A DNA stretch of 64,000 nucleotides from a virus (lineage: Duplodnaviria; Caudoviricetes). The DNA lies in the IMG/VR virus record IMGVR_UViG_3300003316_000244, positions 1-64,000 of that record; one strand, given 5' to 3'. Positions within the stretch are counted from its first letter, which is position 1, and each line of letters opens with the position of its first letter. The notes below the pieces were generated by a model. It worked only from the letters and a program-made list of their open reading frames with translations, searched no databases and was not told where the DNA came from. Positions 1-64,000 of this stretch are shown here, piece by piece. Made by a program: the position numbers and the translations under genes.

Positions 1-152
1 TAAGTCTTCCCTTATATAAGGGAAAATGATCTGATGAAATAATAACATAATAATCAGATTCTACATTTCCAAATTGCAATGTTTCATAAATATTACTAAT
101 TGCAAATTTAAAATTATTAATTAATAATTTTTTTATTTCATCATTCACATAA

Positions 153-183
153 CAAAATTAATATTTTTAATTAAAATATCAAA
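153..183 (-). promoter_or_regulatory. Bacteroidota-type housekeeping-sigma promoter
   Basis: Minus strand reads TTTG(183-180)-N19-TAATTTTG(160-153), matching TTTG-N19-21-TAnnTTTG. Confidence 0.6.
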
Positions 184-192
184 TTTTTAATT

Positions 193-224
193 AAAAAAAA
201 AGGACAGTAAATATTACTGTCCCT
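193..224 (-). terminator. Intrinsic terminator ending the hen1-pnkp operon
   Basis: GGACAGTAA-3nt-TTACTGTCC stem followed on the minus strand by a T9-10 run. Confidence 0.8.
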
Positions 225-247
225 AGAAATCAAACAAAAAATATTAA

Positions 248-478
248 TTAATCTTCATAACTTATTACATAATTTGACCTTGATAATTTTTCATAAGTTT
301 TAATTGCATCAATAGCATTATTAAATGAATCATAATAAATAAAATTACAATTACTTCCAAAGTAATCATTTTTCCACCATAACCACCAAATAAATTTATT
401 TTGTGTTTTAAAAAAAATTAAATAACTATCTCTATTCTTTTTAATTACTTTTTTTATGGTATAAATTCTATTTTTCAT
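248..478 (-). CDS. Hypothetical protein (76 aa)
   Basis: ORF co-directional with and 6 nt after the pnkp C-terminal ORF; no recognisable motif. Confidence 0.55.
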   Translation of the reverse strand: MKNRIYTIKKVIKKNRDSYLIFFKTQNKFIWWLWWKNDYFGSNCNFIYYDSFNNAIDAIKTYEKLSRSNYVISYED

Positions 479-484
479 AAATTA

Positions 485-2425
485 CTATAATCTAGGATCA
501 ATATTTTGTTCGGTATTTATTTCAATAATCATTTGAGCAAGTAATTGTTTATAATCTTCATTTTCTTCATTTATTAAATGATATGGAGTTTGAAGCATTT
601 TAATTCCTAATTCAAATTCAGAAATTGATGTTCTTAATTTTCTTTTAATATTTTTCTTCCTTAAAAGTTTATTATATTTTTTTTCAAATTTGTAATTATG
701 ACCATAAACAATGGTTAAATAATTTTTATTACGAACTTTTAAATATGGAGCAATGCCTTTGTTATATACCTTTTCTGGTTTAACAACAACACCTTCCATA
801 CCAAGTTTTAACGTAATTAAATTATAAAAATTATCAATATTATCTATTAAATGTATATTTTTTTGAAAAACATCAACCATATAATTTTTATCATCTTTTT
901 GTTTTTTAAAATCTAAAATACCATATATAGTATCATCATCTTTTAATTTTTCAAAAATTTCAATATTACTTTGATTTTCAAATGTTATTTCAGTATCATC
1001 TTCATATACAATTTTTAATATAGAAAATGGTTTAATTTCATTTTTAATGTCAGAATGAGTATATAAATAAACCTGATTATCATAATTTTCAATATATTTT
1101 TTTTCTTCTAATAATGGAATATGAATATAAGAATTATAATTACGAAATGTTCTTTCTTTAGTATTACCATATTTAGTGGTAAGTTGTTCTTTATTCATTA
1201 TTTTAATATCATCTATATATTCAAGATATTCATTATTATATTTAATAGAATTTAATATTACTTCAAATCCAGTTTCATTTAATAAATTAATCTCACTTTT
1301 AACACCAACTCCAATAGAAGTAAATTGTTGATCTATTAATCCTTTTCCCATTAATTTCCAAGGAAGAATTTCACAGTCCAACAGAATCATTTTAATCCTA
1401 GTATCTTTTTCAATAAATTTTTCATAATATGGTTTTGCCATTCTAATAATTTCTTCGTGCGAAATATAATTTTCTTTTATTTTATATCCATTTCTGGATA
1501 CAAGATATGTTTGTTCAATATCTTTAAAAAGATAAAGATTTCCACGACTTCCCATATATTTAGGTTGAAGTATCAATTTTTCAATACCTAAATTTTGATA
1601 ATATTTAATAGCTTCATTTAATGATTCAATATCATTTTCACCTTCATTTTTATCAGATGGTGACATTGTACCTGAAATAAAATTTATCTTATCTTTAATT
1701 AAGTATTTTATTCTGGTACGATCTTCAGGTTCTAATTGTGATAAATTATATACTTTATCTTTATCATTATATATTGAAACAATATCATTCAGATTATTAT
1801 TTTTAGATAATGAATCAACATGTTGGATATATGGTTTCCCATTTTTATTAATATGAATAGATGTAAGTCTGCCACCTGCAGCACATCCAGTATCTATCAT
1901 ATATTTGTTCTTAAAATTAACAACCTCTTTAATTGCAACATGTCCCATAATATGAAGAGGATTATTAAATTTAGCTTCATTATTTAAAAAAGAAAAATAA
2001 TTTTCAAGTTCCTCATTATATTTATCATCAGTTTCAAAATCAGCTCTTTTAGGATATATTAAATTTCTTTGATTTTTTAATGCTATTGGTGTAACTTTCC
2101 CTAAAACATCTTCCTTGCATGGTGCATGTGTTACTATAAAATCTCTATGTGTTAAAAATTCTTTTGACCCTTCAAATATTTCAAAAAATTTATTTCTTAA
2201 AATTTCATTTTTTTCTAAAATATTAATTGAATCAAAAAATAATTTTTCTAATTCTTTATCTCTATTAATAAGTTGTCCTTTTAAGGCTTTATAAACATAA
2301 TTTTCATGATTTCCAATGGTTAATAAAATTCGTCCATTTTTCCAATTTTTATATATAAATTCAATAGTGTTAATTAAATCAACACCTTTATCTAAAAAAT
2401 CTCCATTAATTATTATTTTTTTCAT
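485..2425 (-). CDS. pnkp: Pnkp C-terminal part: remainder of the metallophosphoesterase plus RNA ligase (adenylyltransferase) domain
   Basis: Phosphoesterase motifs GDFLDKG, GNHE, THAP, MGH, IDTGC; ligase motifs QPKYMGSR, LDCEILPW, EGVVVKP, YLKVR. Confidence 0.9.
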   Translation of the reverse strand: MKKIIINGDFLDKGVDLINTIEFIYKNWKNGRILLTIGNHENYVYKALKGQLINRDKELEKLFFDSINILEKNEILRNKFFEIFEGSKEFLTHRDFIVTHAPCKEDVLGKVTPIALKNQRNLIYPKRADFETDDKYNEELENYFSFLNNEAKFNNPLHIMGHVAIKEVVNFKNKYMIDTGCAAGGRLTSIHINKNGKPYIQHVDSLSKNNNLNDIVSIYNDKDKVYNLSQLEPEDRTRIKYLIKDKINFISGTMSPSDKNEGENDIESLNEAIKYYQNLGIEKLILQPKYMGSRGNLYLFKDIEQTYLVSRNGYKIKENYISHEEIIRMAKPYYEKFIEKDTRIKMILLDCEILPWKLMGKGLIDQQFTSIGVGVKSEINLLNETGFEVILNSIKYNNEYLEYIDDIKIMNKEQLTTKYGNTKERTFRNYNSYIHIPLLEEKKYIENYDNQVYLYTHSDIKNEIKPFSILKIVYEDDTEITFENQSNIEIFEKLKDDDTIYGILDFKKQKDDKNYMVDVFQKNIHLIDNIDNFYNLITLKLGMEGVVVKPEKVYNKGIAPYLKVRNKNYLTIVYGHNYKFEKKYNKLLRKKNIKRKLRTSISEFELGIKMLQTPYHLINEENEDYKQLLAQMIIEINTEQNIDPRL

Positions 2426-2679
2426 TCCTTATTTTTTCGTTTATTATATTCTACCGAAATAAATGTTCCAATAAAACCACCAATTGCTGCTGCAATAATA
2501 AGCGTTTTATCATGAACGTAATTAATAGTGGTTAGTGCTCCAAATAATAAAATAATGGAACTCCATGATGCTGCTGCAAAACTTTTCTTTTCACCAACTT
2601 TTATAAAATACATTGTCCAACAAATATCTGACAATGTAACTAAAATTATAATAGTTATAAATTGTAACCAATAACTCAT
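2422..2679 (-). CDS. Small membrane protein (85 aa, about 3 TM helices) lying inside the pnkp locus
   Basis: Three hydrophobic segments, GGFIGT motif, basic C-tail; starts 1 nt after the pnkp-N stop and overlaps the pnkp-C start (ATGA). Confidence 0.75.
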   Translation of the reverse strand: MSYWLQFITIIILVTLSDICWTMYFIKVGEKKSFAAASWSSIILLFGALTTINYVHDKTLIIAAAIGGFIGTFISVEYNKRKNKE

Positions 2680-2680
2680 A

Positions 2681-3421
2681 TTAATCTATTATTAAATCAT
2701 TTTCATCAATAGTAAAACCATTTTTAATTAACAAATTTTTTAACTCTTGATACGATTGGTGTACATCTCCTATAATTGTATATTCATCTTTTTCAGATAA
2801 AAAAAATGATTTATACCATTCTTTATTTTCAATTTCAATTTGAATTTCTGAAAAATTAATTGTTTTTATTTTTTGAAGGTTAGGATATATTTTTTTTGTA
2901 TATTCTGCTTGTTTTTCTTTAAATTTTTTTAAACTATTCGATATAATTTTTTTTCCAAATGAATCATTATTAGTTGCATATTTAAAATAATCTTCCCGAT
3001 TTCTATAATCAAAAACAATTGGACAAAATGTATAATTTACTTTTTTTGCAATTTCTTCCATTTCGTCTCTAAATTCTTTAGCAAGACCAGTTGTATCAAT
3101 AATAACAAAATCTGCATTCATTGGAAATGAGGTTACAGCAATTAATTTTTCACTAAGTAATGAAAATGCTTTTGCACTAACATAACTCATTCTATCATCA
3201 TTTTTATTAATATAATTTTTATCAGTAAATGGATTAAAACCTAAAAGTTCTCTTCTAATATTATCTGAAGAAATATATTGAATATTTATTGGTTTATTCA
3301 TCTCTTTAAATTCTTCTCTAAGTTTTGGAATTAAAAATTCTGTTGTAAAATACGATTTACCAGAATTAGTTGGTCCAATATAAAGAATTATAGATTGTGG
3401 TTTTATTTTTAAAATATCCAT
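2681..3421 (-). CDS. pnkp: Pnkp N-terminal part: polynucleotide 5'-kinase plus first phosphoesterase motif
   Basis: P-loop GPTNSGKS, IIDTTG, and C-terminal IIGDVH phosphoesterase motif I. Confidence 0.88.
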   Translation of the reverse strand: MDILKIKPQSIILYIGPTNSGKSYFTTEFLIPKLREEFKEMNKPINIQYISSDNIRRELLGFNPFTDKNYINKNDDRMSYVSAKAFSLLSEKLIAVTSFPMNADFVIIDTTGLAKEFRDEMEEIAKKVNYTFCPIVFDYRNREDYFKYATNNDSFGKKIISNSLKKFKEKQAEYTKKIYPNLQKIKTINFSEIQIEIENKEWYKSFFLSEKDEYTIIGDVHQSYQELKNLLIKNGFTIDENDLIID

Positions 3422-3426
3422 TTAAT

Positions 3427-4764
3427 TTAAAATTTGATAATTACTCCTTGTGTAACACTTTCATCATTTACTGAATCTCCAATATCAATAAATTCATACT
3501 TAAATGAACCATACTTTGTAAATTCAGTTAACATAAATGATTGGAATTCTGATTTCCCATATTCCCATTTATGATCATCATGTCTCATTCCTTCCATATT
3601 ATAATTTTTATTAAAATCAGCATTTGGTGTTGTAATAACTACAGTTGTACCAATTTTTTCTTTACAAAAGAAAAATAAATCTTTAAGAAAAATTTTTACA
3701 TCATCAATTGCCATATGCTCTATAACTTCAGAGCATATTATATCATATTTTTCATTATCATCAAATTCATCAATAAAAGAATTAAATGATTGGTAATAAA
3801 TAATATTATCAATGCCTTTCCGTTCGGCTTTAATTTTTAATTTATTTAATGATTCTTCATCTATATCAATTGCATGATAAAATTTTCCTTCATTTAATTT
3901 TGGTGCAAATTTTAAAGCATAACGTCCTTCACCACAGCCAATATCAATAATTTCATTTTTTAAATTCAAAATATTATTAATATAATCTATTCGTTGGATA
4001 TGTGTGTCTCCAAATTTAAATTCTATCTTTTCACTTTTACTATTTTCTAATTGAGATTTGAATTTTTGAAAAAGATTACTTCTTTCATTAAATAATCTCA
4101 ATTTAAAAAGATATTTAATATAATATGGTGCATCTAATGTTTGTATTATTTTTATGTATCTTTCAATTAAATCTTCTTTAACAAATAGATATTCATTATC
4201 ATTAATCATTACTAAAAATAATGAAAGTAAACTTGCATAATTTATTAAATGATGAAGTGTTTTATTTGTTTTTATTATCAATTTATAATTATTACCTGAT
4301 TGTATAACTTCTTCTAAAGAATAATCAGGAAATGATTTTTTAAAAAATAAAAGATATTTTGAAATACCAACATGAACCATATTAATGGTCATTTCATTTT
4401 CATAACCTTCAATATCTTTTTCAAATTCTTCATATTTATTATTTTCTAAATGACCAAAATATTCTTTAATTGCTAAAGACATAAACATAGAAGAATTATA
4501 TCTTGTAAGATTCAAATATTCAAATTCTTCATCTTTAAATTTTTTAAATGATATTTCATCAAATCCATCTCTAAAATAAATAACATAAGTGTCATTAGAC
4601 TTAATTGAAAAATATCCAAATAACAATCCTTCCTTAAGAGTTTTAATTAACATTGGAATTGGCTTCTTTTCGTTTGAATTAAATTCCTCTGAAGGAATAA
4701 ATGGACGTTTTTGTATTACAAAAGAAAAATCAGGATTATTTGATTTTAATGTTAAAATTGACAT
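3427..4764 (-). CDS. hen1: Hen1 3'-terminal RNA ribose 2'-O-methyltransferase
   Basis: N-terminal Hen1-like strand (ILTLKSNNPDFSFVIQKRP); SAM motif DIGCGEG, EVIEH, TTPN, RHDDHKWE; adjacent to pnkp. Confidence 0.9.
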   Translation of the reverse strand: MSILTLKSNNPDFSFVIQKRPFIPSEEFNSNEKKPIPMLIKTLKEGLLFGYFSIKSNDTYVIYFRDGFDEISFKKFKDEEFEYLNLTRYNSSMFMSLAIKEYFGHLENNKYEEFEKDIEGYENEMTINMVHVGISKYLLFFKKSFPDYSLEEVIQSGNNYKLIIKTNKTLHHLINYASLLSLFLVMINDNEYLFVKEDLIERYIKIIQTLDAPYYIKYLFKLRLFNERSNLFQKFKSQLENSKSEKIEFKFGDTHIQRIDYINNILNLKNEIIDIGCGEGRYALKFAPKLNEGKFYHAIDIDEESLNKLKIKAERKGIDNIIYYQSFNSFIDEFDDNEKYDIICSEVIEHMAIDDVKIFLKDLFFFCKEKIGTTVVITTPNADFNKNYNMEGMRHDDHKWEYGKSEFQSFMLTEFTKYGSFKYEFIDIGDSVNDESVTQGVIIKF

Positions 4765-4784
4765 TTTTAATATTTATGTTGTTA

Positions 4785-5018
4785 TTAATACGATTTAAAA
4801 TCATCAATATTTTTTAAAAAATCTTCAATAATTTTTTCATCATTTGATTGATTAATATATTGATTATTTTCTTTAAAAATTAGATCAATAATTTCTAATG
4901 TTTCTCTTGCCATTTTGCCTCTATCTAATTCAATTAAACCAGAATAATTTTCTTCATTAGCATAAAATTCTAAGCATTTTTGAATTAAATCAATATTTTC
5001 TATATTATTCATCTTCAT
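4785..5018 (-). CDS. Hypothetical protein (77 aa)
   Basis: ORF within the operon, overlapping its upstream neighbour. Confidence 0.55.
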   Translation of the reverse strand: MKMNNIENIDLIQKCLEFYANEENYSGLIELDRGKMARETLEIIDLIFKENNQYINQSNDEKIIEDFLKNIDDFKSY

Positions 5019-5325
5019 TTAATAATAAATGATCAATTTCTTTTGTTAAATCTTCAATTTCAAATAATTTCATTTTATATTCCTTTCTAAATGGATATTT
5101 TTTAGGATTTTTTTGTATGTTTCTTACCATAAATTCTCCTTGAGAGTCTGCATTTTCAAAATTTTCATAATCTTCATAAGAAACATTAGAATATGAAATT
5201 ACTCCACCTTTTCTAAAGAAAACATAAAGAAGTTTTTTATTTTTAAAATATAAGGTTTTAAATAAATTACTAGAATTAAAAAGGGCTTCTATGCAATTTT
5301 CTGTTACTTGTTTTTTTAACAACAT
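5005..5325 (-). CDS. KTSC-domain protein
   Basis: SSNL...Y...LYVFFRKGG..SYSNV...YENF..ADSQG pattern typical of KTSC. Confidence 0.75.
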   Translation of the reverse strand: MLLKKQVTENCIEALFNSSNLFKTLYFKNKKLLYVFFRKGGVISYSNVSYEDYENFENADSQGEFMVRNIQKNPKKYPFRKEYKMKLFEIEDLTKEIDHLLLNEDE

Positions 5326-5331
5326 GATTTA

Positions 5332-5362
5332 CAAATATAACGGTATTTATAATAAAAACAAT
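5332..5362 (-). promoter_or_regulatory. Bacteroidota-type promoter for the KTSC-hen1-pnkp operon
   Basis: Minus strand ATTG-N19-TATATTTG just upstream of the 5325 start. Confidence 0.55.
5343..5350 (+). promoter_or_regulatory. Putative late promoter GTATTTAT
   Basis: Motif recurring just upstream of virion genes; 10 nt before ATG 5361. Confidence 0.55.
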
Positions 5363-6137
5363 GTCAAAAAGAAAAAAAATAAATATTAACATTAATCCAC
5401 CCAAATTAGATGATGATAAACCATTTCAATATGGGAAAAAAAGAATTGAAGAATTATTAGCTAAAACAGATGAAAAATCGACTTTTTTACCTAAACCAAT
5501 TGATATAAAAGATTTGGATAGGGCCATTAGAGACTATGTTAAAGAAGGTGATTTAAAACTTGTTTTAGATGGAAAGGATGTACCAACATTTTATTTATCA
5601 AATGAACGATGGGGAGAATTTTCAAAAACTTGGAAATTCACTGACGATGATAAGAATATACCAACACCATTTCTAACAATTAAAAAAACTCAAACCGAAA
5701 TTGGTACAAGAATAGGTAATAAATATAATATTCCAAACGGAAAATTATTCAAATATTTAGATGTTCCAATAGTTGATGAAGGTGAAACAATTTTTTTACG
5801 TTATAAAATAAACCAACCAGTGAATATTGATCTTACATATGAAATAAGATTATTTTCAAAATATATTATCGATATAAATAAATTTGATCAAATATATATT
5901 AAAACATTTAGAAGTTTACAATCATATATATTAGTTAAAGGAAATTATATGCCAGTAATTCAACAGGGAATTTCTGAAGAATCAACAGTTGAAGATATTG
6001 ATGGTGATAGATTTTATGTTAAAGTCTATACTATAAAACTTTTAGGTTTTTTACAATATGAAGATGATTTCAAAATTGTTAAAACAATCAGAAAACCATT
6101 ATTTGTTATTAATACTAATGAAACAAAAAAGCCATAA
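5361..6137 (+). CDS. Probable virion neck/tail-completion protein
   Basis: Late motif upstream; PFLTIKKT...PVNIDLTYEI pattern recalls tail terminator/neck proteins (weak). Confidence 0.45.
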   Translation: MSKRKKINININPPKLDDDKPFQYGKKRIEELLAKTDEKSTFLPKPIDIKDLDRAIRDYVKEGDLKLVLDGKDVPTFYLSNERWGEFSKTWKFTDDDKNIPTPFLTIKKTQTEIGTRIGNKYNIPNGKLFKYLDVPIVDEGETIFLRYKINQPVNIDLTYEIRLFSKYIIDINKFDQIYIKTFRSLQSYILVKGNYMPVIQQGISEESTVEDIDGDRFYVKVYTIKLLGFLQYEDDFKIVKTIRKPLFVINTNETKKP

Positions 6138-6154
6138 ATTATTATGGCTTTTTA
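6125..6154. terminator. Bidirectional intrinsic terminator
   Basis: AAAAAAGCCATAA-ATTA-TTATGGCTTTTTT between convergent genes. Confidence 0.85.
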
Positions 6155-6178
6155 TTTTTAATAAAAATTAAATTTGTT

Positions 6179-6949
6179 TTATGATACTACCTGACTTAAT
6201 ATTTTAGGAATAATACTCCTTGCAGCACTTATTAATTCTGATGCTTTAACGGTTGATAATCCACCTTCTACTGAGGCTAATCCGATATTACCACCATGTA
6301 CTGCATGAGTAGCACCAGCAACACCTGCAGCACCTAAAGCTGCAACTAGTGCATAAAATATACCATTAACTACACCTTCTTGTGTTTTTGGAGGTAATGA
6401 ACCAATATATGGACTTAATATTCCCTTTAATACATCAAGATATTTATGATGTAAATGCTCACCAACATGACTAACTTTTTGCCCTATTGATTGTATTGTT
6501 TGATTGTCTGTTTTACTTCCCAAAAATGATAAACTTTTACCAACCAAATTAGTTATTGCTGGTAATGCCAATCCAGCTCCTGCAACCAATGGAAGAATTG
6601 CTTCACTTAATTCTTGTTCTGCAACTGGTGTTTGTTGTTGTGCAGCAGGTTGTTGATTTTGTTGACCAATGGGTTCTAATTGTCCATCTTTATCACCTTG
6701 TGTTTTAGCAATTTGTTGTACTTGCTGTGGTAATTCTTTCATTATTTGACTTAAAGCACTATCCACTTCTTTTTCAAAATTAGCATCAATTTGTGCTTGA
6801 TTTTGTTGTGGTTGTTGATTTGTAGGTGGTGTGGCATTAGTGGTTTGTGCAACTGGTTGTTGTTCTTCTAAAGATTCATTAATATATTTTTTACCCTTTT
6901 TAGGATCATAATTAGACATCTCTAGTATTCTTTTGATATGTTTATCCAT
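6179..6949 (-). CDS. Late-expressed Gln-rich protein with two hydrophobic segments; possible internal head/ejection protein
   Basis: GTATTTAT at 6967-6974; Q/P-rich linker; Ala/Gly-rich hydrophobic C-terminal half. Confidence 0.55.
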   Translation of the reverse strand: MDKHIKRILEMSNYDPKKGKKYINESLEEQQPVAQTTNATPPTNQQPQQNQAQIDANFEKEVDSALSQIMKELPQQVQQIAKTQGDKDGQLEPIGQQNQQPAAQQQTPVAEQELSEAILPLVAGAGLALPAITNLVGKSLSFLGSKTDNQTIQSIGQKVSHVGEHLHHKYLDVLKGILSPYIGSLPPKTQEGVVNGIFYALVAALGAAGVAGATHAVHGGNIGLASVEGGLSTVKASELISAARSIIPKILSQVVS

Positions 6950-6978
6950 TTTTATTAAATTTTATTATAAATACTATT

Positions 6979-7827
6979 TTAAATACTCAAAGTTTCATAA
7001 TTTCCATTAGATGTAAACGATGTTCCACTTGGATATGTTGGTTTTTCTAACGGAATTGATTCAACAGTTGAATTGATTAGATTATTGTATTCTGGATTAT
7101 TAAATTGATTAAAATATAATGACATTGCTGATAAGTCATATTTTCTAGTTGATTTATTTACATTTACTTTTAAATAAATATCTGTTTCATTATTCACTAA
7201 TATTGTTGGAGTAGTTGGGGATGGTAAATTTGTTGCTCCTTTATTATAAAAAGGTATAAAGGCACCACTTTTAGCATTATAAAAAAAATATCTAATATAT
7301 ATATCAAAAGTATTACCAGTAAATGAATTAATATAATCTAATGGTAAATATATTTGTAATGCTTCAGATGAAGAATTAATAATGTGTGTACTTATATTAT
7401 TGTTGGTTTGATTGGCAATTTTTGCAAAATTAAAAACATTATAATAACCAGTAGATAATAATATTTGATTTTTGCTATTAAATGTATCATATACTTGAAC
7501 AACATAAAAACTATTAATAAAACTTTCACTTAAATTTAATATATCTTCAGTTAAATCAAATTTAGTAAATGTATATCTATTCCAATAATTATTATCTAAA
7601 AAATTAAAAGTAAAAGTATAATCACCTTCAATAGGTCTAAACATTTTTTTTTCACCATCATCAAATGGATTAACATTTTCTTCTTTGGATGATGTTAATA
7701 AATCAGTATTATCTTCACTATAATCAACAAAATCAAAACCATCATTTTTCAATGAAACTTTGATATAATTATCATTAGCACCAACTAATTGATTCAATTT
7801 TATTTTATATTTATCTGTGTTTAACAT
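6979..7827 (-). CDS. Hypothetical virion structural protein (282 aa)
   Basis: Overlaps the upstream late gene; N/T/F-rich beta-type composition. Confidence 0.6.
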   Translation of the reverse strand: MLNTDKYKIKLNQLVGANDNYIKVSLKNDGFDFVDYSEDNTDLLTSSKEENVNPFDDGEKKMFRPIEGDYTFTFNFLDNNYWNRYTFTKFDLTEDILNLSESFINSFYVVQVYDTFNSKNQILLSTGYYNVFNFAKIANQTNNNISTHIINSSSEALQIYLPLDYINSFTGNTFDIYIRYFFYNAKSGAFIPFYNKGATNLPSPTTPTILVNNETDIYLKVNVNKSTRKYDLSAMSLYFNQFNNPEYNNLINSTVESIPLEKPTYPSGTSFTSNGNYETLSI

Positions 7828-8960
7828 AATTTTCCAAGTCCATTAATATCTGTAGAAGGTATTGTATTGATAAGAATAGGTTCACTAAATTTTATTTCAC
7901 TAAATACATTGGCAGTATTTTCATGGGTCAAATCTGGAACTATACTTAATATTAAATTATTATATACATAATGTGATCCATTCAAAAATGGATAATCAAC
8001 ACCTAAATTGGTAATTGGTTCAATATAACCAAAATCTAGCAAATCTCTCCATAAATAATTTCCATTATTATCTAATGCAACAGCATACTCTGGTATTGTA
8101 ATATTGCTAACTGTAGTTGCACTTATATTTGCAGTTGAATCAACACTGGAGAAATCTCTTAATTTAATTTCAAGAAATGGACGATATTTAAATTTTAATG
8201 AATTAGTATCATAAGGTATTGTAATATAATATTCTTGTTCATTTATTATATTTTCTAAAAAATTTTCTTTATTATATGAGACTAAATCCCCATACACAAT
8301 ATCACCAATATTATAATTTGTTAATGGTAAATTAACTAATGTAAAATTATTTTCATTTGAAGAAGAATCGAATTCTTTTCTTTCTACTGTTTGTGGAATA
8401 TCCATTCCATTAGGAATAGATTTATAATTAAAATATAAATAAAATTTAGTAATTGGTTTATTAAAACTATCTACCATATTGTATGTTGTTTGATCTAAAC
8501 CATTAGTAAATATATAATTTCTGTCACCAAAAATATTTACACCATATCCACCATAAATTATATCAATATCATCATTTTTTGCAATTACTTTATAATTAGT
8601 AAGATAATTTCCATTATTAAAAGAAGTATTTCCAGTATATGGTGTAATCAAATAAATATCAAAATTATTAATTAAATTTCTAGAATTATTTGTTCGATTT
8701 CTATCGAAAAAATCACTAATTTTAGTAAAATTTGTTTTAAGTCTATGTAACATTGAAACATAATCAACTCTTCCATATATTCTGAATTTTAATGTTTCTT
8801 GTCTTTCTAAATCTGCTTGTTGAGCAACAAGTAATGATGATAGTATATCATATTCAATAAGTTGTTTATTAGTTGATTCTAGAACTAATTTGTCTTCAAT
8901 GTCAACATTTACTGTCTTGATATTTTTTGCACTATTTAAACGAATAATGTTTTCTTCCAT
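7821..8960 (-). CDS. Hypothetical virion structural protein (379 aa)
   Basis: CTATTTAT variant at 8987-8994; composition like tail/baseplate proteins. Confidence 0.6.
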   Translation of the reverse strand: MEENIIRLNSAKNIKTVNVDIEDKLVLESTNKQLIEYDILSSLLVAQQADLERQETLKFRIYGRVDYVSMLHRLKTNFTKISDFFDRNRTNNSRNLINNFDIYLITPYTGNTSFNNGNYLTNYKVIAKNDDIDIIYGGYGVNIFGDRNYIFTNGLDQTTYNMVDSFNKPITKFYLYFNYKSIPNGMDIPQTVERKEFDSSSNENNFTLVNLPLTNYNIGDIVYGDLVSYNKENFLENIINEQEYYITIPYDTNSLKFKYRPFLEIKLRDFSSVDSTANISATTVSNITIPEYAVALDNNGNYLWRDLLDFGYIEPITNLGVDYPFLNGSHYVYNNLILSIVPDLTHENTANVFSEIKFSEPILINTIPSTDINGLGKLC

Positions 8961-8999
8961 TAATATGGTGTATTTTATTTACACCAATAAATAGTAAGA

Positions 9000-9197
9000 T
9001 TAATTTTGATTTTCTATTCTTTTTTTATAGTTTTTAAACTCATTAGGGAATTGATTTTTCCAATTTTCACATGAAATACTATCATAATATTCTCCTTTAG
9101 TACATGGATTTTGATAATCATGCATCAAAATTTTGCAATTATGTGTAATAAATGTTAAAACAACAATTATTATTAAGCTAACTAGTTTTTTTTTCAT
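9000..9197 (-). CDS. Small protein with N-terminal signal/TM segment
   Basis: MKKK plus hydrophobic stretch; two Cys. Confidence 0.5.
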   Translation of the reverse strand: MKKKLVSLIIIVVLTFITHNCKILMHDYQNPCTKGEYYDSISCENWKNQFPNEFKNYKKRIENQN

Positions 9198-9287
9198 TTT
9201 AAGTCTTTTTAATAATAATTACAATTTTCTGGCACAAAAACAATAGATTATAATAATAAATTATTATCTTTGAAAAAATGATTTTTT

Positions 9288-9602
9288 ATGGAAAAAAAAT
9301 TTGATTTTATTAATTTATTTTTTAAGGTAGCAATAGGATTAAGCCTATTTTTTTTCGTGCTTTGTGTTTATTTTTCATATAAACAATTAAAAATTAAAAC
9401 TCAAGTTTTAATGGAAATTGAATATTGTAATGGTAAAATTGATACCATTTTTACAACAATTGATGGTGAATCAAAGTATCTTTTTATTCAAAATAATGGT
9501 AATAGATCATCAGTACCTGAACTTAAATCATTTAATCATAAATTAATTTTATTAAATGTTTGTTCCTTCAAAATTTTAAACGAAAATAAAATAGAACAAT
9601 GA
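9288..9602 (+). CDS. Membrane-anchored hypothetical protein (104 aa)
   Basis: N-terminal TM helix; ATGA overlap with nrtR; TATCTTTG (-7 box) at 9265-9272. Confidence 0.6.
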   Translation: MEKKFDFINLFFKVAIGLSLFFFVLCVYFSYKQLKIKTQVLMEIEYCNGKIDTIFTTIDGESKYLFIQNNGNRSSVPELKSFNHKLILLNVCSFKILNENKIEQ

Positions 9603-10276
9603 AACTAGCTGTAGATGCTGTTGTCTTTGCATATAAAGATGGCAAATTAAATGTTTTAATGATTAAAAGAAATTTTAAACCATTTGAAAATTATTTTGCA
9701 TTACCGGGAGGTTTTATTAAAGATAATGAAACTGCAGAAGATGCAATTAAAAGAGAACTATTAGAAGAAACAGGTATCGAAATTAATTATTTAGAACAAC
9801 TTTATACTTTCACTAATCCAAATCGTGATCCAAGAGAACGTATCATAAGTCTTGCATACTATGGATTAATAAATCCAGACAAATATAGTTTAATTGCTGG
9901 TATTGAAGCATCTGAAGTTAAATGGATTCCAGTTAAAAATATAATATCTAAAGTAAATACATTTGCATTTGATCATGGATTAATTGTAGATTATGCTTTA
10001 ACAAGACTTCAAAATAAAATTAAATATGAACCAATTGGTTTTGATCTATTACCCGAAAAATTTACATTAGGTGAACTTCATAGACTTTATTCAACAATAT
10101 TAGATAAAGAAATTGAAAGAAGAAATTTTAATAACAAAATTTTGAAAATTGAAATTTTGGAATTTCTAGATGAAAAAAATCAAACGACTTCAAAAGGTCG
10201 TAAAGGTAATTTATTTAAATTCAATAATGAAAAATATAAATCATTGAAGATCAATGGGTTTGATTTTAGGTTTTAA
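9599..10276 (+). CDS. nrtR: NrtR-family Nudix-related transcriptional regulator
   Basis: N-terminal Nudix box (ALPGGFIKDNETAEDAIKRELLEETG) and C-terminal winged HTH (LLPEKFTLGELHRLY...RRNF...GRKGNLF). Confidence 0.9.
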   Translation: MKLAVDAVVFAYKDGKLNVLMIKRNFKPFENYFALPGGFIKDNETAEDAIKRELLEETGIEINYLEQLYTFTNPNRDPRERIISLAYYGLINPDKYSLIAGIEASEVKWIPVKNIISKVNTFAFDHGLIVDYALTRLQNKIKYEPIGFDLLPEKFTLGELHRLYSTILDKEIERRNFNNKILKIEILEFLDEKNQTTSKGRKGNLFKFNNEKYKSLKINGFDFRF

Positions 10277-10292
10277 AATATTTTATTTATTT

Positions 10293-10323
10293 TTTGCTTT
10301 TTAAAATAATTTGTGTAATTTTA
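10293..10323 (+). promoter_or_regulatory. Bacteroidota-type promoter of the NAD operon
   Basis: TTTG(10293-96)-N19-TAATTTTA(10316-23), 7/8 match to TAnnTTTG. Confidence 0.6.
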
Positions 10324-10333
10324 ACACAAATTA
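10307..10333. promoter_or_regulatory. Predicted NrtR operator
   Basis: Perfect palindrome TAATTTGTGT-AATTTTA-ACACAAATTA with GT-N7-AC core, between nrtR and nadM. Confidence 0.8.
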
Positions 10334-10351
10334 AAGTATTTAAAATTATAT

Positions 10352-11242
10352 ATGGAAAATAATACAGAAATTGGATGTATAATTGGTCGTTTTCAAGTCC
10401 ATGAATTACATGAAGCTCATAGAGCATTAATTGATACTGTTATTCAGAATCATAGAAAAGTTATATTATTTTTAGGTGTTTCACCAGTTTTAGGTTCTAA
10501 AAGAAATCCTTTAGACTTTCCAACAAGGAAAGCAATGATTGATCAAATTTATGGTGAGAAAATAAGTGCTATATTACCTATTCATGATAATCGCAGTGAT
10601 TTTGCTTGGTCAAAAGAAATAGATAAGAGAATTAAAGAAGTATTCCAAATTGGTGATGTTACTCTTTATGGATCAAGAGATTCTTTTATTCCACACTATA
10701 AAGGTATTCACAAAACAATAGAACTTGAAAGTAAACATTTTATATCTGGTACATCAATTAGAAAAAATGTTTCACAAACAATATTATCAACAAATGAATT
10801 TAGAGCTGGAGTTATTTATGCAACATATTCACAATATCCAATTGTTTTTTCAACTGTTGATGTTGCAATATTAAATGATCAAAACGAAATTCTATTAGCA
10901 AGAAAACCTTCTGATCCAGAAGGATTACATAGATTTGTTGGTGGTTTTGTTGATGTTAAAGATAATTCAGATTATGCTGCATGTATCAGAGAAGCATATG
11001 AAGAAACTAATTCAGTAATAGAACCATATGAATTTGTTTGTTCTGCTCAAATTAATGACTGGAGATATTCTAAAGAAGAAGATAGAAAAATTATGACCAG
11101 ATTATATAAAGCAAAATACATTTCTGGTAAAATAGAACCACGGGATGATATTTCAGAATTACAATGGTTTAATTTTAAAAATTTAAATTTAGATATGTTT
11201 GTTCCAGAACATAGAATTTTAGCTAGTAAATTGTTTATCTAA
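10352..11242 (+). CDS. nadM: Bifunctional NMN adenylyltransferase / ADP-ribose pyrophosphatase (NadM-Nudix, NatV-like)
   Basis: IIGRFQVHELHEAH (HxxH), RNPL, ISGTSIR; C-terminal Nudix box GGFVD...REAYEET. Confidence 0.9.
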   Translation: MENNTEIGCIIGRFQVHELHEAHRALIDTVIQNHRKVILFLGVSPVLGSKRNPLDFPTRKAMIDQIYGEKISAILPIHDNRSDFAWSKEIDKRIKEVFQIGDVTLYGSRDSFIPHYKGIHKTIELESKHFISGTSIRKNVSQTILSTNEFRAGVIYATYSQYPIVFSTVDVAILNDQNEILLARKPSDPEGLHRFVGGFVDVKDNSDYAACIREAYEETNSVIEPYEFVCSAQINDWRYSKEEDRKIMTRLYKAKYISGKIEPRDDISELQWFNFKNLNLDMFVPEHRILASKLFI

Positions 11243-11256
11243 AAATATAATTAATT

Positions 11257-12636
11257 ATGAAAAAAGAAAATTTAATATTATTAACAGATAGTTATAAATT
11301 TAGTCACGCTTTTGCTTATAATAAAAATGTTACAAAAGTTTATTCATATCTTGAAAGTCGTGGTGGTAAATTTCCATATACTCTATTTTTTGGATTACAA
11401 TACTATTTAAAAAAATTTTTAGAGGGTAAAGTAATCACTCAAAACGATATTGAAGATGCTCATACTTTTTGTAAAAAACATTTTGGAAGAAATGATGTTT
11501 TTAATAGTGATGGTTGGAGAAATTTATTAAAAAAATATGATGGAAAATTACCTTTACATATTAAAGCAGTTGAAGAAGGTTCGATAGTTCCAACTGGAAA
11601 TGTATTAATGACAATAGAAAATACCGATCCAGAATTTTATTGGTTAACAAATTTTGTTGAAACACTTCTAATGAAAGTTTGGTATCCAACAACAGTTGCA
11701 ACACAATCAAGAGAAATAAGAAAAAGAATTAGTGATGCTTTAGAGAAAACTGGAACACCTGAAACAATAAATTTCAAATGTCATGATTTTGGATATCGTG
11801 GAGTTAGTAGTGAAGAACAAGCAGGATTAGGTTCTGCAGCACATTTGCTTTCATTTATGGGAACTGATACTATTGCTGGTATAACAATGTTAGAAAATTA
11901 TTATAATGGAGATATGTCTGGTTTTAGCATTCCAGCAACAGAACATTCAATAATATGTTCTTTTGGAAAAGAAAATGAAATAGAAGCTTATCGTCATTTT
12001 TTAAATGAATATTTTGAAGGTACTATTGCATGTGTTTCGGATACATATAATATTTATAATGCATGTGAAAATATTTGGGGTGGGATTCTAAAAGAAGAAG
12101 TATTAAAAAGAAATGGTACATTAGTTATTAGACCAGATTCTGGTGATTATATGGAAGTAGTACCAAAAATTTTAGATATTCTTTGGAATAAATTTGGTGG
12201 TACTATAAATGATAAAGGTTATAAAGTTCTTGATTCACATGTTCGAGTTATTCAAGGTGATGGTATGAATTTACAATCAATAACTGAATTATATAGTTTA
12301 TTAACCAGATTAAAATGGTCTGCAGATAATTTGGCTGTTGGTTCTGGTGGTGGACTTCTTGAAGAAGGTCTTACGAGAGATACTCAAAAATTTGCAATTA
12401 AAGCATCTGCTGTTCAAATGTATACTGGTGAATGGATTGGAATTCAAAAAACTCCAATCACTGATTCTGGTAAACGTTCTAAAATGGGTAGACTTAAATT
12501 GATAAAAGATCAAAATGATGAATTTAAAACAGTCAATGAAAACGAAGAAGGAACAGATTTACTAAGAACTGTTTTTTTAAATGGTGAATTATATAATAAA
12601 ACTGATATTGAAACTATTAGAGAAAAATGTTTATGA
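11257..12636 (+). CDS. nadV: Nicotinamide phosphoribosyltransferase (NAMPT)
   Basis: LLTDSYKFSH, HDFGYRG, IPATEHS, VSDTY, VIRPDSG, IQGDG, GSGGGL. Confidence 0.93.
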   Translation: MKKENLILLTDSYKFSHAFAYNKNVTKVYSYLESRGGKFPYTLFFGLQYYLKKFLEGKVITQNDIEDAHTFCKKHFGRNDVFNSDGWRNLLKKYDGKLPLHIKAVEEGSIVPTGNVLMTIENTDPEFYWLTNFVETLLMKVWYPTTVATQSREIRKRISDALEKTGTPETINFKCHDFGYRGVSSEEQAGLGSAAHLLSFMGTDTIAGITMLENYYNGDMSGFSIPATEHSIICSFGKENEIEAYRHFLNEYFEGTIACVSDTYNIYNACENIWGGILKEEVLKRNGTLVIRPDSGDYMEVVPKILDILWNKFGGTINDKGYKVLDSHVRVIQGDGMNLQSITELYSLLTRLKWSADNLAVGSGGGLLEEGLTRDTQKFAIKASAVQMYTGEWIGIQKTPITDSGKRSKMGRLKLIKDQNDEFKTVNENEEGTDLLRTVFLNGELYNKTDIETIREKCL

Positions 12637-13067
12637 TTACTGATCCATATTTTTCACATAATTTATCTGTTAAAAGATTATTAGATGTTTATAAAAAACA
12701 TAATACATTATTTATAGCTATTGATTTTGATGATACATTTTATGATTGTCATAATCAAGGATATAAGTTCAACAATGTTATTCAATTAATTAAAGATTGT
12801 AATAATTTAAATTTTAAAGTAACCATTTTTACAGCATCAAAACCTAGTAGATTTCAATTAATGCTTGATTATTGTGATCAAATAGGAATTAAAGTAGAAG
12901 GAATCAATAAAAATCCAGAAAATCTTCCTGAAGGAATTGGTAGTTCTGGAAAAATTTTTTATAATCTACTTCTAGATGATAGAGCTGGTTTAGATTCTGC
13001 CTATAAAATTTTAAAAGAAGTTGTTGACATAATCAAACAAATTCATATTAATAATGAAAAAATATAA
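12627..13067 (+). CDS. HAD-superfamily hydrolase-like protein
   Basis: Motif I IAIDFDDT, motif II TAS, motif IV LDDRA. Confidence 0.7.
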   Translation: MFMITDPYFSHNLSVKRLLDVYKKHNTLFIAIDFDDTFYDCHNQGYKFNNVIQLIKDCNNLNFKVTIFTASKPSRFQLMLDYCDQIGIKVEGINKNPENLPEGIGSSGKIFYNLLLDDRAGLDSAYKILKEVVDIIKQIHINNEKI

Positions 13068-13557
13068 TAATTCAATAGTTAATGCAATAAATAATGCTTT
13101 TGTAGAAAAAGAAAAAAGAGGTTGGTCTAAATTATATTTTTTCTTTGATATTCATCAAACAATATTATATCCTGATTACAATAATAATGATCCTAAAAGA
13201 TTTTATAAACATGCTAAAGTTGTATTACAATTTCTTTCAAACCATAAAGATATTGAAATGGGTTTATATACATGTTCATATCCCAATGAGATAGATAATT
13301 ACCTACAATTTTTTAAAGAAAATAATATTAATTTTTTGCATATAAATAAAAATCAAGATGCTAAAGATACAACATATGGTTATTATCAGGATAAACCATA
13401 TTATAATGTCTTATTTGAAGATAAGGCTGGTTTTGATGCTGAAACAGATTGGTTAGAAATAAAAAAATATTTTAATATTAAAACCATAGAAGATGCTAAA
13501 TTGGAACGTGATTGGGAAATGATTCATAAAATCAATAGTATTTTGAGAGGATGGTAA
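13054..13557 (+). CDS. HAD-superfamily hydrolase-like protein (paralog of upstream gene)
   Basis: FFDIHQT, YTCS, INKN, FEDKAG align with the previous ORF. Confidence 0.65.
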   Translation: MKKYNNSIVNAINNAFVEKEKRGWSKLYFFFDIHQTILYPDYNNNDPKRFYKHAKVVLQFLSNHKDIEMGLYTCSYPNEIDNYLQFFKENNINFLHINKNQDAKDTTYGYYQDKPYYNVLFEDKAGFDAETDWLEIKKYFNIKTIEDAKLERDWEMIHKINSILRGW

Positions 13558-14528
13558 ATAAAATTTTAAATATGACAAAAGACGAAGCAATAAACTTAAT
13601 TAATAATGCTAAATCATTAGTTGATGTTTTTCCCGATTTGAGTGTATGGAAAAATCAATATAAAAAATTAGCAATGCTTATTCATCCAGACCATTGTAAT
13701 ACAACCGAAGCAGAACAAGCATTTAAAATTCTTGCAGAATTTGTTTCTAAAATAGAAAAAGGAAGTAAACATAATGATGACTCAGGAGAAATAAAATATA
13801 AAATTATTGATGCATCAATTCTTGATAATTTATCAACAATTAAATCAGTTCTTGGAGTAAAAGAATTACCTATTGTAACAGAGTTAATCCTTAAAGGAAA
13901 ACCTGAATTAAATAAAATTTCATTATATAATTATAATATATTAACAAATCTGAAAGATAAATCTTCAGAACATTTTAAAAAATATTTACCAATATCTATT
14001 ACCAAAATATCTGATAACGAATTAAAAATCATATTACCATATAGAGCTGTTCCCCTTTCAAGTTTAGGTGTTTTACCTCAAGAACATGTTAATTGGATTC
14101 TGAGTAGAATGTTAGAATTTTCTTCTTGGTTGAATCAAATAAAATTTGTCCATGGAGGAATCAATCCAGATAGTATATACATAATTCCAGAAAATCATGG
14201 TATGATTTGTACATCATTTTATCATATGAGTAAATTAGATGATAAAATGAAAACAATATCAGGTAAATATTCACAATTTTATCCTTCAAAAGTTTTTACA
14301 TCAAAAAAAGCAACTTCAGATATCGATATTGAACTTTCAAAAAGAAGTGCAATTTATTTATTAGGTGATACTTCTGGTGCAGGTATAAAATTAAAGAAAA
14401 CACATAATGTTAATATATTAGATTTTATATTTAAAAATCATAATATACCTTTAAATGCATATAAAGAATATAGAGAAATTTTAAATAAAAATTATGATAT
14501 GAAAAAGTTTCATGTTTTAAAAGCGTAA
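13551..14528 (+). CDS. J-domain fused to a protein-kinase-like (probably pseudokinase) domain
   Basis: YKKLAMLIHPDH (HPD) J-like N-terminus; VHGGINPDSI catalytic-loop-like segment lacking the catalytic Asp. Confidence 0.65.
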   Translation: MVNKILNMTKDEAINLINNAKSLVDVFPDLSVWKNQYKKLAMLIHPDHCNTTEAEQAFKILAEFVSKIEKGSKHNDDSGEIKYKIIDASILDNLSTIKSVLGVKELPIVTELILKGKPELNKISLYNYNILTNLKDKSSEHFKKYLPISITKISDNELKIILPYRAVPLSSLGVLPQEHVNWILSRMLEFSSWLNQIKFVHGGINPDSIYIIPENHGMICTSFYHMSKLDDKMKTISGKYSQFYPSKVFTSKKATSDIDIELSKRSAIYLLGDTSGAGIKLKKTHNVNILDFIFKNHNIPLNAYKEYREILNKNYDMKKFHVLKA

Positions 14529-14560
14529 ATAATAATTAAAATAAACAAAAATTAAAAATT

Positions 14561-15481
14561 ATGGGATATTCAAATTGGTCAAATGATGCTTATGCAAATT
14601 TAAGCTCATCTTATGCTAGTAAATCTACTAATGATATTTTTACAAGCAACAAAACTCGTAAAGCTGATGATTCTTTTACTCCAGATAAAATTACATTCAG
14701 AGAGTCTAGAGATAGTGTAGAACATCCAAATTCTGTTGCAGTTGCTGTCTTTTTGGATGTAACTGGAAGTATGGGAGAAATACCAGAAAAAATGGTACGT
14801 GAAAATCTTGGAACATTAATGAATACATTAATTAAACACGAAGTAAATGATGCTCATGTGTTATTTGGTGCAATTGGTGATCATTACAGTGATAGATTTC
14901 CACTTCAAATTGGTCAATTTGAAACAGGTACTATAGAATTAGATCAAAGTTTAACAAAACTTTATCTTGAAGGTGGAGGTGGTGGAACACAACAAGAATC
15001 ATATCTTCTTGCTTGGTTATTTGCTGCAAGACATACATCAATTGATTGTTTTGAAAAAAGAAATCAAAAGGGTATATTGTTTACCATTGGTGACGAAAAA
15101 TCACATAGTAAAATTGAAGCGGATAAATTAAAATCATTAATGGGATATACTCAAGCAGATACGTTAACCGATGAAGAACTTTTAAATGAAGTTAAAAGAA
15201 TGTATCATGTATTTCATATTCATATTAATGAAGCATCATATAAAAACAATCCAAACATATTAAATTATTGGAAAAATCTTCTTGGAGAACGGTTGATTAT
15301 TCTTGATGACCATAATAGAGTTGCAGAAATTATTGCATCTACTGTTGCAGTAATACATGGTGCCGATTTAAATAACATTATATCAGGATTTAATCCATCT
15401 GTTGCTCTTACTGTAAAAAATGCTCTTGCTAAAGTAGATTTGTCTGTTTCAAAAACAAATGATAGTGTCATAAATCTTTAA
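14561..15481 (+). CDS. von Willebrand factor A (vWA) domain protein
   Basis: MIDAS-like LDVTGSMG, EGGGGG..ESY, FTIGDE. Confidence 0.8.
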   Translation: MGYSNWSNDAYANLSSSYASKSTNDIFTSNKTRKADDSFTPDKITFRESRDSVEHPNSVAVAVFLDVTGSMGEIPEKMVRENLGTLMNTLIKHEVNDAHVLFGAIGDHYSDRFPLQIGQFETGTIELDQSLTKLYLEGGGGGTQQESYLLAWLFAARHTSIDCFEKRNQKGILFTIGDEKSHSKIEADKLKSLMGYTQADTLTDEELLNEVKRMYHVFHIHINEASYKNNPNILNYWKNLLGERLIILDDHNRVAEIIASTVAVIHGADLNNIISGFNPSVALTVKNALAKVDLSVSKTNDSVINL

Positions 15482-15490
15482 TAATATTAA

Positions 15491-16633
15491 ATGAAAAAAA
15501 ATATTGTAATAGGTTTGGGTTTTGGAGATGAAGGTAAGGGGTTAATGACCTCTTACCTCGTTTCTAAATCACTTAAACCATTAGTCATTAGATTTAATGG
15601 TGGACAACAAGCAGGTCATACTGTTTCTTTTAATAATAAAAGACATGTATTTTCAAATTTTGGATCAGGTACATTACAAAATGCTCCAACTTATTGGTCA
15701 GAATTTTGCACAATTGATCCTCTTGCTTTATTTAATGAATATAATAGTTTAAAAAATTTAGGTTTTTTAAATCCTGAATTAATTATTGATCCATTATGTA
15801 TGGTTACAACACCATTTGACATTACTGCAAATCACATATATGAATCAACAAAAAAACATGGTTCTTGTGGTGTTGGTTTTGGGCAAACAATAAAACGAAA
15901 TGAAGATAATTATAAACTTCATGCTATTGATATGCTCTATCCTGAAATTTTAAAAGAAAAATTAAAAAATATTATGAATTATTATAATTTAATAAATCAT
16001 AATAATATTATTGAAAATTTTCTTAATTATGTCAAATTATTAATTCATAATTCTATTATTAAAATAGAAAAACCAAATTTTATTAAATATGATGAATTAA
16101 TATTTGAAGGTGCCCAAGGAGTAATGCTTGACATGGATTTTGGATTTTTCCCAAATGTAACAAGATCAAATACTACAAGTAAAAATGCTTTCACTATTTT
16201 AAAAAATAATAAATTAACTACTGATGATGTAGAGATAAATTATGTGAGTAGAGTTTATCAAACAAGACATGGTAATGGTTATATGACAAATGAAGACTAC
16301 CCACTTCATTTAAAAAATAATGAAAATGAGACAAATGTAAATAATAAATATCAAGGTAAATTCAGAATTGGTGCTTTAGATATTAATTTACTTAATTATG
16401 CGTTGATGATCGATGATACTTTTTCATATAATCAAAAGAAAAACATATTATTCACCTGCTTAGATCAAGTTCAATCACCAACTTCAATATCCTGTAGTTT
16501 AAATAATGTTGTTAGAACTATGAGTTTAGACGGAATTCTTTCAGAATTAAAATTTGAATTTAATAATATCCATACTTCTTACGGACCAAGTTATTCAAAT
16601 ATTGTAGAATTCATACCAAAATTATTTTTCTAA
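15491..16633 (+). CDS. Divergent adenylosuccinate-synthetase-like (PurA-family) protein
   Basis: GLGFGDEGKG, RFNGGQQAGHT, SCGVG, FEGAQG, VTRSNT; 380 aa with a non-canonical substrate loop (TRHGNG). Confidence 0.8.
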   Translation: MKKNIVIGLGFGDEGKGLMTSYLVSKSLKPLVIRFNGGQQAGHTVSFNNKRHVFSNFGSGTLQNAPTYWSEFCTIDPLALFNEYNSLKNLGFLNPELIIDPLCMVTTPFDITANHIYESTKKHGSCGVGFGQTIKRNEDNYKLHAIDMLYPEILKEKLKNIMNYYNLINHNNIIENFLNYVKLLIHNSIIKIEKPNFIKYDELIFEGAQGVMLDMDFGFFPNVTRSNTTSKNAFTILKNNKLTTDDVEINYVSRVYQTRHGNGYMTNEDYPLHLKNNENETNVNNKYQGKFRIGALDINLLNYALMIDDTFSYNQKKNILFTCLDQVQSPTSISCSLNNVVRTMSLDGILSELKFEFNNIHTSYGPSYSNIVEFIPKLFF

Positions 16634-16669
16634 TAAAATTAATAACATTTTGATCATTATAATCGTATA

Positions 16670-17242
16670 ATGATCATGAAAAAATATTTATTTTTAACAC
16701 TTTTCTTATTTCCAAATATCCTGTTTGGACAACAGGTTCTTTATGAACCTCATATTAATATATTAGAAACAAATAAAACTAATGAAATCAAATGGCTTAA
16801 TTATTCAGATAAACCATTTGATTATATCTTAGATAGATACATTACGTTCATTAATCCAGATAATGATGATCTAGTTAATGAACTAGTTACAATACAAATA
16901 ATTGCAATTGGAAAGAATAAAAAAAGGATATTAGACACTTTTTATTGTAATATTGGAGAAAATAATTCTAATCATCTCTATTCCTTTTTAAGGATAAAAG
17001 AAAATGAGAATTTAATTTTTGAAATTAATTATTCTTCAATTGACCATCCTAAATTAATTTTTGATATTTTTTCTAAATCTAAAGAAAATAATCTAACAAA
17101 AAAGAATGAAAATAAGGAGATTTTTATTATAAACGATAAAAAATTTAAAGAAAAACCTTTAAAAAAACACAAAAATCAAGATAAATCATTCCTTTTTAAG
17201 GCATTAAAATTTACAGTAGAACTTTCTTCAAATTTATTGTAA
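16670..17242 (+). CDS. Secreted hypothetical protein (signal peptide)
   Basis: MKKYLFLTLFLFPNILFG-Q signal peptide. Confidence 0.6.
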   Translation: MIMKKYLFLTLFLFPNILFGQQVLYEPHINILETNKTNEIKWLNYSDKPFDYILDRYITFINPDNDDLVNELVTIQIIAIGKNKKRILDTFYCNIGENNSNHLYSFLRIKENENLIFEINYSSIDHPKLIFDIFSKSKENNLTKKNENKEIFIINDKKFKEKPLKKHKNQDKSFLFKALKFTVELSSNLL

Positions 17243-17298
17243 CCTTTTGTAACCGACAATCGTATAATAATCAGAAATCAACAATTAAATAAAAAATT

Positions 17299-17823
17299 AT
17301 GAAAAAACAAACAATTTCTTATCTTTTGATCGCCTTTGCGATGATGTTCGTACTTTCAAGTTGTGGTGATAAAACTGATGATCCACAGCCTGTAGTAAAA
17401 ACTGATCTTCAAAAAGTTCAGGAAGCAGTAAGTGGTTCAACATGGGTATTAATTTCAGCAGATGTTGTTACTAATGGAAAAACATATCACTATAATGGTG
17501 ATTGTAACTTCTCAGTCTTTAACGATCTTGGCGATAAAGCTGCAGCAACATCTACAAATACTGTAGACTTTACCTATATTTTTAATGGAATATCACTCTC
17601 TTATACTCAAGAATGTGGTTCACAAACTGGAACTAATATACCATACACAATTGCTGAAAATTCTGGAAAATTTACACTTACATACAAACATGGAACAGCA
17701 AATGTAATATTTGAATTGGTAACTCCAGTAGATGAATTAAAAACTGCAACATCTGTCACAGTTAAACTTTTAACATTGAATGCAGGAGCAACTTCTTCAA
17801 CTCTAGTTTATAAGAAATCTTAA
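17299..17823 (+). CDS. Bacteroidota-type lipoprotein (possible lipocalin-like fold)
   Basis: Lipobox LSS-C followed by acidic GDKTDDP; TWVLISA motif. Confidence 0.75.
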   Translation: MKKQTISYLLIAFAMMFVLSSCGDKTDDPQPVVKTDLQKVQEAVSGSTWVLISADVVTNGKTYHYNGDCNFSVFNDLGDKAAATSTNTVDFTYIFNGISLSYTQECGSQTGTNIPYTIAENSGKFTLTYKHGTANVIFELVTPVDELKTATSVTVKLLTLNAGATSSTLVYKKS

Positions 17824-17844
17824 TTCTAATTATACTCTATACCT

Positions 17845-17875
17845 AAAAAGCCACTAAATTTTAGTGGCTTTTTTT
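17845..17875. terminator. Bidirectional intrinsic terminator
   Basis: AAAAAGCCACTAA...TTAGTGGCTTTTTTT between convergent genes. Confidence 0.85.
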
Positions 17876-19934
17876 ATATAGATACAATACCATTGTCAAC
17901 TAAAAATTGTAGTATATCAGCATTTTTTATGCCTCTATAAAAATATTTTACAGTTCCAGTTGATGGGTAATTCCCAAGTAATGGATTGGTTGAAAATACT
18001 AAATCATTACTCGAAAAACCTTTTGAGTCTGGTATATTAGTCAATATATTAACCAAGTCAGCAGTTGGAACTTCAGTGAATGTTGTTTTATATAAATCTG
18101 ATCTTAAAAAATAAGAAGTATCTTTTCTTAATCCAACAACTCTATAATTATTTTCAATTGTCATATCAGTTGAATCTCCATTGTCGCTAGTCAACAACCT
18201 AGTAACATCATATATACCATTTGTATAATTATAAATTTGAGGATAATAAGTACACATATTTAACCACTCTGCACCAAATACTGGAACATTATTAATCGTT
18301 TCATCACCACCAGTTCCAATTTTTTCATAATTAGCAGTAGCATTTGCTGGTAGTTCTTCAGTTTCATCATCAGTTGAGATGGTTGCTAACACACCAGCAT
18401 TTCTCCAAACATTAGTTCCAATTTGATTAAAAGTGGCACCATCAGCTAATGTTTCACTAGTTGTTGCCTGAAAAGTTGAAATCGTGTAAAGCTTTCCACC
18501 TGTAAATGTATAGGTTTGTTTTCTCCATATTTCATTTAACTCTTTACGTTCTTCAACTGTCTTACCTGCAACTATACCACTTCTTTCTGAAGTAAATGTA
18601 TTACCTAAAACATCTGTAGACTGTGGTATCTTAAGCCTACCTCTATCTGCTCTATTTCTATCACTTCTTGGTTTATCTGATGGATCATTTCTAATTGTTA
18701 ACTCAGGAGCATAATCAATAATAAACATACCACAAAACTCAGTAAATACACCATTAGGATCATCATCAGTAGTTAAAACTAAATCACCTGTTGTTTGATC
18801 AAATATTTTTTTAGTCCTATTACATGGTAATGTTAATATAAACATACCATCATCCAATATTTCATTATATTGTGATTTATCAAGTAATACAATATTTTTT
18901 TGTGTATCAAAATTACCTGATGCAATATCTTCACTACTAATTGTATTTGGTATAGTATATACTTCAATACTAAAATTACCATTTCGTCTGGAAAAAATAC
19001 CCGTATTAAATTTTACACCAGCATTTATATTTCCATCAAAATCAGATGATTTATTAATACCCATTGCTGATGATGAATCATCTCTATTACCAAAAAATGT
19101 ATCTGATCCCCATATGGCTTCATGATTATCCGTAAATCCTGCACCAAATACAATAACAGATGAAACTAATGTTGCTCTTAATTTAAAATCTTGTCGGGTA
19201 ATTCCAATTTCAAAATTATTTTCATCACCCCAAAATGGTTTAACATCAACTGATATTGTTTGTAATTCAACATTAGGTAATATATCTAAATCTGTGGTTT
19301 TCTTTATTTTATTACCATCAAACAAACTAGCACTATATCCTAATTGACTTATCATTGTTCCGGGTGTCATTGAAAATCTCCCGATGTCAGTAATATCAAC
19401 TGACATATGAACATCCTGAACTCCAATCGGAACACCAAATATCATATAATCACCAATTTCATTACTAACAGTTGTATACTTATAATACTTTTCATAAACT
19501 TCCAAAAATGTTGGGTTGGTTAATATCTCTTCCTTTGTTGGAAAACTACCTACCGGAACTGGTGGTGATACTGCACCCTGTGTTAAAAATTGATTTCCCT
19601 GTGAAACTCTAGGTAATAAATTATATTTTTTACCATCATTATCTTTATCTCTTGTTGATTCATAAGGATATATTGATAATATATCAGGATTCAATTTATC
19701 ATCATCTGTAATTGGAATGAATACTGATATTTTAGCATTTGGAACACCAATATTATTATTGGCTTGAACTTTTCCAACTAACACACCATAATCTGCATTA
19801 AAACTAGAATAAACTTCTGATTGGGATAATTTTAATGAAAGTATTTCTAATGTATCAAAATCCTGATCAAGTTTAATCTTTATATATTTATCTGAAGGAT
19901 TTTTATCAAGCTTAATTTTTATGTTTTTATTCAT
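17874..19934 (-). CDS. Probable virion (baseplate/tail) protein, 686 aa, with N-terminal beta-sandwich
   Basis: ATATTTAT variant at 19954-61; YGVLVGKV...GVPNAKISVF...GDYMIFGVP segment resembling carboxypeptidase-regulatory-like domains. Confidence 0.55.
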   Translation of the reverse strand: MNKNIKIKLDKNPSDKYIKIKLDQDFDTLEILSLKLSQSEVYSSFNADYGVLVGKVQANNNIGVPNAKISVFIPITDDDKLNPDILSIYPYESTRDKDNDGKKYNLLPRVSQGNQFLTQGAVSPPVPVGSFPTKEEILTNPTFLEVYEKYYKYTTVSNEIGDYMIFGVPIGVQDVHMSVDITDIGRFSMTPGTMISQLGYSASLFDGNKIKKTTDLDILPNVELQTISVDVKPFWGDENNFEIGITRQDFKLRATLVSSVIVFGAGFTDNHEAIWGSDTFFGNRDDSSSAMGINKSSDFDGNINAGVKFNTGIFSRRNGNFSIEVYTIPNTISSEDIASGNFDTQKNIVLLDKSQYNEILDDGMFILTLPCNRTKKIFDQTTGDLVLTTDDDPNGVFTEFCGMFIIDYAPELTIRNDPSDKPRSDRNRADRGRLKIPQSTDVLGNTFTSERSGIVAGKTVEERKELNEIWRKQTYTFTGGKLYTISTFQATTSETLADGATFNQIGTNVWRNAGVLATISTDDETEELPANATANYEKIGTGGDETINNVPVFGAEWLNMCTYYPQIYNYTNGIYDVTRLLTSDNGDSTDMTIENNYRVVGLRKDTSYFLRSDLYKTTFTEVPTADLVNILTNIPDSKGFSSNDLVFSTNPLLGNYPSTGTVKYFYRGIKNADILQFLVDNGIVSI

Positions 19935-19992
19935 TTAAGAATCAATATTTTATATAAATATAATCATTTAGTATAATAAATTATTTCAAATA

Positions 19993-20000
19993 GTATTTAT
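19993..20000 (+). promoter_or_regulatory. Putative late promoter GTATTTAT
   Basis: Upstream of the tail tube gene. Confidence 0.55.
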
Positions 20001-20039
20001 CTGTATAAAATAAATATTAATTAAAAAAAAATATAAAAA

Positions 20040-20531
20040 ATGGCAAATCAATTAACTAGAGGTGTACCATTTGAATATGAACCTAAACGAGAAAATAGAT
20101 TCTTTGTTGAATTTCCAGATGAACTCGGTATTGAAGTTTGGAAGGTTCAAACTATTAAAAGACCTCAAATAAATATTAACTCTGTTGAAATTCCTTTTAT
20201 TAATGAATCTCAATGGGTAGCGGGTAGATATACTTGGCAACCAATGGATATTACTTTTATTGATACTATTGGTCCAACAACTTCAACCCAATTAATGGAA
20301 TGGGTTCGTTTACATGCTGAATCCCTTACAGGGAGAATGGGGTACGCTCAGGGATATAAAAAGAATTTAATTTTAAAATCATTAGACCCAACTGGTGTTG
20401 AGATAGAAAAGTGGTTTCTTGAGCAATGTATGATTACTAGTGCTGATTTTGGTAACAATGATATGAGTTCTGATGCATTACAAAATATAACACTTACATT
20501 GCAACCTTATAGATGTATATTAAACTTCTAA
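20040..20531 (+). CDS. Tail tube protein (T4 gp19-like)
   Basis: YEPKRENRF...RP.I....VEIPFIN..WVAGRYTW..MDITF..T...LMEW...YKK.L.L..LDPTG...EKW.L; sheath gene nearby. Confidence 0.85.
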   Translation: MANQLTRGVPFEYEPKRENRFFVEFPDELGIEVWKVQTIKRPQININSVEIPFINESQWVAGRYTWQPMDITFIDTIGPTTSTQLMEWVRLHAESLTGRMGYAQGYKKNLILKSLDPTGVEIEKWFLEQCMITSADFGNNDMSSDALQNITLTLQPYRCILNF

Positions 20532-20547
20532 AATATTAATTATAATT

Positions 20548-20583
20548 AAAAAGAGAAATATAAAATTTATATTTCTCTTTTTT
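20548..20583. terminator. Bidirectional intrinsic terminator
   Basis: AAAAAGAGAAATATAAA / TTTATATTTCTCTTTTT inverted repeat. Confidence 0.8.
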
Positions 20584-20605
20584 TATGGAAATTTGATTAT
20601 AAACA

Positions 20606-22414
20606 TCAATATTTTTTATTCCATACAAATCTCATATTACCAGAATCATATACAATATGATATCCAAGTTCTAACATAATTTCAAATTCATGTTTATTTT
20701 CATCATATCCGAGTTTAGTTAATACATCACGTCTAAATGAAAAACGATGATACTTTTTATATGTATTATTTTTTACATACCAATAACCGGGTTCAGTATC
20801 ATTCATATAAACAAAATCCGTTGATTTATAACTTTCACCATCAAAATATCTTTTATCTACAAGAGATATTATTTGTTTTGGATCAATTTCATTAATAAAA
20901 TGTTTTACTAGTTTACTAAAACCACCATGAACTTTATAATTAAGTTTTTTACAAAACCTAAGTAATTCAAAATGTCCATCAATGTTTATATCTTTTTCAC
21001 CATTTGATTTTCTTTTTTTCCCAAAACCAATAACAGCAACTAATTCACTATTATGCATTAATCCATATTTATGTTTGGTTGCTACACGTCCTTGGATGTG
21101 ATTTTCATTTAAAAATTGTGTATATGTTTTACTATCAAGTTCTTTAATTATACATTTTCTTGCATAAACTTTATGGTCATAAATATTAAATTTAGATTTG
21201 ATTATTGATTTAACTATTTCTTTTTTATTAGTCCATTCATCTTCAAATATTTGATATAATTTGATTCCTAATGTTTTGGTTTCATTTAATTTATTAATAT
21301 GATAATCTTTTTCCTTAAAAAGGATAGAATGCCAATATGTACCATCACATTCAAATCCCAAATTAAGTTCTGGTAAAAATATATCTATTGATTTTTTATT
21401 ATCTTTATTATAAATGTATGATCTAATAATTTTTTTAGTTGGTAATAATGATTTAATATAATCACCTATTTCTTGTTCTTTTATTGATTTAGCAGTTTCA
21501 GGAGGAAAACATTTGGTACAAAACATATTTAATTTATAAATATAATATCTTGTATATAATAAATATCTATTAATTTTAAATTCATCATGTAATGGACAAT
21601 GATTTTTAACAATAACTTCTTTTGTTTTTTTCTGTAAATCTATTTCTAATGTTGGATACCTCGATTTGAAATTATTTGATATTGTTTCATATCTTTTTTC
21701 ACTAAGTTTCTCATTATGTAATGGATAAATAACACCATATTTTTCTAAATTAGTTTTATCCCTTTTCTTTCTAACATTTTCATCTGACATTGGTCCGCGT
21801 GAACCATATTTTTCTAAATTAGTTTTATATATTTTATTTTTAATTTCTTCATTATTAAATGGATTTTCAACCCCATATTTTTCAAGATTTGTTTTCTTTG
21901 TTTTTTCATTAATTTCTTCATTTCGAAGAGTACATTCAACCCCATATCTTTCCAAGTTAGTTTTTTTCAATTTCTCCTTAAGTTCTGGAGAATGCATCAT
22001 ATTTTCAACACCATAATTTTTGAGTAATGTTTCTTTTTTCTTTTCTTTTACTGAATCTAATTGATTATGACTTTCAACACCATATTTTTCAAGAAATCCT
22101 TTTTTTGTATTTTGTTTTTTTTGATTGGACTGATTGGTGCATTTAATAGAGCAAAATTGATTATAACCTTCACTGATTTTTTCTCTGAAATTAACTTCAT
22201 TAATACCACAATGTTTGCATTTTGCAATTTCAGTTAATTCATAAATATAATTATAAACCTTCTGATTAAAAGGTATTTCTAACATTTTCAAGTTTAAAGG
22301 GAAATTAATTATCTTATCATACAATTCAGGTTTGTTTTTAGATAACCAACTTACTTTGGTTTTATGACCAGATTTGTTGTCTGTAGTAAAAAAATCGAAG
22401 ATTTCTTGTTTCAT
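20606..22414 (-). mobile_element. Free-standing Hef-like homing endonuclease with Zn finger and six 23-aa repeats
   Basis: CKHCG..FCSIKC; KKTNLEKYGV repeats; PD-(D/E)xK-like IDIFLPELNLGFECDG.YWH; C-terminal RKC.IKE...FLNENHIQG...ELLRFC...GGFSKL domain; antisense between tube and sheath. Confidence 0.7.
21730..22110 (-). repeat. Six degenerate 69-bp (23-aa) tandem repeats
   Basis: The Tyr-Gly codon anchor recurs at 21736, 21805, 21874, 21943, 22012 and 22081. Confidence 0.85.
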
Positions 22415-22436
22415 TTATTCTTTCTATGCTTAAAAA

Positions 22437-22444
22437 GTATTTAT
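22437..22444 (+). promoter_or_regulatory. Putative late promoter GTATTTAT
   Basis: Upstream of the tail sheath gene. Confidence 0.55.
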
Positions 22445-22488
22445 CAACAAAGATAATTTAAATTTTATTTTAAAACAAACAAATAAAT

Positions 22489-25191
22489 ATGGCTAATGGT
22501 TTTGTTTTTGTTTCACCCGGCATAAAATATCGCGAAAGAGACTTAACATTTGTACAAAGAAATATTGGTGTAACTACATTAGGTGTTGTTGGTGAATTTC
22601 CAAAAGGACCAGCATTTGAACCTATTTTCATTCAGGATAAAGGTCAGTTAAGAACCAGATTTGGTGATAAAAATGATGAAAAATTTGGTGGTCAACCAAA
22701 ATATCAAGCTAATTATGTAGCTAGTGGTTATTTGGATGAATCCAGTCAACTTTATGTTACTAGAGTTTTAGGTCTTTCAGGTTATGATGCAGGTAAAGGA
22801 TGGGCATTGACACTTAGTGCTGGTGTTGATTCAACTACAACTGGAAGTACTGGTGTATCTGGTTTTACTTCCGGAGTAACATTTACAAATAATTTTTATA
22901 AAGGTGATAGCATATTAACTAACGGTCAAACTGGTACTATATTTACTGGTTTTACTAAAGTTAGTTCAACTACTTTCGAAGGTATTATTGAAGACTATGT
23001 TGTTACTTCCTTATCTGGAGGAAGTGGTACGCTTAATTCTACAACACATGTTGTAAGTGGTTCTTCAATTTCACAATATGAAGGAATGGTTCTTGCTATT
23101 ATTCGTTCAAGAGCAACAGTTGAAGACATTGAAGATGGTAATCCTGTTGTTGTATTTGATGCCACATCATTAGCAATTACTGCTAATTCAACTGATGATG
23201 GTACTGGTGATTTATTTAATGATTTCACATTAACAGCAAGCAGTACTGCAGGTACTGAATCTTATGTTGTTTCATTAAACATGAATTCACGTGATTTTAT
23301 TACTAACGTTATTGGTGATAAACCAAAAGGAAAAAATACTAAAATTTATGTTGAAGCAGTGTATTCTGATTTAATTAAAAAATTAGATGCTGAAGGTTTT
23401 GCTTATGGTGTAAATACATCAGTTGTTACTTTAAATAATTCTGTTTTTACTGATTATAAAGAAGAATTCCAAACACCTGAAACACCATTTGTTGTTTCAG
23501 AGTTACGTGGTAATTCAGTATCAAGATTATTTAGATTTGTTTCAATTTCTGATGGTAATGCAGCAAACGAAGAAATCAAAATTTCAATACTTAATGTTAA
23601 TCCACAGACAAAAGAATTTGATATTATTATCCGTGATTTTAATGATACTGATGAAAATATTGTTGCACTTGAATCATTCAGAAGATGTTCAATGAGAAAA
23701 TCTTTAAATAACTATGTTGGTAAAAAGATTGGTACAATTGATGGCAATTATGCGGCACAAAGTTCATTTGTTAAATTAGAAATTGATCCAAATGCACCAG
23801 AAGATGCATTTGCTGCAGGTTTTGAAGGATATTTATTTAGAGATTTTGGTACTGGTACTACTGGTTTATCAACTGTTAAATCACCACAGTTATTTTATAA
23901 ACAAGAATATTTAGATACCGATAGAGTAAATAGAGTATATTTAGGTATTACTGAAAAAGCATATGATACTGCAACATCAAGAGGTACTGGTTTTAATAAA
24001 CAGTATTTCAAATATTATGGTGCAGTTAAAAGTGGTTTTATAAAAACTAAAGGATTTCATTTAGATTCAGGTGCTACTGGAACATACTTTGATGGTGAAA
24101 CTGAAATTGGTCAATTTGAGGTTGGTGAAGGAAGAATTAGAACTGCTGCAGATGTTGCAAAAACATCTAATCCATATAATGATATTTTAACTAGAAAATT
24201 CACACTTGTTCCTTATGGTGGTTTTGATGGTTGGGATGAGCATAGAATTAGTAGAACTAATACTGATATATATGCTATTGGTCAAGCTTTTGATGGTGTA
24301 CCTGATGGTTCAACATCAGCAACTAATGATTATCAAGCATGGCAAGCTGCAATTAATACATTTTCAAATCCTGAATCTGTAACTATAAATGTATTTACTA
24401 CTCCGGGTATAAATTGGAGTGATAATCTTGGACTTGTTAGACAATCTATTGATATGGTTGAACAAGAAAGAGGTGATAGTTTATATGTTATTGATGCTCC
24501 AAGACTTGAAGGTGCTGATGTAAAAGATGTTGTTGATCTTTTAGATGTAGCAGGTATTGATAGTAACTACTCTGCAACATTCTATCCTTGGGTTCAAATT
24601 CAAGATGATGTTAATGGTGTTAATATATTTGTACCACCAACTGTTGAAGTTGTTAAAAGTATTGCATTCACTGATAAAATTAAATTTCCTTGGTTTGCAC
24701 CTGCTGGTTTACAAAGAGGTACTACTGATGCAAAACTTGCAGATATTACATTATCTAATGCTCAAAGAGATACATTATATTCTGGTAGAATTAATCCAAT
24801 GGCAACATTCCAAAATGTTGGTGTTGCAATATGGGGTCAAAAAACATTACAAGTTAATGAATCTGCTCTTAATAGAATTAATGTTAGAAGATTATTATTA
24901 CAATTAAGAGTACTTATCTCTAATGTAGCAAACAGATTATTATTTGAACAAAACGATCAAACTACAATTGATGAATTCCTAAGTAAAGTTAATCCAATAT
25001 TGGATAATGTTAAGAGAGAAAGAGGTATACAACAATTCAGAATAAAAATGGATAATAGTATTAACACACCTGAATCAATTGATAGGAATGAATTATATGG
25101 TGAAATATCGATTATACCAACACATTCAGTCGAATTTATAGGGTTAACCTTTACTTTAACACCTACTGGTGCTTCTTTTGATAATATTTAA
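22489..25191 (+). CDS. Tail sheath protein (T4 gp18-like)
   Basis: VSPGIKYRERDL, GPAFEP, SNYSATFYPW, PWFAPAG..RG, RINVRRLL, P..S.EFI. Confidence 0.93.
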   Translation: MANGFVFVSPGIKYRERDLTFVQRNIGVTTLGVVGEFPKGPAFEPIFIQDKGQLRTRFGDKNDEKFGGQPKYQANYVASGYLDESSQLYVTRVLGLSGYDAGKGWALTLSAGVDSTTTGSTGVSGFTSGVTFTNNFYKGDSILTNGQTGTIFTGFTKVSSTTFEGIIEDYVVTSLSGGSGTLNSTTHVVSGSSISQYEGMVLAIIRSRATVEDIEDGNPVVVFDATSLAITANSTDDGTGDLFNDFTLTASSTAGTESYVVSLNMNSRDFITNVIGDKPKGKNTKIYVEAVYSDLIKKLDAEGFAYGVNTSVVTLNNSVFTDYKEEFQTPETPFVVSELRGNSVSRLFRFVSISDGNAANEEIKISILNVNPQTKEFDIIIRDFNDTDENIVALESFRRCSMRKSLNNYVGKKIGTIDGNYAAQSSFVKLEIDPNAPEDAFAAGFEGYLFRDFGTGTTGLSTVKSPQLFYKQEYLDTDRVNRVYLGITEKAYDTATSRGTGFNKQYFKYYGAVKSGFIKTKGFHLDSGATGTYFDGETEIGQFEVGEGRIRTAADVAKTSNPYNDILTRKFTLVPYGGFDGWDEHRISRTNTDIYAIGQAFDGVPDGSTSATNDYQAWQAAINTFSNPESVTINVFTTPGINWSDNLGLVRQSIDMVEQERGDSLYVIDAPRLEGADVKDVVDLLDVAGIDSNYSATFYPWVQIQDDVNGVNIFVPPTVEVVKSIAFTDKIKFPWFAPAGLQRGTTDAKLADITLSNAQRDTLYSGRINPMATFQNVGVAIWGQKTLQVNESALNRINVRRLLLQLRVLISNVANRLLFEQNDQTTIDEFLSKVNPILDNVKRERGIQQFRIKMDNSINTPESIDRNELYGEISIIPTHSVEFIGLTFTLTPTGASFDNI

Positions 25192-25204
25192 TTTATTTTT
25201 CATT

Positions 25205-25235
25205 AAAAAGGTTGTAGAAATACAACCTTTTTTTT
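25205..25235. terminator. Bidirectional intrinsic terminator
   Basis: AAAAAGGTTGTA-GAAA-TACAACCTTTTTTTT. Confidence 0.88.
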
Positions 25236-25452
25236 ATTCCCAAAACCAAAATCCACTCATAACATCTTTCCAAAAAGTTTCCTTTCTATTTAAAGGATAA
25301 ATGTAAATAAAACTGTTAAAATTTTTATTTATAAGTAAATTTTTATCAGATTTAATATCTAAATTTTTAAATAAATTATTTAAACTTTGTTCGTTATTAC
25401 TTTTTAATGTAATTATAATTTTTTCATTGATTTCAAAATTTAAACTTTTCAT
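25234..25452 (-). CDS. Small hypothetical protein
   Basis: Part of a chain of overlapping minus-strand ORFs. Confidence 0.5.
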   Translation of the reverse strand: MKSLNFEINEKIIITLKSNNEQSLNNLFKNLDIKSDKNLLINKNFNSFIYIYPLNRKETFWKDVMSGFWFWE

Positions 25453-25688
25453 ATAAATTGTATATTATTAATATAGTTATTAAAAGTATAATAAAAATTT
25501 TCATTATCATAAATTGATAAAACTCCAAAATATTTTGGAGTTTTATCTTTAATATTTACCACAAGAGGTACACTATTATAACGTGCTTTATTGAACTTAT
25601 TCAAAATTAAAATACCATCAAAAGATTTTATATGAATTTTAAGCTCATTCATACTATCAGTTTTATATATTTTTATAGTTAAAATCAT
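25449..25688 (-). CDS. Small hypothetical protein
   Basis: ATGA overlap chain. Confidence 0.5.
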   Translation of the reverse strand: MILTIKIYKTDSMNELKIHIKSFDGILILNKFNKARYNSVPLVVNIKDKTPKYFGVLSIYDNENFYYTFNNYINNIQFI

Positions 25689-25691
25689 ATT

Positions 25692-25952
25692 CTATAATCC
25701 AATAATGGAATGCTTAAGAAGAGGAGAATCAATATAACTTAATGAAATTGAAACAAAGAAACTAGAATCTTTATAATTAGAATTTGATAAATTTTTTATA
25801 TTAGTAGTTAATAGATTATATTTATATTTTATCTTTGGAGCACTATAATGTTTAACGCTAATAATAAGTCTATTTGATAAATTTTTATCGTTTTTAAAAA
25901 TTTTTATAATCATTAGCATATTATATTTAATCCAAATTAATATGTATACCAA
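25692..25952 (-). CDS. Small hypothetical protein
   Basis: Chain of coupled ORFs; true start may be an internal Met. Confidence 0.45.
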   Translation of the reverse strand: MVYILIWIKYNMLMIIKIFKNDKNLSNRLIISVKHYSAPKIKYKYNLLTTNIKNLSNSNYKDSSFFVSISLSYIDSPLLKHSIIGL

Positions 25953-26146
25953 AAATAATCAATAGCAAGATTAAATCCATCTATTTTTGTAATGAAAATA
26001 TTTGTTATATCATTCTGATTTCTTTTATTTTTAAGTTTTTTAAATAAAGTATTTATTCCATAATTTTTATTTTTTAATAAAATATTTAATTGTGTTGGAT
26101 TTGTAATCCATATTTTTTGAGTATTTATTTCAATTTTTAATTTCAT
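25937..26146 (-). CDS. Small hypothetical protein
   Basis: Chain of coupled ORFs. Confidence 0.5.
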   Translation of the reverse strand: MKLKIEINTQKIWITNPTQLNILLKNKNYGINTLFKKLKNKRNQNDITNIFITKIDGFNLAIDYFWYTY

Positions 26147-26547
26147 ATATAAAATTTATTTTCATTGATCATAATACAAGTCTCATTTAATTCATAAATT
26201 TTATTATATTTTCTTTTATTATAAAATGATTCTAATTTAGAATCACAACTTAAAATAATTGGAGTATTAATATAATTTATTACACCATTTAATAAAATGG
26301 TAGCATAACCTTTACATTGATGATCTGGATGAGTATTTAATCCAAAAATTTCATAAAATTTGAGATTCATTGGTGATATACAAAATCCAAGAAAAGAAAT
26401 TAAATCTTCATTATTAAATAAACCTAAATATTTGTTAATTAATAAATTTCCGAAAACCAAATTATCATTATTGTAATTTAAATTTACAATCTTGTTACAT
26501 TTTTTTAAATCAATTTCTGACTCAATAAATTTCATTTTCATAAACAT
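26143..26547 (-). CDS. GNAT-family acetyltransferase-like protein
   Basis: GLNTHPDHQCKGYATILL (motif A Q/RxxGxA) and FYNKRKY (motif B-like). Confidence 0.6.
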   Translation of the reverse strand: MFMKMKFIESEIDLKKCNKIVNLNYNNDNLVFGNLLINKYLGLFNNEDLISFLGFCISPMNLKFYEIFGLNTHPDHQCKGYATILLNGVINYINTPIILSCDSKLESFYNKRKYNKIYELNETCIMINENKFYI

Positions 26548-26770
26548 AAATATTTAAATGATTATCAATATTATAAATTGATGATTTTATACTCTGTAAA
26601 TTTATTCTCATTATATTACTAAGAACAAAAATTTCAATATAATAATCTTCAAAAAAAAATGTAATATTATCTTGAGATGATGACAATAACTTATTTTTTA
26701 ATATAAATTTTTTTATAAAATTAGTTTTTGAAGCTAGAGGTAGGTAAATTTTAATGTTAGTTGTGTTCAT
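26522..26770 (-). CDS. Small hypothetical protein
   Basis: Chain of coupled ORFs. Confidence 0.5.
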   Translation of the reverse strand: MNTTNIKIYLPLASKTNFIKKFILKNKLLSSSQDNITFFFEDYYIEIFVLSNIMRINLQSIKSSIYNIDNHLNIYVYENEIY

Positions 26771-26976
26771 TTTTTATTTAAATTAATTGTAATAAAATCA
26801 ATACTATTATAACTAAAATAAACAGTTATCTTTTTATAATTTTCATTTTTATATACATTAAAATTAGTAAATTTATAATAATATTTATTTTTTTTTAATA
26901 AATCATTTTTTAAACAAAATTTATGAATAATTTTATTTATTGTTGATGGACTGTTACCATTAATAATAATTTTCAT
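26767..26976 (-). CDS. Small hypothetical protein (69 aa), member of a tandem microprotein family
   Basis: C-terminal TVYFSYNSIDFITINLNKK shared with the upstream ORF. Confidence 0.55.
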   Translation of the reverse strand: MKIIINGNSPSTINKIIHKFCLKNDLLKKNKYYYKFTNFNVYKNENYKKITVYFSYNSIDFITINLNKK

Positions 26977-27067
26977 TTTTATTTAAACAAATAGTGATGA
27001 AATTAATTGTATTACAACTAAAATAAACAGTTGAACCCTTATTACCATTATTAATATTAATAATCAT
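26960..27067 (-). CDS. 35-aa microprotein absent from the ORF track; paralog of 26767..26976
   Basis: Hand translation MIININNGNKGSTVYFSCNTINFITICLNKNENYY; 17-bp exact repeat (26811-27 = 27016-32). Confidence 0.5.
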   Translation of the reverse strand: MIININNGNKGSTVYFSCNTINFITICLNKNENYY

Positions 27068-27068
27068 T

Positions 27069-27230
27069 TTATTTTTTAATTAGGATAATTGATATATAAT
27101 TTACTTTTCTTAAAAAGAAATATATATCAATATAATCATATTTTTCATTATGATTTATAAACATATCTTCATTTAAAGAAGAATTATATTTCCTTTTTGA
27201 TAATGAATATTTATTGATACTAATAATCAT
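27069..27230 (-). CDS. 53-aa microprotein absent from the ORF track
   Basis: Hand translation MIISINKYSLSKRKYNSSLNEDMFINHNEKYDYIDIYFFLRKVNYISIILIKK; abuts the next ORF. Confidence 0.45.
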   Translation of the reverse strand: MIISINKYSLSKRKYNSSLNEDMFINHNEKYDYIDIYFFLRKVNYISIILIKK

Positions 27231-27307
27231 TTAAATTCCTTTTTTGAAGGAAGATCGAGAATAAATTTTTCTTTTAAAGAATCATAATTATTTAAATAAA
27301 TAACCAT
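27227..27307 (-). CDS. 26-aa microprotein absent from the ORF track
   Basis: MVIYLNNYDSLKEKFILDLPSKKEFK with ATGA overlap to the next ORF. Confidence 0.3.
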   Translation of the reverse strand: MVIYLNNYDSLKEKFILDLPSKKEFK

Positions 27308-27360
27308 TTTTAGGAAAATTTTTATTAATAAGTTAATATAGAATCAGATAAATGGTCCAA

Positions 27361-27642
27361 TCATTTAACTTTATTAAATCTTCTTTCTCTTAATTCATGA
27401 ACAGAATAACAATTACTTTGAATAAATTCAATAAATGTATTATAATCGTTTTTTTCTAAAATTAAACAAAATTTATTTTCAGAAGAAGCTATCGCATAAT
27501 CTAATTCATTAATAGATGTCAATTTATATTTTAAATCTATTAAAATATTAATGATATCCATCCATTGATTATCAGATAAGTAAGCTTTTATATAAATATC
27601 ACGATTATCTGATAACCTTAAAGCTTTAACACAATTTATCAT
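27361..27642 (-). CDS. Hypothetical protein (93 aa)
   Basis: ORF in the early-gene array. Confidence 0.55.
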   Translation of the reverse strand: MINCVKALRLSDNRDIYIKAYLSDNQWMDIINILIDLKYKLTSINELDYAIASSENKFCLILEKNDYNTFIEFIQSNCYSVHELRERRFNKVK

Positions 27643-27650
27643 AATTTACA

Positions 27651-27962
27651 TTAATTAATAGTTTTCATTAATCTAATATTTTTCATATATAAATTTTTTT
27701 CTATAATTGATTCAATTTCAGTATGATTATTTTTTTCATATAAATTATCAAAAAATTTAGATAATTGAAAATTATGATAATGTTTATTATATGAAAATCT
27801 ATGACTTATACCAACTGCTCCTTCCATATAATAGGAATTATCAAATAATGATTGAAATGGTTTCTTGGTATGAATTGATAAATATAAATAATTACCAATT
27901 TTAATTTTATAATTAAAATTGTTACATTTTAAGAGTTCTTCAGATAACTTATTGATGTTCAT
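27651..27962 (-). CDS. Paralog-family protein (ELLKCNNFNY family)
   Basis: Shares ELLKCNNFNY...QSL.DNSY..EG with 33174, 47370 and 29078. Confidence 0.65.
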   Translation of the reverse strand: MNINKLSEELLKCNNFNYKIKIGNYLYLSIHTKKPFQSLFDNSYYMEGAVGISHRFSYNKHYHNFQLSKFFDNLYEKNNHTEIESIIEKNLYMKNIRLMKTIN

Positions 27963-27969
27963 TTTTTAT

Positions 27970-28326
27970 TTATAAATCGTAAATTTCATTCAGTATGCTT
28001 TTAATAAAAATTTCATCATAATTAATAGTAGGATTTACTTTTATTACTTTTTTCCAAAAATGCTCATATGATAACCACCATTCCTTATTTTTTTTCTTAA
28101 AATAAAAACGATAATCATTATAAAAACGACAATCATTTAATCCACCTTTAAAAGATACACAATTTTTAACTAAAAATAAATTAATTTTATTTCCCTTAAT
28201 AGTTAAATTTAATTTTTCATATATAAATAAAAATTCAAATCTATTATATGATTCAAAATTTTCAAGAATTATTTGTTTAATAAATCCTTTATTATTTTCA
28301 TATGAACTTAATTGATCTAACATCAA
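27970..28326 (-). CDS. Hypothetical protein, probable distant member of the same family
   Basis: C-terminal YFKKKNKEWWLSYEHFWKK resembles the family's C-terminal motif. Confidence 0.55.
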   Translation of the reverse strand: MMLDQLSSYENNKGFIKQIILENFESYNRFEFLFIYEKLNLTIKGNKINLFLVKNCVSFKGGLNDCRFYNDYRFYFKKKNKEWWLSYEHFWKKVIKVNPTINYDEIFIKSILNEIYDL

Positions 28327-28389
28327 TAATCTAAATTTAGAAATTTTATTCTGATATGTAAAATTATCAAATTTTAATGACTCTTAAAA

Positions 28390-28437
28390 AAAATATTATC
28401 AATCTTTTTAAAGAAATAAAAAAATTGATAATATTTT
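28390..28437. repeat. 14-bp inverted repeat
   Basis: AAAATATTATCAAT ... ATTGATAATATTTT with 20-nt spacer. Confidence 0.7.
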
Positions 28438-28513
28438 AGATTTTTTTTAAAAATTTAATTATTTTTTAATAATTAATTTCTTTTTTTTCTTTTTAAGACA
28501 GTTACACATAATA

Positions 28514-28542
28514 AATCTTTAAACATAAATAGTTTAAAGATT
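28514..28542. repeat. 11-bp inverted repeat with 7-nt spacer
   Basis: AATCTTTAAAC-ATAAATA-GTTTAAAGATT. Confidence 0.7.
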
Positions 28543-28549
28543 AAATATA

Positions 28550-28579
28550 AAAATGGCACTTTAAAAAAAATGCCATTTT
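28550..28579 (-). terminator. Probable terminator downstream of the HTH gene
   Basis: AAAATGGCA ... TGCCATTTT stem with T-run on the minus strand. Confidence 0.55.
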
Positions 28580-28590
28580 ATTTTTGTAAA

Positions 28591-28809
28591 TTAACGAACT
28601 TTTTTGTATGAAACTTCACCATTTTTTCCAAATGATGTTTCTACATTAAATTCATTCTGGCGAATATCTGAAACTGTTGCTCTAAGATTTTTTACACCAT
28701 AAAGTGTACTAGCTTGTGCTTTAGTTAAAGATTTACCCTTTTTAAGGTGAGTGATGACCATAGCTTTTTTTGTTTTAGCTTTTGGTGCTGTTTTACTACT
28801 AGTTTTCAT
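28591..28809 (-). CDS. Small winged-HTH DNA-binding protein with Lys/Ala-rich tail
   Basis: HLKKGKSLTKAQASTLYGVKNLRATVSDIR pattern; MKTSSKTAPKAKTKK tail. Confidence 0.65.
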   Translation of the reverse strand: MKTSSKTAPKAKTKKAMVITHLKKGKSLTKAQASTLYGVKNLRATVSDIRQNEFNVETSFGKNGEVSYKKVR

Positions 28810-28839
28810 TTTAAATTAAAGTTTAAATATAATTGTTAT

Positions 28840-29046
28840 TTATCTTAAATTATTACCGAAAGAAATACATCGATAATATATTATATTATTATATGTACAA
28901 ACATCTTCAAATATTCCAATCAAACCTTTCTCCTTGATGTAATCAAGGGTGAATAAAAATGATCTCTTTTTTAAATGTTGAAATCTTTCTTCTGTTACAT
29001 CTTCTTCTAAGAAGAGATTATACTGAATTCCGACTGTGTTTTTCAT
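28840..29046 (-). CDS. Small hypothetical protein
   Basis: ORF in the array. Confidence 0.5.
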   Translation of the reverse strand: MKNTVGIQYNLFLEEDVTEERFQHLKKRSFLFTLDYIKEKGLIGIFEDVCTYNNIIYYRCISFGNNLR

Positions 29047-29077
29047 ATATTATTATGGGCTTAAATTTATTTTTTAA

Positions 29078-29446
29078 TTAAATTGAGGATGGTTGTAATT
29101 TCAAATTATAATTATTTTTTAATATTTGTTTTGTATAATTTTTAAGATTAAAATCAAACGGATATGGAAAATGCATATTATTTTGATAAAATGGAATATT
29201 TTTTATTTTTGATAAAATCTTTTCATCTGAAAAGAAAAAATTATCATATCTTTGATTATAATCAAATATCGATTCAGAATCAATATAACCTCCAAACCAA
29301 ATACAATTATTAACCAATATTTGGTATAGATTTTTTGTATTAATTATTAAAATTAAATTACTAAATTGAATTTCATATTTAAAATTATTAGATTTTATAA
29401 TTTCAGAATTTAATATTTCTATAAATTTATTTGCTCTGTTATTCAT
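29078..29446 (-). CDS. Paralog-family protein (ELLKCNNFNY family)
   Basis: EIIKSNNFKY...LYQILVNN..WFGG...IFDYNQRY. Confidence 0.6.
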   Translation of the reverse strand: MNNRANKFIEILNSEIIKSNNFKYEIQFSNLILIINTKNLYQILVNNCIWFGGYIDSESIFDYNQRYDNFFFSDEKILSKIKNIPFYQNNMHFPYPFDFNLKNYTKQILKNNYNLKLQPSSI

Positions 29447-29454
29447 ATAATGAA

Positions 29455-30066
29455 TTATGATTCAATAGCCTCTTCTTCATTTTCTCTTTCAATTATTTCA
29501 TCAATAATTTCAAGTTTTAATGCTTGTTGTGGATCAATGTACCAATCTTCTTTCTGACTATAAATTTTTTTAAGTTTATTTTTTGAAATTTTAGTTTTAC
29601 TAACAACAATTTCTTCCATTATTTCCATCAACCTTGTATTTTCTTCAACATCCATTTCTTGCTTTCTAGCTTCTCCACCAGAAGAATCACTACTGATTTG
29701 ATGATACATTAATGTTGAATGTTTATAACAAAATCTTCTATGACCAGAAATAAGAATAATAAAACCAGAACTCATGGCAGAACCAGTATAATATGTCCAT
29801 ATTGGGGTATTAGAGGCTTCGATGACACCAACTAAACCAAGAGCAGAATAAATATCACCACCGTAACTATCTAAATAAAGTTTAATTGGTTTTGGCTTAT
29901 ATTCAAATCCATAAACTTTTGCTAACTGTACAAGCAATGCATCAGATTCATTTATTTCAAGAATTTTTTTCTTAACATAATAACCTAAACTTTCTTGTTC
30001 AACATCTCCAGCAAAAAATATTAATCTCTTTTTAGGATGGGGAAGATATATTCCATTTTCACTCAT
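29455..30066 (-). CDS. clpP: ClpP-family protease proteolytic subunit
   Basis: IKLYLDSYGGDI, GSAMSSG (catalytic Ser), RF...STLMYHQ (His), DWYIDPQQAL..IIDEI. Confidence 0.85.
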   Translation of the reverse strand: MSENGIYLPHPKKRLIFFAGDVEQESLGYYVKKKILEINESDALLVQLAKVYGFEYKPKPIKLYLDSYGGDIYSALGLVGVIEASNTPIWTYYTGSAMSSGFIILISGHRRFCYKHSTLMYHQISSDSSGGEARKQEMDVEENTRLMEIMEEIVVSKTKISKNKLKKIYSQKEDWYIDPQQALKLEIIDEIIERENEEEAIES

Positions 30067-30088
30067 TACAATTATTAACTACTGATAA

Positions 30089-30120
30089 CAAAATTATATA
30101 AAAACTTATTATTTGTCAAA
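30089..30120 (-). promoter_or_regulatory. Bacteroidota-type promoter for clpP and the early array
   Basis: TTTG-N20-TAATTTTG, perfect match. Confidence 0.7.
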
Positions 30121-30580
30121 TTTTAAAGAATTTTTTATTGTAAAATACTGAAATACAGATACAATCATTGATGTATGTACATAGAAATCCCTATCCTGCA
30201 TAATACCTGTTTAGGAAGAAGTTAAAATGAAATAATTAACTTAATATTAAACAAATATTGTAGGTAGATAATATTAAAATATATAATATTAAATTAGAAT
30301 TAATAAAATTAATATTATATAGATACCAGAATATTACCTCTAGCATAATGTAACATCCCTATCCTGCAAGGGGATTAAAATAATAAGTATTATGGTAAAT
30401 CTTTACAGATTATGCAGGTCTATGTTGTGGTTTTTCACATTGCATAGTATTCCTTACTATTCAATCATCAAACTAATATACCGTCAAATATTAGTTTTAG
30501 TATACATTATACTGATTCATCTTTTCTTATTGGCTAGTAACAATAAATGGAGTAAGAGAATCCTATTATAAAACCATTAT
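30121..30580 (-). ncRNA. Candidate structured non-coding RNA of unknown class
   Basis: No sizeable ORF; at least 8 hairpins, a 10-bp long-range inverted repeat, a 14-bp direct repeat; two promoter motifs at its 5' end. Confidence 0.45.
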
Positions 30581-30616
30581 AAATACAAAAATAATAATTA
30601 ATTATTATATGTCAAA
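30579..30616 (-). promoter_or_regulatory. Tandem host-type promoter and late motif firing into the non-coding region
   Basis: TTTG(30616-13)-N19-TATTTTTG(30593-86), directly followed by GTATTTAT(30586-79). Confidence 0.6.
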
Positions 30617-30635
30617 TTTTAATTAAAAAAATAAT

Positions 30636-31412
30636 TTATAATAAAATAGGTATTAGACCAGTATAATCATAACATTCCATAATTTCTGCTTTACTATTTT
30701 TTTCATTAAACCAAACAATAAAGCATTTACCTATTTTTAGGTTTGGTATTTTTCTATTCAAAATAAATTTATACATTGAAGTTTGTAATGAATACAAATT
30801 CATATGTGAATCATCTAAATGAGATAATGGAGTTTTTAATGTTTGAAAATTATTTGTTAATTTAAATTCTTTATTTGTTTTCCAATCATATATTTGGAAT
30901 TCTTGAGCTTTTATATTGAAAAATAAACCATCCATCATTCCTGCAATACCTATTGCTTCATCATATACGATGAATTCAAGTTTTATTGGAATTAATTTTC
31001 CATTTGTTTTTTGATAAAAATCATCAATTAAATTTTTGATAATATCAAATTCTTTTTTTATATTATCTTCACCTAGTTCACGAATAACCATATCATATGG
31101 ATAATCATATATTTTATTTAGAAAAAGATTTTCAATATAATTATGTACAATGCTGCCTTTTAATGTAGATTTTTTATTGATGGATTTCCAATCAGCTAGA
31201 ACTTCAGCTTGAGTCATTCCATATTCTTCAGCTTTTTTTAAACTCCATTTATTTTCATCAAATTTTTCTTGAAATTTATGTAAAAATGTTGTTACTGAAG
31301 TTAATTGTTTATAATTAACAAAATATTGATGTGTTTTATCTAAAAACTTTACATTATTAAATGTTGTAAAGAGTTCAAAAGGGATATCAATCTTAATTGA
31401 ATTTTTTTCCAT
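30636..31412 (-). CDS. PD-(D/E)xK exonuclease (Cas4/RecB-like)
   Basis: SVTT, KGSIVH..IE, EFIVYD...AGMMD, IYDWKTN, YSLQ..MY; no obvious Fe-S Cys cluster. Confidence 0.75.
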   Translation of the reverse strand: MEKNSIKIDIPFELFTTFNNVKFLDKTHQYFVNYKQLTSVTTFLHKFQEKFDENKWSLKKAEEYGMTQAEVLADWKSINKKSTLKGSIVHNYIENLFLNKIYDYPYDMVIRELGEDNIKKEFDIIKNLIDDFYQKTNGKLIPIKLEFIVYDEAIGIAGMMDGLFFNIKAQEFQIYDWKTNKEFKLTNNFQTLKTPLSHLDDSHMNLYSLQTSMYKFILNRKIPNLKIGKCFIVWFNEKNSKAEIMECYDYTGLIPILL

Positions 31413-31426
31413 TAAAGCAAATATAG

Positions 31427-32311
31427 TTAATTTATAACTATATTATTGGATAATATTTTATTAAAATCAGCATTTTCTAGTTCTCGAATTAATGAATTTT
31501 TGTCAGGAGGTAAACTAGAATAACCATGAACATGTGATAGTAATACTTTTCTGATTAGATTTAATGCTAAAACATTATAATCACCTCTAACCATTGGATG
31601 ACCTTCATTAAATATTTTATCTCTATCTTCTTTGGTTATATTATTATTTTTAAATTTAGGATCACCACCATGAGTTAATAATGCTATTTTATCTGCCATT
31701 TCAATAATTGATGATCTTTCTCCTTTATCTTCAAAATTTAATCTTATAAATGCTGGATTTTTTTTATTTAGCATTAAAATATTATCAAACTCATGTTTAC
31801 CACAACGAATTTCCACTTCTCTTTCACGAAGTATTACATCAGTATTATTTCGTCCAACCAATGCAATATCTTCAATAGAAGGAAATACATTAATGGCATC
31901 AGGATTTGTTGAAATTGCTGGTTCTGGTCTACTTAAACCAACATTAGTTGTTGAAAGAGCAGTATAATATTCATCCTTTTTTATTTTTTGTGGTTGTGAG
32001 ATTACACTACCCATCCAATGTCTTCCTTGTTGTGGATGTTTTATATCATCAAAGAAAATTCGAACCATTTCACCTACTTTTGGATAATTCCAGAAAAATT
32101 TGGGTAAAATTGGATAACATTGAACCAAATTGGAGTTTGGTATATCTCGATCAATATCTGGAACTCTTACTTTTATACGTCCACCATCATTCTCATCAAT
32201 TATTGAAATAACTTCTCCAAAATATATTGATTTAACAATATTTTCTTTATTAGAATCTTCATTATAAACTGTTTTTGTTTTTTGAAGATATTTTTTGTTA
32301 TATCCTTCCAT
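31427..32311 (-). CDS. Baseplate hub/spike protein, gp5/VgrG-like OB-fold
   Basis: GEVISIIDENDGGRIKVRVP...CYPILP...PKVGEMV; late C-terminal HVH motif. Confidence 0.75.
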   Translation of the reverse strand: MEGYNKKYLQKTKTVYNEDSNKENIVKSIYFGEVISIIDENDGGRIKVRVPDIDRDIPNSNLVQCYPILPKFFWNYPKVGEMVRIFFDDIKHPQQGRHWMGSVISQPQKIKKDEYYTALSTTNVGLSRPEPAISTNPDAINVFPSIEDIALVGRNNTDVILREREVEIRCGKHEFDNILMLNKKNPAFIRLNFEDKGERSSIIEMADKIALLTHGGDPKFKNNNITKEDRDKIFNEGHPMVRGDYNVLALNLIRKVLLSHVHGYSSLPPDKNSLIRELENADFNKILSNNIVIN

Positions 32312-32507
32312 TATTTCGTTTATTTAATTCAGTAATAACATTAACCCATTGTAATTCAGCATCATAGAGTTCATTATGACGACTTTCTAATTCAAGTGTT
32401 AATTCAATAATTCTATTTTTTGTAGATTCATGATTTTCTACAATATCAGAACAAAGTTTTAGTAATTCTTCATTTGATAAATTTTCAATGTTATTGTGCT
32501 TGTCCAT
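32298..32507 (-). CDS. Small coiled-coil hypothetical protein
   Basis: Overlaps neighbours in a late operon. Confidence 0.55.
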   Translation of the reverse strand: MDKHNNIENLSNEELLKLCSDIVENHESTKNRIIELTLELESRHNELYDAELQWVNVITELNKRNNGRI

Positions 32508-32898
32508 AACCAGTTGCTATTTTAATTGTTGATCCTAATACTGTCATTGGACCACCATAATTTACACCAGAACCTTGAATGGTAATACCTGCAGGTATTG
32601 CTACAGTAATTATCATGTCTTCTTGAATGGCTTTAACAATTTCTTCAACCGCAATTCTCCACATAATTTCTTCAGGATTAACTGCACCTGATGGTAAATT
32701 ACCAATTGGTAATCCTGCTTCAGATTTTCTTTGAATGATTGAATTTGCTATTTTAGATGGTGATAAACCACTTTTCTTTGGTACACCAAATAAAATAATA
32801 GGTGCTGGTACTTTTGGTGTACCTGATGATTGTAATTTAAGTATTTTATTAAATCCTCCAATAATTGAAGTTAGATTATTAAAATCAATATCAGCCAT
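32491..32898 (-). CDS. Probable virion protein (135 aa)
   Basis: GTATTTAA variant at 32904-11; G/P-rich C-terminus. Confidence 0.6.
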   Translation of the reverse strand: MADIDFNNLTSIIGGFNKILKLQSSGTPKVPAPIILFGVPKKSGLSPSKIANSIIQRKSEAGLPIGNLPSGAVNPEEIMWRIAVEEIVKAIQEDMIITVAIPAGITIQGSGVNYGGPMTVLGSTIKIATGYGQAQ

Positions 32899-32914
32899 AT
32901 CTATTAAATACGGA

Positions 32915-32945
32915 TTTGTTAAAATCTTAATTATTTTTAAATTTG
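32915..32945 (+). promoter_or_regulatory. Bacteroidota-type promoter
   Basis: TTTG-N19-TAAATTTG, perfect match. Confidence 0.7.
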
Positions 32946-32964
32946 TAAAGAAAATAATATTTTA

Positions 32965-33177
32965 ATGAAAAAAAATTTAAAAAATATTTATCTACATAAA
33001 AAACTTTTAAAAAAAGATTTTTATAAACAAGAATATCAGTTTGTAATAGTACTAGTATCAGCTATTGATAATATTATAAAAATTAATTTTTTTATAGAAA
33101 ATCAACCTTTTAGTGGTATTGGAATTAAAAATAGTCAACCAACATTTTTAATATCTTTAGAATCAGAATTAAAATGA
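32965..33177 (+). CDS. Small hypothetical early protein
   Basis: Downstream of host promoter; ATGA overlap with next ORF. Confidence 0.5.
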   Translation: MKKNLKNIYLHKKLLKKDFYKQEYQFVIVLVSAIDNIIKINFFIENQPFSGIGIKNSQPTFLISLESELK

Positions 33178-33506
33178 AAAAATATAAAGAAGAAGTTAAA
33201 AAAGAATTATTAAAATGTAATAATTTTAACTATTGTATTGAATATGGTTGTCTAAAACTAAAAATAAAAACAACTAAGATAAATCATTTATTAATAAATC
33301 AATCCTATAGTTTTGAAGGTAGAATTGATTCTAATTGGTTATTTATTTATGAATCAAAATATAATCAGGTTTATTTATCATGTACATATTTTTGGTCAAA
33401 ATTTGAAAGTAATAACTTTTCTCATAATGAAATTATAAGAATTATGAATATTCTTCTTGAAAAAAACACTCAAAAAGAAGTATGTAATATTTTTTTGGAT
33501 AATTAA
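33174..33506 (+). CDS. Paralog-family protein (ELLKCNNFNY family)
   Basis: ELLKCNNFNY...NQSYSFEG...WLFIYESKY..VYLS..YFWSKFE. Confidence 0.65.
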   Translation: MKKYKEEVKKELLKCNNFNYCIEYGCLKLKIKTTKINHLLINQSYSFEGRIDSNWLFIYESKYNQVYLSCTYFWSKFESNNFSHNEIIRIMNILLEKNTQKEVCNIFLDN

Positions 33507-34798
33507 AAACTTAATGATTTTAATATTCCAGAATATGCAGTTAATTTTTCTCGTAAAATTACTTTGCTGGTATTTTTAACAATTTTAAGTAGCTCACCAA
33601 CTATTGCATTATAAATAAATTTATTAATTTCAGATTTTACAGAATTTGCTAAACATTCTGATAAATTTCTTGATGATTTAATATCTTCCTCTGAAGAAGA
33701 AGGCATTGTTAATACACCACCATTTTTGAAGCTCTCTATTAATATTTTCAATACCATTATTTGAGGTGTTGTTGTTATTGCTGTAACAAGTATTGATATT
33801 ATTTTTTTTATAATTCTTTTAAAGAATGAATCTTTTGCTGTCGTTTCATTTTGTCCCAATGATTGATTACCTAGACTACTATTCAATAAATTAGAATATT
33901 GATTAGCTACAAACTCAGGATCAGTTGATCCACTTATGTTATATATAAAATCTTTTGTTTGATCAAGATCAATTGAAGTATTGAAAAAACCACAACCAAG
34001 ATCGAGTACATTAATTCCCTTTTCTATATTTTCAGATTCTGTTTGAATATCTTTAATATCTTGATCTGTTAAATCTAAGCTATCTTCATTATTTATTAAT
34101 TTATCAATTATTTTTTTTAATTTTTGTTCAGCAACAATTTGTTCGTATGATTTATTTTGTTGGGAAGATATATTTCCAAAAATTTCATTAGTTATTTGAG
34201 TATTAAATTCTTTAGAATTAATTAGTTCTATTCCATCAACATAATTATTTAAAAATGTACCAATTGTGTCTGAACTATTCAATGGTTTAATTGTCATTGT
34301 ATCAGAAATTTCATTAAATTTTAATGACACATTACTACTATTAACTTCAGTACCCGGATTTCTGATTGCATTATATGATGATTTATCAAAATTTTGATTA
34401 TTATCTGAATAAATTAAGCTTCCTGTTGTGCTATCTGGATTAGTTTTTAATTTTCCATAATTATCAATTTTTTTTACAGGAATATCATATCCATTTGATA
34501 TGAAATTAGATGGTATACTTTGATTTGAGTTAAATGGTAATAATTGAGTTTTTAATGTTGATTTTAATAAAGGTTCTGCTTTTTTAACAAAATTAGTTAA
34601 AAGATCACCAGTTGATTTTTGTACGGCATTGCTACCTTTCAATTTAACTAAAAGATCAAGTAAAAATGGAATAATTTCTTTTTTATTATTAATTGATGTA
34701 TTAGAGTTTCCAGTATCATTAACTTCAACAGTCTGTCCAATTGATGTTAAAACTGAAACTTGAGTAAAAACATTTTTTTTATCGTTTATTAAACTCAT
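33503..34798 (-). CDS. Probable virion structural protein (431 aa)
   Basis: Co-transcribed with a late-motif gene; N/S/T-rich. Confidence 0.6.
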   Translation of the reverse strand: MSLINDKKNVFTQVSVLTSIGQTVEVNDTGNSNTSINNKKEIIPFLLDLLVKLKGSNAVQKSTGDLLTNFVKKAEPLLKSTLKTQLLPFNSNQSIPSNFISNGYDIPVKKIDNYGKLKTNPDSTTGSLIYSDNNQNFDKSSYNAIRNPGTEVNSSNVSLKFNEISDTMTIKPLNSSDTIGTFLNNYVDGIELINSKEFNTQITNEIFGNISSQQNKSYEQIVAEQKLKKIIDKLINNEDSLDLTDQDIKDIQTESENIEKGINVLDLGCGFFNTSIDLDQTKDFIYNISGSTDPEFVANQYSNLLNSSLGNQSLGQNETTAKDSFFKRIIKKIISILVTAITTTPQIMVLKILIESFKNGGVLTMPSSSEEDIKSSRNLSECLANSVKSEINKFIYNAIVGELLKIVKNTSKVILREKLTAYSGILKSLSF

Positions 34799-34800
34799 TT

Positions 34801-35169
34801 TTAATTTGAATTTTTATCTTTTTGCATACTTTGTTTAACCATTCTAATTATTTCAGATTTTTCATCATGATTAATTTCTTCGTTTTTATCTGAATCTTTA
34901 GATTTTTTTTCACTATTGAAAACTATTTCTTTTAAATATTTTAATAATAATAATTTCTGTTCTTGATTTTTCAATTCTATGCCAAGTAATGCAGTAATAT
35001 CTTTTCCAATGGCTGCAATTTCTCCACCTTCATTTACAAATTTATTCCATTTGGCAAATAATGCTTTAATTTCACTTCTTACTGTAAGTGTATCATTATA
35101 ATATTCTTGAAATAATTCATTTACGCTTTCTTCTGTAAACTTAATTTTCTTTTTCTGTGGTCTTGGCAT
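34801..35169 (-). CDS. Hypothetical late protein (122 aa)
   Basis: GTATTTAT at 35183-35190. Confidence 0.6.
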   Translation of the reverse strand: MPRPQKKKIKFTEESVNELFQEYYNDTLTVRSEIKALFAKWNKFVNEGGEIAAIGKDITALLGIELKNQEQKLLLLKYLKEIVFNSEKKSKDSDKNEEINHDEKSEIIRMVKQSMQKDKNSN

Positions 35170-35245
35170 AAGTTTTTTTATAATAAATACGATTATTTGT
35201 TAAAAATCAATATATAATAAATATTTCCGTTTATGGTTTTAAATT

Positions 35246-36040
35246 ATGACAAAAAGAAAATCTAAAGAATCTTATCTTCATTTTACTAAAGAAGAAATCA
35301 GAAATAGAAATAAGGATATTATACTTTCTATAACAGGTGAAAGAGTAAAATTTACAGCTAAAAATGACTCTCAGAAAGAATTGATATCATCAATTAATAA
35401 AAATGAAATAACAATATGTAGCGGTTTAGCTGGCAGTGGTAAATCATTTATTGCTTTAGCTGCTGCATTGAATTTATTAACTGATAGAGATAATTTTTAT
35501 CAAAAAATTTTTTTAGTTAAGTCTGTAACAACATTAAAAAATGAAGAATTAGGGTTTTTACGTGGTGATTTAGATGATAAACTAACCCCATTCATGTCAA
35601 GCTTTAATTTGAATTTAAATAAAATAGTATCTGAAGATATAATTAATGAAATGATTTCAAAGAAAATCATTAATTATATGCCATTAGCGTATATTAGAGG
35701 TATAACGATAGATAATGCTATTGTTATAGTAGATGAAAGTCAAAATATTACAATTGAAAATTCTAAGTCTTTTTTGACACGTATAGGTGAAAATTGTAAA
35801 ATAATTTGTTTAGGTGATGAAAATCAAATTGATTTAAAAAATTATGATGATAGTTCATTAAGTGTTATAATGAATATATTGAAAGATATTGATGGGGTTG
35901 GAGTTGTAAAAATGAATGATAAGGATTCAAATATCAGGAATCCTATAATTCCAAAAATTGAAGAGAAATTTAAAAAATATTATATAGAAAAAGAAATAGA
36001 TAAAGCTAAACAAAATAAAAATGGAACAAGAAGAGGTTAA
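35246..36040 (+). CDS. phoH: PhoH-family ATPase
   Basis: GLAGSGKS, ELGFLRG, PLAYIRG.T, IVDESQN, LTRIGE, GDENQID. Confidence 0.92.
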   Translation: MTKRKSKESYLHFTKEEIRNRNKDIILSITGERVKFTAKNDSQKELISSINKNEITICSGLAGSGKSFIALAAALNLLTDRDNFYQKIFLVKSVTTLKNEELGFLRGDLDDKLTPFMSSFNLNLNKIVSEDIINEMISKKIINYMPLAYIRGITIDNAIVIVDESQNITIENSKSFLTRIGENCKIICLGDENQIDLKNYDDSSLSVIMNILKDIDGVGVVKMNDKDSNIRNPIIPKIEEKFKKYYIEKEIDKAKQNKNGTRRG

Positions 36041-36362
36041 AATAATAGTATTTTATGTTGATGTAAGGGGAATGGATAATTCAAAAGTATATGATACTGT
36101 TAAATCTATACAAGAAAATATAGATGAATCACCAATGTTTAAAGAAAATATTACAACTATCATAATACCAGTATTAGGAAATACAAGAATAGAATGTATA
36201 AATCCAAAATATATTGTTGAACATGATTTAATATCAAAACATAATGATTTAATGAAGGAACTTCACGATCATCTAGAATATCAGATTCAACAATTAAAAA
36301 CTATTAAAGAAAGTTCGATAAATAAATTTGATGAATTAAAAAGTGATGAAAGCAATGGATAA
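36021..36362 (+). CDS. Hypothetical protein (113 aa)
   Basis: Overlapping operon member. Confidence 0.6.
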   Translation: MEQEEVKIIVFYVDVRGMDNSKVYDTVKSIQENIDESPMFKENITTIIIPVLGNTRIECINPKYIVEHDLISKHNDLMKELHDHLEYQIQQLKTIKESSINKFDELKSDESNG

Positions 36363-36783
36363 AAAAAACAGTGAAGATTTTTACAAAAATTTAAAAAAGA
36401 AGCTTTCAAATAAAAGAGTAGTTAAAAGTTTGGAATATCATAGACGTATGATTGAAGAAATTATGGAATGTTCCATTGATATACAATTCATTTCAGATGA
36501 AGAACTTATGGAAATGGAAGCAATGAATCAAAAGTTAAAGCAAACTTTGGAAGATGTCGATGAACTCGCAACATCAAATATAAATAATGAATCACAAGCA
36601 ATAACATTAAAGGACTTAAAAAAAATGCTTACAAGAGAAAATGAGGATCAGAAAGTATTCATTGATCCAATTTATTTAAGTAATGGTATGAATCCTTTAA
36701 ATAATATGATATTAGTTGGTATGGATAATTATGTTATTTTGATACCTAAAAGTGAAAAAATAAATATAGAAAAAAAAGATTAA
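36343..36783 (+). CDS. Hypothetical protein (146 aa)
   Basis: Overlapping operon member. Confidence 0.55.
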   Translation: MMKAMDKKNSEDFYKNLKKKLSNKRVVKSLEYHRRMIEEIMECSIDIQFISDEELMEMEAMNQKLKQTLEDVDELATSNINNESQAITLKDLKKMLTRENEDQKVFIDPIYLSNGMNPLNNMILVGMDNYVILIPKSEKINIEKKD

Positions 36784-36784
36784 T

Positions 36785-37915
36785 ATGGAAGATTTAAAAT
36801 TTGAAAAGATTGAGAAATTAAAAAGATCATTAGATGAATTAAAAAATAAAAAAAGTAAATTTTATTTTTTCTTACCACCAGTTAAGGAACCAAATTCAAG
36901 TACTTATGAAATTTTCTTTCATGCAAATACATTAAAAAATGAAGGATATGAAGTAACAATGATAATTGAATCTGATGAATATCAAAGACCCTTTTTTGTG
37001 GATAAAGAATTATTGGATGGATTATCATATGAAATAATGAGTTCTGGTAGAATTACTATGGGACCAGAAGATGTTCTAATTATTCCTGAAGCACTTACAA
37101 ATGTAATGGAACAAACCAAGGATTTACCAGCTATAAGAATAGTATTTCACCAATCAATTGATTATATGTATAATTCATTAATGTTAATGACTGGATATGC
37201 TAATCATGGTATTGTTAATGTTATTACTAATAGTGATGATATGACCAATTATTTAAAGAAAACAATTGGTGGAAATATAATGGATATAAAATCCTATACT
37301 ATAGGGATTCCTGATTATTTTAAACCGGATGATAAACCAAAACAACCAACCATTTGTTTTTTAACCAGAAATGCAAATGATATTACAAAAATTGCTAAAG
37401 ATTTTTATACTAAAAATCCAATGTACAACTTTGTTACGTTTGAAGCAATGTATAGTGATACTAAACCACCTAGACAATTATCCAGAAAAGAATTTGCAGA
37501 GAAATTAGGAAAATCTTTTGCCGCAATTTGGGTTGATAGAATTTCATCATTTGGAACATTTCCTCTTGAAGCAATGAAATGTAAAACAATACCAATTTCA
37601 TTGTTACCAGATTTTACTCCACCATATCTTTTTGATGAAGAAGGTAAATCTATAGAAAATGCTGGATTATGGTCAACTAGCACATATGAATTATCGGACA
37701 TATTATCAAATTTAGTTTCTAAATTTTTGGATGATAGTATACCAGAGGATATATATGAATCAATGGATAAAGTTGTTGATAAATATAATGTTGAAAATTC
37801 TAAAAAATCAGTTATTGAAATATATGATTATTTTTTAAATAAAAGAATTTCAAGTATAACATCAGCCATTGAAAAATTGGAACAAGAAAAAATAATAGAG
37901 AAGGAAAATATATAA
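36785..37915 (+). CDS. Glycosyltransferase, GT-B-like (GT4-type)
   Basis: DVLIIPE, C-terminal SSFGTFPLEAM.C motif typical of GT-B enzymes. Confidence 0.7.
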   Translation: MEDLKFEKIEKLKRSLDELKNKKSKFYFFLPPVKEPNSSTYEIFFHANTLKNEGYEVTMIIESDEYQRPFFVDKELLDGLSYEIMSSGRITMGPEDVLIIPEALTNVMEQTKDLPAIRIVFHQSIDYMYNSLMLMTGYANHGIVNVITNSDDMTNYLKKTIGGNIMDIKSYTIGIPDYFKPDDKPKQPTICFLTRNANDITKIAKDFYTKNPMYNFVTFEAMYSDTKPPRQLSRKEFAEKLGKSFAAIWVDRISSFGTFPLEAMKCKTIPISLLPDFTPPYLFDEEGKSIENAGLWSTSTYELSDILSNLVSKFLDDSIPEDIYESMDKVVDKYNVENSKKSVIEIYDYFLNKRISSITSAIEKLEQEKIIEKENI

Positions 37916-37924
37916 TATAAAAAT

Positions 37925-38707
37925 ATGATTACTGTAGTAATACCAATACATGAATATAATGATAAAATTGCTGATTTATTGAATCTTGGAATTAAATCAG
38001 TGGAAGATCAAAAAGATTTTGAAGTTGAAGAACTTTTAATTGTTTTTCCTTCAAAAATTAAAACTGAAATAGATAAACATTTTTCATCTGTTTTATTTGA
38101 TTTAAAAATATCATTATTAGAAAATGAAGGAAATTTTAAATTTCAGGATCAAATAAATTTTGCGGTTGAAAAAATAACAACACCATACTTCTCAATTCTT
38201 GAATTTGATGATGTTTATTCTAGAGTATATTTTAGAAATGTTAAAAAATATATTGATTCTTATCCTGATGTTAGTTTATTTATTCCATTTGTGTTAGAAG
38301 CAAGTGATGATAAAAATTCTGTTAAATTAATTAATGATCACGTATGGTCTAAAAGTCATATTGAAGATAGTTCAGAGTTAGGATTTTTATCAGTTAAAAG
38401 TTTACAAGCTTATAGTGTTGTTAATGTTACTGGTGGTGTTTTTAAAACTGAATCTTATAAAAAATCTGGTGGATTAAAGAGAAATATTGAATTAACTTTT
38501 TGGTATGAAATGTTACTTAGAATGTGTAATTCTGGAATGAAAATATTTGTAATTCCTAAAGCCGGATATAAACATCTAATAAATAGAGATAATAGTTTAT
38601 TCATGATATATAATAATACTCTCAATGATAAAGAGAGAAGTTTTTGGTTTGAAACTGCGAACAAAGAATTTCATTTCTCAACAGACAGAGTAATACTTCA
38701 AGAATAA
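37925..38707 (+). CDS. Glycosyltransferase family 2 (GT-A)
   Basis: ITVVIPIH, QINFAV, YFSILEFDD. Confidence 0.8.
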   Translation: MITVVIPIHEYNDKIADLLNLGIKSVEDQKDFEVEELLIVFPSKIKTEIDKHFSSVLFDLKISLLENEGNFKFQDQINFAVEKITTPYFSILEFDDVYSRVYFRNVKKYIDSYPDVSLFIPFVLEASDDKNSVKLINDHVWSKSHIEDSSELGFLSVKSLQAYSVVNVTGGVFKTESYKKSGGLKRNIELTFWYEMLLRMCNSGMKIFVIPKAGYKHLINRDNSLFMIYNNTLNDKERSFWFETANKEFHFSTDRVILQE

Positions 38708-38741
38708 TTAAAATAAAAATTATTTATGAACAGAATTTATT

Positions 38742-39539
38742 GTGGGAAGAAAACCTAAAAAAGAAAATACAGAATATTATTTTGGTGATCAGGAAGAAGA
38801 ATTTTTTCTAACATTCATCAATAGTAATGATCCAATACAAAGAGAAATAATATATAATAAGTATCTAAAAGAACCATTTCAAAGAATGGTTGAATCAATA
38901 CTTAGAAGATATCCAATTCACATTGGTAATTATGAAATTGATGAAGTTGAAAAAAATGGACTTTCTCATTTAATAGAAAACATGGTTAAGTTTGATCCAA
39001 CCAGATTAAGTAAATCAGGAAAAAAAGTTAAAGCATTTAGCTATTGTCAAACAATTGTTAGAAATTATTTTAGGGATCATGGTAGAAAAAGTTATCATGA
39101 AAAAACTACTAATTTAAATTATGATGATCATTCAAATGAAGTTGAATCTAGAGATGAATATATGTATGAAATTGATGTATCTGAAGACAATAAGATGCTT
39201 CAATTAATACAAACAATAGTTAGAAAAATAAAAGATCAATTAGTTGTTGATAAATCACTTAAGAAAAATGAAATAATTATTGGAGAAGCTATTGTTAATG
39301 TTTTAGAAAATTGGGATTTACTCTTTCTTGAAGATACTAAGTATGGTAAATATAATAAAAAAATAACTAATAATTATACTAAAAATAAAATTCTTCTTTT
39401 ATTAAAAGAGCAAACACAATTATCTACTAAAGATATACGAATTGCAATGAAACAATTTAAAGATTTATATGCATTTACAAAAAAGTCATTTTTTAATGAA
39501 GAAAATGATGAGAATGAAGAATTTGAGTTTGAAAATTAA
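38742..39539 (+). CDS. Phage sigma factor, probable late sigma (T4 gp55-like); GTG start
   Basis: YF...EE....F....D...RE.IY...L..PF..MVE.I...Y and KFDP...KAFSY..TIVRNY region-2-like segments; no clear region 4. Confidence 0.65.
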   Translation: MGRKPKKENTEYYFGDQEEEFFLTFINSNDPIQREIIYNKYLKEPFQRMVESILRRYPIHIGNYEIDEVEKNGLSHLIENMVKFDPTRLSKSGKKVKAFSYCQTIVRNYFRDHGRKSYHEKTTNLNYDDHSNEVESRDEYMYEIDVSEDNKMLQLIQTIVRKIKDQLVVDKSLKKNEIIIGEAIVNVLENWDLLFLEDTKYGKYNKKITNNYTKNKILLLLKEQTQLSTKDIRIAMKQFKDLYAFTKKSFFNEENDENEEFEFEN

Positions 39540-39569
39540 TTTGAACAGTATTTAAATAAAAATTTTAAA

Positions 39570-40499
39570 ATGGATGAAATAGATAAAAAAGCATATGAAG
39601 GTGCTTTAAAAAATTTTTATGCAAACAGACCAACAACTGGTAATCAACAAAGTAATATTGGCATAGAAGAAAAGTCACAAGCAGCATCTTCTATAAGTGT
39701 TCCATCTATTAATAAAATGGATCAATTAGATTTTGAAAAAAGATTAACACAAAATACTGATCCAGATTTAAGTGTTGGATATGAAATAGTTAAATTTCCA
39801 TCAAAAGGAATGTTTTACAGTAATGGTATTTCAGAAGTTGTAGTAGAATATATGACATCAAAAGATGAAGATATATTATCAACACATTCATTAATTGAAA
39901 ATAATACAGTATTTGATATTTTATTAAAAAATAAAATTAAAACACAAGGTATTGATGTTGATGATCTTCTTATTGGTGATAAAAATGCAATTCTATTATT
40001 TTTAAGAGCATCATCTTATGGTAAAGATTATGAAGTTAAAGTAAAAGACCCAAGAAATGGTATTTATTTTAATAGTAAAGTAGATTTAACATTACTTAAA
40101 CATAGAGAAATCAAAGAAAAACCAGACCATAAAATGGAATATGTTTTTGAACTTCCTATAAGAAAAAAAATGGTTAAATTTAGAATGCTCACAAGTAAAG
40201 AATTAGAAACTTTACTTAAAACAGCACAAAATAAAAAAGAAGCATACGGTACACCTTATAATGAATTCAATAGTCTTAAATTAAAAAGTGAAATTGTTGA
40301 AATTAATGGTAATAGAGATAAAACATATATTAATAAATTTGTTGATGCAATGCCAATTAAAGATTCAATTGAATTAAAAAAGAAAATTTTTGAAGTAACT
40401 CCAGATATTGATACCACATATACCTTTAAAACTAGTGATGGTTATGAATTTGATGGCTATGTTAGCATTGGTATAGATTTTTTTTTCCCCTTCAACTAG
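39570..40499 (+). CDS. Baseplate hub/tail assembly chaperone (T4 gp26-like)
   Basis: FPSKG.FY, VEYMTSKDEDIL, LLIGDKNAILLFLRASSYG..Y, F.LP......F..LT; ends GIDFF; upstream of tape measure. Confidence 0.7.
   Translation: MDEIDKKAYEGALKNFYANRPTTGNQQSNIGIEEKSQAASSISVPSINKMDQLDFEKRLTQNTDPDLSVGYEIVKFPSKGMFYSNGISEVVVEYMTSKDEDILSTHSLIENNTVFDILLKNKIKTQGIDVDDLLIGDKNAILLFLRASSYGKDYEVKVKDPRNGIYFNSKVDLTLLKHREIKEKPDHKMEYVFELPIRKKMVKFRMLTSKELETLLKTAQNKKEAYGTPYNEFNSLKLKSEIVEINGNRDKTYINKFVDAMPIKDSIELKKKIFEVTPDIDTTYTFKTSDGYEFDGYVSIGIDFFFPFN
40478..40487 (+). other. Predicted -1 ribosomal frameshift site (T9C)
   Basis: T TTT TTT/TTC slippery run; the -1 frame is open to ATG 40517. Confidence 0.6.
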
Positions 40500-40516
40500 C
40501 AGATCAATATAAAAAA

Positions 40517-40711
40517 ATGATAAAAGATGAGTGTTATGTTCTTGCCAAACATGGACACTTAGGTTCCATACAAGAAGTTCAAAAACTTCCAGTATGGGAA
40601 AGAAGATATTATTTATATAAATTAAATGAAGAAGCAATTATGCAAAAAGAAGCTCATGAAAAAGCACAAAGAGCAGCAAATAATAAAAGGACTTCTTTTA
40701 AAAGAAGATAA
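40517..40711 (+). CDS. Tail assembly chaperone C-terminal module (gp51/gpT-like)
   Basis: LPVWERRYYL motif; -1 frame relative to the upstream ORF. Confidence 0.65.
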   Translation: MIKDECYVLAKHGHLGSIQEVQKLPVWERRYYLYKLNEEAIMQKEAHEKAQRAANNKRTSFKRR

Positions 40712-40726
40712 AAGATATTGATCCTT

Positions 40727-40734
40727 GTATTTAT
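40727..40734 (+). promoter_or_regulatory. Putative late promoter GTATTTAT
   Basis: 17 nt before the tape measure start. Confidence 0.55.
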
Positions 40735-40751
40735 ATAAAATTATATAATTC

Positions 40752-43346
40752 ATGGCAAAAACTCCGGGTAAATCTCAACAAATAAGAGATGCTGCTGAAA
40801 GACTAATAAAACAAAAACTTGAAGAAATTGAATTAAATAAAAAAATAATTGATTCTTTAGGTTATATTAATGAAAAAGAGAGAGAAAGACAAAAACTTGC
40901 TTTAGACCTTGAAGCTGCACAGGAAAGATATAATAGTTTATATAAGCTATATGAGTTAAATTTTAATCAATTAGATGGTAGACAAAAAAAAGCATTAACT
41001 AAAACTCTTGCAGATTTAGATAAACAGAGAAAATTATTAATAGAAATTAGTAAAGTTGAAAAACAGAGAGTTGAAAATGCTGAAAAATTAGGTAAAATGC
41101 TTGCAGGAATTATTGTTCCTGCAACAAAAAGTTTTTGGACTTATCTACAGAATAGTGATAAAGCTATGAAAACACTTAACCTTAATATGGGTAAGTTTGG
41201 TACTGGTGCAGATATAGTTAGTAAAAATCTACAACAATCATCTATGTTTGCAGCAAGTTTAGGAGTATCTGTAGAAGAACTTGCTAAAATGCAACAAGGA
41301 TATTCTGATGAATTAGGAAGAGCTGTTATTCTAACAGAAAATCAATATAAAGCAATTACTGAAATAGCTAAAGGTACTGCATTAGGTGTTGAAAATGCAA
41401 CTAATTTCGCTGCTCAATTAGATTTAATTGGTGGCAATGCAGAAAATGCAAGAGATATAATTGAAGGTGTTGCAGATGCAACCCAAAGAATGGGTCTTAA
41501 TACTGGAAAAGTATTAAAAGATATGAATACCAATTTTAAATTAATAACAAAATATAATTTTAAACAAGGTGTTAGAGGTATAACTGATATGGCAATGTAT
41601 GCTGCAAAATTCAGAGTAGATATACAAGATGCAGTAGATTCAACAGAAAAAGCCAGAACATTAGAAGGTGCAGTTGATTTAGTTTCAAAACTACAAGTTT
41701 TAGGTGGACAATTTGCCAAATCTGACCCATTTGAAATGCTTTATTTATCAAGAAATGACCCAGCACAATATACAAAAAAATTAAATGAAATGACTAAAGG
41801 TATGGCAGCATTAGTTAAAACTGCAGATGGTTTTGATTTTAATGTATCAGCTTTAGATCGTGATCGTTTAAGACAATTTGCTGAAGCAACAGGTCAAGAT
41901 TTTGGAAAAGTAATGGAACAAGCATTGCGTCAAGGTCAAATTAGTGCAATAAAAAAAGAATTATTTGGTAAAAATTTAAAAAAAGAAGATAGAGAATTCA
42001 TTGAAAATTTAGCAATTCTTGATAAGAAAACAGGCAAATTTTTAATTAATGATAAAGATATTTCCAAACTTACTGAAAAGGAAATTGAACAAATGAAAGG
42101 ACAAAAAGCTACTTTAGAAGAAAGAGCAAAAGCTGCTCAAAATTTTAATGAAGCATTATTGAATACTTTAAATGAATTAAAAGCAGCAATGCTTCCATTA
42201 CTTAATGTTATTAATAAAGGTCTTGAATGGTTTAATGAATTTAGAGGTGGTATTAGTGAAACAACCAAAAAAGTTGCTGGAATGATATTGGGTGGTGGTA
42301 CTTTATTATTAGGTGGTGCTAAAATTTTATTAAATGTTGTTGGTGGTTTAAAAACAGTAATTAAAGGGCTTGGAAGTGCAAAAGGATTAGCTTCAGGTTT
42401 TTTTGGAGTAAATAAAAAGGGTGGAGGTGTTACTGATATTTTAACTAAGTCAACAACATCAGTAACACAAGCTAGTGGTAATGCTGGATCATCTGGTGGA
42501 GGTGCATTTGATAAAATGTTTGGAAAAGCAAGTCCAGCAAAAATAAATAGTTATGGTAAAGCATTTACAGGACTTGGTGTTGCAGCAGCAGGTGCAGGTG
42601 TTGGTATAGGAGCTGCAGCTTTTGGAATATCAAAATTAGCAGAATCAATGAAAGAACTTAATGGAACACAAATTGCAGGGTTAGCTGCAGTAGTGTTAGC
42701 TATTGGTGGTGCTATGTCATTAGTATTAGTTCCAGCAATATATGCTATTGGTGCAGCAGGTACTGCTGGTGCTGTTGGTTTATTAGCTATTGGTGGTGCT
42801 GCATTAATGATAGGTGCTGGTATTGGTGTTGCTGCAGCAGGTATTGGTTATTTAGCAACAGGTGTAGGTGATTTACTAGAATCTGCTTCAAAAGTTAATC
42901 CTAAAGATATTTTAACAATAGCAGGAGCAATAGGTGGTATTGGTATAGGAATAAGTACAATGGGTAATCCACTTGCAATATTAGGAACTGCTAATTTAAT
43001 GGGTATATTAAGTCTTTTAGAGAGTAAAGGGAATGTTGCAGAAACAGCAAATTCGATAAATAGTATGATTACCGCATTAAAAGGTAGTGGTGATGATTTA
43101 AAAACATTAGAATCTGTTCTAAAAAATATATCTAGTATGGAAGTTGGTGATGATTCTGTAGTTTCAAAACTTGCTTCATTATTTGATAAACCTTTGAAAG
43201 TTGAATTTGCACAAAAAGATGTTGGATTAAATGTTAATGTAGATTTATTTATGGATAAAGAAAAAGTTGCAAGATCACTTAATTTAGCCAAACGTGTTGA
43301 ATTACAACAAGTAGAACAAAAAAATGGTAAAGGTTCTGCTAGATAA
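40752..43346 (+). CDS. Tail tape measure protein
   Basis: 864 aa, helical Ala/Lys-rich, Gly/Ala-rich hydrophobic C-terminal segments, follows the chaperone pair. Confidence 0.8.
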   Translation: MAKTPGKSQQIRDAAERLIKQKLEEIELNKKIIDSLGYINEKERERQKLALDLEAAQERYNSLYKLYELNFNQLDGRQKKALTKTLADLDKQRKLLIEISKVEKQRVENAEKLGKMLAGIIVPATKSFWTYLQNSDKAMKTLNLNMGKFGTGADIVSKNLQQSSMFAASLGVSVEELAKMQQGYSDELGRAVILTENQYKAITEIAKGTALGVENATNFAAQLDLIGGNAENARDIIEGVADATQRMGLNTGKVLKDMNTNFKLITKYNFKQGVRGITDMAMYAAKFRVDIQDAVDSTEKARTLEGAVDLVSKLQVLGGQFAKSDPFEMLYLSRNDPAQYTKKLNEMTKGMAALVKTADGFDFNVSALDRDRLRQFAEATGQDFGKVMEQALRQGQISAIKKELFGKNLKKEDREFIENLAILDKKTGKFLINDKDISKLTEKEIEQMKGQKATLEERAKAAQNFNEALLNTLNELKAAMLPLLNVINKGLEWFNEFRGGISETTKKVAGMILGGGTLLLGGAKILLNVVGGLKTVIKGLGSAKGLASGFFGVNKKGGGVTDILTKSTTSVTQASGNAGSSGGGAFDKMFGKASPAKINSYGKAFTGLGVAAAGAGVGIGAAAFGISKLAESMKELNGTQIAGLAAVVLAIGGAMSLVLVPAIYAIGAAGTAGAVGLLAIGGAALMIGAGIGVAAAGIGYLATGVGDLLESASKVNPKDILTIAGAIGGIGIGISTMGNPLAILGTANLMGILSLLESKGNVAETANSINSMITALKGSGDDLKTLESVLKNISSMEVGDDSVVSKLASLFDKPLKVEFAQKDVGLNVNVDLFMDKEKVARSLNLAKRVELQQVEQKNGKGSAR

Positions 43347-43380
43347 TTATTATTTTTTTTGATATGGGTATTTAGTATAA

Positions 43381-46266
43381 ATGGCAAGTGGTTTATTAAA
43401 TAGTGATATATCTAAAAATATTAGAGAAAATGCATTAAAAAGGAATCTTTTTACTGTTAATAGTCCTTATGAAATTGATAATCCTAAATTAATTAATACA
43501 ATTAATACTATAGCAAACATTATTAATCCGGGTAATGCTTTTGATATAACAAATACAATAATTGGTAGATCATTACAATTAGGACCACAAACACCCTTAG
43601 TTCAAATAGGTAATAGACAATTACTATCAGCATTTACAAAACAAATTGCCCGTCTCGCAGTAACTAATGTATTGCCAACTGTAAGTATAACAAATTTATT
43701 TGATGGTGATCCAACAACAAAACTTATCACATTAAAAGAAGATTATGATATTACTGTCGATCAAAGTCAAACAAAATTACAAAGATTTATAAATGAAATA
43801 ACTGGAATACAAAGTAATTCTACACCTTTTAATAAAGATAGTACAAATATTGACTATGTAAATAATACAGGTAAAGGACAATTGAATTTAATGATTTCTC
43901 TATTGAATAGAAATTATTATAGACCAAGTAATCCTAATTTTATTCAAGCTTTAAATAATAAAGGATTAAAATTAGGATCAATTAATGGTCCTATTGTTGC
44001 AAAGAAATTTATAGATGAAAAAAATTTAGGTGATTTTCCTGAAGCGTTAACTGTTAATACAACATTATCATTTAATGAAGCAGCTTTAAGACAAAGAAAT
44101 CAAGATAGAATTGATGGAAATGAATATGGTGTAAGTAAAGAATCTATCGCAGATTTTGGTAAAACAAATGTTTTTATTAAAACTGAAGATTTATTATCTC
44201 CATTAAAATATGGTCATAGTGATGTAACAGGTGATACTATTACTTGGGGTTCTGACGATTTATTATCTTCATTAGATAATAAATTTTCAGCAAGAAAAGG
44301 TCTTTTAACTAAAACAGATGCTTTAATTAAAGCTCTTGGTAATAAAAAGTTTGCATCATTTGATCAAACACAAAAAAGATTGGTTGATAAAGATGGAACA
44401 CCTCATTTTAATGGTACACCATTCAGACAACATACTAAAATAGATCAATATGATAGATTTGAAAAAGCAATAAGATTTGTTGGTAATCAAATGTATAACG
44501 GTAATTCTAATAGTGTTGTAAATAAAACAGTTATACCTAAATTTCATCCTATTAGAGAAGGTCAAAATTTTAATAATAGAAATTTAATGTTTAGTATTGA
44601 AAATTTAGCCTATGTAATTAATAGTGATGGAGATACTGGTATACCATTAGAAACTAGTTCAGATATTAATAATAATGTAACCAGAGTAACAAAAACATTA
44701 AAAGTACCAAAAACTGAAATTGGTGATAATGGAGGTAGATTAATGTGGTTTATGCCATATGATTTAAAAATAGCTGAAAATGCTATAGCTAAACATGAAA
44801 CAACACAATTTATTGGAAGAGGAGAACCGATATATACATATAGTAATTCTGAACGAACTGCAACTCTTAGTTTTATAGTGTTAATCGATTATCCACCGCA
44901 AGTATATGGTAGAGATCATAATGAAATTGCAAGATTTTATGCAATGGGTGGTACTGGAACAACTACTTTTAATAAAGTTAGTGATGATGATATTAGTAAT
45001 AAAAAGAAAAGAATTCAAGATTTAAAAAATCAGAAAGATCAAATTAAACCTAAACAAGAAGCAGTTACTCCAGATTTATCTTTTACTAGAAAAGAAATTT
45101 CATTTTACTATCCAAATGATTATCCAAGACCGGGAGATAGTTTAAGTTCTAGCATAACATCAATAATCGCACTTGGATATGAAGATGGAAGTCCAAGTCC
45201 AATAGATTCAAATGTTAAAGGAGATACAGGATTAAATAAAAATTTTGTTGATTCAATTGATTCATTAATTAATAATGACTTAACTGATGATAAGTTAAAA
45301 TATTATAAAATAACTATAACTGGTAGTGCTACCAAATTACATACTACAGATTATAATTTGGAATTGTCCAAACGTAGAACAGGTGCAATGAAAAGTTATA
45401 TCCAACAAAGATATAGAGCAATAAAAGGTAAAGATTTAAATATCAATATAATTGAACAAGCTATTGGTGATAGTCAAAGTAGCCAACAAGGAGATCAAGC
45501 ATCAGCTATGTATCTTCCAAATATTAAAACTGAACGTTATGCTAAGATAGTTGTAGAATATAATGGTGCAACTAATAATGCAACTCAAACAATATCAGCA
45601 GAACAACAAGCACAAATTGATCAAATTAATGAAGATATTGAATCATTAAATACTGAAATAAATGTTGCAGAAAAACAATTATTAAAAAATGATTTTGTTC
45701 TTAGAAATATAAATGATAAATATCCTAGAGGATTTGAAGATGTTGATACAATATATTCACAAAAAAGAGTAGCACCTGTATTTCATTCAACAACTCCAGA
45801 AGAATTTCATAGAAGATTAACGTTCTTACAACAATGTACAAGACAAGGTTCTTCTTTAATTAAAAGAACTGTTACAAATGAAGGAATTTTAACTAGCAAA
45901 AATTCTGCATTTGGAAGACCTCCAGTTTGTGTGTTAAGAATTGGAGATTTTTGGCATACTAAAGTCATTATTGATAATGTTTCATATGATTATGAAGCTC
46001 CTTGGGATCAAAATCCTGAAGGAATGGGTATGCAACCAATGATTGCTAGAATTGATATTGGATTAAAAATTATTGGTGGTCAATCACTTGATATTCCTAT
46101 TGATGCAATACAAAACGCAGAATCATTTAATTATTATGCGAATTCAACATTCAGTAATACTGATGTTTATCAATTAGCAAAAATGATGGAAGAAGCACAA
46201 AGAAAATATAGTGATAGTGCTTTACAAGAGACAAGAAAAACTAAATTTCAAAATAATAGCAAATAA
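43381..46266 (+). CDS. Large baseplate/tube-initiator-like protein with internal OmpA-like domain
   Basis: GRGEPIYTY..SER.ATLSF and FG.PPVCVLRIGDF tube-fold segments; ITGSAT...YNLELSKRR OmpA-like motif. Confidence 0.6.
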   Translation: MASGLLNSDISKNIRENALKRNLFTVNSPYEIDNPKLINTINTIANIINPGNAFDITNTIIGRSLQLGPQTPLVQIGNRQLLSAFTKQIARLAVTNVLPTVSITNLFDGDPTTKLITLKEDYDITVDQSQTKLQRFINEITGIQSNSTPFNKDSTNIDYVNNTGKGQLNLMISLLNRNYYRPSNPNFIQALNNKGLKLGSINGPIVAKKFIDEKNLGDFPEALTVNTTLSFNEAALRQRNQDRIDGNEYGVSKESIADFGKTNVFIKTEDLLSPLKYGHSDVTGDTITWGSDDLLSSLDNKFSARKGLLTKTDALIKALGNKKFASFDQTQKRLVDKDGTPHFNGTPFRQHTKIDQYDRFEKAIRFVGNQMYNGNSNSVVNKTVIPKFHPIREGQNFNNRNLMFSIENLAYVINSDGDTGIPLETSSDINNNVTRVTKTLKVPKTEIGDNGGRLMWFMPYDLKIAENAIAKHETTQFIGRGEPIYTYSNSERTATLSFIVLIDYPPQVYGRDHNEIARFYAMGGTGTTTFNKVSDDDISNKKKRIQDLKNQKDQIKPKQEAVTPDLSFTRKEISFYYPNDYPRPGDSLSSSITSIIALGYEDGSPSPIDSNVKGDTGLNKNFVDSIDSLINNDLTDDKLKYYKITITGSATKLHTTDYNLELSKRRTGAMKSYIQQRYRAIKGKDLNINIIEQAIGDSQSSQQGDQASAMYLPNIKTERYAKIVVEYNGATNNATQTISAEQQAQIDQINEDIESLNTEINVAEKQLLKNDFVLRNINDKYPRGFEDVDTIYSQKRVAPVFHSTTPEEFHRRLTFLQQCTRQGSSLIKRTVTNEGILTSKNSAFGRPPVCVLRIGDFWHTKVIIDNVSYDYEAPWDQNPEGMGMQPMIARIDIGLKIIGGQSLDIPIDAIQNAESFNYYANSTFSNTDVYQLAKMMEEAQRKYSDSALQETRKTKFQNNSK

Positions 46267-46268
46267 TA

Positions 46269-46580
46269 ATGGCATTAGATGATTATAATAGATATGGTTT
46301 ATATAAGAAAGATTCAATTATTGAACAACCACCTTTTATTGACATTTCAGTAAATCCAGCAGATAAATATGAAGAATGGAATGAGGGTACAAGTAGATTG
46401 GATAAAATTTCTTTAAAATATTATAATAATCCATTATATGATTGGCTTATATTAATGGCAAATCCTTCTTATTTAATTGAATTTGATATTCCCGATGGAA
46501 CTATTATTAGAATACCATTTCCATTAGAAAGAGCTTTAGGTGAATTTAGAACCAAGAGTGTTAGAAAAACAGAACTATAA
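46269..46580 (+). CDS. Baseplate wedge protein (gp53/LysM-like)
   Basis: RLDKISLKYYNNPLYDWLILMANP...IPDG..IRIP. Confidence 0.75.
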   Translation: MALDDYNRYGLYKKDSIIEQPPFIDISVNPADKYEEWNEGTSRLDKISLKYYNNPLYDWLILMANPSYLIEFDIPDGTIIRIPFPLERALGEFRTKSVRKTEL

Positions 46581-46589
46581 AAAATATAG

Positions 46590-47282
46590 TTAAACTACTT
46601 TAATTGGCAAATATTCAGCATAATTTTGAATTAATTTTAATCTATTATTTTCCCATTCTTGATTTACCATCCCTACTGACTGATGTAGTATTCTGATATC
46701 AGTTATTACACCAATTTTTATTTTATCAATAAAATTATCTAATGAAAAGCTTATATCGTACATATGAAATCCTTTAAAGTTTTCATTAAATTCCCAATTG
46801 CTAATATCTGGATTAACAGCAATAAATACACCATCAATAACTGCAACTTCTTTAATATTTTTTATTTCGTATGAAAATCTGGTTGTCCATTCTTTAAAAC
46901 CATCAGTATGATCAACAATTCCATAACAAGTTGCTTTATTATTCCACCAAATACCATTTTCAGTTAATTCAGTGCTACCAGCCAATCCAATAACACCAAA
47001 TTCAGGATTAGACATAAATTTATTTATTAAAATTTTACCCCAATTTTTTGTTTTAAATTCAATATCATTATGACAGTAAACAATAATATCATCATCTCTA
47101 TCTGTTTCAAAATACCTAGAATATCCAATATTATATGCTTCGGAAAGAGAGTATTGATTATAATTTTCAACACATATTATTTGAATGTCATCAATTCCTG
47201 AAGTTTTTTTTATTTTTTCCTTGAAAATATTGTCATATTCTTTTCCTTTGTGTGAACTAAAAATTACTGTTAAACTTTTCAT
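46590..47282 (-). CDS. Glycosyltransferase-like protein (GT-A)
   Basis: SLSEAYN.G, IIVYCHND, GVIGLAG, IDGVFIA, FNE...GFH.YD. Confidence 0.75.
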   Translation of the reverse strand: MKSLTVIFSSHKGKEYDNIFKEKIKKTSGIDDIQIICVENYNQYSLSEAYNIGYSRYFETDRDDDIIVYCHNDIEFKTKNWGKILINKFMSNPEFGVIGLAGSTELTENGIWWNNKATCYGIVDHTDGFKEWTTRFSYEIKNIKEVAVIDGVFIAVNPDISNWEFNENFKGFHMYDISFSLDNFIDKIKIGVITDIRILHQSVGMVNQEWENNRLKLIQNYAEYLPIKVV

Positions 47283-47318
47283 GATATTATTAAAACGTAA
47301 TTTGTTTTAAAAAATGTA

Positions 47319-47350
47319 TTTGATTTTAAATAAAAAAAATATTAAATTTG
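47319..47350 (+). promoter_or_regulatory. Bacteroidota-type promoter
   Basis: TTTG-N20-TAAATTTG, perfect match. Confidence 0.7.
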
Positions 47351-47369
47351 TTTGTTTTAATAATTAAAA

Positions 47370-47735
47370 ATGTATAATAAAGAAACGATAAAAAAAATAT
47401 TTCTTGATGAAATTGAAAAATTTAAAATTATTAGATATAAAATTATGATTAATAATTTAAAATTAACAATCCACTCAAATAAATTACATCAATCATTAAT
47501 TGATAATTCATATTATTTTCATGGAAGAAGTGGAAAAGAATGGATTTTTGAATATTATAAAAAATATGAAACATTTTATTCGTATGATAATGATTTTTTT
47601 TCAAAAATAAATAAAAATGAATTTGAAATTAATTTTGAAGAAATTTTTAAAATCATGGAAATTATTTTAAAAGAAACTTTTAATTTTAAAGAAAAAACAA
47701 ATTTTATTGCTAGTATTAAAAATCCTTTAGAATAA
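47370..47735 (+). CDS. Paralog-family protein (ELLKCNNFNY family)
   Basis: LKLTIHSNKLHQSLIDNSYYFHG...WIFEYYKKY...FFSKI. Confidence 0.65.
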   Translation: MYNKETIKKIFLDEIEKFKIIRYKIMINNLKLTIHSNKLHQSLIDNSYYFHGRSGKEWIFEYYKKYETFYSYDNDFFSKINKNEFEINFEEIFKIMEIILKETFNFKEKTNFIASIKNPLE

Positions 47736-47743
47736 ATTAAAAT

Positions 47744-48376
47744 ATGATAAATGTTTATGAATATGATGGAGAATTTCCAGTTAGTGTTATAGTTCCTCTA
47801 TCTGAAAAAAGAAAAAATTTTTTTAATCAGTTTACCCTTCCTTCCATTGAAGGAATGGGAGTGAAAGAAATAATTATTAATGATAATTTTGGTGGGGCAT
47901 GTAAAAAAAGAAATGATGGAGCAAAGAAAGCAACACAACCATTCATATTATTTAGTGATGATGATTTAATATTTCCTGTTGATTTTATAAAAAAAGGATT
48001 AGAGACATTAGAAAAAAATCCAAATAAAGGATATGCATATTCTGGTTATGATGGAATTGTTATGGATTATAGAACTCATCCATTAAAACAAAATTTTACA
48101 ATACCATCCATTCCATTCAATGGACCCCAATTGAAAAAGGGAAATTATATCTCAACAATGTCACTTTTAAAAAAAGAATATTTTTTTGGATTTGATGAAA
48201 ATCTTAAAAGATTTCATGATTGGGATTTGTGGTTAACTCTTCTCTCAAAAGGTATTGAAGGAATATGTGTACCAGAAATGAAATTTTTGGCATTTTATTT
48301 AGATGAAGGAATTACTTCAAATACTAATAACGAAATGAATGCATTATTAGCTATTAAAAATAAACATAATATATAA
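47744..48376 (+). CDS. Glycosyltransferase family 2
   Basis: VSVIVP, KRNDGAK, ILFSDDD, FDENL.RFHDWDLW. Confidence 0.82.
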   Translation: MINVYEYDGEFPVSVIVPLSEKRKNFFNQFTLPSIEGMGVKEIIINDNFGGACKKRNDGAKKATQPFILFSDDDLIFPVDFIKKGLETLEKNPNKGYAYSGYDGIVMDYRTHPLKQNFTIPSIPFNGPQLKKGNYISTMSLLKKEYFFGFDENLKRFHDWDLWLTLLSKGIEGICVPEMKFLAFYLDEGITSNTNNEMNALLAIKNKHNI

Positions 48377-48378
48377 AT

Positions 48379-48969
48379 ATGAATAGTAAGCAATTAAAAG
48401 TAAAAAGTTTTTCTTTTTTAGAAAATGAAAAAGAATCAGTGTTTTTAAAAATTAAAAATAAATTTAAAAATTTAATTTATTTTTGGTATGATATAAAATA
48501 CGGTGTTCGAAATTTAATAAAGTGGTTTCCAATTATTTGGAAAGATAGAAATTGGAATCATGAAAACATATATAGTATTCTAATAAAAAAATTAGAATTA
48601 CAAAGAGATTCAATAAAAAAAAATGACAGATTTGTAAATGTTGAAGAAGTTGTTAAAGATATGACATATGTTATTGATTTACTTAAGAAATCAAATAATG
48701 AATGGGATAATTATTTAAACCCTTTTTATCAAATGCATGATAAAAAATGGGGAGAAAATGAATTTTATTTTGAAGAAATTAAAGAAGGTAAAAATAAAGG
48801 TTACTTTGATGTAAAATCAACAAGAGAAGATAGATTATCACCAGAAGAAAATGAAATTGAAAATAAAGAATTAATAGATGGATTGAATAAAATCAATGAA
48901 GAAAGACGTAAAGATTTACTTGATGCATTAACATTTATGGCTAATAAAAGTGATGAATGGTGGGATTGA
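48379..48969 (+). CDS. Hypothetical protein (196 aa)
   Basis: Trp-rich NLIKWFPIIWKDRNW and C-terminal EWWD; no function recognised. Confidence 0.6.
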   Translation: MNSKQLKVKSFSFLENEKESVFLKIKNKFKNLIYFWYDIKYGVRNLIKWFPIIWKDRNWNHENIYSILIKKLELQRDSIKKNDRFVNVEEVVKDMTYVIDLLKKSNNEWDNYLNPFYQMHDKKWGENEFYFEEIKEGKNKGYFDVKSTREDRLSPEENEIENKELIDGLNKINEERRKDLLDALTFMANKSDEWWD

Positions 48970-48974
48970 TTTTA

Positions 48975-48982
48975 GTATTTAT
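48975..48982 (+). promoter_or_regulatory. Putative late promoter for the glycan-modification operon
   Basis: GTATTTAT immediately before the 48985/48988 start. Confidence 0.45.
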
Positions 48983-48984
48983 TA

Positions 48985-50043
48985 TTGATGAGAAGAATTA
49001 TAAAAAAACAAAATGAAAATAAAAAAAGTAAATTAGTACGACTTATAAAATCTGTAAATAATAATGTTATAACAACAAAAAAAAGAAAAATAAATACAAA
49101 TAATGAAGTTAAAGAAGAAATAAAGAATAGGATAGTAAAAAATAACAATTCATTATTAATTAATAATAAATTAAATATTAATGCTTTGAATAAGTCAAAG
49201 TTAACCAAATTAGAACAGCGTATTGCAGCATCGGTTACCAATACTCCACCAGAAATTAAAACTAATAATTCAAATAATAAGTTTGATGAAAGAATTAATA
49301 ATTCTGTTGTATCTAAACAAATTATTAAGGATGAAATATCATATGATGCAATAATTATGATTTCATCCTATAATAGATATAAAAAACTTCTTTCAATATT
49401 AAATCAACTTTTTACACAAGAAACTAAATTTTTATTTAAAGTTATAGTTTATAATGATGGATCAACAGAAAATTATGATGAATTACCCATATTATTTCCT
49501 CAAATAAATTTTATTAATGGAAAAATAAATAATGGAAAGAAAAAATATTGGGAAAGTATTACTAGACTTTGGAAAGAAATAAAATCACATTATAATACTA
49601 GAACAGTAATTCAAATTGATGATGATTTTATTCTTTGTGAAAATTTTATTGATACTGTAATAGATTTTTTCATGGAAAAAGTGAAAATAAATCCAAACGT
49701 GATGGCTATATCTTATCATGTTAATCCTGATTATAAACAAAAAAGATGGGGTTTTGATGATTGGGTTGATGGTGGTGCATTATATAGTGATAGATTTTTA
49801 AAAAAAATAGATTATGCTGTTGAGCCTATTTCAGAAAAAAGATGGGAATCAAATCCTAAACTCAGTTCTGGTGTATGGCATCAAATAACCAAGAAAATAC
49901 ATCAGTTTGGTGGAGTAATAGTAACACCTGAGACTTCAATGGCATATCATGATGGTAATGAAGATTCTATGATGAATTCAAATATTAGAAAATTAACTCA
50001 TATTAAAACAAAAAATTTTAAAGATGGTAACAGTAATTCTTAA
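48985..50043 (+). CDS. GT-A glycosyltransferase with a long basic Lys/Asn-rich N-terminal extension
   Basis: ISSYNR, VYNDGS, IQIDDD; first ~115 aa low-complexity. Confidence 0.7.
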   Translation: MMRRIIKKQNENKKSKLVRLIKSVNNNVITTKKRKINTNNEVKEEIKNRIVKNNNSLLINNKLNINALNKSKLTKLEQRIAASVTNTPPEIKTNNSNNKFDERINNSVVSKQIIKDEISYDAIIMISSYNRYKKLLSILNQLFTQETKFLFKVIVYNDGSTENYDELPILFPQINFINGKINNGKKKYWESITRLWKEIKSHYNTRTVIQIDDDFILCENFIDTVIDFFMEKVKINPNVMAISYHVNPDYKQKRWGFDDWVDGGALYSDRFLKKIDYAVEPISEKRWESNPKLSSGVWHQITKKIHQFGGVIVTPETSMAYHDGNEDSMMNSNIRKLTHIKTKNFKDGNSNS

Positions 50044-50758
50044 TGTTTATAAAAGACCTTATACTTTAGAGCATCAAATTAATGCAATAAAAAATCAAAA
50101 TATAAATATTCCAGATGAAAATATTTGGATTTGGTATAATAAAAGTGATGTTCCACAACCATTACCAAACAATAGTAAACATTTTACATTTCAATGTAAT
50201 TGGAATAGTAAATTTCATGGAAGATTTACTGCAGCATTGCTTGCTAAAACAGAATATGTTATTTTTTTAGATGATGACATTATACCCGGAAAAAAATCTT
50301 TTGAAAATGCTATTTATTGGACTAATAAAATGAATGGAATTATGGGTGGTAGTGGTGTATTATTAAATGGATATGGATATAGACCACATGAAAAATTTGG
50401 TTGGACAGGAGTTCATCCTAATGAACCAGTTAGAGTTGATTTATGTGGACATTTTTGGTGCATTAAACAAGAGTGGGCTAAATATATGTGGTATGAACCA
50501 GTATATAGTTTTGAAAATGGTGAAGATATTGCTTTTTCATTTTTATGTCAAAAATATGGTGGGATAAATACTTTTGCTTTTCCACATCCTGAAAATGATA
50601 TTGATATGTGGTCAAATCATCCATCAAGAGATAATGGATGGGGTAATGATAAAAATGCATCATTTATAATTAAACCGAATCATTATACGTTAAGAGATAA
50701 TATTTGTCAATATTATATTGATAAAGGATGGAAAACTGTTAAAAATTTAAAAAAATAA
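50024..50758 (+). CDS. GT-A glycosyltransferase
   Basis: VTVILNVYKR, RF, IFLDDD, VDLCGH, GEDI. Confidence 0.75.
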   Translation: MVTVILNVYKRPYTLEHQINAIKNQNINIPDENIWIWYNKSDVPQPLPNNSKHFTFQCNWNSKFHGRFTAALLAKTEYVIFLDDDIIPGKKSFENAIYWTNKMNGIMGGSGVLLNGYGYRPHEKFGWTGVHPNEPVRVDLCGHFWCIKQEWAKYMWYEPVYSFENGEDIAFSFLCQKYGGINTFAFPHPENDIDMWSNHPSRDNGWGNDKNASFIIKPNHYTLRDNICQYYIDKGWKTVKNLKK

Positions 50759-51417
50759 TGGAAGAAAAGTATGTATCAAGATTTTTTGATGAAATAGATA
50801 ATAATAAACAAAAGTTTTATTATGAAATGCCAATAGAATGGTGGAGTAGAATATATGAATACCATTGGGCAAGTGAATTTGTAGAAAAAAATGATATATG
50901 TTTAGATGCGGCATGTGGTGTATCACATCCTTTTAAATTTTGGTTAACTGATAATGCTAATAAAGTTTATGCAAATGATTTTGATAAAAGATTAATAAAT
51001 ATTGAGGAAGTTAAACGTGAATTGGAAGATATCGTTGGTGTTAAATGGTTTAATGAAATTGAAAATGCCTATAAAAAAATAGAGTTTAATACTGATAATT
51101 TAACTAAATTAAGTTATTCTGATAAACAATTTAATAAAACATTTTGTATTTCAGTTTTAGAACATATTGATAAATATCTCACATTAGATAATTATAAAAC
51201 AAGTAATTTATATAAAGCAATTACTGAATTAAATCGTGTAACTAAGGATGATGGTTTATTAATATTTACTTTTGATTATCCACACATTAACCTTACTGTG
51301 TTTAATCAAATAATTAAAGATTTAAATTTAAATTATTTTGATTATAAAGATAATTTATCTGAAAAAAATGTTACTAAAAATAATTTGAAATGTTTTAGAG
51401 CAGTATTAAAAAAATGA
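50758..51417 (+). CDS. Class I SAM-dependent methyltransferase
   Basis: LDAACG, CISVLEHI, L.RV.K..GLLIFT. Confidence 0.75.
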   Translation: MEEKYVSRFFDEIDNNKQKFYYEMPIEWWSRIYEYHWASEFVEKNDICLDAACGVSHPFKFWLTDNANKVYANDFDKRLINIEEVKRELEDIVGVKWFNEIENAYKKIEFNTDNLTKLSYSDKQFNKTFCISVLEHIDKYLTLDNYKTSNLYKAITELNRVTKDDGLLIFTFDYPHINLTVFNQIIKDLNLNYFDYKDNLSEKNVTKNNLKCFRAVLKK

Positions 51418-52142
51418 AAACATTTAAAGGTGACTTTGATTATTTTTTAAATAAAGTTAAAAATAATGAACATTTTTCATTATCAAGATGGGGTGATGGT
51501 GAATTAATGATTCTTGAAAATAAATTTATTGATATTATTTCTAAAGGTGATGGTGAATTTAAACATGATCCAAATAGTAAATCTCATCTTGCTATGAGAG
51601 ATATTTTAATGAAATCATATACCCATAAAGATGATAATTATTATATTGGAATTGCTTGTCATTGTTGTGTTGGTAGAGAAAAGTTTGAATATATGAAAAA
51701 CTTGTCCAATCAAAATGAAAATAATTTAACTTGGGCAAATATTTTTGTTAATTCTAATTATAAATATTTTTTAGATGAATTTTTACCAACATTAAAAAAT
51801 AAAAAAACAATTCTTGTAGCCAATCAAGTTGGTTATAAAAATTATAAATCTCTTCCATTTAATGTTGATAAATATATACCAATAGAAGCAGATGCTTGGG
51901 TTAAAAATTATAATATTTCAGATTTTTTAAAAAATGAAATAACTAACAATAATATGAAGGATTATATATTTTTATTTGCTGCTGGTCCATTTGCAAACAT
52001 ATTAACATATGAATTATGGGTTCATGATAAAAATAATACCTATATTGATATAGGATCAACTTTAGATAAAATGTTAGGATTGCAAGTAACTAGAAGATAT
52101 CTACGTGGAGCAGATACCTTAAATAAGGTTTGTTTGTGGTAA
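51414..52142 (+). CDS. GT-D-fold (DUF1792-like) glycosyltransferase-like protein
   Basis: SLSRWGDGE, FAAGP, IDIGS. Confidence 0.65.
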   Translation: MKTFKGDFDYFLNKVKNNEHFSLSRWGDGELMILENKFIDIISKGDGEFKHDPNSKSHLAMRDILMKSYTHKDDNYYIGIACHCCVGREKFEYMKNLSNQNENNLTWANIFVNSNYKYFLDEFLPTLKNKKTILVANQVGYKNYKSLPFNVDKYIPIEADAWVKNYNISDFLKNEITNNNMKDYIFLFAAGPFANILTYELWVHDKNNTYIDIGSTLDKMLGLQVTRRYLRGADTLNKVCLW

Positions 52143-52152
52143 ATTAAAAAAG

Positions 52153-52791
52153 ATGATAAATATTGAAGATTATAAAAACGAAGGATGGGGACTTTCAAAA
52201 ATCGGTTTTGAAAAAATATATGAAGGTCTTATGAATCATGAATGTGATGATTTAAATGTTGTAGAATTTGGTTCTGGAACATCAACTAAATTTTTTCTTG
52301 ATATTAATGAAAAAACAAATAAAAAAATAAATATATTCTCATTTGACAATGATCCAAATTTTTCATTTAAACCAGATAAAACATATGATAATTTAAAATT
52401 AAATATTATTGATTTGGTTGATTTTTCTGATGATCATTTTAATAAAATGTTCATAAATAAAGAGTATTTTCCTCAATTTGCAAATCTTAAAAATACACCA
52501 GTTCATACTAGACAACGAAATACTTTTTATAATGTCAGAAATTTACAATTACCTGAACAAATTGATTATTTATTACTTGACGGCCCACATGGTAATGGTA
52601 GAAGTATTGGATTTTTACATACATATAAAAAATTAAATTCAAAAAGTCTGATTTTTATTGATGATCATACACATTATCCATTTTTAGATGATTTAAAAAA
52701 GCTAATAGATATTGAAATTCTATTTGAAAATAGATCATCTACCGGAAAATGGGAAAATGGAGGTAATTTTATTATTGTAAAATTAAAATAA
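52153..52791 (+). CDS. SAM-dependent methyltransferase-like protein
   Basis: VEFGSGTST, LLDGP, IFIDD. Confidence 0.7.
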   Translation: MINIEDYKNEGWGLSKIGFEKIYEGLMNHECDDLNVVEFGSGTSTKFFLDINEKTNKKINIFSFDNDPNFSFKPDKTYDNLKLNIIDLVDFSDDHFNKMFINKEYFPQFANLKNTPVHTRQRNTFYNVRNLQLPEQIDYLLLDGPHGNGRSIGFLHTYKKLNSKSLIFIDDHTHYPFLDDLKKLIDIEILFENRSSTGKWENGGNFIIVKLK

Positions 52792-53369
52792 TGTCGTTTG
52801 AAAAGGATTATTGGGAATTAAGATATAAAGGAGATGGAACTTCTGGTGTAGGTTCTTATGGTCAGTATTTTAAATTTAAATCAACAATCCTGAATCAATT
52901 TATTTTAGATAAAAATATAAAAAATATTTTTGATTATGGTTGTGGTGATTGTAATCAATTAGCAGGATTAAATTTAAATAATGTAATATATTATGGTTCT
53001 GATATCTCAGATTTTATAATTGAGAAGCATAAAAAAATATATGAAGGTAGTAATTTTAATTTCATTTATGATAACGAAATCGACAACCAAGGAAAATTTG
53101 AGTTAGTACTTTCATTAGATGTTATATATCATATAGTAACTGATGAAAATTATTATCAATATATTAAAAATATAAAAAAATTAAGTGATAAATATATAAT
53201 TATATATTCATCAAATGATGATAGTATTGAAAGTTTAGTTCATCATGTAAAACACAGATCATTTTTAAATGATATTCTTGATGGTGGTGAATTTGAACTA
53301 ATAAACATAATTAGAAATATCCATGATGTTTCTGCTGATTTTTATTTCTTTAAAAGAGTATGTTATTAA
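52791..53369 (+). CDS. Class I SAM-dependent methyltransferase
   Basis: SGVGS, DYGCGD, SLDVIYH. Confidence 0.78.
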   Translation: MSFEKDYWELRYKGDGTSGVGSYGQYFKFKSTILNQFILDKNIKNIFDYGCGDCNQLAGLNLNNVIYYGSDISDFIIEKHKKIYEGSNFNFIYDNEIDNQGKFELVLSLDVIYHIVTDENYYQYIKNIKKLSDKYIIIYSSNDDSIESLVHHVKHRSFLNDILDGGEFELINIIRNIHDVSADFYFFKRVCY

Positions 53370-54379
53370 TTTGCTATGGTACAAGACCAGAATTCATTAA
53401 ATCAAAACCAATTATTGATGAATTAATAAAAAGAAAATTACCATTTAAAACATTATTTACTGGCCAACATGATATGTTGAAAAATATAAAAAGTGATTAT
53501 GTTTTGGAAATTTTGGATAATTCAAATATTGATAGATTAAGCAATGTTACAAGTAATTGTGTTAATGGAATTTCAACTATCTTAAAAGAGGATAAAGAAA
53601 TAAAATATGTAATGGTTCAAGGAGATACAACCTCTGCAGCAGCCATTGCTTGGGGTGCTTTAAATAATAATATTAAAATTATACATCTTGAAGCAGGTTT
53701 AAGAAGTTTTGATAAAAAAAATCCTTTTCCTGAAGAAAATAATAGATTATTAATAAGTGACATGGCAACCATCCACCTATGTCCAACTACTTTAAATAAA
53801 GATAATTTAAATAAAGAAAATATATTTGATAATATTTTTGTTGTAGGAAATACTGGACTCGATCCACTACTTTCAATGAAAAATGAAATAAAATATGAAA
53901 ATAAAGTATTAGTAACATTACATAGACGTGAAAACCATGAAATTATGAATCACTGGTTTGAAGTTTTAAATATGATAGCCAAAAACAATCCAAATTTGGA
54001 ATTTGTATTACCAATACACCCTAATCCAAATGTTTTAAAACATAAAAATTTATTAACAAATATTAAAGTAATTGATCCAATTCCGCATTCTGATTTAGTT
54101 AAATTTATTACTGAATGCAAATTGGTTATAAGTGATTCGGGTTCAATTCAGGAAGAATGTTCATTTTTAAATAAAAAAATAATTGTTTGTAGAAAAACAA
54201 CAGAAAGACCTGAATCTATTGGTATGACATCATTTTTATGTGAAAAACCAGAAAATTTAAAAGAAATTTTTGATTTTCATATTGAAAAATACATTGTTTC
54301 TGAAAATATTTGCCCATTTGGTGATGGAAAATCTTCAATTAAAATTGTAGATATATTAGAAAATATAATATATTTGTAA
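53360..54379 (+). CDS. wecB: UDP-N-acetylglucosamine 2-epimerase (non-hydrolysing)
   Basis: GTRPE, TGQH, QGDT, HLEAGLRS, PFPEE.NR, TLHRREN, DSGSIQEE, ERPE, PFGDG. Confidence 0.93.
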   Translation: MLLICYGTRPEFIKSKPIIDELIKRKLPFKTLFTGQHDMLKNIKSDYVLEILDNSNIDRLSNVTSNCVNGISTILKEDKEIKYVMVQGDTTSAAAIAWGALNNNIKIIHLEAGLRSFDKKNPFPEENNRLLISDMATIHLCPTTLNKDNLNKENIFDNIFVVGNTGLDPLLSMKNEIKYENKVLVTLHRRENHEIMNHWFEVLNMIAKNNPNLEFVLPIHPNPNVLKHKNLLTNIKVIDPIPHSDLVKFITECKLVISDSGSIQEECSFLNKKIIVCRKTTERPESIGMTSFLCEKPENLKEIFDFHIEKYIVSENICPFGDGKSSIKIVDILENIIYL

Positions 54380-54381
54380 TA

Positions 54382-54606
54382 ATGGATAACATTGGTACAA
54401 AAGTTAATATTGGATTTTGCAAATCTATTGGTTTAAAAAACCAACATTTTCCCGTAAAAAAAAGATTAAATTTTAAGATTATATTTTATTTTAATAATCA
54501 AATTATCTATAGAAATGATGTTATTTCATTTATAAGAATTAATTTTAAAGATTTATATCTTAATCACCATTTTACAATTGATAAATCATTTTATTCTAAA
54601 AAATGA
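54382..54606 (+). CDS. Small hypothetical protein
   Basis: Coupled to both neighbours. Confidence 0.45.
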   Translation: MDNIGTKVNIGFCKSIGLKNQHFPVKKRLNFKIIFYFNNQIIYRNDVISFIRINFKDLYLNHHFTIDKSFYSKK

Positions 54607-55244
54607 AATTAGGTAATATAATATATAATGGTGATTTAATTAATCACGAAATGGTTGATTATATCAATTATTATAGAGTTGAACTTAATAATATTGATGC
54701 TATATTAGTTAATTTAAATAAACTTCCTACATTGATAGTAGGTTATTCATTATTTAAGAAACTTTTTATTGATAAGTTTCCAGACCAATCAATTTTAGAT
54801 AAAAAAGTTATACCTAATAAATTATATTGGGAATTTTCATTTGCTGAAAATAAAAAACAAAATTTAGAAGGAATTGAATTCTTTGTTAATGAAAATTTAG
54901 TTAAATATTATTTTTTTGATTTTACCTATAAAAATATTGATCCATTATTCGATAATTTAAAAATAAATGATGATTTATTTAAAATTTTTATAAAACCTAT
55001 AGAATATGTCTATATAGAAAAAAGAATGATATATGTTATATCAAATAACATTATTCATGGAATAGATAAAGAAACTTTTACTTTTTTTAATTTTAATGTA
55101 AAAAATATTATAGATTTTTTAATTGAAAAATCATTAAAATGGACAAATGATGAAGATAATAAAATATATGAATCATATTATAAACAATTTCCAGAATTTG
55201 ATTTATTGAAGAGATATATTCCTCTTTTTGAAATGATTAAGTAG
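54603..55244 (+). CDS. Hypothetical protein (213 aa)
   Basis: Long ORF, no recognised motif. Confidence 0.6.
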   Translation: MKLGNIIYNGDLINHEMVDYINYYRVELNNIDAILVNLNKLPTLIVGYSLFKKLFIDKFPDQSILDKKVIPNKLYWEFSFAENKKQNLEGIEFFVNENLVKYYFFDFTYKNIDPLFDNLKINDDLFKIFIKPIEYVYIEKRMIYVISNNIIHGIDKETFTFFNFNVKNIIDFLIEKSLKWTNDEDNKIYESYYKQFPEFDLLKRYIPLFEMIK

Positions 55245-55260
55245 TTTTTTGGATGTTCCA

Positions 55261-55268
55261 GTATTTAT
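55261..55268 (+). promoter_or_regulatory. Putative late promoter GTATTTAT
   Basis: 17 nt before ATG 55286. Confidence 0.55.
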
Positions 55269-55285
55269 AATAAATTATTAAAATT

Positions 55286-55474
55286 ATGGAAAATATTGAT
55301 GCCCTAAATTCATTTTTGAATGATGAAACAAAATCTAAAAATGATAAATTTGAGGTAACAAAATCACAACCAGAGACTAAAAAAGTTATTTCAAAAAAAG
55401 ATGGTTTAGTTGAAAGAGTTGATAAGATTTATGTAACTAACGATGGAAGACAATTATTAAGAGAAGTATATTAA
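55286..55474 (+). CDS. Small late protein (62 aa)
   Basis: Late motif upstream. Confidence 0.6.
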   Translation: MENIDALNSFLNDETKSKNDKFEVTKSQPETKKVISKKDGLVERVDKIYVTNDGRQLLREVY

Positions 55475-55486
55475 TTATTTAAATTA

Positions 55487-56185
55487 ATGTCTAGAGAAAT
55501 AGATTTTTTAAAAAAATTTAAAAAGTTATCCTCAATGAATGAGGCAAATATCACAAAAATAAGTGATACTGATGATACTTTACCGCATCAACATCTAGGA
55601 TTGTCAGAAGAAGATGCTAATAAAGATCAAAATATTCCAAATCCAAACAGTGGAAGTACTACTGGCACAACTGGATCAACAAGCGGATCAACTTTATCTG
55701 CAGTACCTCCTTCAGTAACTTCACCAGAATCAGAATTTGATCAAAATACATTAGGATCAGTAAAAAATACTAATTTAATAGACGATACTAAAGAAAAAGA
55801 AGAGGATATTCAAAACGAGTTATTAAAACTTCAAGTTTCAGCAATGAAAAAAATGTCTGATAAAATTTCAGAATTAGAAGAAATTATTGGACAAATGAAT
55901 ATTTCAATGAATAATTTGAAATCTGAAGTTAATAAAGTAAAAGACCCATCACCAATGGAAAAACTAGAAAATAAATGGAAAGATAGTTATCCATTTAAAT
56001 ATACTCTTGGTGACATATGGGATGGAAATGTTTTTCAAGGTAGAAAAGATTTGTTTGATGATTCATCTGTAATAAAAAATGATAGTGTAATTAAACAGAC
56101 ACCAGATGGATCGTTTGAAGCCAAGTTTGATGAAATGCCAAAAATAAGTGATTTTGAATTAAAAAAATCCTTTGAAGTATATTAA
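55487..56185 (+). CDS. Late acidic protein with S/T/G-rich linker and coiled coil; possible internal head protein
   Basis: SGSTTGTTGSTSGST linker; heptad segment; N-terminal ...MNE. Confidence 0.6.
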   Translation: MSREIDFLKKFKKLSSMNEANITKISDTDDTLPHQHLGLSEEDANKDQNIPNPNSGSTTGTTGSTSGSTLSAVPPSVTSPESEFDQNTLGSVKNTNLIDDTKEKEEDIQNELLKLQVSAMKKMSDKISELEEIIGQMNISMNNLKSEVNKVKDPSPMEKLENKWKDSYPFKYTLGDIWDGNVFQGRKDLFDDSSVIKNDSVIKQTPDGSFEAKFDEMPKISDFELKKSFEVY

Positions 56186-56190
56186 TTAAT

Positions 56191-56691
56191 ATGAAAGTTT
56201 TCAATAAAGCTGGTAGTAAAAAAAGATTATTTGAAATGATGGCAGTTATTAATAAAACTCCCATTAATGAAAAGTTTTTAACCAAAGAAGAATTGGGTGA
56301 AATTGCTTCATTATATAAAGCAAAAAAACAAACTGAAGATTTAACACACGATCAAGAACCAGATTTAAATGATACTCCTTTAAATCAATCAAATAATGAT
56401 GAAAATAAAAATTTTGATTTATTAAAAACTTCTATTATAAAAGATTTTAATCCAGAAATTATTCATGATGATGATCATGAATTTCAGATTAGAATACCAA
56501 AGGATAATAATTATAGATTATATAAAATTGTTAAATTTTATATAAAAAATGATGAAAATGCACCATTATATGGTATCTATAAATATGATGATAGTTTTGA
56601 TGGTTATGATCTATTACATGATGAAATTGGAAGTAGAGCACTAGATTCTGAACAAATACCATTAATAATTTCACAAGATTTGAAAAAATAA
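56191..56691 (+). CDS. Late hypothetical protein; possible internal head protein
   Basis: N-terminal KKRLFEMM...INE. Confidence 0.55.
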   Translation: MKVFNKAGSKKRLFEMMAVINKTPINEKFLTKEELGEIASLYKAKKQTEDLTHDQEPDLNDTPLNQSNNDENKNFDLLKTSIIKDFNPEIIHDDDHEFQIRIPKDNNYRLYKIVKFYIKNDENAPLYGIYKYDDSFDGYDLLHDEIGSRALDSEQIPLIISQDLKK

Positions 56692-56717
56692 ATCATATAA
56701 TTTTATTTTAAGGTTAT

Positions 56718-56762
56718 CCCTGCATGCCTCTGATTCAAGCACACTTTGCAGGGCTTTTTTTT
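56718..56762 (+). terminator. Intrinsic terminator with long interrupted stem
   Basis: CCCTGCA ... TGCAGGG followed by C and T8. Confidence 0.65.
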
Positions 56763-56776
56763 GTTATCATATAAAA

Positions 56777-56784
56777 GTATTTAT
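56777..56784 (+). promoter_or_regulatory. Putative late promoter GTATTTAT
   Basis: 15 nt before ATG 56800. Confidence 0.55.
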
Positions 56785-56799
56785 CATAAAACATAAAAA

Positions 56800-58218
56800 A
56801 TGTCAGTATATAGATCATATTTTAGTAAATCAAATACTTTAATTAAAAATAATGAAACAAATAATGGAAGAAATCCTGTTACTGAAATTTTTTATGGTAC
56901 ACCAGAAGCAGTTTTTAGTAGATATTTGTTTGCCATAAATCTAAATGATTTAATTAAAAAAATTAATGATGAAAATCTTACTATTAACAATATTAAATCA
57001 CATACTCTTTATATTACCAATACAATTGTAACAAGACCTGATTTAGTTGGTGGAACTATGCAAGATATGGTTACAAGAAGAGCAAGTAGCTTTCAATTGG
57101 AATTATTCACAATCCCCCAAGATTGGGATGAAGGAAATGGTTATGATTTTATATATGATGAAACTTTAACATTTCCTGTTGTTAAATCAGCTAGTAATTG
57201 GAAAGAAAGAAAAACCAATATTCTTTGGGATGTTGAAGGAGCTTATGAAAGTGGTTTAACTGGAACAAGTGGATTTACTGGAAGTACAATAATTGCAATA
57301 CAAGAATTTGATAATGGTAATGAAAATATTAAGATTGATCTAACAGATTTTATTAATGAAGAAATTTTTAGTGGAAATACTGTTTATGGGTTAGGTTTAA
57401 AATTACCAAACGATCTTGAAGAATTAGCATTAGATGATAGAAGAAGTGTTGGATTTTTTACAAGACATACTAATACTTTTTTTGAACCATATCTTGAAAC
57501 AATATTTGATGATATAATTATTGACGATAGAAAATTCTTTTATTTAGATAAAGAAAATGATTTGTTTTTATATTCTAAAAAAGGAAATCATTATGATGAT
57601 GTTATAGTTAATTCTGTAACTATATATGATTATGAAGATAATAAAATAGGAACATTAACAGGAAATTCAATTAATAAAATAAAAACAGGAATATATAAGA
57701 TAACATTAACAATTGATTCTGATTTATATCCTGATGCTGTTTTATTTAGAGATGTATGGAATATTACAACCTCTGCTGGTAAAACTAAAGATATTGAACA
57801 AGAATTTTATTTAATTGATAGTGATGAATATTTTAGTTTTAGTAAAAAAAATAGAATAAATCCTTCAAATTTTACTTTCAATTATGTCGGAATTAAAAAT
57901 AATGAAGTATTTATTCGTGGTGATGTTCGAAATGTTCTTTTAAATGTTAAACAATTATATTCTAGTGATGAACAACCACTAGATTTAGAATATAGAATAT
58001 TTGTTAAACAAGGTGGTCATGTTGATATTAATGTAATTGATTTTACAAAAGTTAATAGAACAATAAATGGCTACGAGTTTGATATTGACACAACATGGTT
58101 AATTCCAAATGAGTATTTTTTAGAATTGAAATTGAATTATAATGGTGTTTTTGAAGTAAAAAATCCAATCAAATTCAGAGTTCAGTCAGAAAGTAGATTT
58201 TTTGGTATAACTGATTGA
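56800..58218 (+). CDS. Probable virion structural protein (472 aa, beta-sandwich-like)
   Basis: Late motif upstream; WDEGNGYD, FF.RHT.TFFEPYLE; T/G-rich. Confidence 0.6.
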   Translation: MSVYRSYFSKSNTLIKNNETNNGRNPVTEIFYGTPEAVFSRYLFAINLNDLIKKINDENLTINNIKSHTLYITNTIVTRPDLVGGTMQDMVTRRASSFQLELFTIPQDWDEGNGYDFIYDETLTFPVVKSASNWKERKTNILWDVEGAYESGLTGTSGFTGSTIIAIQEFDNGNENIKIDLTDFINEEIFSGNTVYGLGLKLPNDLEELALDDRRSVGFFTRHTNTFFEPYLETIFDDIIIDDRKFFYLDKENDLFLYSKKGNHYDDVIVNSVTIYDYEDNKIGTLTGNSINKIKTGIYKITLTIDSDLYPDAVLFRDVWNITTSAGKTKDIEQEFYLIDSDEYFSFSKKNRINPSNFTFNYVGIKNNEVFIRGDVRNVLLNVKQLYSSDEQPLDLEYRIFVKQGGHVDINVIDFTKVNRTINGYEFDIDTTWLIPNEYFLELKLNYNGVFEVKNPIKFRVQSESRFFGITD

Positions 58219-58337
58219 AATTTAATGATTTATGATAATTTTATTTAAAAAATTGATTTTTAATTAAAATTTACTTTATTTTGTGATGTTTTAAAAATGT
58301 AAAATTTATTATTAATGTATATTTAATTTAATGTATT

Positions 58338-59429
58338 ATGGAACAAAATGTAGACCAAAGCTTGTCTGATCTCTTCAATCAGTACAAAAAAAGCCACGAA
58401 ACAACAAGAAGAATGTCTAGAGAAGACATGATGAAACAGTACTTCGTACCAAGAAATGCCTCAGAAGTATTTAGAATCCTCCCAAAACATGACGGACAAG
58501 GTTATTTTGAAGAAGCCTATTTTCATTATCTAAAAGTAGGTAATGCTTGGAGAAAATTATATTGTCCTAAGCACAATGATAAGGAAGATTGTCATCTTTG
58601 TAATTTAGCTGATAAACTTTACAAAATGCAGGATAAAACTGTTTTTGAAAAAGTTAAGGGTAAAAAAGATGATGAATTATCTCCAGAATTGAAAAAAGCC
58701 AAAGATAAGAATTCAAAAATTTACGAAGAATATAAAAAATGGGCAGTTATCAAATTTTATATTTCTAAAGGACTTGATAAAGGTTCTCTTAAAGATGGAG
58801 TTAAATTTTGGAGATTTAAACATAATAAACTTCAAAAAGGTGTTCTTGACAAATTAATTCCAGTCATCAGTCATTTTAATAAAACAACTGGTAAAAACTT
58901 TAGTGATCCACAATTGGGTTGTGATTTTTCATTAACTGTTTCTGAAAACAGAATGGCAAATGGTAAAGCATATAAAGAAGTATCATCCATACTTCCCGAT
59001 GGTCCTAAAATTCTTACTGATGATCAAGTGCTATATAAAGCTGCTTTAGATGATAGAAAAACATGGAGAGATGTTTATAAAAAAAGTAATCCACCATTGA
59101 TAACTTATGATGAATATCTTAAATTAATTACTTTAGGTAAAGCACCATATTTTGATAATAAAGACCCTAATAATAAAAGATGGATTTATCCTGATAATCC
59201 AGAATTAGAAGCTAAAGCAAATACTAAAAATAATTCTCAAAATAATGATGATATTAATGATCAAGATTTTGATGAAGATACTTTATCAAGTGGAAGTGCA
59301 AGCGATTATTTACAATCATCACCTGCACCAGCAGTACCAACATCAGCACCTATTAATGTAAGTACTTCAAAACCTTCTGAAGAAGTTTTTGATCCACTTA
59401 AAAGTGCTATTGATGATCTTCCCTTTTAA
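58338..59429 (+). CDS. Single-stranded DNA-binding protein (T4 gp32-like)
   Basis: FRILP, FHY, CPKH...CHLC Zn ligands, KFWRF, acidic C-tail ending DDLPF. Confidence 0.85.
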   Translation: MEQNVDQSLSDLFNQYKKSHETTRRMSREDMMKQYFVPRNASEVFRILPKHDGQGYFEEAYFHYLKVGNAWRKLYCPKHNDKEDCHLCNLADKLYKMQDKTVFEKVKGKKDDELSPELKKAKDKNSKIYEEYKKWAVIKFYISKGLDKGSLKDGVKFWRFKHNKLQKGVLDKLIPVISHFNKTTGKNFSDPQLGCDFSLTVSENRMANGKAYKEVSSILPDGPKILTDDQVLYKAALDDRKTWRDVYKKSNPPLITYDEYLKLITLGKAPYFDNKDPNNKRWIYPDNPELEAKANTKNNSQNNDDINDQDFDEDTLSSGSASDYLQSSPAPAVPTSAPINVSTSKPSEEVFDPLKSAIDDLPF

Positions 59430-59456
59430 GATCAATTATTTATTTTTTAAATTAAA

Positions 59457-59489
59457 AATGTGTGAAGAATGAATTTTTCTTCACACATT
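59457..59489. repeat. Perfect 13-bp hairpin between gp32 and uvsX
   Basis: AATGTGTGAAGAA-TGAATTT-TTCTTCACACATT; no U-tract directly after. Confidence 0.75.
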
Positions 59490-59517
59490 CATAACTATTA
59501 TTTATTAAAATTTTTAT

Positions 59518-60600
59518 ATGGAAGATTCCGTTAAAAGAAAAACAGAGAAAAAAATTGTCCCAAAGAAAAATTATTCTTTGGCAGATTATAGAAAAGAAAA
59601 AGGACTTGATAAAGTTGCATTTAAAGAACAGAAGTGGTTGACAATGCCAAAGCCTTTTCAAAAAGCTACTGGAGTTCCGGGTATACCAATGGGTGGATTA
59701 AGTTTAATTGCTGGTCATTCAGATACATCTAAAACAACATTAATGATTGAAGCAGCTAAAGCTGCACAAGCATTAGGTGCATTACCAATATTTATTATTA
59801 CTGAAATGAAATTCAGTTTTTCACATTTAAAATTAATGGGTTTTGAATGTGAAGAAATTAAGGATGAAAATGGAAATATAATAGATATAAATGGTAATTT
59901 TCTTTATATTGATAGAAGTAAATTACCACATATTGAAGCTGTTGCAGAGTTTATTAATAAAACTCTAGATGATCAAGAAAAAGGTTTATTACCATATGAT
60001 TTAGTCTTTCTATGGGATTCAATTGGATCGTTACCTTCTCAAATGTCTGTTGAAAAACAGAAGAATAACAATGAATGGGCGGCACTTTCTTATAGTGTGC
60101 AATTCGCTAGTTCTATAAACGGGAGAATTACTGCATCATCTAAATCTGATTCATTATATACTAATACATTAATTGCTATTAATCGTGTTTGGGTTCAAAA
60201 AGCAGAAAATATTATGGCACAACCTCGTATTGAATTTAAAGGTGGTAGAAGTATGTATTTAGATGCTAAATTTATTGTATTTTTTGGTAATGTAAAAAGT
60301 TCTGGAATACAAAAATTAAGAGCGGTTAAAGGCGGAAAAGAATTAACATTTGGTTCTAAAGTTAATGTACAAGTTTTAAAAAACCATGTTAATGGTATTG
60401 ATTACAAAGGAAGTATTGTTGTAACACCACATGGTTACATTGATAATGAAAAAAAAGATATTGAAGAATACAAAAAAAATAATTTAGATTTTTTCTCAAA
60501 AATTATGGGAGAGAATCTAACTGAAGATTCATTTAAAATTGAATTATCTGAAAATGAAGATGAATTTGATTTAAGTTCATTAACTAATGATGATGAATAA
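59518..60600 (+). CDS. uvsX: RecA/UvsX-like recombinase
   Basis: GIPMGG...IAGHSDTSKTT (Walker A), LVFLWDSIGS (Walker B), GG..M. Confidence 0.85.
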   Translation: MEDSVKRKTEKKIVPKKNYSLADYRKEKGLDKVAFKEQKWLTMPKPFQKATGVPGIPMGGLSLIAGHSDTSKTTLMIEAAKAAQALGALPIFIITEMKFSFSHLKLMGFECEEIKDENGNIIDINGNFLYIDRSKLPHIEAVAEFINKTLDDQEKGLLPYDLVFLWDSIGSLPSQMSVEKQKNNNEWAALSYSVQFASSINGRITASSKSDSLYTNTLIAINRVWVQKAENIMAQPRIEFKGGRSMYLDAKFIVFFGNVKSSGIQKLRAVKGGKELTFGSKVNVQVLKNHVNGIDYKGSIVVTPHGYIDNEKKDIEEYKKNNLDFFSKIMGENLTEDSFKIELSENEDEFDLSSLTNDDE

Positions 60601-60644
60601 AATTTTTCAATTGAAGTTGGATCGAATTCAGAATATGATTTATA

Positions 60645-61559
60645 ATGAAAAAGAAAAACATTGAATGGTTATATTCTTTAGCAAGAAAGAAAGAAGGTAG
60701 TTGTCTTTCTACAGAATATTTTAATTCAAGTAAAAAATATAAATGGAAATGTAAAAATAATCATATTTGGGAAGCTGTTGCATCTGATATTAATGATGGT
60801 CATTGGTGTCCTTTCTGTTCTAAATTGGACAGAAAGGATATTTTTTATTTACATAAATTAGCAAAAAATAATGATGGAGAATGTTTAAGTGAAAATTATG
60901 TAAATATAAGAACATATTATAAATGGAAATGTAAAAATAATCATATTTGGGAAGCTACAGCAAATAATGTACAAAGTGGTTATTGGTGTAAAATTTGTTC
61001 TGGATTTTCTAAAAAAGATATTGATTGGTTAAAATCTTTGGTTTCAATAAAAAACGGAAAACTATTAAGTAATGATTATATTAATATTCATACAAAATAT
61101 TGCTTTGAGTGTTCAAAAGGTCATATTTGGAGTACTACAGCACATACAATTGCAAAAGGTAATTGGTGTCCTTTCTGTAAAAAATCAAAATCTGAAAATG
61201 TTATTGAAAATTTTTTGATTAAAAAAAATATAAATTATATAAGAGAATTTAAATTTAAAGATTGTTATCATATTAAATCTTTAAGATTTGATTTTTATTT
61301 GGTTGATTATAATATTATTATAGAATATGATGGTGAACAACATTTTAAAAAAACAACAGGCTCATGGTCTTCTTCATTTGAAGAAACTAAAATTCGTGAT
61401 TTAATCAAAGATAAATATTGTGAGGATAACAATATTAAGTTAATTAGAATACCATATACTAGATTCAATCAAATTGAAGAAATATTAAGTATTGAACATT
61501 CAAATGGCTTTAATAGAACTTTAAATTATTCTAAAGAATTGAGAAAAGAAAATGCATAA
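60645..61559 (+). mobile_element. Putative free-standing homing endonuclease: three Zn-ribbon repeats plus PD-(D/E)xK (DUF559/Vsr-like) nuclease
   Basis: WKCKNNHIWEA...GHWCPFC repeats at 60-aa period; LRFDFYL...IEYDGEQH...D..KD.YC....IKLIRIPY. Confidence 0.75.
60738..60956 (+). repeat. 39-bp exact direct repeat, 180 bp apart
   Basis: TATAAATGGAAATGTAAAAATAATCATATTTGGGAAGCT at 60738-76 and 60918-56. Confidence 0.9.
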
Positions 61560-62643
61560 TATTAAATCATTACTTATAGATGCTTCTTATTTATTCAAGA
61601 AGTCAACATTTAATAATAGTAAATATATTACTAATTCTAATGGTGATTTTTATGGTGCATTATATTCTTTCATGACCTCATTAAGAAAGTTAATAAAAGA
61701 TTATTCACCTAATAAAGTTATTTTATTTTGGGATGGAGAAAATGGTGGTAAGGCTCGTTATTTGATCGACTCTAATTATAAAGCAAATCGAGAACATAAA
61801 TCTTGGTATAATCAAATACATTTGACTCAAAAAGAAATTAATTACTTAAATAAATCTAAAGATAGCGAACTTTGGAATCGTACTCAAATAAAAAGGTATT
61901 GTGAAGAATTATATATTAGACAAATAGAAGTTCCTTTAATAGAAGGTGATGATTTAATTGCCAAATATGTGATGTTACATCAGTCAACAGAAGAAATGGT
62001 TTTATTTAGTAATGATAGAGATTTTTTACAATTATTAGATTATGGAATTACAATTCATGTTGACAATTTAAAATTTCCAATAACCAAGTATAATTCTGAA
62101 ATGTTTTTAAATTATTATTATAAAAATTCATTATTAATGAAAGTTATTTGTGGTGATAGTTCTGATAATATTGATGGTATAAAAGGTGTTGGTGAGGATA
62201 CATTATTTAAATATTTTCCAGAACTAAAGGAACGTGAAGTAATGGTTCGTGATATTTTAAAAAGAGCTAAAGAAATTAATGATGAAAGAATAGCACAAAA
62301 GAAAAAACCAATCAAAGCTCTTGAAAATTTATTAAATGGAATTGAAAGATTAAAAATCAATCATAAATTGATGAATTTATCAGAACCATTTTTAAATGAA
62401 GAATCTTTAACAGAATTAGAATATCTTGATTATCCATTATCTGATAAAAATGAAGATGGAAGTGAACGAGGTAGTAAAGCATTATATAAATTAATGATGG
62501 AAGATGGTTTTTTAAATATGTATTCACAATATGGAAATTTTACTGAATATGTAACACCCTTTTTTATTGTAATTTCCAGAGAAAAAGAAAATTTAAAAAA
62601 ATATCTTTTAGAACAAAACCAAAAAACTGGACAGGTTGAATAA
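61552..62643 (+). CDS. 5'-3' exonuclease / flap endonuclease (T4 RNase H, PolA N-terminal-like)
   Basis: LLIDAS, LFWDG, YKANR, EGDDLIA, SNDRDFLQL, GDSSDNIDGIKGVG. Confidence 0.9.
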   Translation: MHNIKSLLIDASYLFKKSTFNNSKYITNSNGDFYGALYSFMTSLRKLIKDYSPNKVILFWDGENGGKARYLIDSNYKANREHKSWYNQIHLTQKEINYLNKSKDSELWNRTQIKRYCEELYIRQIEVPLIEGDDLIAKYVMLHQSTEEMVLFSNDRDFLQLLDYGITIHVDNLKFPITKYNSEMFLNYYYKNSLLMKVICGDSSDNIDGIKGVGEDTLFKYFPELKEREVMVRDILKRAKEINDERIAQKKKPIKALENLLNGIERLKINHKLMNLSEPFLNEESLTELEYLDYPLSDKNEDGSERGSKALYKLMMEDGFLNMYSQYGNFTEYVTPFFIVISREKENLKKYLLEQNQKTGQVE

Positions 62644-62682
62644 TTTTTTTTATTTTTACATAAATTCTTAATTAAAAATTAA

Positions 62683-63366
62683 ATGAATAATAATTCAGAA
62701 AAGAAACACGAAAATTTATTTAGATTCGGTGTTTATCAAAATGACTCTCTAGTTATTGAGAGATCATTTAGTGCAGACGATTATAATCAAGGAATGCGTT
62801 ATTATGTTGATATAAGAGATAAAGTATCAGGCATAATCTCTAAGTTGTCAAGAACGTTATCGAGGCAAAATTTAACTTATAATATTTTTGATTATGATAA
62901 TTTAAAAGAATATAATAAACGTCTTAAAGGTGCAAAAGATCAAGAAGATAATAAACTTCTTAAACCTGAAGAAATTTATTTTAGAAAAGGAAATAATGGT
63001 GAATTTAAAGGTGCCGAATTTAAATTTGTATTATTTGTAAATGAACATACAATAGTTGAAAGAACATTTGGTGTTGAAAATTATAATCCAGCATCTAGAT
63101 TTTCTAGAGAATTAACTGATGTAGTAAAATACATTGTTGAAGATATTATTGATTATTTAAAAAAATCTGATAGAAATCATATGTGGGATGATAAGTCTAT
63201 TATTAGTATATATAATCTAAACATTTCTCAAATAAGAGATTTGAGTCGAGAAAATAGAAATCTTCTACTTAAAAACATTGATCAAATTGATTTTGTTAAA
63301 AAAATTAAAAAACAATATCGCACAAATGTTGAAACAGAGATTAATGATGATATGATGAACGATTAA
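62683..63366 (+). CDS. Hypothetical protein with internally duplicated motif
   Basis: Two copies of F....N...I.ER.F....YN...R. Confidence 0.6.
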   Translation: MNNNSEKKHENLFRFGVYQNDSLVIERSFSADDYNQGMRYYVDIRDKVSGIISKLSRTLSRQNLTYNIFDYDNLKEYNKRLKGAKDQEDNKLLKPEEIYFRKGNNGEFKGAEFKFVLFVNEHTIVERTFGVENYNPASRFSRELTDVVKYIVEDIIDYLKKSDRNHMWDDKSIISIYNLNISQIRDLSRENRNLLLKNIDQIDFVKKIKKQYRTNVETEINDDMMND

Positions 63367-63376
63367 TTTAAAAAAA

Positions 63377-63604
63377 ATGGCAAAAATAAAATTTAGTATT
63401 AGGTTCAATACAACTATTGAAGTTTCACAAAAAGATTTAAAAATCCAATTAGAAAATGGAGAAATAATTAATCCCTCTAATATATCGCCATATACTATTC
63501 GTGAATCAATTGAAAATGGTGATTATAAACTTATTTTATCTGATCATATTTCAGATTTTCAAATAGAAAATTTGAAAGTAGATTTTGAAGAAAGTTCTCT
63601 TTAA
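63377..63604 (+). CDS. Small hypothetical protein
   Basis: ORF in the replication operon. Confidence 0.5.
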   Translation: MAKIKFSIRFNTTIEVSQKDLKIQLENGEIINPSNISPYTIRESIENGDYKLILSDHISDFQIENLKVDFEESSL

Positions 63605-63623
63605 CAAATAAAAAAATTAACTA

Positions 63624-64000
63624 ATGAGTGATCTTAAAGATAATTTAGGTTATCTAGGTAATGTTTTTCAACAAAAATTATTATGGCAATTATTAACAAA
63701 TCAAAAATTTGGTGAAAATGTAATACCATATTTAGATTCTAAGTATTTTGATGATGGTTATTTTAAAAGATTAATTATTTTAATTAAAAATTACTTAGAA
63801 AAAAATAGAAAAGTTCCATCAATAAAAAATTCAAGTATTCATGAAGTAATTAATGAAATTAATATTGATGAAACTGAAAGAGAAACATTACTTGCTGTAA
63901 TAAAAAAAATAGAAACATGGGAATCAGATGTTTTAAGAGGAGCAATACCATTTGATGGTAATATTGTTCAAGAAAAAATTTATGAATTCATAAAACAACA
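63624..64000 (+). CDS. Probable replicative helicase (DnaB/gp41-like), N-terminal part, truncated by the window end
   Basis: Hand translation MSDLKDNLGYLGNVFQQKLLWQLL...LDSKYFDD.YFK; replication context; catalytic motifs lie outside the window. Confidence 0.5.
   Translation, partial: MSDLKDNLGYLGNVFQQKLLWQLLTNQKFGENVIPYLDSKYFDDGYFKRLIILIKNYLEKNRKVPSIKNSSIHEVINEINIDETERETLLAVIKKIETWESDVLRGAIPFDGNIVQEKIYEFIKQ

Follow-up and report, generated by a model that had tools for sequence, protein, structure and literature searches.

Pnkp-Hen1 of C. thermocellum and Anabaena (PMC3675462) has the same domains in the same order beside Hen1 as the phage locus described here, together with all of the essential phosphatase residues. 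The phage locus differs in that Pnkp is phage encoded and divided into two chains, its beta3-beta4 hairpin is largely deleted, and a Lys stands in place of Arg237. The C. gingivalis Pnkp1-Rnl-Hen1 heterohexamer (PMC4411300) is likewise a repair system of three polypeptides, Hen1 among them, and contains the closest solved ligase, but it is split between healing and sealing modules, and its phosphatase is of the T4 Pnkp type, which belongs to a different superfamily. In the phage locus, neither a T4-type Pnkp1 nor a free-standing Rnl is found; the phosphatase is calcineurin-like, the cut lies inside this metallophosphoesterase, and the ligase is still fused to most of it. A phage-borne pair in a large myovirus is represented by jumbo phage XacN1, which codes for PNKP (ORF197) and Hen1 (ORF198) (PMC5852040), although PNKP is annotated as a single gene and only its ligase part matches the locus reported here (33% identity).

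The interruption itself has a parallel in the nrdA-a/mobE/nrdA-b genes of Aeromonas phage Aeh1 (Friedrich et al. 2007; Crona et al. 2011, PMC3045599), where a free-standing gene likewise interrupts an enzyme gene between elements of its active site. The two Aeh1 polypeptides must reassemble, function is retained after the split (PMC3045599; review PMC2988022), and relatives carry a contiguous gene, as is the case for the pnkp gene considered here. The Aeh1 enzyme is an RNR and its insert a homing endonuclease, whereas here they are a Pnkp metallophosphoesterase and a small membrane-protein gene; insertion-derived tails, essential in Aeh1 NrdA, are almost absent (2 to 3 residues). We favor, at a probability of roughly 0.6, the view that the locus is a phage Hen1-Pnkp operon in which pnkp is a functional gene in pieces whose two chains assemble.

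Organization of the interrupted pnkp locus

The window, by which we mean the whole 64,000-nucleotide stretch analyzed, is from a fragment of a large phage (75 kb, ∼23% complete according to CheckV), and a megablast search of its positions 1 to 6000 against phage records gave no match. The locus is organized on the minus strand in the order hen1, a 246-aa ORF (pnkp-N), an 85-aa membrane-protein ORF, and a 646-aa ORF (pnkp-C). The hen1 gene (3427..4764) codes for an RNA 3'-end 2'-O-methyltransferase with an N-terminal ligase-activating domain (PF22032 Hen1_N, 187 bits) and Pfam-recognized SAM methyltransferase domains. As the sequence-only reading had it, the two pnkp ORFs run exactly from 2681 to 3421 and from 485 to 2425. 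Hen1 adjoins them, and kinase, phosphatase, and ligase are all present, not on one polypeptide but on two with another gene between.

Pnkp-N consists of a P-loop polynucleotide kinase (residues 1 to ∼187; 2861-3421) and the start of a metallophosphoesterase, comprising its first strand, motif I, and helix 1 (residues 188-246; 2684-2860). Motif I (GDVH, 2759..2770) is followed by only 25 residues before the ORF ends, and pnkp-C begins 7 residues ahead of motif II (GDFLDKG, 2384..2404), so the kinase ORF does stop soon past one motif and the second ORF start just before the next. Pnkp-C continues with GNHE (2303-2314), THAP, GH, and IDTG, all within a phosphatase part (residues 1-235; 1721..2425), and then with a PNKP_ligase domain (residues 236-646; 485..1720; PF16542, 110 bits), in which the adenylylated residue is Lys289 of QPKYMGSR.

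The genes are tightly packed, with hen1 ending 5 nt ahead of pnkp-N, the TAA of pnkp-N separated by 1 nt from the ATG of the 85-aa ORF (2422..2679, minus strand) in the arrangement TAA-n-ATG, and the TGA of the 85-aa ORF overlapping the pnkp-C ATG by 4 nt (ATGA). A scan of positions 1 to 5500 finds a sole terminator-like hairpin, at 200..224 on the minus strand, which is probably the operon end; there is none between hen1 and the end of pnkp-C. The absence of an internal terminator and the junctions, either 1 nt apart or overlapping by 4 nt, suggest that the operon is co-transcribed and translationally coupled. The halves share a reading frame and are 258 nt apart (including the TAA), and the spacer contains 8 stops in their frame in addition to the separate 85-aa gene. 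The common frame had been taken as meaningful, but it is given no weight here because it is expected in one case in three by chance and is absent from the split relatives L005 and L015.

Catalytic residues, cut site, and selection

The nine residues essential to the CthPnkp phosphatase, a binuclear metallophosphoesterase, are all present but spread over two polypeptides. Two are on pnkp-N, where D219 and H221 of motif I correspond to the metal ligands Asp187 and His189 of CthPnkp, both of which are essential (PMC3675462), and are invariant in alignment A4. Seven are on pnkp-C, namely D9 and K13 (motif II), N39 and H40 (GNHE), H100, H162, and D178, invariant in alignment A3. K13 takes the place of Cth Arg237, and the residue is Lys in all 109 homologues checked. 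The kinase has weak Pfam matches (KTI12, 27 bits; AAA_33, 20 bits) and aligns full-length with the N-termini of Pnkp homologues, with the P-loop GK, SD..R, and D.T..R motifs (G21, K22, S52, D53, R56, D109, T111, and R118) invariant in alignment A4. The nearest solved relative of the ligase is Rnl of the C. gingivalis complex (PDB 4xru, E = 1.5e-55), closer in sequence than the CthPnkp ligase (3ty9, E = 6e-16).

Alignment to the 4J6O chain, in which residues 10-40 correspond to pnkp-N residues 210-240 and residues 58-236 to the phosphatase part of pnkp-C, places the cut in the Pnkp-specific beta3-beta4 surface hairpin, which in CthPnkp is solvent-exposed and remote from the active site (PMC3675462). 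Across this hairpin the Asp-to-Asp spacing varies between 26 and 54 residues in 109 unsplit homologues, and in the window, where the hairpin is largely deleted, the sum over the two chains is 36. An apparent inter-motif spacing of 190 residues in one homologue proved to be a regex artefact. The proposal that the gene is split inside its active site is thus overstated: the cut falls between motifs I and II in the sequence, but in the fold it lies away from the metal site.

A look for the same split in relatives had been proposed, and two contigs show it. L004, an independent JGI metagenome contig with 99.3% nucleotide identity, has the same layout, and in the Logan contig L001 a homologue of the small ORF (63% identity) directly precedes a C-half (58% identity) that starts at the same residue, so the insertion predates ∼40% protein divergence. 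On the evidence of these two contigs, the split arrangement is both real and old. Comparison of the window with L001 gives dN/dS values of 0.28 for the phosphatase part of the C-half, 0.40 for the ligase, and 0.35 for the small ORF, and a comparison with L005 gives 0.33 for the N-half phosphatase piece, although L005 may itself be unsplit and post-split selection on motif I is therefore not cleanly shown by this value. Overall, the pieces are under purifying selection, with dN/dS of 0.22 to 0.40 (∼0.3 for each, with the same proviso for the N-half). The retention of every catalytic residue together with these ratios makes decay of pnkp unlikely, in agreement with the original argument. Between the window and L004, 16 of 17 substitutions are non-synonymous, too few for a dN/dS test, but with no sign of constraint.

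The principal alternative to a working two-chain phosphatase is that the split killed this activity. Pnkp-N would then survive as a kinase acting alone, its motif I tail now vestigial, and pnkp-C as a Hen1-activated ligase with a dead phosphatase scaffold. We consider this unlikely, though it accommodates the preponderance of non-synonymous changes relative to L004 and the existence, in the other split clade (see below), of a C-half (L003) with no N-half within 4.4 kb upstream, so that C-halves may perhaps survive with no partner next to them. The phosphatase part of pnkp-C could likewise be kept as a scaffold linking kinase to ligase, not as a catalyst. A scaffold would need no metal and phosphate ligands, however, and yet neither chain in the window has lost a catalytic residue, nor has the C chain in L001 after ∼40% divergence; moreover, dN/dS is no higher in the phosphatase part than in the ligase. 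With a dead phosphatase, 3'-end healing would be done by another enzyme or not be needed. A 269-aa ORF downstream of the C-half in L002 was examined as an N-half that might have moved, but it does not qualify (BLASTP E = 0.014, with a weak isochorismatase-like match).

Origin of the insert and a second cassette at the same site

The closest full-length relatives (47 to 48% identity) are contiguous, as are the sister clade (P0003-P0011 and L016) and seven of nine IMG/VR loci. In L005 the halves overlap in different frames, owing to a 1-nt frame change in an A5 run that may not be real. The insert is foreign to pnkp: its relatives make up a phage family in its own right, with members in unrelated surroundings. 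Together with the unsplit sister clade, this supports the earlier suggestion that a foreign cassette entered an ancestral pnkp coding for a single chain. The same hairpin has been cut in a different clade (38% identity to the window) by a different cassette. In L015 (IMGVR_UViG_3300028361_000012), 1,496 nt replace 73 nt of the collinear unsplit relative L035 (80 to 84% identical) and code for an 83-aa Cys-rich protein and, antisense, a 348-aa LAGLIDADG protein (LAGLIDADG_3, 38 bits). The L015 halves are in different frames, the C-half restarts a few residues ahead of motif II, and the event is recent, with an unsplit sister at a branch length of 0.05. Homologues of the L015 homing endonuclease gene or of orf83 are absent from the window, L002, and L003, and the insert in the window matches no nuclease family in Pfam and PHROG searches; a homing endonuclease is thus the intervening gene in L015 but not in the window.

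The 85-aa protein is predicted by AF2 to form three helices (pLDDT 95.8) and has no Pfam, PHROG, or PDB match. It belongs to a large, unnamed phage family: an exhaustive profile search recovered 897 representative homologues, whereas a word-index search recovered nothing beyond the query itself. Among 40 members of the family there is no consistent Pfam family. Assignment to DUF5698 was not adopted, since it rests solely on Atlas neighbours, 17 to 20% of which carry DUF5698. The small ORF is most likely a passenger with no connection to RNA repair. Neither pnkp nor hen1 occurs within ∼4 kb at any of 14 homologue loci and no neighbour of the family is conserved across lineages, while unsplit Pnkp-Hen1 operons do without the small ORF and the other split clade holds an endonuclease cassette at that site instead.

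It is improbable, given this distribution, that the membrane protein is a working part, for example by holding the repair complex at the membrane or controlling it there, although its ORF sits between the halves in translational coupling and has been conserved along with them (63% identity, dN/dS 0.35), and in two of three homologue contexts inspected there are RNA-end enzymes (an RNA ligase and a CCA-adding enzyme) within a few kb. The more specific form of this idea, in which the 85-aa protein, translationally coupled to the halves, serves as a third subunit to anchor or gate a two-chain Pnkp-Hen1 at the inner membrane, is very doubtful. If it were true, phage RNA repair would be spatially organized, for example at the sites of action of imported ribotoxins or membrane-associated anticodon nucleases.

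A single chain could in principle be restored if the interruption were removed after transcription or translation, by an intron, an intein, or ribosomal bypass, and the shared frame of the halves is what such a process would call for. This is scarcely credible in view of the 8 in-frame stops in the spacer, the lack of any Rfam family match in positions 1 to 5400 at E <= 1 and of intein motifs, and the length of 258 nt, far in excess of the 50-nt gap of T4 gene 60 (bioRxiv 10.1101/2022.08.31.505936). Furthermore, the insert is a conserved gene that evolves under purifying selection and codes for a membrane protein from an independent family, and the halves are in different frames in L015 and overlap in different frames in L005. 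Misassembly or sequencing error, a concern with any metagenome sequence such as this and one raised at the outset, is negligible because the independent contig L004 has the identical layout, and L001 has it in diverged form.

Implications for phage RNA repair

In the gene-in-pieces arrangement that we favor, the hairpin-coding segment would have given way to a stop codon, followed by a free-standing gene for a phage membrane protein and then by a new start codon. One product would be a kinase that also bears the opening strand, motif I, and helix 1 of the phosphatase, and the other would hold the remainder of the phosphatase along with the ligase. The three genes are likely to be co-transcribed and translationally coupled. 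The two chains, we infer, come together as a single metallophosphoesterase fold in which pnkp-N supplies two metal ligands and pnkp-C the seven other essential residues. Joined by Hen1, this complex would carry out the healing, 2'-O-methylation, and sealing of broken RNA, the substrate probably being tRNA cut by host or competitor ribonucleases. Assembly, phosphatase activity, and substrate are predictions.

The locus extends genes in pieces to an RNA repair enzyme and to an insert that is not an endonuclease, at a site struck by at least two unrelated cassettes. The beta3-beta4 hairpin is a permissive break point and could help in the design of split enzymes. For annotation, the lesson is that separate calls of a kinase and a metallophosphoesterase in a large phage may refer to a single enzyme. 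If the chains assemble, the result would be a binuclear metallophosphoesterase that is naturally heterodimeric, its metal ligands coming from two polypeptides, and a third architecture of Hen1-linked RNA repair, after Pnkp-Hen1 and Pnkp1-Rnl-Hen1.

Organization of the divided pnkp locus

The window covers part of the genome of a large tailed phage, with genes for a tail sheath, NAMPT, and an HNH endonuclease. It comes from a 75,190-bp IMG/VR contig with an estimated completeness of 23%, and pnkp lies in a single string of closely packed minus-strand genes (200-5325). These are two small ORFs (5005-5325 and 4785-5018), hen1 (3427-4764; SAM methyltransferase domains and a Pfam Hen1_N match of 187 bits), a 246-aa ORF with a P-loop kinase (N-half; 2681-3421), an 85-aa ORF (2422-2679), a 646-aa ORF (C-half; 485-2425), and a 76-aa ORF (248-478), followed by the only terminator-like hairpin in the region (200-224). 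The ORF coordinates, motifs, and 258-nt spacer with in-frame stops and a separate gene are exactly as a sequence-only reading had described. One base separates the kinase TAA codon from the ATG that opens the 85-aa ORF, and this ORF in turn ends in a TGA overlapping the start codon (ATG) of the 646-aa ORF. The spacer contains eight stops when translated in the frame of both halves.

The last ∼59 residues of the N-half match the start of the phosphatase domain of the one-chain Clostridium thermocellum Pnkp (CthPnkp; residues 10 to 40 of the 4J6O chain), including GDVH, and the C-half, which begins seven residues ahead of GDFLDKG, aligns with 4J6O residues 58 to 236 and then with the Pnkp-type ligase (PF16542). 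Among solved structures, the ligase is closest to Rnl from the Pnkp1-Rnl-Hen1 complex of C. gingivalis (E = 1.5e-55). Although the window ligase (485-1720) is of the fused type, this free-standing protein is much nearer to it in sequence than the ligase of CthPnkp is (E = 6e-16). A gene for a 602-aa HNH-type homing endonuclease (20606-22414; phrog_3339, E = 3e-124) adjoins that for the tail sheath; the genome does carry mobile endonucleases, but none is at pnkp.

Origin and age of the insertion

Misassembly, which the sequence-only reading had named as a way for its proposal to fail, is ruled out by an independent JGI metagenome contig (L004) that is 99.3% identical to the window over 2,473 nt without gaps and has the same layout of hen1, 246-aa ORF, 85-aa ORF, and C-half start. 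Of the 17 nucleotide differences, 16 are nonsynonymous (window 2422-4764: hen1, 12 of 13; kinase domain, 4 of 4), too few to inform on selection, and none is in the small ORF or the C-half start. The same insert/C-half junction is present in the much more distant Logan contig L001, where a homologous small ORF (63% identity) is directly 5′ of a C-half that starts at the same residue (MKKIILIGDFIDKG); the two C-halves share 58% identity across 642 aligned codons. Divergence of the small ORF is similar to that of its flanks, and the insertion is thus older than the separation of the window and L001 phage lineages.

The nearest full-length relatives (P0003 to P0011 and L016; 888 to 925 aa, 47 to 48% identity) are undivided and group as sister clade to the window and P0002 (SH-aLRT 99). 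Of nine IMG/VR loci that contain a relative, seven show hen1 and then an uninterrupted pnkp. In L016, the closest IMG/VR relative (371-kb contig), ∼1 kb separates hen1 from the unsplit pnkp (L016:4225-5254). In a Logan contig, L005 (SRR29078161), the N-half has 61% identity to that of the window, and the two halves are not separated by a gene. The N ORF of L005 extends into the loop by ∼22 more residues, where it shares 17 nt with an ORF in a different frame that begins MNPKTKKIILIGDFVDKG (L005:1020-1110). Loss of one A in an A5 run (1089-1093) would join the frames and give a normal loop. The alternatives for L005 are a frameshift split followed by restart, slippage, and an unsplit gene in which the assembly is wrong by 1 nt. 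Whichever holds, it displays the insert-free state, relative to which ∼21 loop codons in the window are exchanged for a stop, the small ORF, and a start.

The small ORF, which encodes a membrane protein, is one of the free-standing accessory genes of phages and entered pnkp once, in the window/L004/L001 lineage. With a profile of the two pnkp-embedded copies, 897 representative proteins are found at E ≤ 1e-3, and 135 of them reach E ≤ 1e-10; almost all are 77 to 105 aa long. The Atlas neighbors of the small ORF are 88 to 100% viral. Neither pnkp nor hen1 is within about 4 kb at any of 14 loci with homologues (42 to 56% identity by tblastn), and neighboring genes are kept only among close lineages. 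Homologues at L006:2294-3277 and L012:2400-3554 are a few kilobases from an RNA ligase (PF09414) or CCA-adding enzyme (PF01743) gene, which may be coincidence within accessory regions. The protein has no match in Pfam, PHROG, or PDB; an AF2 model (40-sequence alignment; pLDDT 95.8) has three long helices (3 to 29, 33 to 56, and 60 to 84), and the charge distribution fits an N-out/C-in topology. The earlier proposal that a cassette inserted into a loop of an ancestral pnkp is supported by the unsplit sister clade, the insert-free L005, and the free-standing occurrence of the insert family.

A phosphatase predicted to form from two chains

With 4J6O numbered such that residue 19 of the chain is Asp187, CthPnkp Asp187 and His189 correspond to D219 and H221 of the N-chain, and Asp233, Arg237, Asn263, His264, His323, His376, and Asp392 to D9, K13, N39, H40, H100, H162, and D178 of the C-chain. 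These CthPnkp residues are listed as essential (PMC3675462), and their window counterparts are all invariant in the alignments. The CthPnkp segment left unaligned (residues 209 to 225) is the Pnkp-specific 17-residue β3-β4 hairpin, which is described as solvent exposed, at the inferolateral surface and far from the active site (PMC3675462). The description of a split inside the phosphatase active site therefore stands in that, on this mapping, the site's residues come from two chains, but not for the break itself, which is in this apparently dispensable surface element. The Asp-to-Asp spacing of motifs I and II is 36 residues when the two window chains are summed (26 to 54, median 40, in 109 full-length homologues). 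Motif II (2384-2404) is GDxxDKG, with Lys for Arg237, in all 109 homologues, so K13 reflects the clade rather than a defect; because R237 substitutions are reported to alter the CthPnkp reaction outcome (PMC3675462), the whole clade may be diesterase biased.

Indirect evidence suggests that the two chains assemble into an active enzyme. The window and L001, which both contain the insert, give dN/dS values of 0.28 in the C-half phosphatase part, 0.40 in the ligase, and 0.35 in the small ORF (dS about 0.8 to 1.2), and their C-half metal and phosphate ligands are identical. Asp187 is indispensable in CthPnkp (PMC3675462), such that retention of the C-half ligands would make sense only with motif I supplied by the N-chain. 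In the phosphatase piece of the N-half D219 and H221 are intact and dN/dS is 0.33, measured against the possibly unsplit L005 and thus weaker than the L001 comparison. These values strengthen the earlier argument that intact ligands on both sides speak against decay. The tight gene packing and lack of an internal terminator fit coexpression of the halves. Removal of the interruption by splicing, which the sequence-only reading had entertained, or by bypass is very unlikely, as no RNA family matches the pnkp region and the insert is a protein-coding gene under selection.

Other interrupted phage pnkp genes and precedents

A second cassette occupies the same site in L015, a 195-kb IMG/VR contig in which hen1 is followed by a 256-aa N-half ending 36 residues past GDIH, an 83-aa Cys-rich ORF, an antisense 348-aa LAGLIDADG gene (PF14528, 38 bits; phrog_4645), and a 646-aa C-half beginning MEKKEKRIILCGDVIDKG. 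Its unsplit sister L035 (P0054) is collinear on both sides (80 to 84% nucleotide identity), and L015 has 1,496 nt in place of 73 nt; the cassette supplied the last ∼18 codons of the N-half and the first ∼11 of the C-half, and one copy of an E-N/K-K-K/R-I-I-L-like stretch is retained on each side. P0041 (L002) and P0083 (L003) begin at the same place as the L015 C-half. In the C-half tree the split label requires at least three changes, branches of 0.05 to 0.1 separate split from unsplit forms, and motif II is GDVIDKG in all three split forms versus GDLVDKG in unsplit kin, a pattern that would fit either one cassette spread by homing with coconversion or an immunity change. No N-half, hen1, or endonuclease precedes the C-halves of this clade at L003:1-4424 (4.4 kb of upstream sequence in L003) and L002:1-205; their partner may have been lost or may lie elsewhere. 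A DnaJ gene is 3′ of pnkp in split (L002 and L003) and unsplit (L035) genomes alike.

Another phage pnkp (L022:5284-8907; IMGVR_UViG_3300045146_000225) is broken at a different place: a 394-aa TnpB-like ORF (6854-8038), ending in a zinc ribbon, lies within the ligase domain, and hen1 is downstream. It lacks the segment equivalent to window C-half residues 190 to 361, including the adenylylation lysine, and looks like a genuinely disrupted copy.

Pnkp/Hen1 is annotated in jumbo phage XacN1 (PMC5852040), and our literature search found no description of a Pnkp split within the metallophosphoesterase. The three-protein Pnkp1-Rnl-Hen1 system differs in being divided between modules and in having a phosphatase of a different superfamily (PMC4411300). 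The mechanism matches that of phage "genes in pieces," including Aeh1 nrdA, cut by mobE with function kept, T4 gene 39/60, and gene 43 of phage 25/44RR (PMC3045599, PMC2988022). The split pnkp is a clean natural experiment, yet one on an established phage theme.

Follow-up and report, generated by a model that had tools for sequence, protein, structure and literature searches.

NrtR controls NAD salvage genes in bacteria, and the described regulons comprise nadM-nadV in Synechocystis (nrtR / nadM-nadV) and prs-nadV in both Shewanella and Cytophaga hutchinsonii (nrtR-prs-nadV; Rodionov et al., 2008, PMC2330246). ADP-ribose releases NrtR from DNA in vitro, as shown only for the Shewanella (So) and Synechocystis (Sy) proteins, both of which are distant from the phage NrtR considered here (PMC2330246). 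The closest solved relative of the phage protein is BtAraR of Bacteroides thetaiotaomicron (PDB 5bs6, 5dd4), which senses L-arabinose, has no Nudix box and carries Gly89 where SoNrtR has Arg98 (Chang et al., 2015, PMC4666351). On the phage side, the NARP2 route of Vibrio phage KVP40, consisting of Nampt and a bifunctional Nmnat/Nudix enzyme (Osterman et al., 10.1101/2024.02.11.579819), counters NAD-depleting defences. NARP1 is self-limiting since ADP-ribose is its substrate, whereas NARP2 produces an excess of NAD whether or not NAD is depleted and is described as wasteful and somewhat toxic (10.1101/2024.02.11.579819; 10.64898/2026.01.28.702374), which provides a selective reason to gate it. 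The cultured Bacillus phage G (497 kb) encodes an NrtR-like protein, gp273, annotated as a NUDIX hydrolase and 40% identical to the protein considered here over residues 17-208. It is near gp275 (isochorismatase/PncA-like) and gp277 (nicotinate phosphoribosyltransferase), which are NAD salvage genes, as are those here, but phage G has a Firmicutes host and a pncA/pncB route in place of nadM/nadV.

The locus described here lies in a window of 64,000 nucleotides (the whole stretch of DNA analysed) from a giant phage, the host of which is probably a member of the Bacteroidota (Table 1). As in the bacterial regulons, the repressor joins a Nudix domain to a winged helix, the predicted palindromic operator is built around a GT-N7-AC core and nadM/nadV are the likely targets. 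The locus differs from them in that it is carried by a giant phage, its NrtR belongs to a separate phage clade, the window holds a single predicted operator that has the promoter -7 box in its spacer, the catalytic box of the Nudix domain is intact, and the operon probably carries extra genes. Like the NARP2 of KVP40, it holds a predicted two-enzyme route encoded by adjacent genes in a large phage. It differs in that the published system is described as unconditional and has no reported regulator, whereas here a predicted metabolite-sensing repressor stands in front, and in that the Nmnat domain is divergent. The likeness to BtAraR extends to the fold and to the residues reading the GTGT half-site, while the phage protein, unlike AraR, has both the Nudix box and the Arg (R79), and its gene is associated with NAD genes. 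The positions that a preliminary description of the window had given all proved correct on rechecking. A megablast search of GenBank phages with the locus gave no match.

Table 1. Features of the predicted NrtR switch and of the genes around it (positions in the window).
Feature	Position	Strand	Remarks
104-aa ORF	9288..9602	+	Stop overlaps nrtR start (ATGA)
nrtR	9599..10276	+	Nudix domain and NrtR-type winged-helix DNA-binding domain
-33 TTG of Bacteroidota-type promoter	10294..10296	+	19 nt 5' of -7 box
Predicted NrtR operator, perfect palindrome TAATTTGTGT-N7-ACACAAATTA	10307..10333	+	From motif match and comparison
-7 box TAATTTTA	10316..10323	+	Last T of left arm plus 7-nt operator spacer
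GTATTTA box	10336..10342	+	Just 3' of operator; equal offset in six phages
nadM-like gene	10352..11242	+	NMN adenylyltransferase-like domain (GRFQ..HEAH) fused to Nudix
nadV, nicotinamide phosphoribosyltransferase (Nampt)	11257..12636	+	NCBIfam NF006629; Pfam NAMPT_N and NAPRTase
Small HAD-type phosphatase-like gene	12627..13067	+	Overlaps nadV end; NF046079 at 23.7 bits, weak
167-aa gene	13054..13557	+	HAD-like as a lead only
Three co-directional genes	13551..16633	+	Weak J-domain match; 306 aa; adenylosuccinate synthetase-like (Pfam)
Two co-directional ORFs	16670..17823	+	190 and 174 aa
Hairpin	17845..17873	.	Perfect 10-bp stem; A run and T run at its sides; neighbouring genes convergent

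The first gene had been described as an NrtR-family regulator, and the domain and structure matches bear this out. Specifically, Pfam finds NUDIX at residues 4-118 (67 bits, cut-off 21.1) and NrtR_WHD (PF21906) at residues 147-208 (71.6 bits, cut-off 27), and the full-length PDB matches are BtAraR (5bs6, E 1.4e-43) and SoNrtR (3gz5, E 4.7e-30). The score against the NCBIfam equivalog of ADP-ribose-responsive repressors, NF050029, is 142.6 bits and below the cut-off of 400; on sequence, we place the protein in the NrtR family, in a subfamily other than that equivalog. In the structure of BtAraR bound to DNA, the GTGT motif is read by K179, R180, N181, K204, and R205 (PMC4666351). These residues align with R174, R175, N176, K199, and R201 of the phage protein, of which R174, R175, N176, and R201, together with G200, are invariant in an alignment of the phage and bacterial proteins (A1). 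The Nudix catalytic box, GX5EX7REUXEEXGU, is intact at residues 38-60. Among the ADP-ribose contacts of SoNrtR set out in PMC4666351, R41 and R98 correspond to R24 and R79, both of them kept (R98 is replaced by Gly in the arabinose-sensing AraR; PMC4666351), K76 aligns with E57, the phosphate-binding Asn43 is replaced by Phe26, as in AraR, and the phage protein, which begins at about So residue 18, is too short at its N terminus to have the Tyr10/Phe15 adenine clamp. By analogy with the solved NrtR and AraR proteins, it would act as a dimer. In a quick IQ-TREE run six phage NrtRs, this one among them, form one clade (SH-aLRT 98).

The preliminary description had drawn attention to a perfect palindrome with 10-bp arms 3' of nrtR, and this is indeed present, with the left arm at 10307-10316, the spacer AATTTTA at 10317-10323 and the right arm at 10324-10333. 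Its rarity was rejected as evidence, since in the AT-rich window (24% GC) perfect 10-nt-arm palindromes are common, at 51 nested (roughly 20 distinct) against 8.9 expected from a Markov model, 0.72 of the latter with a spacer of 7. The significance of the palindrome is carried solely by its specific motif. Positions 10309-10331 match the family motif ATTTGYGT-N7-ACRCAAAT with zero mismatches, and the motif is seen once in the 75-kb record, which is about 23% of the genome; 0.21 matches are expected at ≤2 mismatches. Across 80 bacterial nrtR loci, mostly from Bacteroidota, a search at ≤2 mismatches gives 129 sites where 0.7 would be expected, an enrichment of about 180-fold, and 64 of the 80 loci have them. 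These sites are typically tandem pairs just 5' of nadM-nadV or nadV, often with sites about 40 bp before nrtR, and many Bacteroidota chromosomes have the order nrtR-operator-nadM-nadV.

The same motif is found upstream of nadM in five related giant-phage loci (L072, L074, L008, and L070, more weakly L073), directly before the gene and as two sites where the window has one. A second or autoregulatory operator with an intact core, of the kind that relatives and bacteria often have, was sought in the window and none was found. In these five loci the sites stay with nadM wherever nrtR lies, which may be adjacent, downstream or at a distance of about 6 kb. In L074 both arms are changed symmetrically (ATTCGTGT...ACACGAAT), which fits a site read by a dimer. 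When two related large genomes were scanned at ≤2 mismatches with the GT-N7-AC core kept (G002, 362 kb and 100% complete; G004, 247 kb and 79% complete), the sites at the nadM promoter were the sole core-intact matches. A scan of the viral contigs of the whole collection for ATTTGTGTAANTTTNACA gave 59 matches, only one of which, already known, has nad genes. A near-identical copy in L014, L054, L055, and L066 was discarded as chance, the one in L014 lying inside a 1062-aa ORF. From this comparative genomics of bacterial loci and related phages, the proposal that the palindrome is an NrtR operator overlying a Bacteroidota-type nadM-nadV promoter is strongly supported.

Sigma-A promoters of Bacteroidota, as described in Bacteroides and Flavobacterium, combine a -33 TTG with a -7 TAnnTTTG, the two being separated by about 19 nt. 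In the preliminary description the -7 box of such a promoter was placed within the operator, and this placement holds, as the TTG-N19-TAnnTTT(G/A) arrangement with the -7 box inside the operator spacer is kept in six phages (the window and five relatives). The exact consensus does not hold, in that TAATTTTA departs from it by one base and ends in A rather than G. The related phages have TAACTTTG, TACTTTTG, TAACTTTA, and TAAATTTA at the -7 position, of which the consensus-perfect TAACTTTG or TACTTTTG occurs in L072, L070, and L074. A scan for sigma-70 promoters was uninformative (36 found, 35.8 expected).

The nadM-like gene, with its ATG at 10352, matches Pfam CTP_transf_like (24.6 bits, cut-off 21) and NUDIX (54.2 bits, cut-off 21.1). 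Its N-terminal domain is divergent, with HEAH in place of the HxGH motif, and it scores at most 63.7 bits against the bifunctional NCBIfam models, the cut-offs of which are at least 340. The Nudix half resembles ADP-ribose pyrophosphatases, and the PDB matches are 2qjt, 2qjo, and 4kyx. The identity of nadV is clear from NF006629 (592.6 bits, cut-off 405). Homologues of the small HAD-type gene adjoin nadV-like genes in Bacteroidota nrtR loci, as found by tblastn, and the 167-aa gene is found 3' of nadM-nadV in bacteria and next to nrtR in related phages. The three genes that follow have intergenic gaps of ≤32 nt and are probably on the nadM-nadV transcript; the second of them, of 306 aa, had no match in a Pfam search, and homologues of the last two stand 3' of nrtR and its operators in Flavobacterium L149. 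The next two ORFs are possibly the end of the operon, and the hairpin after them is likely a two-way terminator that ends it. No host-type promoter match was seen on the + strand within the operon. Hence, the switch probably controls an operon longer than nadM-nadV, running past nadV through two small HAD-like genes and the three-gene module to about 17.8 kb. No homologue of the 104-aa ORF before nrtR was seen in the related loci. The 75-kb record was searched for domains of Prs/Adps, NAD-dependent ligase, Macro, and NADAR and has none of them, nor was there a match in it to Pribosyltran_N (Prs-like Adps, the NARP1 marker). Because the record covers only about 23% of the genome, these negatives are uninformative, and further operators or regulators could sit outside it.

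Three points go beyond the preliminary description, namely the probable longer operon, the intact Nudix box of NrtR and a possible cross-talk with the host. Since the operator matches the consensus of the Bacteroidota nrtR loci, a host NrtR of Bacteroidota type could act on it as well.

We propose that this locus is a one-promoter NrtR switch that keeps an NAD-rebuilding operon off until a product of NAD cleavage releases NrtR, and we put the probability of this reading at roughly 70%. Specifically, a dimer of phage-made NrtR would bind the palindrome and block RNA polymerase, because the -7 box of TTG-N19-TAATTTTA lies in the operator spacer, and the operon would stay off. Cleavage of NAD would supply ADP-ribose or a close derivative, whose binding to the Nudix domain would release NrtR, with the result that the NAD-rebuilding enzymes are produced only on need and that the phage probably makes NAD just while NAD undergoes breakdown. 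The nadM-like and nadV products would then provide the NARP2 route, in which nicotinamide and PRPP give NMN and this gives NAD. The Nudix half of NadM may split ADP-ribose into AMP and ribose-5-phosphate, and NrtR may likewise degrade ADP-ribose because its catalytic box is intact; such breakdown would recycle ribose and reset the switch. Both ADP-ribose as the ligand and a host immune NADase as the trigger are plausible. Several observations weigh against the proposal, namely the arabinose ligand of the closest solved relative, Phe26 and the missing adenine clamp, the low score against NF050029, the single operator where relatives have two, the one-base departure of the -7 box and the divergent N-terminal domain of the nadM-like protein. 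A bolder version, which we hold only tentatively and at odds somewhat below even, is that in this giant-phage lineage the ADP-ribose released by SIR2, TIR or SEFIR effectors lifts NrtR off the promoter and induces NARP2 together with the uncharacterised genes, the sensor degrading its own inducer and thus acting as a threshold filter.

The same switch could also serve housekeeping, with NrtR capping an auxiliary NAD salvage route and the ordinary NAD turnover of replication setting the ADP-ribose level; in such a case an early pulse would be followed by new NrtR shutting the operon and sparing PRPP. We consider this unlikely as the whole explanation, but it is compatible with the counter-defence reading. 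Bacterial NrtR regulons serve NAD homeostasis in just this manner (PMC2330246), the layout of the locus is that of many Bacteroidota chromosomes, no defence or anti-defence gene is tied to it here, and NARP2 overproduces NAD and uses up PRPP (10.1101/2024.02.11.579819). Nevertheless, NARP2 overcomes Thoeris, DSR, and other NADase defences by experiment, and for most bacteria ADP-ribose is reported to be low or undetectable in uninfected cells (10.1101/2024.02.11.579819), so that a large ADP-ribose signal would come most easily from NADase effectors. That the ligand is instead ribose-5-phosphate, ADP-ribose-1''-phosphate, an NaAD/NADP-type metabolite or a cyclic ADP-ribose immune signal appears improbable. 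The family has changed its ligand before, as AraR binds arabinose (PMC4666351), several NAD metabolites affect SoNrtR binding in vitro (PMC2330246), the adenine clamp is missing, and Asn43 has become Phe. Against this, the protein retains, like ADP-ribose pyrophosphatases, R24, R76, R79, H126, and the entire metal-binding Nudix box, and the linkage to nadM/nadV is very tight in bacteria and phages alike.

Equally doubtful is a main action on the host, in which phage NrtR would clamp NrtR-controlled host genes or replace host NrtR titrated by the phage copies. The zero-mismatch fit of the operator to a motif found beside nrtR in mostly Bacteroidota genomes would suit it, as would the DNA-reading residues being invariant between phage and bacterial proteins, but in every case the motif goes with the nadM of the phage itself and marks solely that promoter in the two related large genomes, which favours a dedicated local role. 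It is very improbable that the palindrome arose by chance in AT-rich DNA or acts solely as an RNA hairpin that terminates or attenuates transcription after nrtR. As RNA it does fold at -9.2 kcal/mol (z = -2.3), and perfect palindromes are common in the window. There is, however, no U tract 3' of it, the relatives keep specific bases (GTGT/ACAC, TTT/AAA) rather than pairing, the sites are tandem and are also present with no gene end nearby, and the motif is enriched about 180-fold in bacterial nrtR loci.

The essence of the proposed NrtR switch is that it is small, with a predicted operator defined to the base, and that it is kept in a clade of giant phages. Its apparent control of uncharacterised genes ties these to NAD and ADP-ribose biology, and the NrtR-like gene of phage G, beside NAD salvage genes, is a possible bench system. 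If the mechanism is correct, a repressor of the ADP-ribose type would give NARP2, by way of transcription, the conditionality that NARP1 has, and the locus would be a rare metabolite-sensing, inducible phage counter-defence. It would then be the first counter-defence induced by the immune effector's own product, and would overturn the view of NARP2 as unconditional.

The palindrome 3' of nrtR does not stand out by its symmetry, since perfect 10-nt-arm palindromes with spacers of 0-12 nt are numerous in the window (51 nested matches, roughly 20 distinct; a second-order Markov model expects 8.9, including 0.72 with spacer 7), and symmetry alone was rejected as evidence above chance. As RNA it gives a weak hairpin (-9.2 kcal/mol) that lacks a U tract. 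The case for an operator is carried by sequence identity. Across 80 bacterial loci with the closest NrtR relatives (mostly Bacteroidota, 43-55% identity, 749 kb in all), a scan for ATTTGYGT-N7-ACRCAAAT, with the GT-N7-AC core obligatory, gave 35 exact sites and 129 at two or fewer mismatches, where Markov simulations expect 0 and 0.7, and 64 of the 80 loci hold at least one site. These usually come as two tandem copies spaced about 52-54 bp, immediately 3' of nrtR and 5' of nadM-nadV or a nadV-like gene, often with a third site about 40 bp 5' of nrtR itself. The motif agrees with the 21-bp NrtR palindromes with a GT-N7-AC core of Rodionov et al., an example being nrtR-#prs-nadV of Cytophaga hutchinsonii (PMC2330246). 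The window site matches it with 0 mismatches, and the 75-kb record has no other (0.21 matches expected at two or fewer mismatches). The window gene order mirrors the bacterial one.

Features of the nrtR-nadM-nadV region, in window positions
Feature	Positions	Evidence or sequence
nrtR	9599-10276	Pfam NUDIX (67 bits), NrtR_WHD (71.6 bits)
Predicted promoter	10294-10323	match to TTG-N19-TAnnTTT(G/A)
Palindrome, left arm	10307-10316	TAATTTGTGT
Predicted -7 box	10316-10323	TAATTTTA
Palindrome, spacer	10317-10323	AATTTTA
Palindrome, right arm	10324-10333	ACACAAATTA
GTATTTA box	10336-10342	
nadM-like gene	10352-11242	cytidylyltransferase-like domain, NUDIX
nadV	start 11257	NAMPT_N, NAPRTase; NadV-type NCBIfam model 592.6 bits (cut-off 405)
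Gene after nadV		weak HAD-phosphatase match (NCBIfam)
Next gene, 167 aa	13054-13557	no Pfam match
Next gene		weak J-domain match
Next gene, 306 aa		no Pfam match
Next gene		adenylosuccinate synthetase-like (E 3.7e-49)
Internal palindrome	16651-16676	perfect 10-nt arms, TGATCATTAT-N6-ATAATGATCA
Perfect hairpin	17845-17873	between convergent genes

The promoter consensus used here is of the Bacteroidota type, from the literature on Bacteroides and Flavobacterium promoters. Its -7 box consists of the last T of the left arm and the seven spacer bases, and the placement made in the preliminary description is supported by the same construction, at the same 19-nt spacing, in the related phage loci L003 (TAAATTTA), L072 and L070 (both TAACTTTG), L008 (TAACTTTA) and L074 (TACTTTTG). 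We propose that the nominally free operator spacer is conserved in phages because it holds the -7 box; a bound repressor dimer would cover this element and the expected start point and would thus block RNA polymerase. The GTATTTA box shortly 3' of the operator recurs at the same offset in L003, L072, L008, L070 and L074, making six phages; in four relatives it takes the longer form GTATTTATA, which on the opposite strand reads TATAAATAC and resembles a T4-type late promoter.

The related phages include L072 (the same contig as L002; 362,603 bp, terminal repeats, 100% complete), L070 (325,854 bp), L073 (288,572 bp), L074 (246,768 bp), L008 (a 131-kb contig) and L003 (a 3.9-kb fragment with the closest NrtR, 68% identity). 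Their gene order varies: in the window and L003 nrtR directly precedes the operon, in L072 and L074 it sits at the distal end, and elsewhere it stands off upstream, by about 6 kb (L008, L070) or 1.4 kb (L073). The motif in every case directly precedes nadM or a small leader ORF in front of nadM, usually in two copies; it tracks the target gene, not the regulator gene. In L074, whose site reads ATTCGTGT-N7-ACACGAAT, the two arms have changed in a matching way, which is what recognition by a symmetric dimer predicts. The genome-wide scan advised in the preliminary description found, in the relatives G002 (362 kb) and G004 (247 kb), only the two sites at nadM keeping GT and AC cores at two or fewer mismatches; phage NrtR thus appears dedicated to switching a single promoter. 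A 25-nt near-copy of the window operator in small viral contigs (L014 6460-6477; also L054, L055 and L066) was taken as chance; the L014 copy is internal to a 1062-aa ORF and has no nad genes around it.

The regulator itself is of the NrtR family, as first described: both domains are covered by its best solved match, the arabinose-sensing BtAraR (5bs6, E 1.4e-43), and by the next, Shewanella NrtR (SoNrtR; 3gz5, E 4.7e-30), and the DNA-reading residues are kept. K179, R180 and N181 of BtAraR, with wing residues K204 and R205, define the GTGT motif in its DNA-bound crystal structure (PMC4666351) and align with phage R174, R175, N176, K199 and R201; R174, R175, N176 and R201 are invariant among the aligned phage and bacterial proteins, which fits the GTGT/ACAC core of the operator. 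Evidence on the ligand is mixed. Of the SoNrtR contacts, R41 and R98 persist as R24 and R79 (in AraR, R98 is Gly), whereas Asn43 is replaced by Phe26, as in AraR, and the N-terminal Tyr10/Phe15 adenine clamp lacks a counterpart. Unlike SoNrtR and AraR, the window NrtR has a complete Nudix box, GFIKDNETAEDAIKRELLEETGI. Rodionov et al. point out that relatives whose box is intact can have ADP-ribose pyrophosphatase activity (PMC2330246), so the sensor may also degrade its own inducer; in the sister phage group (L072, L008) the box is degenerate, RKLKEETN. A quick maximum-likelihood tree covering 90 NrtRs places those of the window, L003, L070, L072, L008 and L074 in one clade (SH-aLRT 98) and L073 and L075 outside it; the switch therefore appears to be long established in this giant-phage lineage, not newly acquired.

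The positions originally reported for nrtR, the palindrome, the next gene and nadV agree with the sequence. Nine co-directional ORFs span 10352-17823, each overlapping the next or separated from it by no more than 56 nt; within this span the operon strand has no host-type promoter match, and its sole terminator-like match (16720-16736) falls within an ORF. We infer that these genes are co-transcribed. The internal palindrome overlaps the start codon of a 190-aa ORF at 16670 and could be a translational or processing signal. Activity of the NadM-like protein is not to be assumed, because its adenylyltransferase motif, GRFQVHELHEAH, has HxGH changed to HEAH with two residues added, and its Nudix box has D for the first E and one added residue ahead of RE. 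Homologues of the 167-aa gene (about 150-167 aa) accompany nadM-nadV in bacteria, 3' of it in four Bacteroidota loci (L076, L088, L107, L128), and nrtR in phages, which they adjoin in L072 (6565-6999) and L074 (5476-5892); a HAD-like assignment is a lead only (Atlas), the usual DxDxT motif being D-I-H-E-T in the L002 copy. A Flavobacterium locus (L149) has homologues of the 306-aa and adenylosuccinate synthetase-like genes 3' of nrtR and its pair of operators. In L002 (1706-4565) the nadV-like gene shares only 27% identity with window NadV and is followed by a Prs-like gene (Pribosyltran_N and Pribosyl_synth); the two could be an Adps/Namat pair of the NARP1 (Prs-like Adps) route beside nadM, rather than Prs and Nampt.

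The window is a giant phage fragment and covers the initial 64 kb of an IMG/VR virus record of 75,190 bp; CheckV rates the record 23% complete, so the whole genome would be roughly 300 kb or more. The GC content of the window is about 24%. It encodes a tail sheath protein (PHROG 23, E 1.8e-63) and, under Pfam's cut-off, has a weak match to tail-tube gp19 (E 0.00034); homing endonucleases are present as well. Among related contigs (247-363 kb) there are tRNA arrays and a ribosomal L7/L12 gene, which adjoin nrtR in L002 (6080-6980) and L008 (6593-6985), and L008 has a ribonucleotide reductase gene.

SIR2, TIR and SEFIR effectors yield ADP-ribose directly. Nampt and Nmnat/Nudix genes side by side in a phage constitute NARP2, which rebuilds NAD from nicotinamide via NMN and defeats NAD-depleting defences, among them Thoeris and DSR (10.1101/2024.02.11.579819). 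By the account of the same authors, NARP2 builds excess NAD with or without depletion, consumes PRPP, and is wasteful and somewhat toxic; they report no regulator (10.1101/2024.02.11.579819; 10.64898/2026.01.28.702374). In vitro, ADP-ribose detaches the NrtR proteins of Shewanella and Synechocystis from DNA (PMC2330246). Taking these points together, the most likely reading of the window system is a NARP2 inducible by an ADP-ribose-type signal, in which the Nudix domains would return ribose-5-phosphate and clear the inducer. The main source of that signal may be immune NADases, or it may be ordinary NAD turnover. Because the operator matches the Bacteroidota nrtR-locus consensus, host NrtR of this kind could keep the phage promoter closed when the DNA enters, and the phage-encoded NrtR could rise in step with genome replication.

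The proposal that the palindrome is an operator over the nadM-nadV promoter gains from the 0-mismatch motif, its bacterial enrichment, its tracking of nadM in phages and the shared promoter overlap; the regulator-operator-promoter reading is thus well supported by independent comparative evidence, and the proposed ADP-ribose and counter-defence steps are reasonable hypotheses. A full-text literature search (NrtR with phage terms; NARP2) returned no description of a phage-encoded NrtR or regulated NARP2. GenBank phages hold NrtR relatives unannotated as such, one in a 636-kb uncultured phage. Another, near full length, is gp273 of the cultured 497-kb Bacillus phage G (L156, JN638751.1 200123-204125), annotated only as a NUDIX hydrolase, two genes ahead of an isochorismatase/PncA-like gene and four ahead of a nicotinate phosphoribosyltransferase (PncB) gene. 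What appears new in the window is the joining, in one phage, of a predicted NrtR regulon and a NARP2-type pathway, each of a known kind.

Follow-up and report, generated by a model that had tools for sequence, protein, structure and literature searches.

The window analysed here, i.e., the whole stretch of 64,000 nucleotides, comprises the first 64 kb of an IMG/VR record of 75 kb whose estimated completeness is 23%, which suggests a phage genome of roughly 300 kb. It has a G+C content of 24.6% and is densely filled with genes that use the standard genetic code. The gap at 30067-30635, located between two genes of the minus strand, is, as had been noted before, the longest part of the window that lacks an open reading frame (ORF) of at least 60 amino acids. 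Its upstream neighbour (30636-31412, minus strand), previously described as Cas4-like, encodes a PD-(D/E)XK-type exonuclease (phrog_298 exonuclease, E 1e-21), of which distant homologues contain PF12705. The downstream neighbour (29455-30066, minus strand) encodes a ClpP-fold protease (PF00574, E 3e-20). The top PHROG of this product is a head maturation protease (phrog_94, E 3e-25), ahead of the ATP-dependent protease families, and the product may be a prohead protease rather than a ClpP pairing with a ClpX-type unfoldase. Further upstream, next to the nuclease gene, a block encoding products of 431, 135, 69, and 294 amino acids (31427-34798) is syntenic in all relatives examined; none of these products matched a PHROG, and the two that were searched against Pfam, of 431 and 294 amino acids, had no match there.

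Regarding coding capacity, no convincing reading frame was detected in the gap under code 11, with TAG read as glutamine, or under code 4, in agreement with the earlier view that it contains no real ORF. The longest ATG-initiated ORF in the region of the RNA described below has 59 amino acids and is located on the antisense strand, compared to 20-38 amino acids in the homologues, and hence no ORF is conserved. A coding function, including one with recoded stops, is ruled out by the three genetic codes and by the lack of an ORF common to the homologues.

The minus strand of the gap is predicted to encode a structured RNA of approximately 440 nt (30142-30581), based on alignment, covariation, matches to the covariance models R1 and R2, and the folding z-score; the ends of the RNA were predicted from a promoter (5') and a terminator-like hairpin (3'). 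The closest relatives of the nuclease, with 68-69% identity, are encoded on short metagenome contigs, where a nuclease gene, a gap of approximately 500 nt, and a clpP gene follow each other. The gap of one such locus, L130, aligns with the minus strand of the window over approximately 390 nt (30184-30574), identical blocks alternating with paired changes, and the gap of L131, which derives from a second sample, is identical to that of L130. The covariance model of the 5' core (R1) was used to find further members of the family, and its top matches were L134 (E about 1e-3), in a gene-free gap beside the same nuclease gene, L204 (E 9e-5), on a contig of 327 kb, and L207 (E 6e-5), the latter two being located between genes for the same nuclease and protease; the sequence of L207 was encountered again in two other data sets (L292 and L293). 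Besides the window there are thus four distinct homologues (L130, L134, L204, and L207), all in related giant-phage contigs. The window and L130 constitute subgroup A, while L134, L204, and L207, which align well with each other, constitute subgroup B. The core that defines the family (P3 enclosing the junction of P4, P5 with P6 and P7, and P8) was found in the window, L130/L131, L134, L204, and L207/L292/L293, and the motifs GGAAU/AGAAAU, GCAAUG...AAC, and AUCCC...GGAU-GUU are conserved in the family.

Searches of other kinds did not extend the family. Exact and gapped DNA pattern scans of viral contigs returned nothing or chance matches, and a pattern scan of bacterial genomes led to stretches which, once fetched, did not contain the RNA; candidates from these scans were screened by BLAST or covariance model and rejected, with single-copy 14-mer matches taken as chance unscreened. 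BLAST and nhmmer comparisons of the gap with more distant relatives yielded low-complexity A/T matches only.

All five RNAs adjoin the nuclease gene, and the protease gene is located on the other side wherever the contig extends that far. The nuclease-RNA-protease block has been rearranged between lineages: in the window and in L130 all of it is encoded on one strand; L134, L204, and L207 have an inverted RNA; and L294 lacks the RNA. In the three loci with inversion the RNA is opposite in strand to the nuclease gene and divergent from the nuclease operon, and in L204 and L207 it is convergent with the protease gene, which the L134 contig does not reach. In L204 a gene encoding a LAGLIDADG homing endonuclease (L204:10760-11395, minus strand) directly follows the nuclease gene.

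A further locus, L132, is as close to the window as L130 with regard to its nuclease (68% identity) and protease (75% identity), and has in the same slot an element of similar size (L132:1170-1647, plus strand) with an unrelated sequence that is richer in G+C. This element has a folding z-score of -5.1, none of 100 shuffled sequences being as stable, and did not match Rfam, R1, R2, or any sequence among the loci fetched. It may represent another RNA gene, distinct from that of the window, which was swapped into the nuclease-protease slot.

Regarding transcription, the -33 element of the RNA promoter, TTTGACA (30610-30616, minus strand, with TTTG at 30616-30613), is located 19 nt upstream of the -7 box TATTTTTG (30586-30593), which fits the Bacteroidota sigma-A consensus TAnnTTTG. 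The -7 box of this consensus spans positions -12 to -5 in flavobacteria (PMC9723704), which places the predicted start of transcription near 30581. The promoter had been described as a perfect host promoter, which is correct for the Bacteroidota type (-33 TTTG/-7 TAnnTTTG) but not for the sigma-70 type (TTGACA/TATAAT), for which the best -10 element is TATTTT. At the aligned position L130 has the -7 box TACTTTTG, and a promoter of the form TTTG/TTG-N19-20-TAnnTTT(G/A) is present ahead of each of the five RNAs, with a constant distance to a common 5' sequence, AUA..GGUUUU. The motif GTATTTAT, which had been taken for a late promoter, overlaps the end of the -7 box of the RNA gene; its 18 occurrences in the window are close to the expectation from base composition, and it is not conserved in L130, so that the proposed combination of an early and a late promoter is unsupported. 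The separate promoter suggested for the clpP-like gene was recovered at 30089-30120 on the minus strand (TTTG at 30117-30120, 20 nt, and TAATTTTG at 30089-30096) and is conserved in L130 and L132. The two promoters of the window that flank the RNA gene are 83% identical over 24 nt, and all promoters read in the window, L130, L132, L134, L204, and L207 are of the Bacteroidota -33 TTTG/-7 TAnnTTTG type, suggesting that these giant phages have a Bacteroidota host. At the predicted 3' end, the minimum free energy (MFE) fold contains a weak putative terminator (30142-30178, minus strand), in which a hairpin (30155-30178) that was missed by a scan for G+C-rich terminators is followed by a U-rich stretch; the 3' ends of the subgroup B members have clearer structures of hairpin and U-run than the window.

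The predicted RNA folds into a core, in which the 12-bp helix P3 encloses several helices that meet at a junction (P4, P5 with P6 and P7, and P8), followed by a 3' domain, all positions being given here for the minus strand. The 5' leader ahead of the core contains two small hairpins; the 5' hairpin UUAUUG-loop-CAAUAA (30527-30546) corresponds to AUAUUC/GAAUAU in L130, with two pairs changed on both sides as judged by eye. In the long-range helix P3 (30500-30513 with 30342-30354), 3 of the 12 pairs are changed on both sides relative to L130, the closing helix reading AGUAUAAUG/CAUUAUGCU in the window and AGUAACAUA/UAUGUUGCU in L130, and its equivalent in subgroup B has 13 pairs, six of which are changed on both sides. 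Hairpin P4 (30471-30496; 9-10 bp, loop UUGACGGU) shows compensation that can be seen by eye, from AAACUAAUAU/AUAUUAGUUU in the window to GGCUGGUAU/AUACUGGCU in L130, with two A-U pairs replaced by G-C and three by G-U; its position in subgroup B is occupied by a larger domain of three hairpins with a UGAC-containing loop. Helix P5 (30373-30466; 30460-30466 with 30373-30379 and 30453-30456 with 30384-30387) encloses P6 and P7, and across both subgroups 8 of its 11 pairs are changed on both sides with 100% of the pairs kept. The two-part hairpin P6 (30420-30447; CUAUG/CAUAG and UGUG/CACA), which contains the conserved GGAAU, GCAAUG, and AAC, is invariant within subgroup A and has 5 of 9 pairs changed on both sides relative to subgroup B. 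Hairpin P7 (30399-30410) has a GNRA tetraloop, reading AUCU-GUAA-AGAU in the window and CUCC-GCAA-GGAG in L130, so that two of its four pairs differ on both sides while the loop remains of the GNRA type; subgroup B has a hairpin at this place with other loops. Hairpin P8 (30355-30372; CCCU/AGGG) is 100% paired in all five sequences.

The 3' domain comprises helix P9 (30266-30339; 30331-30339 with 30266-30274), in which one of nine pairs is changed on both sides, and helix P10 (30202-30259; 30248-30259 with 30202-30213), which encloses the hairpin AAGUUAA/UUAACUU (30219-30242). This inner hairpin is represented in L130 by AUGAUCU/AGAUCAU, so that by eye all seven pairs are kept with other bases. 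Several of the stems listed in the original prediction are therefore matched by counterparts in L130 that pair through different bases, namely AAACUAAUAU/AUAUUAGUUU, AUCU-GUAA-AGAU, UUAUUG/CAAUAA, and AAGUUAA/UUAACUU. The 13-bp stem of that list is present as an A/T hairpin of 13-16 bp at the tip of P9 (30280-30321) but is an insertion specific to the window, which L130 does not have, and the relatives do not retain the stems AGTATA/TATACT and ATAGTA/TACTAT, the bases of which belong to the covarying helices P3, P5, and P6.

Compensatory changes that keep pairs were counted in the collected homologues against shuffled and slid controls, a check which had been proposed together with the prediction. 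In subgroup A (window and L130), 12 of 92 pairs were changed on both sides (6.1±1.8 in shuffled and 0-2 in slid alignments) with 100% paired, and in the three sequences of subgroup B, 33 of 99 pairs were changed on both sides (13.1±2.6 shuffled, 1-6 slid) with 94.9% paired. For the core in all five sequences the corresponding count was 33 of 51 pairs, compared to 2-5 in slid alignments, and 98.6% were paired vs. 36-46% after sliding, a paired fraction that is inflated by the fitting of the joint alignment to the structure of the model, which leaves the slid control unaffected. These counts rest on five distinct sequences in two subgroups, with the core compared across all five and the 3' domain (P9 and P10) with L130 alone; the joint covariance model of the five sequences covers P5-P8 and is shorter than the full core. 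A search for covarying pseudoknots yielded invariant candidates only, on which covariation is uninformative, among them the pairing of UUUGCUUCA in the leader with UGAAGUAAA for subgroup B and that of CCUGCAUA with UAUGCAGG for subgroup A.

The alignments are also asymmetric with respect to strand. On the other strand, 23 G-U cells in subgroup A and 31 in subgroup B would become A-C mismatches, and the consensus folding energy of the given strand, i.e., the minus strand of the window, is -62.9 kcal/mol in subgroup A and -76.7 kcal/mol in subgroup B, vs. -41.9 and -61.2 kcal/mol for the reverse complement, an advantage of 21 and 15 kcal/mol, respectively. Both observations favour the minus strand. 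Regarding single sequences, the folding z-score test recommended at the outset gave -3.3 for the minus strand of 30181-30581, with none of 100 shuffled sequences as stable, and this fold reproduces the consensus helices. The z-scores of the full gap (-2.1 for the minus strand, -3.3 for the plus strand) are only modestly better than those of shuffled sequences, and a subgroup B member folded as a single sequence reached only -1.0.

None of the catalogued RNA families accounts for the locus. The whole window had no match to Rfam 15 (4227 models) at the gathering threshold, and with E-values up to 10 nothing credible was found in the RNA region, the models searched including those of GOLLD, ROOL, OLE, HEARO, group I/II introns, RNase P, tmRNA, 6S, riboswitches, and CRISPR repeats; the matches in the region at this level were a miRNA-like hairpin (23.9 bits vs. 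a threshold of 80) and CRISPR-DR62 (E 8, outside the RNA). Similarly, nothing relevant was detected in the regions of L130, L132, and L204. This outcome fits the suggestion of a novel RNA, and the judgement by eye that it does not resemble tRNA, tmRNA, or RNase P agrees with ARAGORN, which reported no such genes for the window and L130-L134, and with the lack of an Rfam match for RNase P or tmRNA. No description of this RNA was found in literature searches.

Thus, the central claim of the original prediction, a structured non-coding RNA of approximately 450 nt with its own promoter on the minus strand, is upheld by homologues with compensatory changes, by strand asymmetry, and by the lack of an Rfam match. 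As far as sequence comparison can tell, the locus is an RNA gene of no catalogued family, in which both the multi-domain fold and the promoter are conserved, and it is probable (roughly 0.8) that its product is a genuine structured RNA which is transcribed independently, acts in trans, and belongs to a new family. This RNA would be transcribed by the host RNA polymerase early in infection and would act in trans as a folded molecule, binding or sequestering a protein, or forming the RNA part of a ribonucleoprotein, via the conserved unpaired GGAAU, GCAAUG...AAC, and UGAC loop; the duplicated UGCAGGAUAGGGAU could be a further conserved unpaired binding motif, in subgroup A only. The size, the junction architecture, and the conserved unpaired blocks are the reasons for proposing, tentatively and at well below even odds, that it is a protein-binding RNA or the core of a ribonucleoprotein.

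Alternatively, the RNA could be a large ribozyme or a homo-oligomeric "ornate" RNA, similar to GOLLD, ROOL, and OLE in its working but unrelated to them, in which the unpaired nucleotides would be an active site or contacts between molecules. GOLLD and ROOL are large "ornate" non-coding RNAs, often of phages or prophages, for which cryo-EM has been reported, and are located in phages with a promoter of their own (PMC12286853). The RNA of the window shares this location and promoter, and like these RNAs it is the product of a large (at least about 0.4 kb), highly structured, non-coding phage gene with its own transcription signals. Also consistent with such a molecule are its length of approximately 400 nt, the long-range helix that closes a junction of several helices, the GNRA tetraloop, conserved single-stranded blocks, and self-complementary CCUGCA/UGCAGG elements in subgroup A. 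However, subgroup B does not conserve the CCUGCA/UGCAGG elements, and no model of a ribozyme or ornate RNA is matched. The window RNA is shorter than both GOLLD and ROOL, which it does not match even at E-values up to 10; the 64 kb of the window contain no tRNA genes, and the Bacteroidota-type promoter indicates a host phylum that differs from that of GOLLD and ROOL. A ribozyme or homo-oligomeric RNA is therefore considered rather unlikely, and a similarly low probability is attached to the broader idea of a new class of ornate RNAs with an activity of their own (ribozyme or self-assembling particle), expressed early by giant Bacteroidota phages from a host-type promoter, with the nuclease-protease slot serving as a swap site for RNA genes. 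The notion of a swap site derives from L132, where an unrelated element of this size with an even more stable fold occupies the slot.

Other large phage RNAs offer partial parallels. The group I introns of T4-like phages resemble the window RNA in size (250-500 nt), in having a GNRA tetraloop and long-range helices, and in their occurrence in large myovirus-like phages, but the window RNA is located between genes, has its own promoter, and has no Rfam intron match; no P7/R-S elements of group I introns were seen in it by eye. The stable T4 RNAs rnaC and rnaD have 120-140 nt and are encoded in a tRNA cluster. Like these and other orphan phage non-coding RNAs, the RNA of the window is encoded by a phage and predicted to be a separately transcribed unit, but with approximately 440 nt and a multi-domain fold it differs from rnaC and rnaD. 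Orphan structured RNAs of phages being already known, the novelty is the RNA family itself, and its importance is potential. Large RNAs with complex folds are rare and have historically turned out to be ribozymes, ribonucleoprotein cores, or self-assembling particles (GOLLD, ROOL, and OLE); a covariation-supported family of approximately 400 nt in giant Bacteroidota phages adds a candidate to this short list, and it comes with predicted ends, a promoter, and a testable secondary structure.

The adjacency to the nuclease gene in all five members, with the protease gene on the other side where the contig includes it, has been kept despite inversions and would be expected of an RNA partner (guide or cofactor) of the PD-(D/E)XK exonuclease or of the ClpP-like protease. 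This association is nevertheless quite unlikely, as many nuclease relatives at 43-56% identity are without the RNA within 3-10 kb, the nuclease and protease genes of L294 are separated by 3 nt with no RNA, and L132 carries a different element in the slot; an obligate partnership with either enzyme is ruled out by these same loci. The model R2 detected no member beyond the five known in 95 loci around nuclease relatives, and no RNA was found near the same nuclease gene in 80 metagenome loci and several long contigs. Likewise, R2 found no member in two viral records or three huge-phage genomes with a clpP resembling that of the window, and the record from which the window derives gave no second copy. 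The predicted RNA gene is therefore regarded as clade-restricted, and as most phages encoding this nuclease and protease do without it, it is dispensable for the basic function of these enzymes.

The 14-mer ATCCCTATCCTGCA occurs twice in the gap as originally described (30187-30200 and 30355-30368), compared to approximately 0.08 matches expected in 64 kb. In the RNA, the first copy of UGCAGGAUAGGGAU (30355-30368, minus strand) constitutes the loop and 3' strand of P8, and the second (30187-30200, minus strand) is located at the 3' end, where it could pair either with the 5' leader (30549-30565), which would close the RNA end to end as seen in the MFE fold of 30181-30581, or, together with its flank, with CCUGCAUAAU at 30409-30418. 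The latter option corresponds to the 10-nt long-range complement of 30195-30204 with 30409-30418, which is indeed present in the sequence. The second copy and its alternative partners are invariant, and covariation favours neither pairing. The duplication, far above chance and with both copies kept in L130, had suggested a CRISPR-repeat mimic, an RNA antitoxin, or another repeat-based decoy, which is now very unlikely: only two copies exist, each of them in a helix, subgroup B does not have the second copy and has a different sequence at the place of the first, the 14-mer is not enriched in viral contigs beyond single chance matches, and the sole match to a CRISPR repeat is the one outside the RNA at E 8. 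With 14 nt and an interval of 168 nt, the repeats also differ from CRISPR repeats in general, which have 24-40 nt and usually spacer-sized intervals. The idea of a CRISPR-repeat mimic is accordingly unsupported, and among the antitoxin, decoy, and scaffold roles of the original prediction none is favoured over the others by these data.

In the window and L130 the RNA is directly upstream of the clpP-like gene and on the same strand, as a cis-acting leader (riboswitch or attenuator) would be, but this reading is highly improbable because the conserved clpP promoter intervenes between the RNA and the gene and because L134, L204, and L207 encode the RNA on the opposite strand (convergent with the protease gene in L204 and L207), and no riboswitch model is matched. 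Equally improbable is a DNA-level element (replication origin or packaging site) or a neutral A/T-rich spacer with incidental stems, which would fit the A/T-richness, the several repeats and palindromes, and the plus strand of the whole gap folding below shuffled sequences, but not the compensatory changes, the G-U asymmetry, the advantage of 15-21 kcal/mol of one strand in consensus folding, or the conserved promoter at a fixed distance, and the cumulative GC skew has no inflection at the site.

Elsewhere in the window, the second largest internal ORF-free gap (28327-28590, 264 nt) is located three genes downstream of the clpP-like gene. Its G+C content is extremely low, with 12-13.5% in windows of 200 nt, and it could be a regulatory or origin-like region.
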